NCBI GenBank assembly: GCA_951406725.2
Contig: OX597816.1
Location: forward strand, 180,668,001-180,732,000
Source: Octopus vulgaris
Taxonomy: Eukaryota
Reading direction: 5' to 3'
Length of the DNA: 64,000 nt
Positions within the stretch are counted from its first letter, which is position 1. Every line of letters starts with the position of its first letter. Below the pieces are notes generated by a model. It saw nothing but the letters and a program-made list of their open reading frames with translations. It ran no database searches and had not been told where the DNA came from. This document shows positions 1 to 64,000 of this stretch, one piece after another. A program made the position numbers and the translations under genes.

Positions 1-660
1 TTAGCAACTAATGCTGCTGAAAATGTCAATAAAATTACAAATTCAAAGGAGGGGAGCAGGTAAAATGTAAGCTACGCATGTTTCTCAACCAACTGGAGCT
101 CATTATGCAAGTGTTGCACAATGAACTCCCCTCAGCGTAGCTAATCATCAAGCTGAAATTACCTCAATGAACTTTACATTCCCAAGTCAGCCACAACATA
201 ATGTTGAGTCCAAATGAACAGGAAAGTCAATAACAAAGGATAAAAAAAAGTAGCTGTATATTACTGGTTATGGCATATAACTGGTCAAAATATTACAGTT
301 GGTTTCACACCAACTATTGCACTTAAGCAACAGTGAGAACTCCTTGGGACATACTGGCCAAAAGTACATAGCTGCTTTTAAGCTGGAAGTATAATATGGA
401 CACTGGGTGGCCTGGTGTTGGAAAAAAAAGAAATTAAACAAAACATAGTGAAGAAAATTATAGTCTTTTTTCAGGAGAAAAATAATTCTTTCTCATAGAT
501 TGATGTTAGCCAGGGGTGAAGTGTGTAAGATTCTTTACTCCAAAAATGGACATAACCCCATTGCCAAAATGAATTCCCACTCATAAGGACAGCATGCAAA
601 ATCTTAACATTTTGAGCTTAAGAAAGGACCCAGATCATGTAATTTTTTAGAAGGATTCTG

Positions 661-740
661 AAGGTGCCATACAGTGGGACTGAACCAAAGACCACATGGT
701 TGGGAAGCAAGCTTCTTTACCACACAACCACTCCTGCTCC
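661..740 (-). mobile_element. tRNA-derived SINE head (family A, octopus OR-like)
   Basis: Reverse complement reads ggagcaggagtggttgtgtggtaaagaagcttgcttcccaaccatgtgg...ggttcagtcccactgtatggcacctt, with A/B-box-like motifs; same head as the copies at 1792, 41224 and 55780. Confidence 0.75.
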
Positions 741-1660
741 AGTGAAAACAAAATTGTAACAAAATAGAAATAGAAATTTTAAATGTCATTTAAATGCTAG
801 CCACTTCTGAACTACACTATATATGAAATACATAACGATATTTAAGGTGACAGTTTTGTATCTCAAGAGGGAACTGTTAAGAAATGTCAAACTTATGAAT
901 CTATGTAATTTATATGATGTAAATACGTTTATGACTTAGTTTCATACACAAATAGAAACTTAATATATAGCAAGCTAAAAATAGATGTTGTTGGATGTTG
1001 GATGCTGGTGGACTTTTATTGAAATTGTATGGAAGTGGGTGTGTGTGAGTGTATGTGTGTGTGTCTGTGTATAAAAAGGAAAAAGCCATAGGGGGAAACG
1101 GAAGAGAAAGACAGAGAGAGAGAGAGAGTTGTGCGTGTGTGTGTGTGTGTGTACACATGTAGAGGAAGTGTGACAGACAGAAACATTTAGGTTGAGCGTA
1201 TAGACGAAGTGAGGGAGAAGGGGTAGAGTGAGTGGTGGTGGAGAAGGAGGGGTTCACGTATGCACATGAGCATAGACAGAAAGAGGGAGAGAAAGAAAAA
1301 GTGGATGTGTATGTGATCTTGAAAAGGAAATATAAGGGGAAATAGCTGTAGTTGTCCTTTTGCAAAGTCAAGGCAGTCCCTGAGATCAAAGATGTTCATT
1401 TGTTACCATTCCACCCAACCTTTTTTCTTAAAAAAACAAAAAACAGTGTATTATATACCTATATTACTCTTATTAAAACAATAAGGTATTATTTCAGGAG
1501 GATTTGGCTGCTAGCAAGTCTGAGTGCATTTGGAGGTGCTGCCTCACTGACTCATAAAGAAGATAGAATTATTACAAGATATACAAGAATTACCATGAAT
1601 GGGATTGCAGTTGACAACACAGTTGGATAATATGAAGAGCATGGAATAATAACCCTGATA

Positions 1661-1759
1661 TTTGCACTTCTAATATCTACAAGAGTTCACAGTGCTGATG
1701 TCTGTATTTCTAAAATCTACATGAGCACTGTAAATTCGTGTAGATATTAGAAGTGCAAA
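1661..1759. repeat. Inverted repeat / hairpin, 41-bp arms, 17-nt loop
   Basis: 1661-1701 matches the reverse complement of 1719-1759 with 4 mismatches. Confidence 0.9.
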
Positions 1760-1791
1760 CATATATGTATGTTATTACAACATTGTCTACA

Positions 1792-2160
1792 GGCTGTGTG
1801 GTAAGAAGCTTGCTTCCTGATTGCATAGTTCCAGGTTCAATCCCACAGCATGGCACCTTGGGTCAACCAAAGCCTTGTGAGTGGATTTGGTAGACAGAAA
1901 CTGAAAGCTCATCGTATATAATATATATAGGTCTATGTGTGTGTGTATGTCTTTGTCTGTGTTTGTTCCCCTATCACTGCTTGACAACTGGTATTGGTGT
2001 GTTTACGTCCACATAACTTAGCTGTTTGGTAAAATATAAAAATAAGTACTAGGCTTTAAAAAAAAAGTCCCGAGGTTAATTTGTTTGACTAAAAACCATT
2101 CAAGGTGGTGCTCCAGCATGGCTGCAGTCAAATGATTAAAACAAGTAAAAGAAGAAAAGA
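1792..2160 (+). mobile_element. SINE family A, near full length
   Basis: tRNA-like head, then gcaccttggg...gccttgtgagtggatttggtagacagaaactgaaag, an internal TA/TG microsatellite and a 3' tail ccagcatggctgcagtc...acaagtaaaag. More than 10 further full or partial copies occur in the window. Confidence 0.85.
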
Positions 2161-3465
2161 GTACATGAATGTTGTTATAACATTGTCTTCAACAAGAATG
2201 GTATCATGGCATTCTAAAAGACATTTACACAGCTTCATCAGATTGTGGGGACACCTGAATAGTTCCACAGCAATATGAACATCTAAATGGTATATCAAAA
2301 CTGCAAACATACTTGGGTTAGTGTCATAGCTGTGTATAGACACCTGGACAAGTACACGTCTACAAACCTTAATTCATCACAAAATAGTTCACACACCAGA
2401 GAGTTTTGCAGTAATGTCTACAAAACAGAATGATATCACAAAAATGTTTTCACAGCCAATAAATTATCAAAGTCTACATTTTTAGATGGTATCAATATAA
2501 TATCTATACACCCTAATTTATCACAAATGTGTCTTTAAATCTTGATGGTATTATAGCAACGCTTACACATCTGGAGAATAACAATGGAATGGAGGCAGTA
2601 GCCCTACAACTGGGTTTTTTTTATTTTCAGTCTTACCTGCACAGATGTAATACTTATGACATACATATTTTACATATGTAACCTATACATACATTTGCGT
2701 ACGGAATTATACAAATATGGATACACTACTTATATACATATTCACACATAAATGAACATATGCTTGCAAACATGCTCAGATAAATATGTGAGCATACAGA
2801 CAAACATATGAAAATACGCATAGGATATAAATGTGCATACATACACTTGAATGCACACAAAGTATGAAAGGACACATAGGATATAAAAAAATACACCCCA
2901 CATACATGTCTACAGGTGAAAGTGTGTGCTTATGCATAAATGTGTGTGTGTGTGTGTGTGTGTGTATACATACATAAGCAAACAAACATTTATTTACAGA
3001 CAACACAAAGCTCAACAGAAAAAAAAAGCGTTGGGAGAGGTCATACAAGTACATTTTTGTAGAAACTTATCAGGAATTGTAAAGGTAAGTGGAAGTTGGG
3101 GGAAAGGTAGAATGGAAGAGTGGAGGTGAGAGTAGGAAAAACTGGGTAAAACTCAGTTAAAAAACTATAGAAATCAAAAAGAAATTGAAAAATAAATCAA
3201 ATATATGAAACAACAACAATACCACTACAGCAACAATAAACCTGAACCCAATGAAAGACATTTATGTGACTGTTAAACTTGCTAGAAATAGCAGCTAAAT
3301 TGTCCTTAAATTACAAATTTGTACTGTCTTGAATAAATGATTGATAATGTAGTCCTAGGTGTCCCTACAAAATGAGAAAAATATAAGGCAAGAGCAGAAT
3401 ACCTTTGATCATAGGTCTGCTGGGAATCACAATTAAATAAATCACAATTAAATCAGTCTACAATC

Positions 3466-3691
3466 TTAATGCTTTATCATTTAAACCAGCTACATCCAGC
3501 CAAAAATTATCTTATTTTAGGTTCAAACCAGCTAGATCAAGCCTCTCACACCTATCCTACAATGTCATTCTAAAAATTAATGCTCACATCATCAATATCT
3601 CAAAGCTGTGAGATAGTGCATGATTAATTCAAAACAATGTGAATAAACAAACGTTGCATTTGAGAGCTTAATCTGAATGTGAAAGGGTTAC
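3466..3691 (-). mobile_element. piggyBac-like MITE (family 1, degraded)
   Basis: Reverse-complement homolog of 22056-22279 and 23017-23236; ends ttaa... and ...aaagggtta. Confidence 0.75.
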
Positions 3692-4235
3692 AGAAGGCAA
3701 AATATACAGGACAATGTAATTGTAGGTATATAGTTTGCATAAATGGCAGCAGGATTATTGTTGAAATGCCTTTAGTAATAAGCGTGCCCAATCGGAAATG
3801 ATCTGAAAGTAAACCACACCAAGTGAAGCTTGTCCTCCCTCTCTTGAGCTCTTAACTCCTGCAAAAATAACAGGACACCAACACAACATAGAGCATATTT
3901 AAATCTGGCAAAGCACAACTCTCTTCCAGAAAGAAAGAAAGATTTAATTTTCAGATTTTCAGGATCAATAAATAATTACTAATAATTCATTTAATAACCA
4001 GAAACTGTAATCTTATGCCCCACCCCAGCAAAAAAAAAATAAAAAAAACAATCCAAAACGTTTTGTTGCTTGAAAGAAAAGAATGCATATAGCAAGAAAC
4101 TTGGAGTAGGAACAGAGAGGATAACTTGCTCTCTCTCTCTCTCTCACTCATATATATGTATATCGATACAAACACACACACACACTACACACACCTGTGT
4201 GTATGAGTGTGTGTGTCTGTATATATATATAGCTA

Positions 4236-5396
4236 TTGGGTCATCCCATAAATAATGTCATTTTTTTCAACTGCATGAACTAAAAGTCGGAAGGGTATGG
4301 GATAAACTACCTGCATCCACTTGCTATAAAAGCAGTTGGTAATTTTACCCTTTTTTCTTATTCTTAGTGCAAGTTTTGAAGAGTGCAATTCAATTTTAAT
4401 AGTTATTTTTTCAAAGCTATAATGGAAGTGACAAAGGAGCACATTCGGCATAATTTGCTTTATGAGTTCAATAAAGGCAACAATGCAACAGAAAGTGCAA
4501 GGAATATTAATGCAGTATATGGGGATTGGACAATAAGCGTAAGCCAGTGTCAGCAGTGAGACCAAAAATTCCAAGCCAGAAACTACAGCCTAGAAGAAGA
4601 GCCTTATCCTGGAAGATCTGTAGAGTTCAACGAAGACATCCTGCAAACCCTGGTAGAAAACAATCCCATCATAACTCTTGAGGAACTAGCAGAGAAGACT
4701 GGATTTGGTCATTCAACCATTTGTCGACACCTACGTGCTGTCGGAAACGTCAGCAAATTGGGTCAGTGGGTTCCTCACAATCTTTCTGAATCTAATTGCA
4801 TGCAGAGAGTGAATGTGTGCTCTTCTTTGCTGCAATGTCTCATGAATGAACCTTTTTTGGACCAAATAGTGACTGGTGATGAGAAATGGGTTCTCTATAA
4901 AAATGCCAAAAGACAGTGGGTAGAGAAATGAGAAACACTGGCACCCCAGGCTAAAGAAGGTCTTCATCCTAGTATGATGTTGTTAATCTGTTTGGTGGGA
5001 TATGAAAGGTTTAATCCACTTTGAACTTGTAAACCCAAACCAAACAGTAATGAAGGAGATCCACTGTGGGCAGCCTGAGCAGCTTAAGGTAGCAGTAGAA
5101 AAAAAATGACCACCTTTCGTTTCAAGAGGAAAGGTGTTCTTCCATCAGGATAATACTTGGCCCCGTCTGATTATCATTCATTCTGCAGTCTTCAAAATCA
5201 TTTGGACAGAAAAAATATGAATTCTGTAGAGAAGGTCAGAACAGTACTGGAGGAGTATTTTTCATCACGGACAAGAGGGGCCTTGCAAGTCTAGCAGAGA
5301 GATGGAAGAGCATCGTAGAAAATGAAGGAAAGTATATTTTAGATTAAGAAAGAACTTTATCTTAATTTTGAAAACATTATTTTTGGGATGACCTAA
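4236..5396 (+). mobile_element. mariner (DD34D-type) transposon, defective
   Basis: TIRs ttgggtcatcccataaataatg / cattatttttgggatgacctaa, with TA at the 5' side. Disrupted transposase from ATG 4422 (MEVTKEHIRH...GQWVPHNL...VTGDEKWVLY...FHQDN...APSDYH...ENEGKYILD* at 5347) with stops, frameshifts and an internal deletion. Confidence 0.93.
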
Positions 5397-5740
5397 AGAG
5401 AAATGAACAAATGAAAGATGTGTGAATTTTGTAAGCTGTATAGTAATCAACCTCTTTAGGAGAGCAGAGACTTTGAATGATAACTGATATACAAGCAGCA
5501 TTCCAGAAGTTTTAAGACTTTCAAGGTAAGGCTGTCATAGCTGTTCGAGATTTTTATAATTTTACTATATCATTGCTATACACTGAATAAGATGACCTGC
5601 CAACTTTTATTATTCCAGACCAAAGGAGACAGCAGTAACAACACTTTGAACATACCTCAGTAACACTGGTGGTCACAGCTGACTATTTTGCAGAATGCAG
5701 TTGGGATGTTTGGAAGCTTGTTATGCAATAAAGATTTGTG

Positions 5741-5969
5741 TTAACCTTTTCATTACTGTATTTCTGTTGAGATGTTCTATGTTTCTTTCAATTACTTTAA
5801 ATATAACAAAGAATTTTGTAAAATAACTTAGTTATCATTCAGCTAGTATGAGGAACATAAATTGTGACTAAGGTTTGGTGGAAGATTTTAATTAAAACCT
5901 TATGAAAACAAGGTATTTGTAAAACAGAGCCAGAGCCGGTTTCAGCCAGGTTAGTAATGAAAGGGTTAA
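5741..5969 (+). mobile_element. piggyBac-like MITE (family 2)
   Basis: TTAA at both ends; TIRs ccttttcattact / agtaatgaaaggg; inverted copy at 32983-33210. Confidence 0.85.
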
Positions 5970-6023
5970 ACTGGGCAAAAACGTTATAGAATGCTCCAGA
6001 CTGCTTATGGATTAACTCTTTCA

Positions 6024-6568
6024 TTAGCAGAAGAGGTTCAAGAAGAGTAGAGAGGTGGTGAGAGGTGCATGAAGATGAGGGATGTTAGAACAGCAGAGCT
6101 GGTTGAGAAAATACACAATTTTATGAATGATGACCATTGAATGTCCATAAAGACACTAACCACACAGTTTGGAATTGGTGTAGTAATTGTGCACAGAATT
6201 TATTCATGAAGATCTGAACATGTGCAAACTAAGTGAACAGTCTGTTCCCAGAGTGCTCAGTGTTTCCATGTCCCTGGTAGCCAACTACTTGGCAGAACAG
6301 GCATCAAAACTGATCCTCATCCTACCTGCAGTCAGGACCTTGCTCCCTGTGAATTTTGCTTGTTCTCCAAGCTGGAGGAGAACCTCAGAGTTAGTTGCTT
6401 TGAAGATGAAGAAGGCAGTGACCAAAGTGCTGGGCACCTTCACTTTGGAGGACTTGAATGGGGTCTTCACAAAGTGTATTGAAGTCAGAGGGTCCAATTT
6501 TGTACTTCTTTGAAATTAATAAATGTCTCTCCTGAAAAAGTCTGAAAACTTCTGGATTGCATCTTACA
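6024..6568 (+). mobile_element. Second, older mariner transposase relic
   Basis: Frameshifted pieces read IHEDLNMCKL..VPRVLS and IKTDPHPTCSQDLAPCEFCLFSKL (equivalent to HPPYSPDLAPxDF); TIR-like end near 6540-6568. Confidence 0.75.
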
Positions 6569-6986
6569 GGGTGGAGTAGACCTGCTCAGATTTGTCACAG
6601 ACAGTTTCACTAGTGATAAGAAGGGCAACCAATCATACAAATCTGAAGATGTTTTTAAAAAATTGAATAAATGTTGGTATATGTCGCAAGATGACAAAGA
6701 GTAGCAGCAGACCCATTAAACCCATTCTAGTATGGGGGAAAAAAATGGAACATAATATTGATACACACACACACTGTAAAGTGGTTGGTAATGGAAACAA
6801 GTCACAACCCTTTGGCTCACTGGATCCGTTCAAACCATCCAACCCATGCCAGCATGGAAAATGGAAGCTAAATGATGATGAAATTCATCTCAATATTTTT
6901 CCATACAAGTAAGTGTTAATCAAATATATTATTGCATTGCAGTTTGTTATCTTTTCACAGCCAGATGACCTTCTGTATATATGTGA

Positions 6987-7034
<48 letters not shown>

Positions 7035-7039
<5 letters not shown>

Positions 7040-7245
7040 TAATCCAAACAAGAAAGCACAAAAAAAAACACAACAACGTGAGGACGTGGAACAAATATAG
7101 TATTATTGGACGCACAGGAAAGAAGGAAAGAAGGAGGGTTTAACGTTTCGAGTGGAGCTCTTCGTCGGAAACATAGGAGAAGGAAAGATCCAGAGCAGGG
7201 AAGACAGAGGAAAAAAAATCGCCAACAGTACACACGAGGTCACAT
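7035..7245 (-). mobile_element. Short Penelope-like-element-type fragment with hammerhead-like motif at 7138-7172
   Basis: Minus strand GTTT-CCGACGA-A-GAG(CTCCA)CTC-GAAA-CG-TT-AAAC; abuts (TA)n; homologous to 15655-15853. Confidence 0.6.
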
Positions 7246-7310
7246 ACACACACTTTTAGCTATTTGTTTTGCAAGATTGCTGATGTGAAATCATGTTTTG
7301 AAACATATCT

Positions 7311-7600
7311 TTATATTCCAGGATGCTCATTTATTTATTTATTTTATTCATTTTTTTTGCCCAATAAACACATGCCCTATATATTCGTTCTTCACTTCAG
7401 CTTTACTATTGTCTTTATCATAGGAGGAGACACGTAGTATGGAGAGTTGCTGAAGAGGTCAAAAATGTGTGACGGCAGATTTCAAACAAAAGACACAAAA
7501 ATAAGCACAATAATAACGCTGAAGTGAAGAATGAATTTATAGTGCATGTGTTGATTTGGCAAAAGAAAAAGAAAAAAATAAAGACCATCCCGAAATATAA
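7311..7600. repeat. Imperfect inverted repeat, ~100-bp arms
   Basis: 7311-7412 matches the reverse complement of 7507-7600 (e.g. ttcttcacttcagc / gctgaagtgaagaa); the spacer contains CTGAAGA-GGTC...GAC. Confidence 0.8.
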
Positions 7601-9539
7601 CAATATATATATATTTGTTTCTCTTATGCTTTATGTATATAACAGCTATGTAAATATCTTGGTGCTATAGTACTTTATGATTTTAAAATATTTACCTTTG
7701 ACCTAATCTACTGAAATACAGAGAATGCTTGTCTTAATTATGTTCTCCTCAGAGATCTTTTTGTTTCCTTTAAATCTCTTTTTATCTTTGTGACTATTTT
7801 TTTAAAATTTTGTCTCATTTTGTTTTGTTTTGTTTTTTCTTTACTTCTTTCACATACCCCTACACCACCTCTAATCTAAATGCTTCTGCTTTAGCTGATC
7901 AAAAATCCCCTCACCATTCAACACCGCTAAATGTTGTTATTTATAAAACGTTCATTCTTCATTCATAATTACAAAAACAAACATTTTCTTTCCCCACTCC
8001 ATTTAGTTTTGGATAGCAAACGTAAGAGAAACCTGAAGATTTTAAATTGTTGTTTAGCACTTCCAACCCAATGTCCTCACTAACCAGACATATAATTAAA
8101 TACTTGTAACCCCAACGCTATTATTTACTAAGCGAAGTGTATCTAGAACTCCATTATCCAGCGTCCTTCCTCTTTTAAGTTGGTGTGGTAAGATTGGAGG
8201 TAGATTTGGTGACTATTTCTAGTAGGTTGAATGATTACATAGACGCTTTCTTGCTGATTCCCTAAACTTACGGGAGTCAACCAGCTTTTTCTGGCTAAAT
8301 TTTTTTTTTTTTTGTTCAAATTAACAATTACAAACTCTTCAGAAAATCCTTAACATTCTAATATTTTAACTTGCTTATATTTTCAACAATTTGGCTATTA
8401 TATTATTTTACATATTAACTATATGTGTGTATGTATGCATATGTGTGATATCACATTATCATGCACTATCGCTTTACATTATCACATGTTTTGTAGCATT
8501 TCTTGGCTTTTGAGGACACACTTCAACAATGAATTAGTTTTGAAAAAAAATAATTATCAATTTAATAGATATTTCTCAATCTCTTTGATAAAACAGTTTT
8601 AATTTCAAACAGGTTTGAAATTACAATTCTATTTTATCATGTTTGTTGAAGAGGAAATACATAAAAAAAAACAAATACAGATGGTAAAACAATGATGATA
8701 GTTACACATGCTGCTTTCCATTTTTTCAAGGATTCTTTCAGCCAAATTCATACAAATTCTAAATTTTATTGTGACAGAAAAAATGAAGTAAACAGAAAGA
8801 CAATTGTAATTGTTCTTCATTAAAAAAGAGAGAGAGAAAAGACTGTGCTAGGAATTGACCTATACTTCTCCCTCTTTTTATCTTGTTTGTCAGCTTTTCT
8901 AAGAAAGCTGGCCTAAAAAACTGAAGGGTCAACTTTTTCACATTCTTCTATCTGACACAATACCACATATATTAGTACCCAACCCAGAGTGAGGTTATTT
9001 CATTAAATATTCCAGGCTACAATAAAAAGTATATATAATCAGAACTTCAGAGTAATATTAGAAGAAATATTTATAATGAACATATCTGCATACATAGCAT
9101 ATTTGGTGGGACCTATCCTGCTGTAAACTTTAAAAAAGAAAACATGAATGGCCTTCAGCAACATCAATAACCATATTTCTGGTTAACCATATATAATTCT
9201 AGTGTGAATGTTCCCTTCTCACACGACAATGTAAGCTCATCTCTGCTAATTTATATATACAACAAAAAACAGTGAAAGCAGACTTAGGAAACTTCTATGA
9301 CACACGGCACTAACAGTTCAAATCTATAAAATGAAATCTAAATGAAATCTACAAAGATAATTTTATTTTGTTTTGGATTGACACAAATGATAGAATATTT
9401 GGGATGGGGGTTGATAAAGCTAGGGTGTGATGTAGAGGGAGCTGCTAGATTGGGTAATGTGTTTAGTCTTTGTCTTAAACAAGCAAACCTATGATCAAAG
9501 TCCTTCCACCCATAACAATCCTGTTCTTTTTTGCAGATA

Positions 9540-9755
9540 TAGTCTATCATGAAACTGAGTGAATTTGGCAGGAAATCTAGGGGTAGACTCAGATGAGATG
9601 GTTTGGTACTATCCATAGTCTTGTTGGTCATGCTTAGGAATCCAACCTGAAAATGTAATGACAGTTGCTTCTAACAGGACCCTATGGAAGAGGTGCCTAA
9701 AGACTCTAACATTACAACCCTCCCATGAATAGTTGGTGGAGAAGATGGATGGATA
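9540..9755 (+). mobile_element. RTE-type LINE 3' end relic
   Basis: GRKSRGRLR..RWF resembles the RTE C-terminal GxRxRGRP..RW motif; ends in a gatggatggat tail. Confidence 0.5.
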
Positions 9756-10149
9756 GAATGTGTTTTTCCTTTATCTTAATTGACGGAGTAGAGAATCAGT
9801 GATTTGTCTGCTATGTAACCACAATGAGGTAGCCTTGTAAACTCAAGAGGTTCCCTCATTGGTTAACCCCCTAATGTAGTTATTTTACCAGCTCAGTGTA
9901 GAGTCAAATCCAATCAAATCTTTAAAGTATATGTCTAATATTGAAGAAAATGCATATAAAAGATTTGATAGTGCATATTGTGTTATGTATCCCTAACTAC
10001 ATACACTCTAGGCTAGACACATACTTTCTATATGTATTCTTAACAACACATCTAGAAATAAAGGTATATTGTATGGATATAAATTAAATAAAGGTTTATT
10101 TAGTATTAAATAACAAAGTTGAAAGGAGTAATTATTTTTGCATCAATGA

Positions 10150-11150
10150 AATAAATCTTTCAAATTTTCTGCCTAATGCCCTAATTCTAAAATTGTTAAG
10201 GGAATGAAAATGTGAAAGACATAAGGACCTGTTATTTTTCACAATATCACTGACAAGGAATAAGCTAGAATTCTTATAGCACAATTAAAGAATATTAAAT
10301 TTTCATTAACTGTAGACAAAAATATAGGTGTTTGTGAAAGGACAGTCTGTTCTAATACCTAAATTTTATGACAGCCATATAAAAAAAAAAAAACTGTTTT
10401 TCAACTCTTTTGGAAATCAACTGCAGCACTATCCACAGCATTTACAATTTTAAAACAATTTCATTAAGTTAAACATGGCATTCCATTCAAAAATTTTAAA
10501 GTTTATGTAAGTGATAATACAAGTTTCATGATTGGGGCAAAAAGTGACATTCAAAGTCTTCTGATGTAGAAAGTATCATATGTCTTTGTAGAAGGTTGTG
10601 AAAATCATTCAATGCATTTATATGCATCCTATAGATGTTCTGAATTTTCAACTATTGTAAAGAAGTTCAGAATTATTTATTGATATTTATCAAAGAGCCT
10701 GAAGAGATTATCTGAATATGTGGAATTTTTGGAATTTACCCAGATTGATCGTAACAAGATCATGGCTGTTCTTGATAATTATCAGATCAGCAAGTGGGAG
10801 GAAATCAGATGCCAGGATTAATCTTATTTTTTGATTTCAGCAGCATTAAAAAATGGGGCAAATTCAGCATTCAATTGTAAAAATGTGCTTCTAAATACAA
10901 TAAATTTAGTTTCAAGCTGAGGGTTTCAGGATTTTCAGGCTTTGCACCTCCATCAACAGTGGGGACAATGTCCTTGTTAATTTTATAAATAGAGAAGAAA
11001 TAAATGATGCACATATACTGAAGATTAAAAGTCCTTCAATTTATCTACCAAGATTAGTTTTCAAAAATTCAAATCAAAGAACTCAAAGAATTCTAGCAAA
11101 AGACATTGAATTTTTATGTTGAACTAAGAAAAGGAAAAGTACAAAATGAT
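10150..11150 (+). mobile_element. Highly degraded hAT transposase relic
   Basis: Fragments KFSLTVD (FSLxxDES), IPFKNFKVYVSDNTSFMIG (ASDNASVMxG) and VFVEGCENHSMHLYAS (CxxHxxHL); many stops. Confidence 0.7.
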
Positions 11151-11265
11151 TTGTACATCATCTGAAATGTTCACTACTTTACATCTATTTGAAGTTTTAT
11201 AAGGAAAATCACTTAATGGACAACCATCTCCAATTACCCCATGGATCATGAAACTTCTGAATATT

Positions 11266-11484
11266 GGTTTTAAATTTTGGCACAAGGCCAGCAATTTGGG
11301 GTGGGGGTGAGAGTAAGTCAGTTACATTGACATTTAGTACTCAACTGGTACTTATTTTATCAACCCCAAAAGGATGAAAGGCAAAGTTGACTTTGATGAA
11401 ATTTGAACTTAAAATGTGATGCCATACAAAATGGCATTATGCATTTTGCCCGACATGCTCACAATTCTGCCAGCTCGTTGCCTT
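11266..11484 (-). mobile_element. SINE family B (central gcctttcatcctttcggggtcgataaa domain) with TSD
   Basis: Homologous to 61667-61896; flanked by gaaacttc(tg/ct)aatatt at 11250-11265 and 11485-11500. Confidence 0.88.
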
Positions 11485-13059
11485 GAAACTTCCTAATATT
11501 ACTGAAGAAAGAGATTATGAAGATATCAATAGAAAATTGCAAGAACTAACTTTGCAAAAGAATGGAATTTCAGAACCTAAAAATACTGAAATTATATTTC
11601 ACAAGGAAAATGAAGAGATAAGCTACATTTCCCAATTATCTCAAAATTACTGATTAAACTTACAACTATTGTACTTTTCTTCAGCTGCAACAAAATAAGA
11701 TGGAATTCAGGCAAAAAAAAAAAGGGGTGGAGTAAACAGAACTAAATTCTATCCCAAAGACACCAAATTTTTAATAAATCAATAGATTGTTAATGGTTTT
11801 TGTTTTTCTAACCAGCCTGTATTGTCATTCTCTCAAATCTATAGGTATGATATACAAACATACTTATGACAATACGTTATACATTACAAGTATACATATA
11901 TGAAATTACATGAGAAAATGTAAGCAAGAGAATTAATATTCTTAAGATTATAAACCTGGAAAAGTATGGGACAAGAAAACTTTTACTTAAAATATTTGCA
12001 GCTAAGGATAAAATTCTAAATAAAATATTTAGATTCAGAAAATATTAGCTTTTATTAAAACTAAAAATGTTATTACTTCTATTTGTTATTACTTGTTACT
12101 TCTATTAAAAATTTTTAAAATAACTCAAAATATTTTTTGCACTTTGAAAGAATTCATTTTTAATTATTAATTAATAATTAGAAATTTGAAAATAGGTTAT
12201 AAGAAATAATAGTAGTATATATATTTAGTTAGTACAATAAATAAAATAATACAAAAATTAGTTATATATTACAATAAAATCTACATATAACAAATAATTC
12301 ACAGAAAAATTTGCTTGAGTTCTTGCCTAAAATATTGCCAAGTCTTCACATTTTTAGTCTTGACCCAATGCCTATTTTTTACATAATGAATTTGCCTACC
12401 ATATGTACTATTCTATTTTGCATAAAACTTTAGCTATATTGGTACTTCTGGTTCTCATTTTTTAAGTATTCTAGTATGTACCCTATGAGTAGTGTCATGT
12501 ATTTCATTATATCCCATTTCATTCTGAGTTCAAATCCCACTAGAGTCAGCTTTGCTTTTCATCCTGCTAGGGTTGATAAAATAAGGATCAGCCATGTTCT
12601 GAAAATTATTTTAAGCAAGTGAACCCTCCTCTATCATTTGTGTGGTCTTGTGCTGAAGTTTGAAATTATTTTATTTTCTCTTAATCTGTTAATAGCTGGG
12701 ATTAACCAATCCAACACATTTGTGATATTTGATATATAAAGGCATTATAATGGAAGACAGAAAGAGACAGGGTGAAAAAGATGTGGAGGTTGATTATGAA
12801 GTGATCCAATGATATACTATGTTAGTCAGGTAATATGGTATAGAAAATAAGAGCGAGTAAGTAATAGAGAGAGGAAAGGGTTTTGAAGTGGTGGAGAGCA
12901 GTCGGAAGAGAATGAACGAAAGAGACAGAAGAAGATGGTTTATGAGGAAAGGGAGAAGAGAATTAATGCAGAGAAGACTACAACTGTTTTGGCATCCGTT
13001 TTGCCATGTTTGCAGGGAAAGATCAATCTACAGTTACTGCATATCAGCAATAATTCCAG

Positions 13060-13710
13060 TCCTTTGTCATTTCCTTCATGGTGTTCAGTATGCTGAGATT
13101 AGTCTTCACTTCTTCACCTCATTTCTTCCTAAGTCTACCTCATCTACACGTTCTATGCTCTTTAAATATTCAACACTCTTTTATATAGTAACAGTCATCC
13201 ATACATATTGCATACCCATGCCATCGCAGTCTTCTCTCTTACATACCATATCTAATTCTTCTTATATTCAGCTTTTCCCTCAGCTGACTTGCGCTCCATT
13301 CATGCATATTACACATTCAGTGAAGCATGTCACCACATTTCTTTCTAGTCTTTGCAAATCCTCTGCATTCAAGGCCCATTGTACTCCAGATTACAAAACC
13401 ATGTACATTATATACCAGGTTAAAAAAGCATAGAAATTAGTCAAAGGCCTTTTCCATGTCAACAAATTCTAGGTACAAGGTTCTACTCCTAGAAAAGTAT
13501 TCCTCTGCAGTTGTCTCACTAGAAAGATGGTATCAATAGTGGCTCTTCTAAACACACAAAACCATCCTGTATTTTTATCTATGTTAGTTGTCTTTCTAAT
13601 CAATTTAATTACAATTCTTTCCCACGCATGCATAACTTCATCTAACAATTCGATACCTCTATAACTGCCTATTCTAATGCATCTCCACCATGTATGAATT
13701 GACAAGTTCA
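13060..13710 (-). mobile_element. RTE LINE relic with internal deletion
   Basis: YRGIELLDEVMHAWERIV...RATIDTIFLVRQLQ (RT N-terminal motifs) and DMEKAFD, joined to C-terminal LREKLNIR..ERRLRWHG-like sequence. Confidence 0.8.
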
Positions 13711-13759
13711 AGTATTTGAGTTCCACTGTCGACCAAACAGTGAGCTACAGCCAGGAAAT

Positions 13760-14070
13760 CAGAGCAAGAGTGTCCCTTCAGCAAAAGCATCAAACTGAAA
13801 CTTCTAAAATTCCCTAGTCTGGCTGGTTGTGCAGGCACAAAGCACGGACCTAAGAGTAGCAGACACCAAGCAACTGAAGACATTCAAGATGATAAACCAC
13901 ACACAAGTGCTGCAGATCAACCAAGCAACTCCTAGAACAAATTCAGTCTTGGAGGTGATGGAAACAGAACAAATGAGGATGATAGTGATCAAGTACTGGA
14001 CTGGGAGGACCCTGTCAAAGTGTACTGCTACAATCAGGGACCCACAGTATGTGGGGAGGGGTAGTGGTTG
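13760..14070 (+). mobile_element. RTE LINE C-terminal relic
   Basis: AQSTDLRVADTKQLKTFKM...LQI...TNSVL resembles the RTE ETWTL..D.KKL..F.M..LR.IL.I...TN..VL region. Confidence 0.45.
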
Positions 14071-14844
14071 CATATGACGTTCCCAACATTTTGTCAACAG
14101 GATGGGCATATTCATTCATTCAATGCATCACCTGTGCCCACAGAACATTTGATGATGAAAATGCTATTCCTGAAGTTTGGTATGACACCTTTTTATACTA
14201 ATTCATGATGCAACTGACTCACTCATGCCCGACTCTGCCATATGATAATATATTGCTACCTGTAATTAATATGTAGTATAATAAAGATAGTGAGCTGGTA
14301 TAATTGTTACCACACCTGAGAAAATGCTTAGAAGCATTTCTTCCAGCTCTCTACATTCAGTGTTCAAATGCTGCCACAGCCAACTTAGCCTTATCCTTCT
14401 GTGAGTAAATAACAAGATACCAGTCAAGTATTGGGGTTGATGTATTGACTTCTTCCTCCCCACAAAATTGCTGGTTTTGTGCCATAAAAAAGAATATTTG
14501 ATATCAAGATTGACAGCAATATTTATCCAGTTTATTTTTTAACTACTCTTATAAGCAGCCTACCCATAGCTTCAGGTCAAAAACATAAATTACTTCTCTC
14601 TTCCTCTCTCTCTCTTATTATCTCTCTATGTGTTTGTCTCTCTCTCTCTCTCTCTCTCAATACTTTGCCTTCACAATTTAATCTGCCCATTTGAATTTAT
14701 ATCTGCTTCCTGTTAACAAGAAATGAACAGCTAAGGGAAATAGCATTTGCTTTAATCTGTAACTCCTCATTCCTTTTATTTATTTCTAAATACATATGAT
14801 ATGTGGTTAAGTATAGTAATGATTACAATGAGATTATGTACACT

Positions 14845-14890
<46 letters not shown>

Positions 14891-14896
14891 TGTGTG

Positions 14897-14971
<75 letters not shown>

Positions 14972-15241
14972 CATATGGACAAACAAAACAGAGTTGGACA
15001 GATATCAACTACTCAGACGTATGTGAATGTACAATCATGAATGAAATGGCCGTGTGGTTAGAAGTTGGTTTCTCAACCATAGGGTCCTGATTTCAAGTCT
15101 CACTGTGTGGCACCTTGGGTAAGTGTCTTCTACTATAGCCTTGGATTTAGTAGACGGAAACTGAAAGAAGCCCATCAAGCATATATATATATACACATAT
15201 ACATATATTATATATTATATATATATATATATATCCCCAAA

Positions 15242-15360
15242 ACAGCTGGCCATATCACTTTGAAAACACCTGTTCTCGTCCGATCAACGAAGTTAAGCAA
15301 AGTCGAGCCTAGTTAGTACTGAGACGGGTGACCGCTTGGAAAACCTAGGTGCTGTAAATG
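15242..15360 (+). rRNA. 5S rRNA gene copy or pseudogene (solitary)
   Basis: ggccatatcactttgaaaacacctgttctcgtccgatcaacgaagttaagcaaagtcgagcctagttagtactgagacgggtgaccgcttggaaaacctaggtgctgta is colinear with metazoan 5S. Box A and box C are recognisable; compensatory pairs actttg/caaagt and cctag/ctagg. Confidence 0.9.
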
Positions 15361-15376
15361 TCTTTCTATCCTTTTT

Positions 15377-15655
15377 GGGCTGGCCAAAGCCTTGTGAGTG
15401 GATTTGGTAGTCGGAAACTGAAAGAAGCCCGTCGTATATATGTATATATATATGTACGTGTATATGTTTGTGTGTTTGTGTTTGACCCCCAACATCACTT
15501 GACAACCGATGCTGCTGTGTTTGCATCCCCGTAACTTAAGAGACCGATAGAATAAGTACCAGACTTACAAAAAACAAGTCCTGGGGTCGATTTGCTTGAC
15601 TAAAGGCGGTGCTCCAGCATGGCTAGTCAAATGATAGAAACAAGTAAAAGAGAAA
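15377..15655 (+). mobile_element. SINE family A body and tail directly downstream of the 5S copy
   Basis: ggccaaagccttgtgagtggatttggtagtcggaaactgaaagaagcccgtcg...ccagcatggctagtc...caagtaaaag. Confidence 0.85.
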
Positions 15656-15853
15656 GAGAGAAAAACACAAGAAAAAAACAACAAACACAAGAATGTGGTA
15701 GATACAAAGTATTAGCGGACACTCGGGGAAGGAAAGAAAGGTGATTTTACACTTCAAGCAAAGCTCTTCATCAGAAACAAAAGATGGAGGAAAATCCAAG
15801 AGAAAAGGAATACGGAGAAAAAACAATTGCCAACGATCCACATGTGGTTACAT
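15655..15853 (-). mobile_element. Penelope-type fragment with hammerhead-like motif at 15744-15778
   Basis: Minus strand GTTT-CTGATGA-A-GAGC(TTT)GCTT-GAAG-TG-TA-AAAT; homologous to 7035-7245. Confidence 0.6.
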
Positions 15854-16220
15854 GTATATATCACAGACACAAGGACATACATGTGTGTCTTTGTGTCTGT
15901 GTTTGTCCCCCCACGACAAATCAACAACCAGCGTTGGAGTGTTTATGTCCCCATAACTTAATGGTTTGGCAAAAGAGATCAATAGAATAAGTATCAGACT
16001 TTAAAAAACAAGTCCTGGGGTCAATTTGTTCAACTAAAATTCTTCAAGGCAGTGCCCCAGCATGGCCACAGTCAAAAATAACAGAAACAAGTACAAAAAA
16101 AAAGATTATTTCTGACAAGTTGTCTACAGATCACAAAATTTCAACTGACCAAAAAAAAAAAAACTACCTTATGCTGAGCTCTTCTTTTTGATTTTATTCT
16201 TTCCTTACCACAAACTTCAT

Positions 16221-16258
<38 letters not shown>

Positions 16259-16940
16259 ATCAATTCAATCATACACACTCCTTTGCAGTGACTAATTATT
16301 TACTATTTCCAGTAATTATTGTCATGGACTATGAACAAAATAAACTTTTCTCTCCCCCTCCCCCCTGTAAAGGGGATTTGGTTTGAAACATCAAAAGATC
16401 TTCACCTAGTAACTTTAACTGATAAAATTATATACCTTACTAATTAAAAACTATTTTCTATTGCATCCTGTTTTTTTGTGGGGGGGGGTCTGTTTTTAAT
16501 TTCACAGGAGTGTGTATAAAATCAAGCAGGTATATACAAGTGAACACATATGCACACATTAATAATCCTATTTATATAAATGTCTACACCTAAATATGTT
16601 TGCATGAAATACTTACACTCACATAAAACACAAAAACACACACAAACACACACAAACCTGCCCTTTGTCAGATGATGATTCACCTGGCTAGATGAGGATG
16701 TGGGGGAGATGATGTGGGGTGGTAAAGGAGAAGCAAGGATGTAGGGGAGCTGAAAAATACTGTTAGATGGTAGTAATTTTAGCAGGCAGCAGTCTATTTT
16801 TAGAAAAACCTGACAGTGGGGGGCAGGAAGATCAGGGTGTGGAGAGAGGGATGATGGCAGGTAGAATTGAGTTGCAAATAAAATGTACCTGTACAGTTTG
16901 TGTGTGTGAGCATGTACATATATATATACACACACAGACA

Positions 16941-17013
<73 letters not shown>

Positions 17014-17045
17014 TACATACATATCTCTTTCTCTCTCTAATATAT

Positions 17046-17114
<69 letters not shown>

Positions 17115-17139
17115 GATATATATATGTTTATATATATAG

Positions 17140-17990
17140 TTAAAACCTAGCTAAAACCAAAGTGCTAATAAGTAGGAAGGCAGACAAACCACAAATCCCT
17201 TCAGGTAGATGGCCCTGCTCGATCTGTAGAAAAGGCATATGTACCCAGTGTAAGCAATGGACACATAAGAGGTGCAACAATATCAATGGAAGGCTAACTG
17301 GGAGGATAGTTTTTGTATGTGACAGATGCTCAGGAGCAATAAACACTGAAAATGTGCAGAGAACAACTTCTGCCACATTCCAGGGAGAAAAACTAGAAGT
17401 AGCTGATAGCTTCCATTACCTAGGTGACCAAGTCAATAGCAGGGGCGGGTGTGCTGAAAGTGTAACTGCTAGAATAAGAATAGCCTGGGCAAAGTTCAGA
17501 GAGCTCTTACCTCTGCTGGTGACAAAGGGCCTCTCACTCAGGTAAACTGCATGATGCATCTGTACAAATAGCCATGCTACATGGCAGCAAAACATGGGCC
17601 GTGACTGCTGAGGACATGTATAGGTTCACAAAGAATAAAGCCAGTATAATACGATGGATGTGTAATGTCAGTGTGCAAACTTGACAGAGTGTAAGTACCC
17701 TGAGAGAAAAGTTGGACCTAAGAAGCATCAGATGTGGTGTGCAAGAGAGACGACTGCACTGGTATAGTCATGTGGCAAGAATGGATGAGGATAGCTGTGT
17801 GAAAAAGTGTCACACCCTAGCGGTTGAGGGAACCTGTGGAAGAGGTAGACCCATGAAGACCTGGGATGAGGTGGTGAAGCACGACCTTCGAACATTAGGC
17901 CTCACAGAGACCATGACTAGTGACCGAGACCTTTGGAAATATGCTATGCCTGAGAAGACCCGGCAAGACAAGTGAGACCATAGCTAAGCT
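17140..17990 (+). mobile_element. RTE LINE, 5'-truncated ORF C-terminus (frameshifted)
   Basis: NLAKTKVL...LEVADSFHYLGD...ARIRIAWAKFRELLPLL...ERRLHWYSHVARM...GRGRPMKTWDEVV are typical RTE post-RT motifs. Confidence 0.92.
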
Positions 17991-18188
17991 AACGCACCAA
18001 CATTCCCTTTGAACAGAATGCAAATCCATCACAGACTTGCCAGTTTACAACTGTGTGAACTCAAGCAGTGTGAAATGAAGGGTTTTGTTCAAGAACACCA
18101 TGCACAACCAGTGTATGAATCCAAACCATGAGGTTGTGATCACAAGTGCAACACCCTAACCACAAAGTCATGCACCTTCACATGTATA

Positions 18189-18641
18189 TCATCATTATCA
18201 TCATCATCATCATCGTTTAACGTCCGTTCTCCATGCTAGCATGGGTTGGACGGTTCGACCGGGGATCTGGGAAGCCAGAAGGCTGCACCAGGCTCCAGTC
18301 TTATCTGGCAGTGTTTCTACAGCTGGATGCCCTTCCTAACGCCAACCACTCCGTGAGTGTAGTGGGTGCTTTTTACGTGCCACCTGCACAGGTGCCAGGC
18401 GAGGCTGGCAACGGCCACGGTTGGATTGGTGTATTTTATGTGCCACCGGCACGGAAGCCAGACGAGGCGGAGCTGTCATCGGCCACGAGTCGGATAGTGC
18501 TTTTTACGCCACGAGTCGGATAGTGCTTTTTACGTACCACCAGACCAGGGATCCTGGCTGGTTCAATTCGATCTCGATTTCGATTTCGCTTGCCCCAACA
18601 TGTCTTCGCAAGCAAGGGGGTTGGCATGGGTGCCTGTCGTA
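18189..18641 (-). mobile_element. RTE LINE 3' UTR with (GAT)n tail
   Basis: Same sequence is contiguous with RTE coding end at 24394-24996; further copies near 6815-6880, 34610-34850, 39712-39868, 45238-45520, 47367-47669 and 61950-62097. Confidence 0.8.
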
Positions 18642-18814
18642 CGTTTATATTATAGATAATATATATTGTGTATACAAAGTACCACATGGTTCTGGGTTCA
18701 GCCCCACAGCATAGCACTTTGGGTATGTGTCTTCTACGCTAGCTTCAAGCCAACTAAAGCCTTTTGAGTGGATCTGGTAGATGGAAACTGAAAGAAGCCC
18801 ATTGTATATATATA

Positions 18815-19029
18815 ATTTAAATAAGCAGAAAATGGAGAAAACTTTAGATCAACAATCAAACAAATTGACCAACATCTGTTAATTATTTTTTAACACAAAG
18901 CATAACATAACAATACAGAACTGTTATGTAATGTTATGCTGTGCTTTGTATAAAAAAATAATTAACTGATGTTGGTCAATTTGTTTGTTTGTTGATTGAA
19001 AGATTTCTCCATTTTCTGCTTATTTCAAT
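18815..19029. repeat. Inverted repeat (~95-bp arms) inserted in the (TA)n of a family A SINE
   Basis: aaataagcagaaaatggagaaa...caaattgaccaacatc matches the reverse complement of gatgttggtcaatttg...tttctccattttctgcttattt; a single arm recurs at ~49968-50057. Confidence 0.88.
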
Positions 19030-19669
19030 TTGATTCCAGGCAAACTTTTGTTTAATCTGTTGTTACCTGTACCCTACGAGCATAGTTTTCCTGCATACCC
19101 CATGCCCAGGGATAGCACAGGTAAATGATGCTGGTAGTAAGAATGGATATTCTTATCCCTTAGATGGTTATCCCAACTGCTTACTCGACTTCCCTATATA
19201 TGTGTGTGTGTGTGTGCATGTCTTTGTGTCTGTGTTTGTTCCCCACCACCACTTGATAACCAGTGTTAGTGTGTTTACGTCCCTGTAACTTAACAGTTCA
19301 GCAAAAGATACTGATAGAACAAGTACCAGGCTTAAAAAAAAAAGTACTGGGGTTGATTCATTCAACTAAAAATTCTTCAAAGTGGCGCACCAGCATGGCC
19401 ACAATCTAATGACTGAGACAAGTAAAATATAAAGGTAATACAGACTATGTCATGTTTTGCTTAGAAGCAATGCAGGATACCAGAAATTCTGAGAAGCAGG
19501 TGCATTCCTTATTTGAGAATCCGTTTAAACAGAGTTAGGACAGGCTAGTTTGTGCTTAGTGCATGGCTCAGTGGTTAGGGTAATTGGCTCACAATCAGAA
19601 GGTCATGAGTTCAATTCCCAGCAGTGCATTGTGTCATTGAGCAAGACACTTTATTTCACATTGCTCATA

Positions 19670-20720
19670 GGGCAGTGAGCTGAAAGAATCCTTAGCACAC
19701 CAGGTAAAATGTTTAGTGGCATTTCGTCCATCTTCACATTCTGAGTTCAAATTCCACTGAGGTCAACTTTGCCTTTCATCCTCTTGGGATTGATAAATTA
19801 AGTACCAGTTGATCACTGGGGTTGATGTAATCGACTTACACCTTGTCCAAAATTACTGGCCTTGTGCCAAAATTTGAAATCATCATCCTTTTCCTGGTCA
19901 GTTGAAAAAGTAGTTATCAATATTGATGTAATTGACTGCTTTCATGCTCCAAAATGTGGGCCCTCTGACCAGCTTAGAAACCAATATTATTATTCTTCCT
20001 TACAGCCCCTTAGAACAAAATAAAGAATTGATGTCATATATTGCAGATGTTGGAATGGCAGAGCTAACAGAGTAATAGACAACATGCCTTCAGCATTTAA
20101 TTAGTTCTTTTTACATTCTGAGTTCACACCCTGCCAAGTTCAATTTTGCCCATTGTCTTTCTCAAGTTGATAAAGCTGGAATTCGTCTAATCAATTTTAT
20201 CTCTTCCACAAAATGTGTGGTCTTACACCACTGTTACAAATCATGAAAAACATCAATCAGAAAGATGAGTGATGGTAACAAATTCCTTGTGGTGTTTAGT
20301 TACATCTTTTTTTATGTTCAGAGTTCAAATCCTGCCTGATCGATTTGGCCTTCAATCCTCCTTACTACTCAACAGAAGCAATAAATTCAAACACTTGTAC
20401 TATTATACTGAGTTGATTCAATCACCTACAGTCTTTCCCCACTCCCCAAAAAACAGCCGCCTTGAGCCAATTTAAAAATCCTTATCAATAGCATTGGAGT
20501 AGTAGTAATAACAGAGAGCGAGATTAAATGCCTAGTCATCGTTTTAAGTAAAAAAATTATTCATGTTCCTTTGCACTGAAATTCAAATGCTATGTGTTAA
20601 CAGTACCTTTCAATAATCTCCATGTAAAATTAATCAAATAAATACCTGTCAAAAGCTGAAATCAATTTCATAGGCTACACCCTCACCAAAATTTGTGGCC
20701 TTGAGCCACTCTAAAAACAC
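19670..20720 (+). mobile_element. Head-to-tail cluster of family B SINE copies of differing divergence
   Basis: ttctgagttca.. motif and ..ggccttg(t/a)gcc.. ends recur near 19740, 20115, 20318 and 20575. Confidence 0.65.
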
Positions 20721-20981
20721 ACATTATTAGCAGTGGACTTCTAGTAAACTTCTCTCTCACACACATACACACACACTCTCCTCTCTCTGAACTGGTTATA
20801 TAAAAGGGCCAAGAAAGGGACGATCACAGCCCCACTACCAATCTTTTCACCACCACTGTAAACATAAAAACAAAAACAAGTGCTGTAACCATAATAATAA
20901 ATATTTAGAGTAAATAAATATGCGTTCATATAAATATTTCAGTAAGAGTCCAAAACTAATGTTTTTCTGATGGAAACTGTG

Positions 20982-21015
<34 letters not shown>

Positions 21016-22055
21016 TACCATTACTGTGGAGTAGTGGTAATAGAAGGAAATGTGGTAATGTTTTGCTTGTTTATGTGTGTGCTATATATACATATATGTA
21101 TATATAAGAGAACCTTGTGAATGGAAGTGTGTGTGTGTGTGAAGTTTCTTCCTGTAACTGCACACACACACACACACTGCTCCCAATAATGAAGTCCATG
21201 TGGTTTCTTTACTTGGTATATGTCAGTCACAGCTGCAAGTAGATGCCCTATACCTACAAGTGTAAAGTCCTAAATATTTGGGATATCCGTGTATGGGATG
21301 AGTTGGGAACACAGGTCACACTATGAAAATAACATTAAATAGTTTTTTAAAAGATAACCATAAATTTGATAGTCTCCCTCACCAGTTGAAATATTTTGAG
21401 AGAGGGGGGGGGAGAGGACACAAAGTTCAGATATTTCCATGTTAGTATAGATTACACCTTTTTAGCTACATTCAGACACCACACACACACACACACATGT
21501 GTGTGTGTAAGTGTATGTCATGAGCACTGAGGGTGATTTGATCAAGTGTCATGTTCAAAGTGAACAGCAAATAAGTATTTTCTCTGGTTATGACACTAAT
21601 CAGTCAACAGCAGGTTAACTTACTCAGATCAAGCTGATACACATGTATTTACTCAACAGATATGAGTACTAAGGTAATGTAGTGGACATTCAAGTAAGCA
21701 AACAAACCAGGTAAAAACAATGTTGGATTTAGAAGGAATAACTGTTGTGGTGCTATTCACCTGGTTGTCAGGAAAATGCATCAAGATCATCTAGAAATGT
21801 GACTTGTTACTGGCCAGAGAAAGATTAATCTTACACTGATACACACCAAGAAAATGGGACTTAAACCCTGAGCCTTGATCCTCAATAGGTCCAGAAACAG
21901 CTCCAACAAGCTAACAAGGAGCCTCTACCTTGTCGTTTGACTCACTAGAAATAGCAGTCAAATGTCTCTCAAATCACAACACACAATATCAAGAAAGGTA
22001 CATGAATCAAAATACAAAATGGTATTGGTTTGAACGAAATTGATCACATATTTGT

Positions 22056-22279
22056 TTGACCCTTTAGCATTCAGATTTCTCTGTCAAATGTAATGCTTGT
22101 TTATTCACATTGCTATGAATTAATCATACAGTATCTTGTAGCTTTGAGATTTTGATGATGGGATTGTATATTTCCAAATTGATACTATAGGGTAGGTGTG
22201 AGAAGCAGGACCTGCCCAGTTGGAAAAACTGAAAGAATTTGGGGGCCAGATATAGCTGGTTTAAATACTAAAAGATTAA
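22056..22279 (+). mobile_element. piggyBac-like MITE (family 1)
   Basis: ttga-ccctttagcatt ... aatactaaaaga-ttaa; homologous to 23017-23236. Confidence 0.8.
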
Positions 22280-23016
22280 TGAGTGCTGACCTGGGTTTAA
22301 ACAACAACCATAGCAATCAACAGGTCAAAAACGGTCAAATAAAACCAAGGAAGCTGCCAGGAGGTACTATATACTGGATTTCACAAAGGATACAGTTATT
22401 GTTGACACTTGTTTAGCCTCAGATTAGCCCTGATAAAAAAAGATAGATGGTATAGTCTAAGACTAACTGTCAAACATACTGTATTTAGGACTAAATAATT
22501 CAATAAGTCCTTCTTTTTTCAACATGGTAGGGTTTGATTTAAAAGAGATTTAGTCATTATATTTAGTAGGTCAAGTAACCTTCTAGAGACTCCCTCATTA
22601 ACTTATGAGATGATGTAGGATTAAAACATACACAAGGATGTTGTATTGTAAATCTATTCAACCCTGTTAAATTGCAAAAACAGATAAAAGAGGGTGATGA
22701 TGATGATGATGATGATGATGATAAAAAAAAGACAGTACTGATATTGATGGTGGTGATCTTGTTGATGTGAAGATGATAATGACTATAATTGTCTATAATT
22801 TACACAAACACCTTCTTAGATCTGAAGAACTCTCATTAGAACATTTTATAATTGCCAGACTGTCACTAATTTAATTAACAATTTTACAAAAAAAAACCAT
22901 TATGGATTCTACCTGTCATGGATTCTTTCATATGGAAAGATAAATTCCTTTGTACTGAATACGACACTCATACATGCACACATAAAAGTTGTTTCAAATT
23001 GTTTCTATTTGACGAG

Positions 23017-23236
23017 TTAACCCTTTAGCATTCATATTTCTCTGTCAAATGTTTATTTACTCACACTGATATGAATTAGTCATGCATTACCTTGTAGCTT
23101 TGAGATTTCAATGATGGGATTGTTTATTTTCAGAATATTGTTGGGTAAGTGTGAGAGGCTTGATCTGGCCAGTTTGAAAATAATACAGGTAGATTATTTT
23201 GACCATCAATGGCCAGTTTAAATGCTAAAGGGATAA
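23017..23236 (+). mobile_element. piggyBac-like MITE (family 1)
   Basis: TTAA-ccctttagcatt ... aatgctaaaggg-ataa; CCC/GGG termini with TTAA target. Confidence 0.85.
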
Positions 23237-23390
23237 ATTATCCCCATCAGATTAAAATGACTGAACTTGGCAAATATTCTTTCAAGTATTTCACACTAAT
23301 CTTCTGCTTATTGTTGTTATTGTTGTTTACTGCCTGACCAACCCTGATTGAATAGATATATAATCAATGATGTTCCAGCCTTGACCATCC

Positions 23391-23619
23391 TACGAGGGGT
23401 GCTGAAAAGTTTCAGCTTTAAGGGTTTCGCGAAAGGTCTGGTTGGAGGCCCAACCTTCTGAGTTACTGGGATAAGAAAAACTGAAGGACCCCTGCAATAA
23501 GTGTGTGAATCTGTTCACACACTTATTGTAGGGGAATATGTTGAATGAAATCCTAATTAACTGATTCTCCTGTATTTCCTTTTACCCAAAGCCAGAAACT
23601 TTTCAGAACCCACCTTGTG
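23391..23619 (+). mobile_element. mariner-derived MITE
   Basis: TA-cgaggggtgctgaaaagttt ... aaacttttcagaacccaccttg; contains a C-terminal transposase remnant (NKCVN..GEYVE*). Confidence 0.8.
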
Positions 23620-24393
23620 CGTTAATATATTCAATATTACAATGTGCAAGGTATCCATTTTTTATCTTCCAAGATTGTAGAAAGTGATTAGAGGGAAATG
23701 ATTTGGCTGCTTTCTCTAGCCGTTTGAACTATTACATAAAAAGTGTTACAAGTAAGACAATGCACCATGTACAAGGTCAGCATGTCACGGGCACTGAGTA
23801 CGCAGCCAATCTACCAGAAACACCGCCAGAGCAGGTGCACACTCAACTTCTCAACAAGTAGAACATTATCTTTCAATTCCTTCCAAGTGATTTAACACCT
23901 GAAACTATTTCAAATTTAAGAGAAAATTTATGTAGCTTAATGATTTATGTATGTATAATAGTCAACACACAAAAATGAACTAATAATGGTCCCCACCCCC
24001 ACCCCCACCCCGCCCTTTTTTTTTACCTTGTATTTCTTTCTAGTTAGCAGTTTAGTGCTTTCTGCATGCAATATGTTACCACTGACTTACCAACTCATTT
24101 TTTATTTGTCTTTTGAGGGCCTTTTGCATGTGGATAGTATCTATGAGTTATTTCATTTCTCTACTAATTTTATTTTTCTGCACACAATCTCGAGCATTTA
24201 TTTAATGATTTATTCATCACTACTTTAGCAAAAATAAGACAGAAAAGAAAAGGTTCAGAGTTGCAATGTGGTACTTGCTTGAAAATTTAAAAAGCAAAAA
24301 AAATTTAGACATATGACTATTAATATTGTTTATTCCTCACTGCATGTTTATTTCTTATCTTTCAAATGTTCAATGTATTAAATATGTTAACAG

Positions 24394-24996
24394 TCATCAT
24401 CCTCCTCATCATCATCGTTATTTAACGTCTGCTTTCCATGCTGGCATGGGTTGGACGGTTTGACCGAGGGCTAGCAAGCCAGAAGGCTGCACCAGGCTCC
24501 AATCCGATCTGGCAAATTTTATACAGCTGGATGCCCTTCCCAATGCCAACCACTCCGAGAGTGTAGTGGGTGCTTTTTGCGTACCACCAGCATGGAACCA
24601 GTCAGCCAGCGCTGGCATCAACCATGCTCAAATGGTGCTTTTTATGTGCCACTAGCACGGGTGCCAATCAGACTTTACTGTCATCAACCACGACAGCAAT
24701 TTCACTTACCTCATCAGATCTTCACAAGCACAGTTTATTGCCCAATGATTGAAGGGTACTTTTAAATGGTCTGGTTATGCTGCACTGGCATAGGCCACAG
24801 TTACGCTCTCACTTGGCTTGCCAAGTCTTCTCAAGCACAGCATGTTTCCAAAAGTCTCGGTCACTAGTCATTGCCTCGGTGAGGCCCAACGTTCAAAGGT
24901 CATGCTTCACCACCTCATCCCAGGTATTCCTGGGTCTACCTCTTCCACAGGTTCCCTCTACTGCTAGGGTGTGAACCTTTTCCCACAGCTGTCCTC
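24394..24996 (-). mobile_element. RTE LINE 3' end (coding tail, 3' UTR, GAT tail)
   Basis: Reverse complement of 24860-24996 matches 17790-17960 (LAVEGTCGRGRP..WDEVVKHDL). Confidence 0.9.
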
Positions 24997-25094
24997 TAGA
25001 ATTAGCATTAAAGTAAATCTATTTTCAAGTTATATATTTAATAATGCATAAATTTCTTTTACATATAGCTGTATATATTAAATGGTTCAAATGT

Positions 25095-25293
25095 ACAATA
25101 AACAAAAGACAAAGACAGGTGAGGTAACAACAAACAACGTATATTAGTTTGACACTCAAGAAAAATGGAAAAGTCTTTGATGTTTTGAGCGTATGCCCTT
25201 TAACAGAAAGGAATGAAGAAAGAAAATGGAGAAAGAAAAGAGCTGAGAGAGAAAAAAATGTGGATTAATGATTTCGCATGTCGAATTGACTGA
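25095..25293 (-). mobile_element. Degraded Penelope-type fragment
   Basis: Reverse-complement homolog of 58675-58859; decayed hammerhead-like motif at 25175-25210. Confidence 0.55.
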
Positions 25294-25667
25294 TATTACA
25301 ATGAATTTGGAAAATGAATATTGCAATTGTTTGATCAAAGGAATGGAACTATTTATTAAATTATACAATAAGTGACAAAGAATTCCAAAGGTTTGCACAT
25401 CTAATGCAATTTCCAGCCAGATTTAGTAGGATATGGTTCTGCTTGCTAATTACAAATACAGTCTATCCAACAAGCTACAAGACAGTTTCCATCTATTTTA
25501 TTTCACCCACCTGGTTTGACCAAAACCTGTGTTACAAGACACTAGCCCAAAGCTGTAATAATGAAAACAAAGAACCACCTGACTGGGTAGTGACATTTTT
25601 TTTTTAATCCACGTGTGCATGATCCCGTCACATTCAGTAATACATTAAAGATTCAGATTATGTAGAT

Positions 25668-25867
25668 CAGTGATTCTCAACTGGGGTCCCTATACGATTT
25701 TGCTGTCCAAGTTCATGTGCAATAAATTGCTTACACTTCTACAATACACAAAATATTTTGTTTTCTACACAATTCCTAATAATATTTAATATTATAGCCA
25801 TGGGCGTCCAGTCGTGTAAAATAGGAATCAAAGGAGTCCATAGACCAAAATTAGTTGAGAACCATTT
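25668..25867 (+). mobile_element. hAT (Charlie-like) MITE
   Basis: TIRs cagtgattctcaact / agttgagaaccattt; 8-bp TSD atgtagat / atgtagac. Confidence 0.88.
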
Positions 25868-27041
25868 ATGTAGACAAATTTGGAATCCAAAAGTCTAGTG
25901 ACAGGAAAAAATTTTGTGCTGGTCTCTTTAGGCTGCTTTCTACACGTATTTTATTGTTAAAATTTTGGTTCATACACACACACTCACACATGTATGTATA
26001 TGTGTTTGTATATATGTACACATATAAAACTATGATATTTGTATGTACTATTGTCTAGACATCATGGCTGTAAACAAGCATCATTGTCATAAAAGTGGTG
26101 TTTGTTTCTAGTTGCTGTAAAAAACATGTCTGGCTATAGAGAAATGTTACTTAGCTTTGAAATAGTTGAGGATTGGTGGCAGGAAGAGCATCTGGCCACA
26201 GAAAATCTGTCTCAACAAATTCCATCTCACCTGTGCCACCATGGACAATGGACATTAAATGATGCTGATAATGTATATCTATATGATGGTGCTGTTCCCA
26301 CCTCTCTGTTAGGGGGCACAAGCACTTATACACACATGACGGAAACTTCCACCAACCAAATTCAATGACAAGGCTTTGGTTGGACCAAAGCTATAGCAGA
26401 AGACACTAGCCCAAGGTACCACACAGTGGAACTGAACCTGAAACCATGTGCCTGGGAAGCAAGCTTCCTTACCACACAGTCATGCTTGCACCTACGTATA
26501 ATTAACATATAAACACACACAAATATACATACACACACATACATAAATACATACAAATACATATACATACCTATATATAAATACATTTATACATGTATAA
26601 ATATAGATACATATATAAATATACATACATATGCACACACACCTACACATACATTTTCAACCAAAGTTACTAGTACCCACAAAGTTTCAGGCCTTGTGCC
26701 TAGAGTAGATCATACTAGTAATTTTTGTCAAACTAATAAAATTCAGCTGTAGCAGCAGTGGCAACAGCAGCAGCAAATAAGAACTGGTAGACTCTATGCT
26801 GAGTTAGAATACGTTTCTTTTCGGGGAAGGGAAAATTTTTACATGCTCTTCCAAAACATGGTAATGTGGAAAAAAGCAGTTATTTGTGTGTGTGTGTGTG
26901 TGTGTGCACGTGCACATGCCTGCATGCATGCGTGTGTGATGACGGTGATAGCTAGCACATTTTTTGCACCATTAATAGACCTAAATATTCCTTATCTCTA
27001 AAGAAGAGCCTCCCCCAGCCCTCCCACAAGATGACACAGTT

Positions 27042-27077
<36 letters not shown>

Positions 27078-27729
27078 TTGCAAGAATAACAACCATCGCA
27101 ACCATTTCTAAGCATTTCATTCTTTAACAACTATCTCAAAGAATGCATCTTCAGAGACACGGTAGGATACATCTTGTTGTTGTTCATATAGTGTCCCCCC
27201 CCCCACCCTTTCTCCCACCTTTGTCAACCTTGATCAAACGGACTTAGAAATAACTACTACCTCCACCAACAATGCCACCACCACTACCACTATTACACTG
27301 TTGCTTACATCATTGTATGAAAAACAACCGAAATCTGATATCTAATTATTAGGCAGAAGGTGGTGGATGCAGAAAAAGTAGTGTTGGACAAAATGTTTTC
27401 TTTGATTACACATTTACTTATGTCTCTTCATGTTCTTCAAACCATGTGGCAGCCCGGTCCACCTTTCATCTCTCTGGACACCGGACATACTATAAGGTCA
27501 TTTCATTCAACTATACTCTTACTTACAAGTTTGTGATTTTGTGTGATTTTCATACAACCGAGTTCAACTAGTTTAATTTAATTCTTTTATTATTACTGTT
27601 GTTATTAAAAAAGACCACAAACTGGCATTATTGATGCTGGACAAGTTCTTCAGTGGCATTTCTTCCTGCTTTATGTTGGGAGTTCAAATTTCTAATCGAT
27701 CTACCCTGCCTTCAGAATTGCTGGCCTTG

Positions 27730-27763
27730 TGCAGCAGCAGCAGCAGCCGCCGCCACCGCCACC

Positions 27764-27822
<59 letters not shown>

Positions 27823-27829
27823 TATTATT
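27730..27829. repeat. Compound trinucleotide microsatellite GCA-GCC-ACC-ATC-ATT
   Basis: Read directly from the sequence. Confidence 0.95.
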
Positions 27830-29169
27830 AAGGCAGCAAGTTAACAGAATCATTAGTGTATCAAACAAAATGCTTAGCGACATTTCTTTTAGCTCTCTGT
27901 GTGGTATCAGAAAGTTCAAATTCCACCAAGGTCAACTTTGCCTTTCATTCTTTTGGGGTCAAATAAAATAAGCACCAGCTGAGAACTGAGGTTGGTGTGA
28001 TCTACTTATATGCTTCCCTAAAAAATTTGTTGGCTCTGTACTAAAATTTGAAATCATTATCATTATTATAGAGGGTATAAGAAGGGTTATTTTTTCCTTT
28101 GCTTTGTATCTCTTTCTTTTCCTTTTTCAGAAAGAAGGGGGTTTTTTTTCGTCACAATCACTCTTTGTTCCTTGCTAATACATGTAAGACAAATTTAGAT
28201 TTTTATTTTTATTAGGTAACCAGTAAACCAATAGATATGCTCTTAAATTTTCCACACAATCACAGTAATTTTGTGAATTGAAGCGAAACTTGTAATGCAC
28301 TTTGCAAGTCAAATTGTATATCAGAATATATATATCGCATACAGCACAAATTATCATATGTCACATATAAATCATTATCACGCAAAAATTACCTCATAAA
28401 TTATTGAGGAACATGGACTTTTCTTTTTATTACATATGGTTGGCTTTCCATACCACTAATTAATGAATTAAGATGTGAGCACAAAATGTCATTTCATAGA
28501 TGTAGTTACAGACATTTGATACAAGCCTGAGTATTGAGTGTCTAATACAGGGGTTCCCAATCTTCCATTTACTCCCTTGTTCATTTCTGGCGAATATATT
28601 TATCTCCAATCTGTTTTGTCAAGTAATTTCAGTTTACATTTCTACCACTTTAGAACAGTTTAGAGGAAACTTAAAATACTGTTTTTTTACAATATTATTA
28701 AATTCAAAATCAGTCTTCTAAATTAGACTACTCCACTCCATTAGCAAACAGCAATTAGGAAGTACAAAATAGACATAATTAAGTTCAAATTTGTAAAAAA
28801 AAAAAGGAATTTTTTTTCATAAAATAAACTTGTTACCAGCTTTTTTTATCACAGATTTTAAAAATTATAATTAAAAAAATATATGTACAAATCCAGAATT
28901 ATCATAATTTACTTCAACTTAGCAACTCCTGATCTTATGTTTACATACAACTAAGTGGATTTGCTAGAGGTTAGAACTCATGATACATCAAACACTGCCT
29001 AACTAGCGCACCCATTAAAAATAAGCTACTGACCTCTTTAAAATTCAAACAGTTCCTTCAATACAAGTTATATGAGTGAGTAAATGGACTGACATGTCTG
29101 AAAATTTCTATCACTGTCAGATGATGGTAAAGTCATGTTAGAGGGGTGACTGTAGTTATGACAGGTATC

Positions 29170-29217
<48 letters not shown>

Positions 29218-29392
29218 TCAGAGTCTACATATGTGACAAGAGTCATCTTGCAATGACAAGTGTCCTAGCTGCAGAGAAGCCTCAACATGTGGTAAACTTC
29301 CAACCCCACCCAAAAGAACTCTACAGATGACAAAAATTTCCAACATGTAGTGTTAACTTTACAGATGTGACAAGATCTTGTCAAAAGTGTCT

Positions 29393-29436
<44 letters not shown>

Positions 29437-29486
29437 ACTGAACTGGTGTATAGTTATGAGATTTTGACAATGATTCTCCAACCTCA

Positions 29487-31369
29487 TCACCAAATGTTAG
29501 TGACATTGTGAAAATATCCTACTTGGCTTACTTAAGGAATAAAGTTGGTGATTGTGGGCCTGCACAATGCATATAAACCCTATATCAAAAGTCTATGCCA
29601 ATGGACAAAGGGTACAAGGAAACAACTAACATTTGGTATTTCTATGATATGGTGGGATCTAAAGAACCATGTAAATGACTGCTACTTTTGTATCACAAAG
29701 ACTTCTTGTTATAGCAAGAGAAGACAACAGAAAATAAGTTACCTAAATCTAGATTCAGCAATTCATCCAGTATTTCACCCAGATGAAATACCAGTACTCG
29801 TTTTCAAGGATCTACCTTCACTGCAAGGTGAAGGTGATATATGTGAAGTAGATAGAAATCATGAACATGAGCTATGATATAGACTTTGTAGAAACATCAA
29901 CCAAAGAACGTGAAATCTTCATCCAGGCAAAACTTAAAGATTTAGTTAGAGACTTTAGGACCGTCAAAAGAGTTATCAGAACAGTTAGCTTCAAGAGTTA
30001 AAGAGAAGAATCTGTTGTAGAAAGAAACAAACATGACTTTTTATCAGAACAAGGAAAAAGATCACTTGGCATTCTTTACAAGTGGAAAAAAGTTTGTTTA
30101 CTGTTGTGACATGGCAGGACTATTAAACATGATGGGTGTTGAACAGTATGATCCTAGTGAATGGAGGCTCTTTATAAATACTTCAAAGAAGGGTCTTTAG
30201 TGTGTATTACTCTATAATGGAAACTTGTTTGGTGCACTTCTTATTGGTCAGTCTGTGCACTTAAAAGAGAATTATGATCAGAAAAAAGTTGTATTAGATT
30301 TACTTAAGTATGATGAACAAAGATGTGTGGATTTAAAAATGGTCAACTTTTTACTTGGCCAACAAGGAGGGTATACAAAATATCCGTGTTTCCTGTGATT
30401 ATGAGATAGCCAAACGAGAGACAAACATTGGAAACAGAAACTCTGGCCAGTTAGGAAAAATTTGACTGTTGGGGAGAAGAATATCATACACCAACCACTT
30501 GTTGAGCGAGAGAAAAATCATCTTTCTAGCCCTTCAAACTAGGACTAATGAAGTAATTTGCCAAAGCTCTTAATGTGGAAGGTAACTGTTTCAAATTCCT
30601 ATGTACACCATTTCTTAGCCTAAGTTATGATAAAATAACAGCTATGTTTTTGGTGGGCAACAAATCAGAAAGTTAACAAAATGCCAGAATTTCTCTGACA
30701 AAGAAAAAAGAACATGGGATTCATTTGTGACTGATGTGAAAGGATTTGGGGAGGGAGAATGAAAAGGTCGCAAACTACAAGGATTTGTTGCAGCCTAAAA
30801 GCTGTTCATCTTTTAGGCTGCAACATGAGCATAAAGCTTCATTTCTTCAATTGCCATCTTGATGAATTTTCTGCTAATCTCAGAGATGTGAGTGATGAGG
30901 ATGGTGAGTGGTTTCATCAAACAATCAAGATTATGGAGGAAAGATACCAAGGCCAATGGAACACACACATAGCAGCAGACTACTGTTGGAGTATTCAAAG
31001 AGACTGTGTAGACATGAAACACTCCACATGCTCTTGCAAGCGAACATTTTTTCCATGAATATGAAGGTGCATGTATAATGGTTTGTGCTTTATCCATCAT
31101 ATTAGAAAATTAACAGTATTTAGTGAAAGGCAATGCTATCTTACATTTCATATTCTATTGACATAACTTATGGTTTGAAGCTATAAGACTTAGTAAACTA
31201 TCCTGACCAAGTAAATTATTTAAACAATTCATCATAAAATAGAGTTATGCTATAGAATGAAAACCTGATGTGTTAGAAAAAAATGGATGCCATATTTGAA
31301 ATCAGCATCTCAAAATTAACTAAAAAAACATCACAAAACCAAAGTCAGCAAAAAAAGTGTTGACTAGTG
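29487..31369 (+). mobile_element. Chapaev3-like (CMC group) DNA transposon, 5'-truncated, transposase pseudogene
   Basis: Motifs WWDLKNHVNDCYFC, DLKMVNFLLGQQGGYTKYPCFL and LGCNMSIKLHFFNCHLD...SDEDGEWFHQ...RYQGQW...ADYCW; 3' terminus ...gttgactagtg followed by TTA (TWA-type target). Confidence 0.8.
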
Positions 31370-31529
31370 TTATTTTTCTGGTATAACACACAGAACAAAA
31401 AAATTCTATTAATGTCCAGAAAATTAATAATTCATAAAAAGTGATTACTTGCTGAACACTGAAATAAAATCCTTTAGCAAAATAAAAATATATATTAATT
31501 ACCTCTTTACTGTATTTACTCAATAAGAA

Positions 31530-32640
31530 TATTTGTGATTGATGTAGCTTCACAAGTTTTCTGATATCAGGGCCCATGATTGTTAAAGACAAGTTAAGAT
31601 CACCTCTACTTTTAAGTGATTACAAGCTTTTGGTTGTAAGAAAGACACTTAATTAAACCCTAAATTTGTATATGTATGTAGATATATTTTGAATGGTTAT
31701 AAATAATATTGATAAAAATGATGTCTAGTTGCTACTGAAAGAAAAATGTACAATAATTGAAAGAAAAGAACAATGTGGATGAAATTATTTGTTTGAAATA
31801 GTAATGCCTTTCTCAGACACCAACACATCCATGAATTCACATACAATCATTGCAGTAGTATAGTAAGTCTAAAATTAAATAAAAGCAATAAGTATTTGCT
31901 TTGTACACTAGCCTATGAAGCAAGGCTGAAGGAAACCCTAAGATACTATAAATGCTGTGGTAGAAAGGTGAAACTGCATGCAAAACAAGTGATGTGCAAT
32001 ACATACATTCTAGATTTTATGTACAGATCTAAATTTCACTATATACAGCATAATGCATGATATAATCCAAGTGAAAAAATATATAACTTGCCAATTTCAA
32101 TGATAACCAGCAAAGGTGTGCATTAGGTATTTTCTAGTGAAGTTTCTTCACCACCTAACATTTATACTATCATAATGCTTAAACTAATTTTTAATTGGCA
32201 ATTGCAAGGTTTACAGCCTCTACAACTCAATTAAGCTTCCTAGTTGTCTGATGTGAATTATCAGCTGCATTTGTTCCAAATAGATATACCACCCAACTTG
32301 GAATGTTCGTTTCCTCGGAGATCTTTCAACCTTAATTTCCATATCACTGCACAATTTCTTCAAAAGCTCAATCTACACTCACATATCATCCTCTTGTAGC
32401 TAGCTCCTCCTCAACAGTGACAAGGGTTGGAAAATGCATTGACTCTTTACACCCAATATCTATCCTGAACAGATAAAGTTTTCCAAAGAAAGCTCCAGCA
32501 GCCCCTTTGCAAATTAAAAGATTTGTATTTTTACCCTGTAGCTGTTTGTTCAGTAAACTTAGCATTTCAAATGTAACCTGGCAAGTAAAACGTGTCACAT
32601 TTGACAGCTAGGATTTTTCTCTCCAAGCTGCTTACCATTC
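31530..32640 (-). mobile_element. hAT Charlie/Buster-type transposase relic (SCAND3/ZBED8-like C-terminal half)
   Basis: FEMLSLLNKQLQGKNTNL...FPTL..., NIPSWVV, and C-terminal RGDLNLSLT..PDIRKL..HQ. Confidence 0.72.
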
Positions 32641-32982
32641 AGAAACAACACAACACTGTCTCAAAGTTCAACAAAGTGAAGCAAACAAACACCCAAAGGG
32701 ATTGTCTCTTGGTGTGTATGAACTTCAAAGCAGAAACATAACATTTAATTCATACAAGACTTATCAATGCCAACTTGGTACATTATTCATTAATGATAAA
32801 TTATACTCAAACTGTCAAATGAATCCCTTTTTATTTTTCTTTCTATCATGCTGGAGCTTAAGATATCGAAAATGCATTGTGTATGTATGTGTTTATGTTT
32901 CTGTGTGAAATTTTAAAAAATTACAGACAGCGGTGGTGCCCCAGCATGGCCACGGCCTTCGGGCTAAAACATTTTTAAGGAT

Positions 32983-33210
32983 TTAACCCTTTCGTTACCA
33001 ACCCGGCTAAAACCGGCTCTGCTCTGTAGTATAAATGTCTTCTTTACATAAGTTTTGAATTAAAATCTTCCACCAAATCTTAGTCACAATTTATGTTCTT
33101 AACACTAGCTGAATGATAACGAAGTCATTTTACTAAATTCTTTGTTATATTTAAAATAATTGAAAGAAATAGAGAGCATCTCAAAATAAATACAGTAACG
33201 AAAGGGTTAA
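32983..33210 (-). mobile_element. piggyBac-like MITE (family 2)
   Basis: TTAA-ccctttcgttac ... gtaacgaaaggg-TTAA, with perfect TIRs and TSD. Confidence 0.92.
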
Positions 33211-35439
33211 GTAATAAAGAAATTTTAAGAAGAAACAGAAAGATAGTTTTGTGGCTTCCTTCATTGAACCTGAAACCCTCGAAATCAATTTCCAAATTTT
33301 TCTGACCTTTGCCATTACCCCAGGCAGGGAAACATTGTTCTAAAAGACAAGTTCTGAGGCTTGTCATTGGCTAGCCATCAGCTTTCGATTTTTTTCAACA
33401 GGGCTGACTAAGGTTTTACTACAACAAAACAATGATAATGAATATATTTTCAAAAATACATCTATTTTACTAAATAACACCAAATTTTAGATAATTTTGA
33501 AAATGAATAGAAATTTTTAAAACTTGGTGTATTCTAATTTTGTAACTGAGTGTTATAAGGGTTAAGCATAAAAACCATAATAAAAGACACTCTAAATTCA
33601 GTTGTTTTCTTCCCCAAATTAACATCAATGATGATTTTCTTGAAGCAAAGAATTCTGATAAAAAAAAAAAAAAGAATTAAACAATTCCATAAAATTATAA
33701 TATTTTAATGTCATCATCTGATATTTCCAAATACTGAAGGGATTTAGTTGTTGTTGCTGTTTTTCACTTTTAAATTCTTTTGTCAGTTTTCACAGTTATT
33801 CTTTAAATGTCTTGCTTTTAGTTTTTCAATAATTAAGCAAAACAGAACTAACTCAAGGCACTTGATAATCATCAGTAAGAGCAAAGAACTAACAGAAAGC
33901 AGGAATATTTCAACAGAATATTGTAAAAACTTCCACTTGATGTATCTTTTAACACTTAAAGGTAACGTTATTGCTTTTACATGGTAATATTTAGAAAACT
34001 GGGTTAGGAAACTTGAAAACAAAACACTTCAACTTAATATACGTTGCTAATATGTCAGTAAGATGTTTTGATTTGTTAGGTTATAGTAATAAGCACAACA
34101 GCTACCCCACACACACACACATTATCTGGGCCAGTTCTCCCATGACACATAATTACTAATAACATAACAACTATCGCATCATGTGCACACACACACACAT
34201 GCGTACACACACATGTGCACGCACACACACACACACACACATTGACATTGCGGACTGTATCCAAAGACAAGTAATTTACTTGAGGATGGTTATGGAGCAA
34301 ATCCATTTACCACTAGATAGATACTGCTGAGTGACCTCTTCTCTTTGTTATTGCATAGTCCTCGTCCAGAACAGGTAACACAATCTGGACATGTTACTAC
34401 AATAGAATAGTGTTCTTTTGCAGGTGGAGATTTATTTCTCATCTGTATTGCACCATGAAAGTCTAAGCTTCTTTAGGGCTGAGCAAAGAAGCATCATATT
34501 TACATAAAATCTGTCTCTTCTCTCATAATAATAGTCTCTTCTTACGAACTTCCAACACATTTTATCCCTCTTTCTTTCTATTATCACTCCTCTTCTGTCT
34601 CACACTCATTATCACTTAACATCCGTTTTACATGCTGGCATGGACTGGATGGTTTGACCAGAGCTGGTGAGACCAGGGGCTGATCAGGCTTCATTGTCCA
34701 TTCTGGCAGGGTTTCTATGGCTGGATGTCCACCCTAACACCAACCACTCCACAGAGAGTAATGCGTGTTTTTATGTGGACCCCAGCACTAGTGCCTTTAA
34801 CATGGCACCAGCATGAGTACCTTTTCATGTGGTATCAGCATCTGCATCATTTCTGCTAACATGTCTGCCATGCTAACACATGAAGGACATCACAAAAGTA
34901 CAAACATTTGTCATGCTAACAACAAATCAATGTACCACACCACACAGTCTCAAATACATCTGCCATACTAGAGGACAACCTCAAATACATCTGCCATACT
35001 AATCCAGCATCGGCACTACATGATCTCAAATGCATCTGCCAAACCAACGACTCCATATTAGTACAAAAAAAACCACAGGCCAATGAGGGAGCTTCTACGT
35101 AGCAGGTAGTTTACCTTGCTAGAAATAGTAGCCAAATATCACTCAACTCACTCCTTCATACAAAATGATGGCATGGTCATGGCTGGAATGCCTTTGATAT
35201 GTCTGCTCAACAAGGGTTAAGCGAGAGTAAATGACAACAAACACATCTATTTAACAACACAAAAACTACATAACCATAAATACACCAGTTATGTATACTA
35301 TGTATACAATACTCACATGACATTATTTACCATTCCATTCATAACATATGCCACACATACCAAGTTTAATCTCTCTAGACATCTCTGGAAGTAAAATAAC
35401 CTCTTGCCAACTGGGACCGGCTGTTGTTTCTTCATAATC

Positions 35440-36070
35440 TAGCATTTACTCAGAATCTTAAGTGTCAATGTCACCCTGCTCAAAACAACATATGGGAGTT
35501 CTAAAGACAGTAACATTTCTTCCACCACTCTGCATAGGATTCCAGTCTGTCTTCTCCATCCAGTACCATGTCTACAGTCCCTGGCAATCATGGACCTTAG
35601 CTCTTTTCCATCCAACACACATCTTATCAAATTACTATATCTATCTTTCTGTAAACAGCTGGTAACTATCTTCTCTAGCCTCTTTCAGTTTTCCAGTAGC
35701 CATGAAGTGTTCAAAGATTTGCCTTTTTATACAATGTCCAATGAACGTAGCCTCCTTATGTTGTTAAGAAATTTTCTGGAGGTTTCTGTTCATCTAAGGA
35801 CTTTGAAATTTGTTACTCTAATCTATATAGAGTATCCTCAGCGTTCATCTGAGGATCCACATCTCTGCATTGATAGCTGTTTTACAATATATGTTTGATT
35901 TCATCAAAAGTAGCTTTGGTCTTTCCAATGCTTGACCTCATTTCTTTAATGTTTTTCCTTTTTCATGTGCAAACTGTTCCAAATATCTAAAGTTATCAAC
36001 TTGTTTCAATGTTGTTCCATTAATTTCTATCTTGTAAATTGGCAGCACTTTGTGATTTGTCATTCCTTTT
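35440..36070 (-). mobile_element. Old RTE LINE relic
   Basis: IEINGTTLKQVDNFRYL and AEMWILR.TLRI...VTNFKVLR motifs. Confidence 0.7.
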
Positions 36071-36519
36071 GGGACTGGGGATAGTGTGTGCTAGGTTCCA
36101 CTCTCATTATTGATAGTACTAATATTTGTCTATCACAGGAAGCTATTGCAGAAAGCTAGGTGGACTGAAGAACAGAAACAACAAAATACCAACAAAAAAT
36201 CTGAACTCACAACCTGAGACAAGCTAGTCCAATATTTTCATCCGTTTAGACATTCTTCATCTATTTATTAAAAGTTGTGATTTGGATGTTTGGTAGGACA
36301 AAGAACAAAATACCTAGTGGTCTTTTAGTCTCATTTTTTTTTTTTTCTGTAGTTTCAGCTCAGAGCTGCGGCCATGCTAATACACTCTTTCTGATATCTG
36401 AAATCCTACCAAGTCGCCCTTTCGCTTTTTGTCTATTCAATAGTAGATTAAATAAGAAGCAGTTAAGTACTTATGTCAATATCACTGACTCTGCTCCTTC
36501 TCTAAAATTTGAAGTAAAT

Positions 36520-37195
36520 TAGGATTGACTTTGCCTTTTACCCTTTCAGGTTCAATAAACTAAGTACCAGTTACGTACTGGGGTCAATGTAATCGACTCA
36601 TCTCCTCTCCCAAAATTTCAGGCCTTCTGCCTATAGTAGAAAAGATTATTATTATTATTATTATTAATAAAGGCAGCGAACTGGCAGAATCATTAGCACA
36701 CCAAGTAAAATACTTAATGGTATTTTGCCCATCACTACATTCTGAGTTCAAATTCTGCTGAGATCAACATTGCCTTTCATCCTTTCAGGGTTGATATATT
36801 AAGTACCAGTGAAATACTGGAGTCAATGTAATTTACTAATCTCCCCCCCCCCCCCAATAATTCAGGCCTTGTGCCTTTAGTAGAAAGGATTATTATTATC
36901 ATTATTATTATTATTATCATTATTATTATCATTATTATCATTATTATTATTATTATTATTATTAAAGGTGGTGAGCGGGCAGAATCGTTAGAACACCAGG
37001 CAAAATGCTTATCAACATTTCGTCCGTCTTTATGTTCTGAGTTCAAAATTCCGCTAAGGTCGATTTTGCCTTTCATACTTTTGGGATTGATAAATTAAGT
37101 ACCAGTTAAAGTACTGAGGTCTATGTAATCGACTTACCCCTTCCCCAAAAATTTCAGGCATTGTGCCTTTAGTAGAAAGGATTATTATTATTATT
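36520..37195 (+). mobile_element. Three tandem family B SINEs separated by (ATT)n tails
   Basis: Copies at ~36520-36645 (3' part), 36672-36888 and 36967-37180. Confidence 0.9.
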
Positions 37196-37700
37196 GAGTG
37201 AGAGAGCAGTTCATGCCATCAACGTGACACTGGGGTAAAATATACGAAGCCTAATATACCCATCATGACTACCCGTCTGATAAAGGTACACCAGGCACAT
37301 GCATCACAACCATATGTGCGCGACATGGTGATCTCATATCAAGAAAAACAGCACATGACCTTGCAGGTGGGGCCCAGTTGGAATCTTCTTCAGGTTGAGT
37401 AGCCCATCCCACTCAAACGGTCCCTGAATAAGGGTTGTTTAAGGATGTTGAAAAAACCACACATGTTTCCAGAGGTAAATTATTCAAACCCCAAAGAATC
37501 CCTCTCAACACATGGCTATGATGCTCCCCCACTACTTCTGCTCGTGATCAGAGATGCACATATCGTCAGCCACTAAGGGACATGCTCAACTGGTTAAGGT
37601 CAAGCAACTGACAAGCAAATCTGTGGTATTGAGCAGAATATTTGCTGTAGCCCATCTTTTATACCAAGACAAAACAATGTACATGATAACACTTCCAATC
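37196..37700 (-). mobile_element. ~500-bp element embedded in (ATT)n; probable non-LTR retrotransposon 3' end
   Basis: More GC-rich than its flanks, sharply bounded by (ATT)n on both sides, no convincing ORF; single copy in the window. Confidence 0.5.
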
Positions 37701-40097
37701 ATATTATTATTATCATTATTATTATTATCATCATCATTATTATTATTAATAGTGCTGTTGTATCACCAGACCTCCGCATTCATTCCTAGACAATGTTTAA
37801 TTCCATCCTGCAGTCATCCTCACCCTGCTGTCAGGACCCTTCTTCGTTCATTTGTTGCTTTTCTTATTACCAGAATATGATATCCAGAATAAGTGAAATG
37901 AGGTGCAACCATGAAATATTTTCTGAAAACAACAATTAGCCTCTTTTCAGCCACTTCTTCCTCAGCTACCGATGCTAGCGACAACACTAACGCTACCAAG
38001 GCTACAAAGACTATCACCATCACTAACACTACTACCTACACCATCACCAACAACACCACTTAACCCACCACTTTCCATCATTATTGCAAATGAGTTGGTG
38101 TAGAGAGGTAACAGCCATGGTAGTGACGGCGGCTCTGCAGTGTTGAGAATAACCCCTCATTTAAATGTGTTAAGTAGGTGTGAATAGAAAAGGAAATTAA
38201 AAGCCATTTCCTAGATTAATAAAACCAATTTTTTTAAAGCTTGGTGTGAAAAATAAAAGAATAAGAAAATCTAAATATTATTAAAAGATAAAAGAACAAA
38301 GCTACAAACTTAAGTCTGGAATTCATTCAAAAGGTACCCTCGGAAACAAGAAATCCAAAAGCAATTTTCTAGCAATAGAATGATGAAGTTATGAATGACT
38401 TATAGAGACAGGTGCAAAGAAATCCAGGTAATGGTTATTGTTATTTAACTCTGATTAACTATGATCAAAACTGTTCCAGTCTTTTACCATTTTCTTTTTT
38501 TTTGTGTGTGACCACAGCTAAGAGTACATTATCCAATACTTGCTCCACTTTTAAAAACAGTCGGATATGATTGAAGGAAATGTCAGTACAGGTCAAACAA
38601 TCATCACATTAAAGGCTCTCTTGTTGGTTTGGTTACCATTGTGGAATGTTATAGCAAATAAAATAGTTAACCCATGAAAACAAGGCTTCTCAAACTAACA
38701 AATACCAGGTTCCCACACATAAAATATTAATGTAGCTTTTTTTTTTTACCTTCCATTCTCTTTATCAATATGACAAAACAGAGTTTGCATTTATATTATT
38801 CTTTACAAACAATGGTTAAGTTGGATAAATTCAAAAAGTTTTAAGCCAACTTAATTGTGTTAAACACACTAGTTTAACCACTCACTTTTCAATTCTTAAA
38901 GTCCCTACTTACCACCAAGAAACACTGATTTATAAGACTGCTTGCCTGATTTAATGGACCAAAAATTTAATGCTAGGCTGATTCAAATCCTGCGTGTACT
39001 AATAGTTGTTTTTTTTAACTGTCAAGGGCTTATATGTCCCAATATTAGACTATTTTCTATAGTCAATATATGGTGAATGCTTATAAGCTTAAAGCTTATA
39101 ATTGTTACCTGCAGAATGTACATATGTATATGCATGCATGCATACACCCTCATACATGCATATTCTTTGGTATCTATAGGCAGCAAGGAACCATGGATTT
39201 GCAGCTAGAAAGACTTGCTTTGGTCTTTATTGGTAGAGCACAGTGAGGCAATTAACCTCTTTTCAGCCACTTTTTCCTCAGCTACCTGTGCTAGCGAAAC
39301 TAATGCTAATACCAGGCCTGAACAAATCTGTATAGAAAACCAGTAGTTGCCCATGTAGCAGACCACCTCCTCTCCACATCATTGACTTTGTCCAAGAGAA
39401 GGGCTGATACAGTTTCTGCCAATGTCATTGCAGAAATTGTCAAGAACAAAGTTAAAAACTATAAAGGACTGCCTTACAGATACCTACCAACTCTTGATTT
39501 TTAATTAATTATATTGAAGCCAGTACCTAATTAGTACTAGTGCTTTAGTTTCTTTACTGACACAAGAAGGAAGCAAGTCAAAGTTAACATTGGTGGAGTT
39601 TGAATGCATCACATACAAAGCCAGGATAAATTGCACAAGGTGTTTTTTCTGAAGCTGAACAACTCTGCCACCAACCACCCAACACACACAAAGTGTTCTT
39701 ATATATATATATCATCATCATCATCATTTAACGTCCGCTTTCCATGCTAGCATGGGTTGGACGGTTCAACTGGGATCTGGGAAGCCAGAAGGCTGCACCA
39801 GGCCAGTCAGATCTGGCAGTGTTTCTACAGCTGGATTCCCTTCCTAACACCAATCACTCCGTGAGTGTATATATATATACACACACACATACACACTTCT
39901 TTTCTCTATTGAGCTGCAGATGTTCGTTACATAATTTTAAATAATCATTTTGGTGTGTAACAAGTTTAATTAAAGAAGTTCAAACAGTGGAATAAATCTG
40001 ATGCCTCCATTATTCGAATGTCTTGCACTGCTATTGGCAGATAAAGATCATCACAAGGTTTCTCAGATTCTAATGTTTTAACATTAATGCTGTCTGA

Positions 40098-40508
40098 AGG
40101 CAACGAGCTGGCAGAATCGTTAGCACACCTGGCAAGAAGCCTAGCAGCATTTCATCCCTCTTTATGATCTGAGTTCAAATTTTACCAGAGTTAACTTTGC
40201 CTTTCACCCTTTCGGGTTCAATAAAATATATACCAGATGAGGAGCACAGGGGTCAATGGTGTTGGATGTTAAGCAAAGCTGCTAACACAAAGATAGCAGT
40301 GGATCTGATGTGATACTTGTTATTGCTGTTTAGCACCAGGTCAGCTTTGATGTTCATCACATTCCTGTCATCTACATTGTCTTTCTTTTAGATGCTTAGT
40401 TTTCATGTCAAGTTCATATGATCTGTTCTGTTTTTTCAGATATCAATGTAATCAACTAACTTTCTCTCCCAAAATTACTGACCTGGTGCCAAAATTTTGA
40501 ACCAATAC
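40098..40508 (+). mobile_element. Family B SINE interrupted by a 184-bp templated insertion
   Basis: SINE sequence stops at ggggtcaatg (40258) and resumes at tcaatgtaatc (40443). Confidence 0.88.
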
Positions 40509-42844
40509 TAATGCAGTCTTGTTTCCTTTTACTGTATATTATATCATCTAATCTGTTTTACTTTGAATTATGCTGTGATAGAGGTGAAGAGGCAACACAT
40601 AAAAGACAATCCATGTCGAATCCTATCAGTTCTTCTAAAAGACAGAACAGCTCACTGCACAGATACGACTTCTGAAATATCTACTGGGATATTTTAAACA
40701 ATCATTATTCTTTTAGTATTTTATGAAAATAGTTATCTAATTCAGTATAGATGAATTAGTAGGTTTCATCTCCAAGGAGTTAACCAGTAGTTAGCAAACA
40801 CTAACTGAAATGGGTGGTAATTAAACAACTTACACTTGTTACCTCATTACTATATATTTTATGGTTTTAATCTTGTTTTATTTAGCTTTCATTTTATGTT
40901 TATTTTTCCCTTGTGACTACAAGAAAGACTAATACTTGTATAATGTAAGTGATTTCTGGGTGTTTGCGTGTGTGTGGGTGATTATGTGAGACATAGAATG
41001 TGTGTGTGTGTGTGTGTGTGTGCGTGAGAAAAACATTTCCACATATGTTCTTGTTTGCGTGCATGTTCATATGCGTCTAGAATTAGGTATACAGGTGGTT
41101 AGATTACAGGTGGTTAGATTACTCGGTAGACAGATAGAGGCAAGTAATCTAAGTGAATAATACTTGCTTCATAAAAGCATTGTAACAAAAGTTATGATGG
41201 ATGGTACCTGAAAACGAAAACAAGAGCAGGCATGGTTGTGTTGTTAGAAGCTTGCTTCCCAACCACCTGGTTCCAGGTTCAATCTCACTGCATGGCACCT
41301 TGAGCAAATGTCTTCTCCTATAGCTTCAGGCTGACCAAAGCCTTATGAGTAGATTTGGTATATGGAAACTGAAAGAAGCCCATCGTGTGTGTGTGTCTTT
41401 TTGTCCCCATCACTGCTTGACAGCCAGTGTTCGTGTGTTTACATCCCTGTAACTTAGCAGTTTGGCAAAAGATACTGATAGAATAAGTGTCAGAAACTAG
41501 AAAGAAAAGGTGGAATTAGATCTCATAATGATGAGCATCGCACATCTGATGACATATCTATTGACAAAACTGCAGATATCTGACATTAAAATAATAATAA
41601 CGCTGATGATGATGGTCAGACAAATAGACTGCCCAACAATATCTTCATCAAAACTAAAGAAGACTACTAGAATAACGGATGAAAGCTGCTAGATGGTCAT
41701 TTGATCAGCTAAAAGTAGCAGCCACATCTCAAATCACACACTACTGTCTTAAATATTATACCAGAAACACATTTAAATCAAGGTCTACTCAATCAAGACT
41801 GACCTAGGGTTAAACACCAACAACACAATTCAAGCAGCTGTGATTTTGAAATGTATTAACTTTGTTCTGACAACTATGACAATACTAGTGCTAATCTGTA
41901 TTAGCTGTTCCTCTTCCTTTGGACAACATCGGTGGTGTGGAGCAGGAAGACTAGCTGCATGGAAGACTTAGTCACCCTACTACAATCTTGCCTAGGCTTA
42001 CATCCTGGAAAGGACAGTACAATGTCACCTCATTCTACGAACACAGATGAATACAAATTTTCCCAGGTACATACAAATAGTCTCATGAGACAGATGCCAA
42101 AGAACAGACCTTTCCAACTTAACAAAGAGATAGTGAGTTTTGGGGGTTACTACCAGAGGATGTACTGAATATCATGATGCCCCGATGTAATTCAAGTTGG
42201 TAGACGAAGTGGCAAAGCTCTAACAATTCAAACTTTAAACAAGTTCAACAGTATATTCCTGACTTCACATCAGATTTACCAACCTATCCTTGAGTAACTA
42301 ATACAGGGTGAGATACTAGAAATAACAGCAAAGTTTCATGAAGATCACACAGTACTATCTTTAAGAAAAAAACAGAACGGATCATATGGACTTGACATCA
42401 AAACGAAGCATCTAAAAGAAAGACAATGTAGATGACAGGAATGTGATGAACATCAAAGCTGACCTGGTGCTAAACAGCAATAACAAGTATCACATCAGAT
42501 CCACTACTATCTTTGTGTTAGCAGCTTTGCTTAACATCCAACATCATTATGACTACGCTTGTATAAATAGAGTTTGTTAGTAAACCTTCACATCAGACCC
42601 ATCACATTCCACCCTCTTGTAAGTCTCACAATGTTTGTATAGCTTCAAATGAGATCACCCACCACTGCAACCACCACTGTTATGTAAGTGCTACGGTGTG
42701 TTAGTAGCTTCACTTACTGCACTTGGCGCTAAACTAGTAATGCAGCCTGCACAATAAGAATAGCTAATTTCACCATTTCGTACTTTCAAACCTTGCTGCA
42801 GAACTGTACATTTCTAGACTTCAAAATTGCACATATGTCTAAGT

Positions 42845-43075
42845 TGTTGTTATTGCTTAGCCTCAGGTCACCTGTAATTGAGCAGACTAATGATCAAAGG
42901 TATTCCAGTCATGACTAATACGTTTTCTCAGGCATGGTATACCAAGGACTATATTATACTATGTTACCTTGCTTAACTTTTATATATATTTTTAATGATG
43001 TTAAGATATAATTCAAGAGAAAAGTCACTGCTATTTCTAACAGGCTGAGCAATACCATACCAGCTTACTCGTTGA
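42845..43075 (+). repeat. Ancient ~230-bp dispersed repeat (representative copy)
   Basis: Motifs ttagcc.caggtca..ctgattgagcagac..atgatcaaaggcattccagc and gatttggctgctatttctagcagg recur in more than 12 diverged copies (e.g. near 3270, 8190, 22410, 23320, 35110, 44060, 44700, 53540, 62710). Confidence 0.7.
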
Positions 43076-43600
43076 CTAAACTTGTCTATGGGTACAGGTG
43101 AGCAAAACAAGTAAATAAAGAATAAAATTACCTGTTAATAGGCGAAGATTCAAACCAAAGTTTGTCAAAGTTACAACACAGGTTCTACATCTAACTGAGC
43201 CATTTACTCTGCATAGTAGATATTGTGGTTGTTTAAGTACAGATTGCCTAAGTCAACCTATGAATAAAGTGTTCCAGCCATGGCCATTCTATCTTTATTT
43301 ATTTGAAGTTTATCGAGAACTACATTACCTAATGTCTGCTTTTTTAAGACAAAAAAGTTTGATTCAAATGAAATTTGGCTGTTTTTTCTAGTAAGCCATG
43401 CAATCATTTAAAGTGCTCTCTCTCACTCTCTCTCTTTCCCTCTCTCTCTCTCTCTCATTTGATTATAGCATCCTCTTTGGCTTTAGAAAGCTGTGATTTC
43501 TAGAAGTAGTCAATAAGCTGAAGGTGTTGCCAAGGTGATACTTTTGCTGATAATCCAATGACAAAAACATCTACAGGACACATTTTTGCTTTTGTTGTCA

Positions 43601-44049
43601 TTCTTTTGTTCTTTCACTTGTTTCAGTCATTAGACTGTGGCCATGCTGGGGCATCACCTTGAAGAATTTTAGTTGAACAAATCGACCCCAGGACTTATTT
43701 TGTGTTTTAAGCCTGATACATATTCTATCTGCCTCTATAACCAAATTGCTAAGTTACAGGGATGTAAACACACTAACACTGATTGTCAAGTGATGGTAGG
43801 GGACAAACACAGACACACACATATACACACAGACATTATATATATATATATATCATCATCATCATCATTTAACGTCCGCTTTCCATGCTAGCATGGGTTA
43901 TACACACACAATAGGCTTCTTTCAGTTTCTATCGAACAAATCCACTCAGCCCAAGGCTATAGTAGAACACACTTACCTAAAGTGCCACACAGTAGGACTG
44001 AACCCAGAATCATGTGGTTGGGAAACAAACTTCTAACCACACAGCCATG
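43601..44049 (-). mobile_element. SINE family A with a short RTE tail inserted in its microsatellite
   Basis: Reverse-complement homolog of 1792-2160; tcatcatcatttaacgtccgctttccatgctagcatgggtt at ~43853-43899. Confidence 0.85.
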
Positions 44050-45125
44050 TTGTTGTTGAATTCCTGTTCAGAACTGATTGAATAAACCCATGATCAAGAA
44101 CATTCCAACCATAACCATCACTTTTCTTTTCTTTTTTTTTTTTTCAGGTATGGTAATTATATTTCAATCTACATTATCCAATGTCTCCTTTCTTAACTAA
44201 GCTAGGCTGTGATTGCAAGGACATTTTGCTATTATTTCTAGCAGTTAAGAAACCATGTATAGGCCCCCATGTTAGCTTGTTGCTTTATATTACATCTGAA
44301 CAGAAAGTAAAAGTTTATTATAATTGAAGATGTCAAATCTCTTTTCCTTCTAAACGATCTCATTTCAAGTTAACCATCCTTCAGACTTTACTCTCGATTA
44401 TTATCCTTGCTATGATTACCTTTATGCTTACCATTTGTCATCAGCATCTCATCATGTTGTTCATATCTCTTGCCTCTCTTCCCTGCCAACAACATGTGAT
44501 ATACCTATGTGGTCTCTTCCTGTAGAGTTATGATCTCATCCAAACATAATGTGACCTTCAAAGTTCATCCTCCTCATCAACACCCTTAACATTATTGATA
44601 CCAACAGCAGCAACACCAGCATCACTCACACCTCCTGCATCAATATCACGAATACCATCAGTGTCATTGAATTGACAAGGAATCTTTAACATGAACATGC
44701 AATCTGCTAGAAACAGCAGCCATATCTCCCTCATATAATCACACCTTCAATCTTAAAAGCAAAAAAAAAAAAGAAACATTTAACAATTAAGATCTAGACA
44801 CACTATGTTGAGTAAAAATATAGATGGCCATGGATGGAATGCTTCTGATTATAGATCTGCTACATCAGGGCTTCTATCAGGATAACAATAATCACCAACA
44901 TCATAGCATCCACATCTCATCGTCTAAAGTGGGAAGTTAGATTGTTATAAATCCATTGAACAGGGGTGGGGAATGGGAAAGTAGTCTGAGAATGATTATC
45001 TTGCTGGGTGAGATTAACTGCAGTAATTTAACACTGATTTGTTTAAATTTTCTTTAATATTGCCACTAATTATTTCTTTATTGGCCACAAAGGCTCATAC
45101 ATACAATACAAAATGTATAGGGATG

Positions 45126-45178
<53 letters not shown>

Positions 45179-45570
45179 TTCAATGTTTTTATATAATAAA
45201 AAACCTTATGAGCTGTTTATGGATATAAATAATGTGTGTGGCACGTAAAAAGCACCATCCGACCGTGGCTGTTGCAAGCCCCACCCTGACTGGCTTCCGT
45301 GCCGGTGGCACGTAAAAGCACCATCCATTTGTGGCCGTTGGCACGTAAAAAGCACCCACTACACTCACGGAGTGGTTGGCATTAGGAAGGGCATCCAGCT
45401 GTAGAAACATTACCAGATAAGACTGGGCCTGGTGCAGCCTCCTGGCTTCCCAGACCCCAGTTGAACCGTCCAACCCATGCTAGCATGGAAAGCGGGCGCT
45501 AAATGATGATGATGATGATGATATATAAGGTCCTGGTTGAGTGTAAAGGGTATTTCTAAGGAAACAACCC

Positions 45571-45595
45571 AAATACTGGGCTATCAACACTGCCA

Positions 45596-45627
<32 letters not shown>

Positions 45628-45647
45628 TGGCAGTGTTGATAGCCCAG

Positions 45648-45652
<5 letters not shown>
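45571..45652. repeat. Perfect 82-bp palindrome (26-bp arms around (TA)15)
   Basis: aaatactgggctatcaacactgccag-(ta)15-ctggcagtgttgatagcccagtattt. Confidence 0.95.
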
Positions 45653-45701
<49 letters not shown>

Positions 45702-47670
45702 AATGATAAAAGTGGGTAGGTAGCAAAAAGTAATACACATTAAACAGTAAGAAATACACATTAAACAAGTAAGAAATTAGGGGTAACACACCCACAAAGG
45801 AATGAGAAACAACCACTCATTTCGGATCAGAGCAATCTACAATTCTGAGCTCTTCCTGCAAACTTTTTCCAGTTGTTATTGCCTCTTCCTCACAGTAACA
45901 TGGAGTGGAACTACTGCTCAGAGCTTCTGATAAATCCTGTGTTGGAGGAGGAGATCCTCAATGCCCTAACTCATCTATCCAGTACCCAACCTTATATTCT
46001 CTAATGTAAATGGCACTGAAACTGAAACAATTCCACTTGTCTTTGCTTCTACTGAGGCTATACTTAGAGCTATAACTAGTGTTTCTGTAAAAACAAACAT
46101 AACAGAAGCAGCCGTGGTATTCCCCTTAGACACCTGTTGTTTCTGTTTCTGCTGTTACCTTTTGTTAATGTTACCCCCAAACATGAAGCAGGATGCCCTT
46201 CATCCTGTCATTTTCCTTCCTGCTCTTCCATGGACTAAAAGGCACCCACTACTATGACAAACTTCTTCCATGCTTTTTCCTTCTGCATAGACTTGACACA
46301 TGCAGTTGTTCAATCCTCATTTTTGTTTCTGGCTTTTCTTTCTTTTTTAGCAGCCTGTGTCCTGCAAAATGTTTTGTGGGGTGAGTCATATTCATTGTTA
46401 CCCCTGTTGAGGCCAGAATCTCCTTTCACCACTACACAGGTAGCCATACAGAAAGACACCCAAACAAACAAAATGGATGTTTGCAAATATATGTTTACAG
46501 TAAAATATCTAAGCCTGATCATTCTTTTCCACTCTAGAGAATGGGATAAACATTTAAATATACAGAAGACCTTTGTTGATGAAAAAGGAAAAAAGATTTT
46601 TTTTTTAATGTTTATCTTATGTAATCTTGGTAAGAATTACTTTTTCTGGGCACACTAATAGTGATATTTGTTCCTTTCAATATTTGGAAATAATAATCAT
46701 ATTTTCTTTTATTTTTTCACGACAGGAACAGTAGATGAAGAGAATATTATAAAGAGAAATCGCAAAAAGAGTGAGTATTGATGCAGAATTAATTTTGATA
46801 AAAATAAGGCATAGCAAACCAAGATTCAAAAGTGGTGTAAAATGAGAAATCCCAAGAAACAGCACAGATCCAGAACGACAAACTAATAAAGGTAAATGTT
46901 CTCTCTCCGTTCTTCCCAACCCTACAAGCGCATGCTAAAAGTAGACTCATTCATATGGACTTTGCTCACCATTTTCACATACTTTTCAGAAAATTGTGTG
47001 TGTGTGTGTATGCCTCTGTGTGTGTGTGTGTGTGTGTGTGTGTATACCCACCCCACTGCATCACAACTGCTGTTTATTTGTTTACATATCCATGACTTAG
47101 CATCACAGCAAAATAGACAGAATAAAATTAGTATCAGACTTAAAAAATAATTACTGGAGTTGATTTGATCAACTAAAACCCTTCAAGCATGACCACAGCC
47201 CAACGACTAAAACAATTAAAAGATAAAAGATAACATAAAGAGCATACTCAGAAGTGTGACAATTCGTAGAGAGGAAAAGTTAAGCAGATCAGCCAAATAT
47301 CATTATGAAAGGCTATCAAGAGAAGCAGTGTCTCCTAATCAACAAATCAATCAATTCCAACAGATGGTGATCATCATCATCATCATCGTTTAATGTCCGC
47401 TTTCCATGCTGGCATAGGTTGGACGGTTCAACTGGGGTCTGGGAAGCCAGAAGGCTGCACCAGGCCCAATCTGATCTGGTAGAGTTTCTACAGCTGGATG
47501 CCCTTCCTAACGCCAACCACTCTGAGAGTGTAGTGGGTGCTTTTTACGTGCCAGACGAGGCTGGCAAACGACCACGATCGGATGGTGCTTTTTACATGCC
47601 ACCGGCACGGGGACCAGACGAAGCTGGCAACGGCCATGGTTGGATGGTGCTTTTTACGTGCCACTGGCGA

Positions 47671-47735
47671 TATGTCTCTAAATGAAATGAGGACACCATC
47701 CAAATATAAGGAATTGAAAATAGAAATATCCATGA
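47671..47735 (+). mobile_element. Tiny relic resembling an R4/Dong restriction-like endonuclease segment
   Basis: SLNEMRTPSKYKELKIEISM resembles the K..KY.DL.IEI motif; very short. Confidence 0.35.
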
Positions 47736-47920
47736 TATCCATGCTGGAAGCAAATGATTTGGATGCAAACAAAAGACGTAACCAAAGTAGGCAGAGGAAT
47801 GGCTGCGTGACAGGGAGTTTGCTGCATAACTTGGGCAAATGTCTTCTATTGGAGTCCTAGGCTGAGCAAAGCCTTGTGAGTAGATTTGGTAGGCAGAAAC
47901 TGAAAGAAGCCCATCATGTG

Positions 47921-47998
<78 letters not shown>

Positions 47999-49558
47999 TG
48001 TGTGTGTTACTGTTTCCTTGCCATGATATCATGTGAGAGTTGTAAGCAAGTGTCACCATCATGCAAGTGGTGTCCATTTCCAGTCTTCTGTGACGTGTTT
48101 AGTCATAAAAAAATATTACTTTACGAGGAAAGAGGCGAAGATTAGTGAGAAGAAGGGCATCTGGTTGTAGAAAATGCACTACGACAAATTCTGCTTGACT
48201 CATGTATGCAAGGAAAAGCCGGATGTTATGAAGACAAAAACACAAGGACTTACAGATACTATGTCATATTTCCTGTACAAACATTCAAGAAATGTAACAT
48301 ACAAGAGACAACATATATATTATGAAGAGTATTTTTAATGTAACAGGGAACACACAAAAGTACTGTATATATCGAGAATTGTGCTCAAGATGTGCTGTGA
48401 AAAAATACAATAAAAATTAAACAGCTGAAAAGGCAATAAAAACTTTGTTGCAAAAAGTAAAATGTTTTTAATTGAAGAACTTAGCTATTTGAAGTCAGAA
48501 TGGTAAGATGTGATTTATCTAAAAGAGTGGATGTTGGAGATAAGTTCTGTCAGAGTCAAGAAATCAAAATGCAGACATCAGAAAAAGGAAACAGAATTAT
48601 AAGAAGGGTAAGGAGAGGGGCAGATAAGATAGACATTTCAGAGAACTGACGTCATTAAGAGAAATGATAAAGAGATAGAAACACCACAGCACTATAATTA
48701 AATAAAGAAATAAAGAAATACAGACATACACAAAACATAGCTTTATAAGTGATTGTAAGAACTTATAAGTCAGATCAAAACATGCAATGCTCTTTAGCTA
48801 ACTGGCTAACAGCTAAATAGCAACATTTCAAAATGTTCTGATAATGATTATGTAAGCAATGTATGAGGGACAACAATCATGGACACATAAAAGTACTGAA
48901 CTGTTAATGGGGATTAGCTTAAGACGGTCTCAGGTATCTTTTTTTTTTTGTTATTATTTTGGTTTGCATTCATTTTTCCATTTTTTATAAGTAGACTGGT
49001 TAACTGATCACAGTAGAAGTTGTTACCTTAGATAATGTCTTTCTTACCACAAACCACTCAACTGTGAAGTAGAGAATGTAACCTGTTTTATTGTTCAGTC
49101 AAGAAAACTGGAACGAACAGTGTTAGGTTTAGGTATTTCGTTCGAAGACAAAACACAATGACTGAGCAGTTCAGATCTGTGACTTTACAGCAACTGCAAT
49201 ACAAACTAAATGAAAACATACACAGAAGAAAGACAGACTTAATCCTTCAACTTCTGATCACCCAACTCTAAAACAGAAAAAAAAAAAGGGAAAAATTGTG
49301 AAGTAGGAAATTCCCTTACACCTAAAAATCTTCTATCAAAGCACATACCATGCACCTTTCACATAGCAATCATCTCTTTTGTTGTTACCAACCAGCATGT
49401 GCCTATATGAATACTTCTGTTGAATATCTGTGATAAACCGTTAATCTACACACTGTTGTATATTTAGCTTGTATATACAGACTGAACTTTATTCTGAGAT
49501 CAAATCACAAGAAACTGCAACATCTTAAGCTCATTCATACCATCACATATATAGTATT

Positions 49559-49635
<77 letters not shown>

Positions 49636-50055
49636 GAAATATATCAATCTCAGTCAGAATTTCCAACTACATATTTTCAGTTATTTGTTCACCTGAACTA
49701 CTTCCTGATTGTATTAGCATGCAAGCAGAGTGGCTGAGTATTTCACAGCTATAAGTGCTCTTAAAATAATACTCAGGTAGAATCAGCATGACATGGTCTG
49801 ACAAGCCTGAGCCTTTGAATTACAAGTACAATCCATACAATGGACAGCCACACAGTTTCAGTCAACTCAAATTTCCTGGTACTTGCAAAGGATGCCATGC
49901 CGTAGGATCAAACTGGGGACCTCATGATTGTGTAGCAAACTTCTTAAGCTTTTGGCCATACAAACAGAAATGTTATGTTATGTTTTGTATTAAAAAATAA
50001 TTAACCGATGTTGGTCAATTTGTTAGTTGATCAAAAGTTTTCTCTATTTTCTGCT

Positions 50056-50091
<36 letters not shown>

Positions 50092-50176
50092 AGCTTATGC
50101 TATTGTAATACAACAGTATTACAAAAGCCTTAGAGTGCCATTAGTTAAGCTGGTTTACTCTCTTTCATCTTCCCTT

Positions 50177-50237
<61 letters not shown>

Positions 50238-50459
50238 CAGAGAGAGACAGAGACAGACAGACAGTACAAACATTAAAAATAAAGATTTTCACCAGAAAAA
50301 AAAAGGGAAAAAAGAAAAACAGAAGCATATGAAGAGTGAGAAAGAGAAATAGAGAGTGTGTAAAATAAAATGAAAATAAGAGAGAGGTAGAAGGCAAGGA
50401 ATTAGAAACCAGGAAAAAGGTTCTTCTATGGGTGGGGGAGGTTATATATATATATATAT

Positions 50460-50823
50460 TGCCTGTGTTTGCCCCTAAAGATATCTGGCCCTCTAGCTTG
50501 CAAGATTTGAACCCAAGTGATTTTTGGATATGAGGTGCAGTTGAAGCAATATTCAACAGAACTTCTCACAACTGTGTGTCTTCACTGAAAGCTTCTATCA
50601 AGTGAGCTTTCAGTAAAATGAAAACGGAAGAAATAGTTGAGGCATGCACATCATTTTGTAAACGGATTGAACTGGTTAAGAAAGCAAATGGTGGTTACAT
50701 TGAAATGAAATAAGTGCTAAACACACCACAATAAACTGACACAAATATAAAACTTGCAGTGTTTGATTGTTCTGAGTTATATTAAAGATATTTAAATGGT
50801 CCCAATTGACATGTTACACCCTG
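50460..50823 (+). mobile_element. Tc1/mariner superfamily (maT/DD37D-like) 3' fragment
   Basis: IWPSSLQDLNPSDFWI*GAVE...ACTSFCKRIELVKKANGGYIE (equivalent to WPPxSPDLNPLD); terminus caccctg-TA. Confidence 0.82.
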
Positions 50824-51737
50824 TATATACAATTCTAGTTTGTTCATACTTTGATACCGAAACCTAGAATAGGGATACAATATCAATAAGATCTTTGGAA
50901 TTAATAAAAACAATATTGGAGATGATCTTCCTTTTGAAACCACCTGATGAAGATGTCAAAGATTAAAGGCAATAAATCTGTATTGATTAGTAGAACTGAG
51001 AAGGTGGAAAAAAACCCAGACATACACAAACACACACAAATGGGAAAATGTCAAATAGAACACAAAGACTGAAGAGAAAAGAGATAAGCAAAGTGCCAGT
51101 TGGGGACCCAGATCATCCCCTTTTTTACCCCTCAGAAGAGGTACCCACAAGCATAACCAACAAGTCATTCATTTGTCTCCCAGTTTCATTACATGTCCTG
51201 TTATTTCTGTCTTAATTAATATGATTAGAATGTTAAAAGAGCAGAACACAGTTGATAGGAAAGATAAGTACTAGTGGTAGTTGTGTTGGTGAAGAATATA
51301 GTGATGACAGGAGATACTACTGGTGTCTGAAGATAATACTAGCGTTGGTGGTAAAGACACTGTTGTTGGGGAAGGATACTGGCAGTGGGTGGTTGTGGCA
51401 GTAGAATTGCTGATGGTACACAGTAATAGTGGTGGACCATTACAGAATATTCTAGCAGGGACAGGCAGGAGGATAAGCCAAGGCTGCTATTTGCCAAATA
51501 AGAACAGATAGATGGGTGTAGGCGGTGGTAGATATAGGAGATAAAAAAAAATATTGTGTGTGTGTTTGTAGAAGGTCGTTATACTAATCATTACCAATGT
51601 TATTGCCCAAATTACAAGCATACCACCACCATAGCTACAACAATAACAATAAGAAATATTTAAGCCAAAAATTCCATCTCTAAAATATACAATGTTGAAA
51701 TCTGTGCTGACAGAACCCTTGTCAAAACACTGAAAGA

Positions 51738-51770
<33 letters not shown>

Positions 51771-51830
51771 TGAGAGAGAAGAAAACCTCAATCAAGCACA
51801 AAGATGAGAAACTCAAAACACAAAAGCACA

Positions 51831-52120
51831 TCTTACTTTAATGGGTCTTATGTCCGTCTGTCTCTTTGTCTGTTCCCCCTTTATGGCCAGACAGCTGGAC
51901 CAGTGTTAAGATATTTTTCAGGATTACAAAGACAGTCGTCAGGAAAGTTTTTAGCATTAAAAAATCAGAGAGTATGATTATTTCATGTATATTGATTTTT
52001 GAAGTGATAGACCACCTTCACATCGTTATTAAAAATTCACAGACCACAAGTAACTCTGGATTTTCATTGTATAGTTCATGACCCCATCATAGACACAAAA
52101 GGGGTCATGAGGACAGTTAA
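51831..52120 (+). mobile_element. Possible non-autonomous Helitron-like element
   Basis: A|TC start, gtcc/gtct microsatellite, subterminal hairpin catgacccc...ggggtcatg and a degenerate CTAG-like end. Confidence 0.35.
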
Positions 52121-52766
52121 TAGCAAAAATAAAATGGAAATAAGTGTGTGTCAGTATGTAGTGTGTATGATTGTTTAGTGGTTATTGAAGTTTGAGCAGG
52201 AGTCAAAACAGCTAATCAAAGTGGCTGTTATTTACATCCCAGTTTTGTCAATCAAAACAACCCATGGTACCAGAACATCCACACATTATTCACATAGAAC
52301 AGTGGGATTCAAGATTTTTCCCTTCAACAAATACACAAGGGATGACCCAAAGTACTAGAAGGTAATGCAATTATTCATAAACACATGAGAAATCCTAATT
52401 AGAAAAAAATTTATCTACCAGATGAATCCAATCCGATTACCATTGGATATTATTATTAATAATGTTCTCATTACTGTTACTAAAATAACTAAAAAAATTC
52501 ACTTAAGCAACCAACACACAACACACACACTCTCACGCACATACACATTTAAAAGCCTTCCAAAACAATTTGGTGGATTCTATTTTCTACAGCTGATTAC
52601 ATGACAACAGACCAAAAATACAATGACTAAAAGAAAATTGACATTTGACCTGACGTCAATTTCAAGCATCCCAGAGAAAGACTTCTTTCTTTCTTCCTGT
52701 CTTTCTTTTTTCCCTCTCTAACCAATCCTTCAAAAATTCACCACACATATTTAGATGCACACACAT

Positions 52767-52804
<38 letters not shown>

Positions 52805-54263
52805 TACACACACACCAGAGGATGCAAAATATCAAAGAATATCCTCCTCCTAATTCAACACCAGATTTTTTTCAACTAACTATAAAAGATATGAATTTTC
52901 TCTGAGCATATATCATTCGTGATGAATCTTTCAAAAAAGATGAGAGTGTTAATATTAATCCAAATTCCTGACTACCTCCTTTTTCTTAATATAAATAGAG
53001 TAGAAGGCATTTGCCCAAGGTGCCACTCAGTAGGACTGAACCAAAAACCATGTGTTTGGGAAGCAAACCTGCATCTACACACTTGTACAAATAATTCACA
53101 AAGCCATAATTCTTGTAAGTCCAATCATGCACAAACATCTTTGTTTACATCAAAATACGAAGAGGAAGGACATTGTGTTATCAACAAACACAATGTTTTG
53201 TAATTTCTTTTTTTTAAGTTTTAAAAAGATTTAACACAGGAGAAACTTGCCCACACAAATAACCAAAAAGAAGAACATTCTGGATGGGAGACTGCGAGAA
53301 AATACAGATAATAAGACACTGCAAAATTATTTGTTTGATTAAAATAAGCTGTTGGACATAATTCTGTGAAAAGAGTACACCGAACTATAGAAGATATAGA
53401 ACCACAGACCTGGACACATCAAAAATACTTCACAACACCTCTACAAAATACTTCAACATCAGAATCATGTCACTAAAAATAGCAGACTGATATCTCTAAA
53501 CACACACCTTAAAATTTCAAGGAATTAATGTAGTCTGAGGTACATATAAAAAGACAAGATGGTCACGGTTGGAATGCTTTTGAGCATAGCTTAATCAGGG
53601 CTAACCTGAGGTCAAGCAACAACAACAACCTGGACACCACTACAACACATTAGAATACTACAAGATCACACTAGAACACTACCCACCCCTAGCATCACCC
53701 AAAGCATCAAGTACTACTATATACATTTAAGGCTTCCTTCAGTTATGAATGACCATAGGATCGCACCTAAAAAGTTCCCTAATGAGGCTTAAGTCTGGAC
53801 AAGGTTATTTGTGGAAGTAGTCACTCATACATGCTAGTCTCCCCTCTCCACACCGTCAATGTTATCCAAGGGAATGACAAAGGCCAATACAGCTTGGCAC
53901 CAGCGATATTGCAACTCATTTCAACAGCTGAGTGAACTGGAGCAACAAGAAATAGTGTGTCTTGCTCAAGAACACAACACATTCAAAAATTGAACTGACA
54001 ACCACATGATAATAAGCTTGATACTAACCACTGAGCAATGTGCCTTGGCATACAATAAGCCACAAGTATTCGAACATAGTACACACCAATAATATATAAT
54101 AAAGAATTATTTATTGAGATGAATTACTCACTCACCATCTACATGGGAAACAGTAGTTAACGAGGTGAGTGTCTAAAAAAATCTAATTAAAAATAATTAT
54201 GCAGTGAGGAAAACCTCATTCGTTCAATAATTAAATATTGCTTTAATAATTTAGGCAAGTAAG

Positions 54264-54731
54264 CAGAGCTGAATAAAGACCCATAGAGGCCCTGAGCACT
54301 TAAAAGGTTTTGTGCCCTCAAGTATATGTAAATGGTTCAAAACACTCAATGGTTCAAAATGCAAACAAAAATAATTCAGAATGTAAACAATAATAAACCA
54401 TACAATAAATTTTTATTTTCCAAAATGAAACAAAATTCACAATAAGATGGAAAATAATGTTTATCTTTGTATGCTTCCATTTTATATATATTTGAAAATC
54501 TTTTCTTTTTTTTTTTTTCAGTTTCAAGGCGTTCAATGATATCGTTAAAATTGATTTTACATAAAACTTCTGCTTCTATACTTCGTAGAGATAAAGCATA
54601 AGAATATTATTTTAGCAAGTTTAAAGTGATTTCTTTTGTGCCGTAAACTATTTTCGTTTCTGTGGTGCCCCCTCCTTCCCTTGATGCTTTAAGCACATGT
54701 TTATTTTGCTTAATGGGTTAATCCAGCACTC
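54264..54731 (-). mobile_element. hAT non-autonomous element with a transposase C-terminal remnant
   Basis: Exact 8-bp TSD caagtaag (54256-54263, 54732-54739); imperfect TIRs cagagctgaataaa / ttaatccagcactc; minus strand ALSLRSIEAEVLCKINFNDIIE. Confidence 0.85.
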
Positions 54732-55152
54732 CAAGTAAGGTGGCAAGCTATCAGAACCATTAGCATGTCAGGCAAAATGCTTAGCGATATTTCATCTGTC
54801 TTTACGTTCTGAGTTCAAATTCCACTGAGGTCAACTTTGCCTTTCATCCTTGCAGGGTCAATAAAATAAGTACCATTTGAACACTGGGATCACTAAACAT
54901 TTCTGGCCCTGTGCCAAAATTTGAAACCAATAATTTAGGCCAAGTACACAAGATAACTCCCCACCCAAAAAAAGAGCTATGGTATTTCTTTAAATTTCCT
55001 GAGTAAATCATAACTTTCACTAAACTTGCCCAAGTAGTGATAAGGGAATCTAAGTACATGTAAAACATTGAACACTAATCGGTTTAGAGAAAAAAAAATC
55101 AGCGCTTTTTTAAAAATGAATTATTGAATTTAATTACTAATGGATATCTTAC

Positions 55153-55233
55153 CATATTTGTTCCCAAAATATACAAATACAGCAGGAACTGTGAAACTGT
55201 CGGTGGAGCAAAGGGCTATAGCCTCCTCACATT
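55153..55233 (-). CDS. Internal coding exon (81 nt, phase 1-1) of a probable NACHT/WD40 (NWD1/NWD2-like) gene, DUF4062-type region
   Basis: attattacag|AATGTGAG...AAATATG|gtaaga. The only open frame gives (E)CEEAIALCSTDSFTVPAVFVYFGNKY(G), matching the NWD-family pattern C-x-E-x-[IV]-x-x-C-x3-S-x2/3-P-x6-G-x-x-Y-G as recalled. An alternative acceptor at 55341 keeps the same frame. Confidence 0.62.
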
Positions 55234-55371
55234 CTGTAATAATACTCAAGTGTGGCATAAAAATAGTTTGCCAGGTGACTAGGCTTAGTATATTGCATGG
55301 ATTAGAGAGTGATACTAGTTGAGCAATGGTGACCAACAGCCTACAGGTAAAATGAATTGGATGATGAATAA

Positions 55372-55780
55372 TCTTTTATCATTTACTTGTTTCAGTTATC
55401 AGACTGTGGTCATGCTGGGGCACTACCTTGAAGAATTTTAGTCTAACTTATCAACCCCAGTACTCACTTTTTTTTGTAAAGCCAGGTACTTATTTTATTG
55501 GTCTCTCTTGTCAAACTGCTAAGTTACAGGGATGTAAACACCAAAACCAGTTATCAAATGGTGGTGGGGGACACCAGTTATCAAATGGTGTATGCATGTG
55601 TGTGTGTGTGTGTGTTAATATATATTCAATGAGCTTCTTTCAGCTTCCATCTACCAAATCCACTGACAAGGCTTTGATCAGCCCAAGGCTAAAGCTGAAG
55701 ACACTTGCCCAAGGTGCCACACACTGGGACTGAACATGGAATCTGGTAGTTAGGAAGCAAACTTCTTACCACACAGCCAC
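55372..55780 (-). mobile_element. SINE family A, full length
   Basis: Reverse-complement homolog of 1792-2160. Confidence 0.85.
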
Positions 55781-57867
55781 AATTGCAATTAGAATTTTCA
55801 AATATCAAGCACCTGCTACAGTAGATGAATATTGGGAGGAGTATAATATTATTGCACACTCTATGAATTCTAGTGTAAGGTAAGCAGGTAATGTTTTTTG
55901 TATGTATTAATTTTTATTTCTGATGGAAATTGCTATTTATTAACCTTTCCTACTTGATTAAATTTTATAAATGGAAAATATGTTTCCGTGATTTGAAATT
56001 GCTTATGCAGTAAATTTATAATAACTGCATAATATACCAAATGCCAAATTGTACAGCTTATGGTTACAATTTTGAAAAATTATTATGTCAAATGTATAAT
56101 TTTGCACCTGACATATAGTGTTGGTGACATTTGATTACTGCTATGTAATTAAGTCAATGATGATTTTTAGTCTTCAAATTGGCCTTGAAGTCAATACTGG
56201 CTTTGGCTAATTTTCTTCATCAAAAACTAATAATGTTAACACTGTTTTAAAGTATGAGATTTGTAAATATTATAATTTAATAGAAAATTACACATTACTA
56301 TTAATTGACATTCCATCATATGGCTACAAATGCAAGTTTGAGAAGAAATTCAAGTGATTCAGCTAAGATACATTACTGTTTATGATTTAAGAAGTATAGT
56401 AGTCCTTATAATAAAAGGGTTTATGTAAGTATGTCTATGTATGTAACTGAAACACTAACAATCAGCCTTCTTACTCTCTATGGCATCCTCTTTAAGTAAC
56501 TCCTACCTCATAATGTTCCTCAATCTAAACCATTTCTCTAAAGGAATGAAATAGAAAACATAAAAGAGTTCTTTGAGGTTTTTTTTCTGGCAGCCAAGAG
56601 TATCTATGACGAGATACTTGTTTTATTGCAGCCGACAGAAAAATCTATATCACATATATATTTCTCCGGCAAAAGTGATTTTTATGCATGTTAGCTAATC
56701 TCAGTGTTCAACAAGGGAGTATCAACATAGTCACTTGACATGCTGCAATGAGCAGGCCTCGGGTCACACCTTACCATCAGTAGTTTTGGCTCAATCAATA
56801 AAGCAAGAAATAGATATCTCAAACAATGTAGATCTTGATTTACAGAAAGATGGTATGGTTATGACTGGAACACCATACCTCAGAGGTCTGATCAACCAGA
56901 GCTTATCTTGGGCTAAACAAGCTAACATGGTCTGCATGATTGCTTGACCAGTAAGATATATCATCCAAGTTTCCCTCAAATCACACCCCACCATCTTAAA
57001 TTTTAAAAAGATACATTAGAAAATATGGTCCTGTGTAGTTTTGGCTTCACTCTAAATCAATAAAACCAACTCAGGTTTTGTTTTTATTATTCACACAAAC
57101 CAACCAATGAATTTTAATTTGGCAACTAGAAACATTATCTTCATTCAATTTGGGTCACTGCTTTTGGCTTCCTTTACTATGACCAAACCTATGATAAAAG
57201 ACATGTCTTCAATCAAAAATGATAAGATTAAATTCTTTGGCTATATTTTCATATTCTAAAGAACACCACAGACAAAGTATATCTGATTTCAGCTGCTGCA
57301 GAATTTGTTTCCCAAAATGAGAATAGCCAAAAGAATTTCAGCAGATTCTGACTGGTTGGATGGTAAATTGAGTTGAGTTATTAATCCAAGTATCATAATT
57401 ACAATTACCGTTCTCTCTTAGAATGGCAACCTGTAATTTATATTTTTCTATATACACATAACAAATTTTAATCAATGCCTGTAAACCACCCAGTTACAAA
57501 ATAATAAAACTCATACAAAGCATGTGTATAGGCATGAAAATATGCAACTCGTGTATATTTTCCATGTCTGTAGTTAAGTGCAATATCATCTTTTAACATC
57601 AGTTTACATTAGGCATGTCAATGAGAAACATAAACATGATTAAATAAATCTAAAAGCATAGACAAGTGTTTTGACCATCATTTCTGCAATGCTTACCACA
57701 TTTTTATATAAATTCCCTTCCCATCACCTTGAAGGCAGTTATGCAGTGTCTGCACAAATATGTACAAATGTATACAAATTTAAACAAAAACAAAAAAAAT
57801 AGATATACAACTTGATTTCTGTGCATGTGTGTGTGTGAGTGTGTGTGTGTATACATACATACATATA

Positions 57868-58049
57868 CAGTAATCCCTCGCCATATTATTTACACTTACA
57901 CCAATTCTCCCATGATGGTGTCTTGCATTTATAATAAAATAAATATATACAAATAATAAAAAAAATACAGCATTGTTTCTACTTCACAGATTTTTACCTA
58001 TCATGGGAGATTTTGCAACGTAACACCCACAATAGTTGAGGGATTACTA
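57868..58049 (+). mobile_element. Tc1/mariner/pogo-type MITE
   Basis: TA-cagtaatccctcg ... tgagggattacta-TA. Confidence 0.78.
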
Positions 58050-58141
58050 TATATATGTATATCATGCAGCTCTGTGAATTCAATGATGTTACATGTTTTA
58101 GAACTATCTTCTGAGTGTGCATGCATGAGTGTTTATGGGTA

Positions 58142-58201
<60 letters not shown>

Positions 58202-58291
58202 TAATAACTAATGTAGGATAAAAATTTTTTTGAAACCAAAAAATTCTATCAATGGCCAGCATATCAAAAAAATACCTTTAAAGGTTAAATT

Positions 58292-58664
58292 TATATATAA
58301 CTTATAAAATGAGGGCAAAAGAAAAATTCTAATGCCAAATATGCCGAAAAAAGACAAAATTGTCAATAACCATTATAATTTATGTGTCTCGAAACATGCC
58401 AATAGAAATTTCTAAAACATTCCGTTATTACCGTATTAGTCCCAATTTCAGGGTTAATTCATAAGAATTTTCCCCTCGTCAGCTGAATTCTTATGAATTA
58501 ACCCCGAAATTGGGACCAATACGGTAATAACGGAATTTTTTAGAAATTTCTATTGGCATGTTTCGAGACGCATAAATTATAATGGTTATTGACAATTTTG
58601 TCTTTTTTTCGGCATATTTGGCATTAGAATTTTTCTTTTGCCCTCATTTTATAAGTTATATATA
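58292..58664. repeat. Long palindrome, ~178-bp arms, 16-nt spacer
   Basis: 58292-58469 matches the reverse complement of 58486-58664 with only a handful of differences. Confidence 0.95.
58431..58485 (-). ncRNA. Type I hammerhead ribozyme motif with canonical core and truncated stem I
   Basis: CAG-CTGACGA-GGGG-AA-AATTC(TTAT)GAATT-AA-CCCT-GAA-ATTG(GGAC)TAAT-A-CGG. Confidence 0.68.
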
Positions 58665-58674
58665 TATATATATA

Positions 58675-58859
58675 TGATAGATTGCTAGCCACTACACATT
58701 CTATATTTTCTCTCTTTGTTTCTTTCTGTGTTCCTTTCTGTGGAAGAGCTTAGGCTCGAAATGTTAAAGACTTTTTCACTTCCCGAGCATTATACTAATA
58801 CACCTGTTTGTTGTCTACACTACCTGTCTTCGTCTTTTGTTTTTTTGTGAATTCTCCCT
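58675..58859 (+). mobile_element. Penelope-type fragment with hammerhead-like motif at 58734-58769
   Basis: CTTT-CTGTGGA-A-GAGC(TTAG)GCTC-GAAA-TG-TT-AAAG; flanked by (TA)n on both sides. Confidence 0.6.
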
Positions 58860-59317
58860 ATATATATATATACACACAGGTAGATATAAACATATGCATC
58901 TGCGCACACACACACACCTTTGTATATCTAAGTATTTCTTTCTCATTTATCCCATCTAATTGACATGCACTGTTTACATGTTAATATGATGTATTCACTA
59001 CTATCTTCATCTATTTATCTCTCTAATAAAAGTTCATCTTTGCTTTTTTGACCTACACAATGTTTCATGCTACCTAAACCACGAACAGAAGCTTTCTCTC
59101 ACATTTATTTCAAGAACTACAACAAACAACATGACGTGCAATTCTCTTTTCTTCGTGTATTTTTGTGCCACCATGTTTTTACTGGCTTTCTTTTGGCCAT
59201 CTAAATAACTAAACTAATACACTACAATCCATAAAGAGAGCTTAACCATGATCATTCATCATGCTAGAAATATCAGCCAAATCTGACTCATATACTTCTG
59301 GAAAGAGTGAGAGAAAG

Positions 59318-59481
59318 ATGTGGCGAAAGAGTCAGCAGAATTTCGCTATTACCTTCTGCTTGATCCACGTGGAGCTTAGGTGTTTCACTCATAAACACAC
59401 ACATCACCTGGTCTGAGATTCGAACCTGCGATCCTTCGACCGCGAGTCTGCTACTCTAACCACTAGGCCATGTTCCTCCAC
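59318..59481 (-). mobile_element. tRNA-derived SINE head (third family)
   Basis: A box TGGCCTAGTGG and B box GGTTCGAATC, followed by a non-tRNA body; related heads near 18040-18185, 19560-19665 and 53930-54050. Confidence 0.75.
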
Positions 59482-59515
59482 TGATAGTATAAGTATCATC
59501 AATATATTGATTGTA

Positions 59516-59707
59516 AGGCAACAAGCTGGCAAAATCATTAGGGCACTGGGAAAAATGCTTAGCAGCACTTCGTTTGTCTTGTTCTGAGTTCAACTACTGC
59601 TGAGGTCAACTTCACCTTTCATTCTTTCAGTGAAGCACTGGGGTTGATGTAATCAACCTGCCCACTTCTCCAAACTTGCTGGCCTTGTACCAAAATTTGA
59701 AACCAAT
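59516..59707 (+). mobile_element. Family B SINE with TSD
   Basis: TSD aatatattgattg at 59501 and 59708. Confidence 0.85.
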
Positions 59708-60400
59708 AATATATTGATTGATATAATTGGGGATAGGGGATCAATTTAGTTGACCATAGCACTAAAAAAAATCTCTCTTAGCATCACACAAAACATCCAC
59801 TCACTCACCAAGACACAAGTATCACTCAAACACTCCTCTATCAACACACTACAAACCACCAGCCCAAAGACAGGCTTTGTCTCTCTGTGTGCTCTACTAC
59901 TACTACCACTACTACTATAATTTCTTTTGTTTTACTGATTTATCTGCCTGCACCTCCAACCACCTGCCACACCAACCTCTCCTCAGTATCATACTTATTG
60001 TATCTTACCTCCCACTGTAAATGCTTTCCCCCAATCCTTCTTTACTTACCACAGCTGCAACTCTCTAAAAGTTCCCTTCAAGAAAATCCTATTCCTAAAG
60101 ACATTAAACACTACAGATCTTCAAACTGAATACCAACCAAATCAACAATCTCAGCTGATAACAGAGATCAAATCATTCAAGATGTAAATATTGATAAAAT
60201 TTTCATTTCTAAAGATGAGATTAATAGGACCCAAAATTATAATCTTAGACAAAATCCTTTTTTTTTTTGTTACATGACAACCTAAATGTTTCAAGTTATA
60301 TTTAATTTTCTTTCCCCATTCTTTTGTAGAATTTCTGTTTTGCATCTTGTTTTCAGTAGACATATCATACCAGTAAATTTCTTAATACCTCTTTCCTACA

Positions 60401-60435
<35 letters not shown>

Positions 60436-61666
60436 AACACACATGTATACATATCAACCCAATAAGGTTCGAAAATCGGTTAAGGTTGTTCATCATTTTT
60501 CATCTTAGCTAAAATTTGCCCTGTTGATAATTATGTTATATATATATATATATATAACTGCTAATGACTGAAGCAAATAAAAGAATAGATATATAATATA
60601 TATATACACACACACACAAGCACACACGCATTACCATTAGAGTATGCCCATGTGTTCATTTAGTTCTTTAATTAGTCCAAAGCTGTGTTCTGGCAAGATC
60701 ACTGTAAGAACATCTGATAACATTCATAGGAATATATTATGTGTGCACACATGTTTATAATTCCAGTTTTAACTTTATAAAGTGTTATAAATAGAAAAGG
60801 AGGGTTAATCAGTTCACACAGGTGAGACTTTGCATTATATACATTATATACATACATATTCAGACATGTGAACAAAGAAACACGCACACACAGACATAGA
60901 TTATGTAGTTGAAGATATATATGTATATATCCTTCTTTTATTTAAATATGATGTCTTTGTAATATCAAATAAATTGGCTAGTGTTTATGTGTGTGTGTGT
61001 GTGTGTATGTATACACACACACACACACATATATAATACAATCATATAAGAAGCTACATAGTATTTTTATAAAATATTTCAGTAAGTGTGTTTTAATCAC
61101 AGATACTTATGGAATACACCACAGACTGCAGATATTTATATTATAATCAATTAATCTGATATTGGAACCATGGCCAAAGAAAGTTAACTCTCACCAGCCC
61201 AATGCATTTGGTTGTGAGCAGGTACCACAGTGTTGTATATAGTTCACCATTAATGGTAGTGTGGTTAAAAAGCTCACTTTGCAGCCAAATGGTTTCAAGT
61301 TCAATTCCACTGTGTGGCATCTTGGGCAAAAATGTCTTCTACTATAACCCTAGTCCAATCAATGCATTGTAATTTGGTAGATGGGAACTGTGTTGAAGCC
61401 CACCATATGTGCCCTCATATATTTGCCACAACACTTGTTACCTCCCACCCCAGTAAACTTCTATATTTCTCTTCATCATTTGCTACAACCACCTCAATCC
61501 TGCCTACTCACCCACTCCATCATCTCACCTATTTTCACTACCCCAATATCACTCAAAGGCATTTTCTGGTACATCTTTGCCTTCATCTATTTCACTATCG
61601 CTCTCTTTATCTTAGTCTCAAACTCACTTTCCTTTCTTTTCCAATTGTGGTATCCAATGTATTAAA

Positions 61667-61896
61667 GGCGGCGAGCTGGCAGAAACGTTAGCACGCCGGG
61701 CGAAATGCTTAGCAGTATTTCGTCTGCGTTACGTTGTGAGTTCAAATTCCACCGAGGTCGACTTTGCCTTTCATCCTTTCGGGGTCGATAAATTAAGTAC
61801 CAGTTATGCACTGGGGTCGATGTAATCGACTTAATACCTATGTCTGTCCTTGTTTGTCCCCTCTGTGTTTAGCCCCTTGTGGGTAATAAAGAAATA
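61667..61896 (+). mobile_element. Young family B SINE with a variant 3' tail
   Basis: CpG-rich ggcggcgagctggcagaaacgttagcacgccgggcg...; TSD ggtatcca(at/c)gtattaa at 61649 and 61897. Confidence 0.9.
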
Positions 61897-64000
61897 GGTA
61901 TCCACGTATTAACTCTACAGTTAGACACCCATCTTTGTCCCTCTGTAAAGTGGTTGGTGTTAGGAAGGGCATCCAGCTGTAGAAACCAGGCCAAAACAGA
62001 CAACTGAACCTGATACAGCCCCTGGACTTACCAGCTCCTCCTGTCAAACTGTCCGACTCATGCCAGCATGAAAAACAGATATATGATGATGATGATGTCA
62101 GACAGACAGACAGAGGGATATGTGTTTGTGTGTCTGTGTTTTGTCCCCTACCTGACAGCCAGTGCTGGTTTGTTTACATACCTGTAAATTAGCAGTTCAA
62201 CAAAAGGGACCAATAGAATATGTACCAGACTTACTGGGATCAATTTTTAATAAGACTAAAAACCTTCAAGGTGCAACTTCGGTATGGCTGTAATCTAATG
62301 ACAGAAGCAAATATAAGATAAAAGATAAATGTTGTTTGAACTCCAACGTTCTCATGGGTTTCGTTTAAGATAAAAGTACAAATATCACTCAGCTTTCAGT
62401 TTCATTACTCAAATCCCAAGATGTACAGAATTGCTCAACACACTTCATACCAACATAAGAATGCATTTGATAGTCTGTTCCAGGAAACAACCAGAATGCT
62501 CAATGCATGATTAATTGCCTCTTGTGCTACAGAGGTCTGCAAAAGCAAAACTGACTCAAAATGCAATTCTATAACAAACCACATCGAACTAAGAGATTTC
62601 CTAAGTAATTGAACCAAGCAGCTCAATCTCCTTTAACATACCCACTAGTCTTCATATTATAAGAATTGCTGAGCTGTAGGTCAGTAGTATAATCAATATG
62701 AACCAGAGTGCTGTTGTTTAGTCTTACCTATAACCATTCCAATATTTCCCCAGTACAGTATAACTAGGACAACACTACCAAGTATAAACTTCCTTTTTTA
62801 AAACTGGTAGCATATGACTAGAGGAAGCTTTGGCTGCTATTTATAGCAATTTAAGGCAACTATGTAGAGGCTCCCACACTGGCTCACATGAACCTGGTTA
62901 GTTTTGTTGATATTTCTCATTTGCAATGTCTTCATACTTTGTAATTAATAGAAACCACTGTGAGAAGGAAGGGTGAAAGTGGTTTTTTGATTTTTTCATG
63001 TCTTGTAGCATTAAGTGCAGTAAACAAAAGGCATAAAGTGGAATTAACAAAAACATATTTCCTACATGTATGTATCCGGGACTTGGTCTTTGTTGATGCA
63101 ATAATGCTAACCATAATGAAAGCAGAATGTTTAGATAAAAATGCCTATTACATGGCCAATTGAATACCATAACTAACATTGAGTAGATGGGAGGGAGAAG
63201 GGTTACTCAACAATAACAAATCACATAGCCATGACTACCAACGTCAAACAGCAGAAACAAATCAGAAAAATTAATTACATTTCTTAATAATTAACTAATT
63301 ATCCAGCAGGAAGATGCTTCTCACCACACACACAGTGAGAAGCCATTTGCTACAGAACACTAATTAACAGCCACAAAAACTATATCCCAGTATACTCTCA
63401 CTGATTTTGCTATCCCAGCTATTGAGAGCTCTGCTCTTCTATAATTGTTAACTACCGTTTAAATCCTTCACCATCATTTAAATCCATCCCTGCAACATGG
63501 TCAACAAACTTAATAAAAATAGCAGCCAAATTTTCTTCAAAACATGCCTGCCATCTTAAGGACATTAGATAATATCACCCTGGGTTGCTCTAAGTCTTAG
63601 CTGGAAGGTTTTCCTATCACAAGACTGATCAAGATTCATAAAGAGCTAAACAGCCACTAAGCTCTCACTTAACTTATGTTTTCCTTCATAACGGTATACC
63701 TGAGAAAATTTCCCCTATCATTATCTTAAATTACTTAATTAGTGAGTGGTTCTCTGTTCAAATTTTAGATATCTTCTCGCAAACTCATGTGGTCTAGTGA
63801 GTATGTAACTGGACTCTTGATTATAAGATTAGGGGTTAGATTGCCATCCTGAAATGCAGAAAATATGATTGTCAGTGTTATGTTGGCACAGCAGAGTTAA
63901 CAAGTCAGCAGTAAGACCAAAACCTCCAGGCATGGAAAAGGTTATGTTTAGCAGTGGACTGATATACCCTCATTTTACACTTTTTTCCCTTTGCTCCACA

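Follow-up and report, generated by a model that had tools for sequence, protein, structure and literature searches.

Hammerhead-bearing pseudo-LTR copies in Octopus vulgaris probably derive from two Neptune-like Penelope lineages with off-consensus ribozyme cores

Penelope-like elements (PLEs) carry minimal type I hammerhead ribozymes with a palindromic helix III, which are thought to act as dimers. In metazoan Penelope elements, such minimal dimer-type hammerheads lie in the pseudo-LTRs (pLTRs), occur mostly as single dispersed copies and show low activity in vitro (PMC4209133). An internal pLTR promoter has been reported for Drosophila Penelope (PMC2377424). Core variants of the hammerhead include U4C, described in a viroid, and A6C, described in phage Bcep176 (PMC3088659, PMC7151607), and a full mutagenesis found low activity for single substitutions in the CUGA turn (PMC9901934). 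For Octopus vulgaris, a repeat annotation describes Penelope families with recent activity, and the word ribozyme is absent from it. Judging by titles and the beginnings of abstracts, we found no report of a natural A6U core, or of A6U or U4C in Penelope elements, in a search that lay outside a variant survey of 2017. That work, by Lunse, Weinberg & Breaker (RNA Biol 14:1499, 2017), is said to be a survey of Penelope hammerhead variants and may include these cores.

We analysed a 64-kb window of the O. vulgaris genome (the window being the whole stretch of DNA under study), in which four motif-bearing elements of ~200 bp, here called E1 to E4, had been proposed from the sequence alone. All four were re-found at the same coordinates when the sequence was checked (Table 1), and they are the sole elements of either lineage profile in the window (two profiles, 139 genome copies). 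They occur as singletons, 8–33 kb apart. Judged by their sequence relationships, E1–E4 are solo pLTRs of two Neptune-like, protein-coding Penelope lineages of different ages (A and B), the Neptune placement being made by motifs.

Table 1 Hammerhead-bearing elements and associated features in the window
Feature	Position	Strand	Description
E1: solo pLTR (3' end), lineage-A Penelope-like, U4C subfamily	7035..7245	-	Starts at ATG 77 nt before core
E1 minimal type I hammerhead	7138..7172	-	GTTT / CCGACGA / A / GAGC-TCC-ACTC / GAAA CG T T / AAAC; U4C at 7167; predicted cut between 7142 and 7141
(TA)n/(CA)n target microsatellite at E1 3' end	6992..7034	.	(TA)-rich flank beyond 3' end in nearly all aligned copies
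E2: old lineage-A copy, canonical-core subfamily, eroded 3' end	15660..15853	-	82–88% identity to relatives
E2 hammerhead, decayed	15744..15778	-	CTGATGA core; A15.1 and palindrome lost
E3: very old lineage-B copy	25095..25260	-	~21% from nearest relative collected
E3 hammerhead remnant with U6	25175..25210	-	Core CTGTTAA; G8 and G12 lost
E4: solo pLTR, lineage-B Penelope-like, A6U subfamily	58674..58858	+	Starts at ATG 64 nt before core
E4 minimal hammerhead	58734..58769	+	CTTT / CTGTGGA / A / GAGC-TTAG-GCTC / GAAA TG T T / AAAG; A6U at 58741; predicted cut between 58765 and 58766

The standard models did not recover these motifs. An Rfam scan of the window gave no hammerhead match at E ≤ 5, and none above the gathering threshold of Hammerhead_1 (RF00163), the model suggested as a check by the sequence-only reading. 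With a relaxed hammerhead descriptor, 8 sites were found in the window compared with 3–11 in 10 shuffles. Since this descriptor alone performs at chance level, the reality of the motif rests on the family-wide matches. A stem II of the form GAGC-loop-GCTC had been described as common to all four elements, which fails for E1, where GAGC-TCC-ACTC contains a C.A mismatch. This mismatch is CpG-type decay of the individual copy: it is present in 1 of 22 U4C matches (among the first 100 listed), and four public runs carry G at the position at ~89–99.7% of depth. The ACGT palindrome of helix III holds for E1 only; A15.1 is lost in E2, G8 and G12 are lost in E3, and C15.2 is changed to T in E4. Searching the window by tblastn with Penelope RT and EN gave no match, and none of its nine ORFs of at least 130 aa was a Penelope ORF, as judged by eye. 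The four window copies themselves are likely inert.

Across the 2.8 Gb of genome searched, an exact motif pattern gave 33,578 matches, whereas its reversed control gave 0; as these families served as the model for the pattern, other hammerhead families fall outside this count. A profile search of 800 kb taken blind recovered 26 elements, which extrapolates to ~90,000 genome-wide. Among the matches listed, E1 had relatives at 29 other loci (96–97% identical, same ends), with the core CCGACGA in 30/30 aligned copies, and E4 had relatives at 29 other loci (93–96% identical), nearly all with CTGTGGA; the cores of E2 relatives were mostly canonical. All families have a fixed 3' end, which is followed by (TA)n. 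RF00163, run over the genome, yielded 6 matches among 73 scored candidates, all of them other, unrelated motifs of canonical type. The loci L355–L360 hold canonical type I hammerheads with a real helix III, three of which carry a long stem II insert.

Clustering of 257 distinct near-full copies resolved six subfamilies with at least 7 members. Four of these carry A6U, with N7 being G, U, A or C, and one is mostly U4C (57 CCGACGA and 16 CTGACGA of 94). The remaining one, of E2 type, is canonical and, together with the CTGTCGA group, the most diverged. CUGANGA is kept only in the older E2 family and one sister group, and U4C is found in two groups. A hand count of the first 100 of the 33,578 matches gave 61 A6U, 22 U4C, 14 canonical, 2 A6C and 1 with both U4C and A6U, meaning that most matches lack an intact CUGANGA (or U3-A8) core and that the genome holds ~20,000 A6U copies (extrapolated from 61 of 100). 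U4C and A6U had been proposed to be subfamily-fixed variants instead of decay, and their constancy in the aligned copies and in the subfamily consensuses bears this out. U4C and A6U occur together in no subfamily consensus. At the U4C position, no other letter occurs in public runs under four organism labels, and the same holds for U6 in four public runs under two organism labels; these runs are contigs at 88–90% likeness, so that canonical relatives may be under-represented. In one run under another organism label, depth peaks on 7138–7172 alone, with loose ends on both sides.

The short elements had also been taken for non-autonomous, retrozyme-like retroelements. The data do not support this, as the copies lie scattered one by one and share a fixed 3' end, and longer ones continue upstream into an ORF. 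In the longer copies, the region upstream of the motif consists of low-complexity UTR and then GIY-YIG and RT on the same strand, with a Cys linker between the two domains, which establishes the suspected linkage to RT-GIY-YIG ORFs. An E4-type core lies downstream of RT and GIY-YIG in L126 and L128 and downstream of GIY-YIG in L129, and L053 is also a long copy of E4 type; an E1-type U4C core lies downstream of RT in L121, and in the canonical sister copy L101/L123 the core lies downstream of GIY-YIG. A further copy, L133 (1–1990), located 10 kb upstream of the window, belongs to the youngest A6U family; it is 5'-truncated but includes both RT and GIY-YIG.

An RT query uncovered a very young family, many copies of which score equally, with frames of up to 1211 codons. 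In young lineage B (20 stretches fetched), units are arranged in tandem or partial tandem with a spacing of 4.47–4.57 kb (L166–L170, L174–L178, L182) and a hammerhead in each pLTR. The ORF of 968–1076 aa contains DKG, YIDD, CSRPRCRTC and a GIY-YIG-type motif; in Pfam, RVT_1 scored above and GIY-YIG below the cut-off (E 0.0005–0.007). Young lineage A likewise has many equal-scoring RT copies, with frames of 884–1061 aa, a tandem spacing of 6.2 kb and the Cys linker CSRSRCNTC, and the two young lineages are 66% identical in protein. Intact ORFs were seen in younger relatives of the E1, E2, E3 and E4 subfamilies and in none of those exact subfamilies. Of 8000 entries scored in a search for RT homologues, 782 were relatives; no Penelope clade is named among the 120 listed, and a PDB search gave no match. 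In most young lineage-B copies (e.g., L177 4140–7367), the ORF runs ~110 codons past GIY-YIG into a low-complexity tail rich in Pro, Ser and Leu; that of L173 ends right after the GIY-YIG domain.

This architecture resembles endonuclease-positive Neptune PLEs, which have a single ORF with RT, a CX2-5CxxC linker plus GIY-YIG at the C-terminus, and which also form pLTRs by partial tandems, target microsatellites and are 5'-truncated (PMC8557442, PMC3846280). Unlike Neptune, both young lineages described here have off-consensus cores, and the likeness is one of motifs. Non-LTR retrozymes share with our elements their shortness, the lack of coding capacity, the type I hammerhead, the occurrence in animal genomes and a kinship with pLTRs (PMC7229834, 10.64898/2026.07.22.740005). 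However, they are tandem repeats of 150–450 bp with canonical hammerheads and expressed circles (PMC7229834), whereas the present copies are dispersed ends of coding elements. A retrozyme identity was rejected, as the tandem units in the loci collected measure 4.5 and 6.2 kb and contain an ORF, in place of 150–450-bp repeats.

The youngest families of both lineages are fixed for a core change. In lineage B the core is CTGTTGA (3,089 exact 35-mers), as in every element-linked motif of the young stretches. In lineage A, L391 has CCGACGA, as do 11 of the 12 stretches behind long ORFs; the remaining one lacks the motif. Slower self-cutting is predicted for these young intact families. Across the six subfamily consensuses, 27/35 motif columns are invariant compared with 39/118 ungapped flanking columns (p=5e-6, indicative only, as the six consensuses are related and non-independent), and on this comparison the hammerhead motif appears to remain constrained in sequence. 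Held in all six are C3, G5, G8, A9, G12–A14, the ACGU palindrome and a non-G H17. The variable sites are N7 (A, C, G, U), loop II, H17 (U or A in the consensuses), a single pair in stem I, and core positions 4 and 6.

All six consensuses have a helix I of 3–5 bp, G10.1-C11.1 in helix II, an extra nucleotide after A9 and a palindromic helix III. Together with the location of the motif in the pLTRs of RT-GIY-YIG elements, this upholds their assignment to Penelope-type minimal type I hammerheads. The described minimal hammerheads of PLEs agree in all of these features (type I, short helix I, extra nucleotide after A9, G10.1-C11.1, palindromic 15.2–16.2) as well as in U-rich flanks, pLTR location and mostly single copies tied to truncated elements (PMC4209133). 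In contrast, their consensus is CUGANGAH with U3-A8 as core variant, whereas most of our pattern matches carry A6U or U4C, and helix II has 4 bp here compared with 7–8 bp described for Schistosoma (PMC4209133). Pairing is kept in 97.8% of cells across 23 copies. Of the covariation previously claimed for stem I, one compensatory pair stands (outer stem I, G-C versus C-G between the lineages), representing a single event, and no two-sided change was found in stem II. All six subfamilies also conserve three short motifs outside the hammerhead, namely CYGAGCG and TAATAC on its downstream side (window 7105–7120 -, 58776–58800 +) and CGYTRGC on its upstream side; CYGAGCG could act as a switch by pairing with the 3' arm of stem II.

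Past the element end, the tandem units read GCTTCCCG-TTATATAT in lineage B and GGATTAAAA-TTATACC in lineage A. Single insertions end where the tandem unit has an internal TTATA-containing site, and then pass into (TA)n. On the other side, 5' ends lie within 11 nt of the boundary ATG in 28/29 anchored loci for E1, within 9 nt in 24/28 for E2 and within 8 nt in 22/30 for E4, in sets chosen to cover the query and with 3/90 loci lacking an anchor. These ends pile up with a peak 7–8 nt (about 6–8 nt) before the ATG, which is 64–77 nt ahead of the core. In the unselected blind sample, 6/9 lineage-A elements start at -75 to -77; among 30 unselected young lineage-B copies, 8 start at -74 to -86, 16 beyond -250 and 6 are shorter.

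The pile-up of 5' ends likely marks the transcription start, and its boundary sequence, (T/G)CATTC or CAGATC, resembles an initiator. Alternatively, pausing of RT combined with TA microhomology to (TA)n could generate the same pattern. The boundary ATG opens a start-stop (ATG-TGA, ATG-TAA) in lineage A (7235–7245 -, 15841–15853 -) and a four-codon frame in lineage B (58674–58685 +, L177 7795), in both cases in a Kozak-like context; it would form a minimal upstream ORF that is conserved and may control how the element is translated.

The predicted cut site left no footprint in the copy ends. For lineage A (100 of 127 matches listed, counted by hand), ~9 junctions fell at -1..+1 compared with ~21 over -2..-9, without a peak and with three positions blurred by TA microhomology; for lineage B (97/97 listed, counted by hand), ~2 junctions fell at the cut site, again without a peak. 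None of the 26 blind-sample elements and none of 15 long copies had its 5' end there, and more-than-unit copies of up to 6.5 kb cross the motif twice. Copying of cut RNA should have concentrated 5' ends at the cut site; their absence there indicates that the RNA copied was uncut (or re-ligated), which does not by itself exclude cutting. Uncut RNA was thus mostly the template of the inserted cDNAs. In the anole Poseidon element PAc, reverse transcription similarly starts inside the RNA downstream of the hammerhead, at an AT-rich target and on an uncut template (PMC11167929). However, PAc starts within the ORF and without homology to the target (PMC11167929), whereas here the putative start is a TTATA-containing site that matches (TA)n and lies in a long 5' UTR.

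Considering these data together, we assign a probability of roughly 0.7 to the reading that the four elements are short ends of two Neptune-like lineages, produced by an internal start of reverse transcription and run-off, with A6U and U4C cores that are predicted to cut slowly. The GIY-YIG domain would nick a (TA)n target, and the nicked DNA would prime on the internal TTATA-containing RNA site, ~105–110 nt after the cut site. The 5' pile-up would correspond to the start of an internal pLTR promoter, so that a ~200-nt copy would arise when reverse transcription runs off the 5' end of the RNA, whereas longer and more-than-unit copies would come from read-through of tandems or from circular RNA. 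The motif itself may be under selection as a slow, dimer- or protein-assisted ribozyme, with weakening at U4 and A6 being tolerated or favoured, as fast cutting would destroy the template.

While the kind of element is known, the young intact families of both lineages with off-consensus cores and the rest of the motif held are new, as is the mapping of a likely start site and an uncut template by copy ends. Either the core tolerates A6U in nature at a scale of ~20,000 copies or the motif has a non-catalytic job, and the elements with intact ORFs make both options testable. Most motifs of these two lineages would escape descriptors in which CUGANGA is required. The end maps also provide a simple likely origin for solo pLTRs and in-genome support for internal initiation on uncut RNA.

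A doubtful but serious alternative is that the hammerhead is a catalytically dead relic, kept as a structural or sequence signal of the pLTR (RT binding, promoter or initiation), in which A6U and U4C became fixed once catalysis was unimportant. Hammerhead mutants had no effect on in vitro insertion by the anole element (PMC11167929), Naiad elements thrive without canonical hammerheads (PMC8557442) and, given the low activity of CUGA-turn changes (PMC9901934), A6U may be dead rather than slow. The missing cut-site footprint points in the same direction, as does folding. A6U permits an alternative rod-like fold, in which U4-G5-U6 pairs with A15.1-C-G, and this is the minimum-energy fold of E3 and of 3/4 A6U consensuses. 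Stem I of the youngest U4C family contains a U.U mismatch, which fits a decay of function. In free cofolding of the motifs, stem II duplexes dominate; consensus folding did not reproduce a possible long-range pairing outside the motif. A relic, however, would hardly be expected to hold the core bases and the palindrome with changes falling exactly at sites that hammerheads tolerate (N7, loop II, and H17 among U/A/C), nor does any subfamily consensus join U4C with A6U. Furthermore, viroids with U4C remain infectious, and A6C keeps low activity (PMC3088659).

The opposite extension can be made only tentatively, namely that two lineages independently fixed throttled hammerheads in their amplifying masters, that A6U is still active and gated by a dimer, a protein or a metal ion, and that slowing was selected since the uncut 5' end is the template. 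The U4C of the viroid and the A6C of Bcep176 affect the same core positions and show low but real activity, with A6C preferring Mn2+ (PMC3088659, PMC7151607). In contrast to the thousands of minimal-motif copies here, those are rare single cases in full-size ribozymes (PMC3088659, PMC7151607). If throttled masters were true, the natural series of canonical, U4C and A6U cores with all four N7 would make the role of Penelope hammerheads directly testable.

It is improbable that the core variants are functionally meaningless chance hitch-hikers in a few master copies. Retrotransposon subfamilies do descend from few masters, and a parsimony argument based on CUGANGA in other animals, in place of a tree, gives the direction of change at U4 and A6. 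On the other hand, U6 persists through four N7 states, from the ~21%-diverged E3 and the oldest lineage-B subfamily (0.114 mean distance) to the 99%-identical family, and U4C cannot stem from CpG decay because decay of CCG to CTG would remove U4C, not create it. Very unlikely, finally, is a self-propagating non-autonomous family of ~200-bp elements, SINE- or retrozyme-like and mobilised in trans: most copies are short with shared ends (0/26 blind-sample elements extend beyond -131), include the likely start site and could be transcribed, and non-LTR retrozymes have been argued to derive from pLTRs (10.64898/2026.07.22.740005), but the short copies of the youngest family are 99–100% identical to the intact tandem element and therefore by-products and not a separate family, over half of the unselected young copies (16/30) reach far upstream, the short subfamilies of E1, E2 and E4 each have longer copies with the same 3' end, no short tandem arrays occurred among the loci collected, and a lone copy would be without a partner hammerhead and, by analogy with the anole element (PMC11167929), without the downstream RNA needed by the protein.

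Other features of the window were recorded alongside the four elements. Directly upstream of E4, a near-perfect 385-bp inverted repeat (58286–58670) with arms 97% complementary is MITE-like or a fold-back. A 5S rRNA-like sequence at 15242–15360 (+) scores above the Rfam gathering score (80 bits), lies among microsatellites and is probably the head of a 5S-derived SINE. At 45573–45650, inverted arms of 25 bp surround (TA)n; this miRNA-like hairpin scores below the cut-off and is likely a small MITE or a target-site structure. A frame of 133 aa at 17144–17545 (+) looks like a fragment of another LINE ORF.
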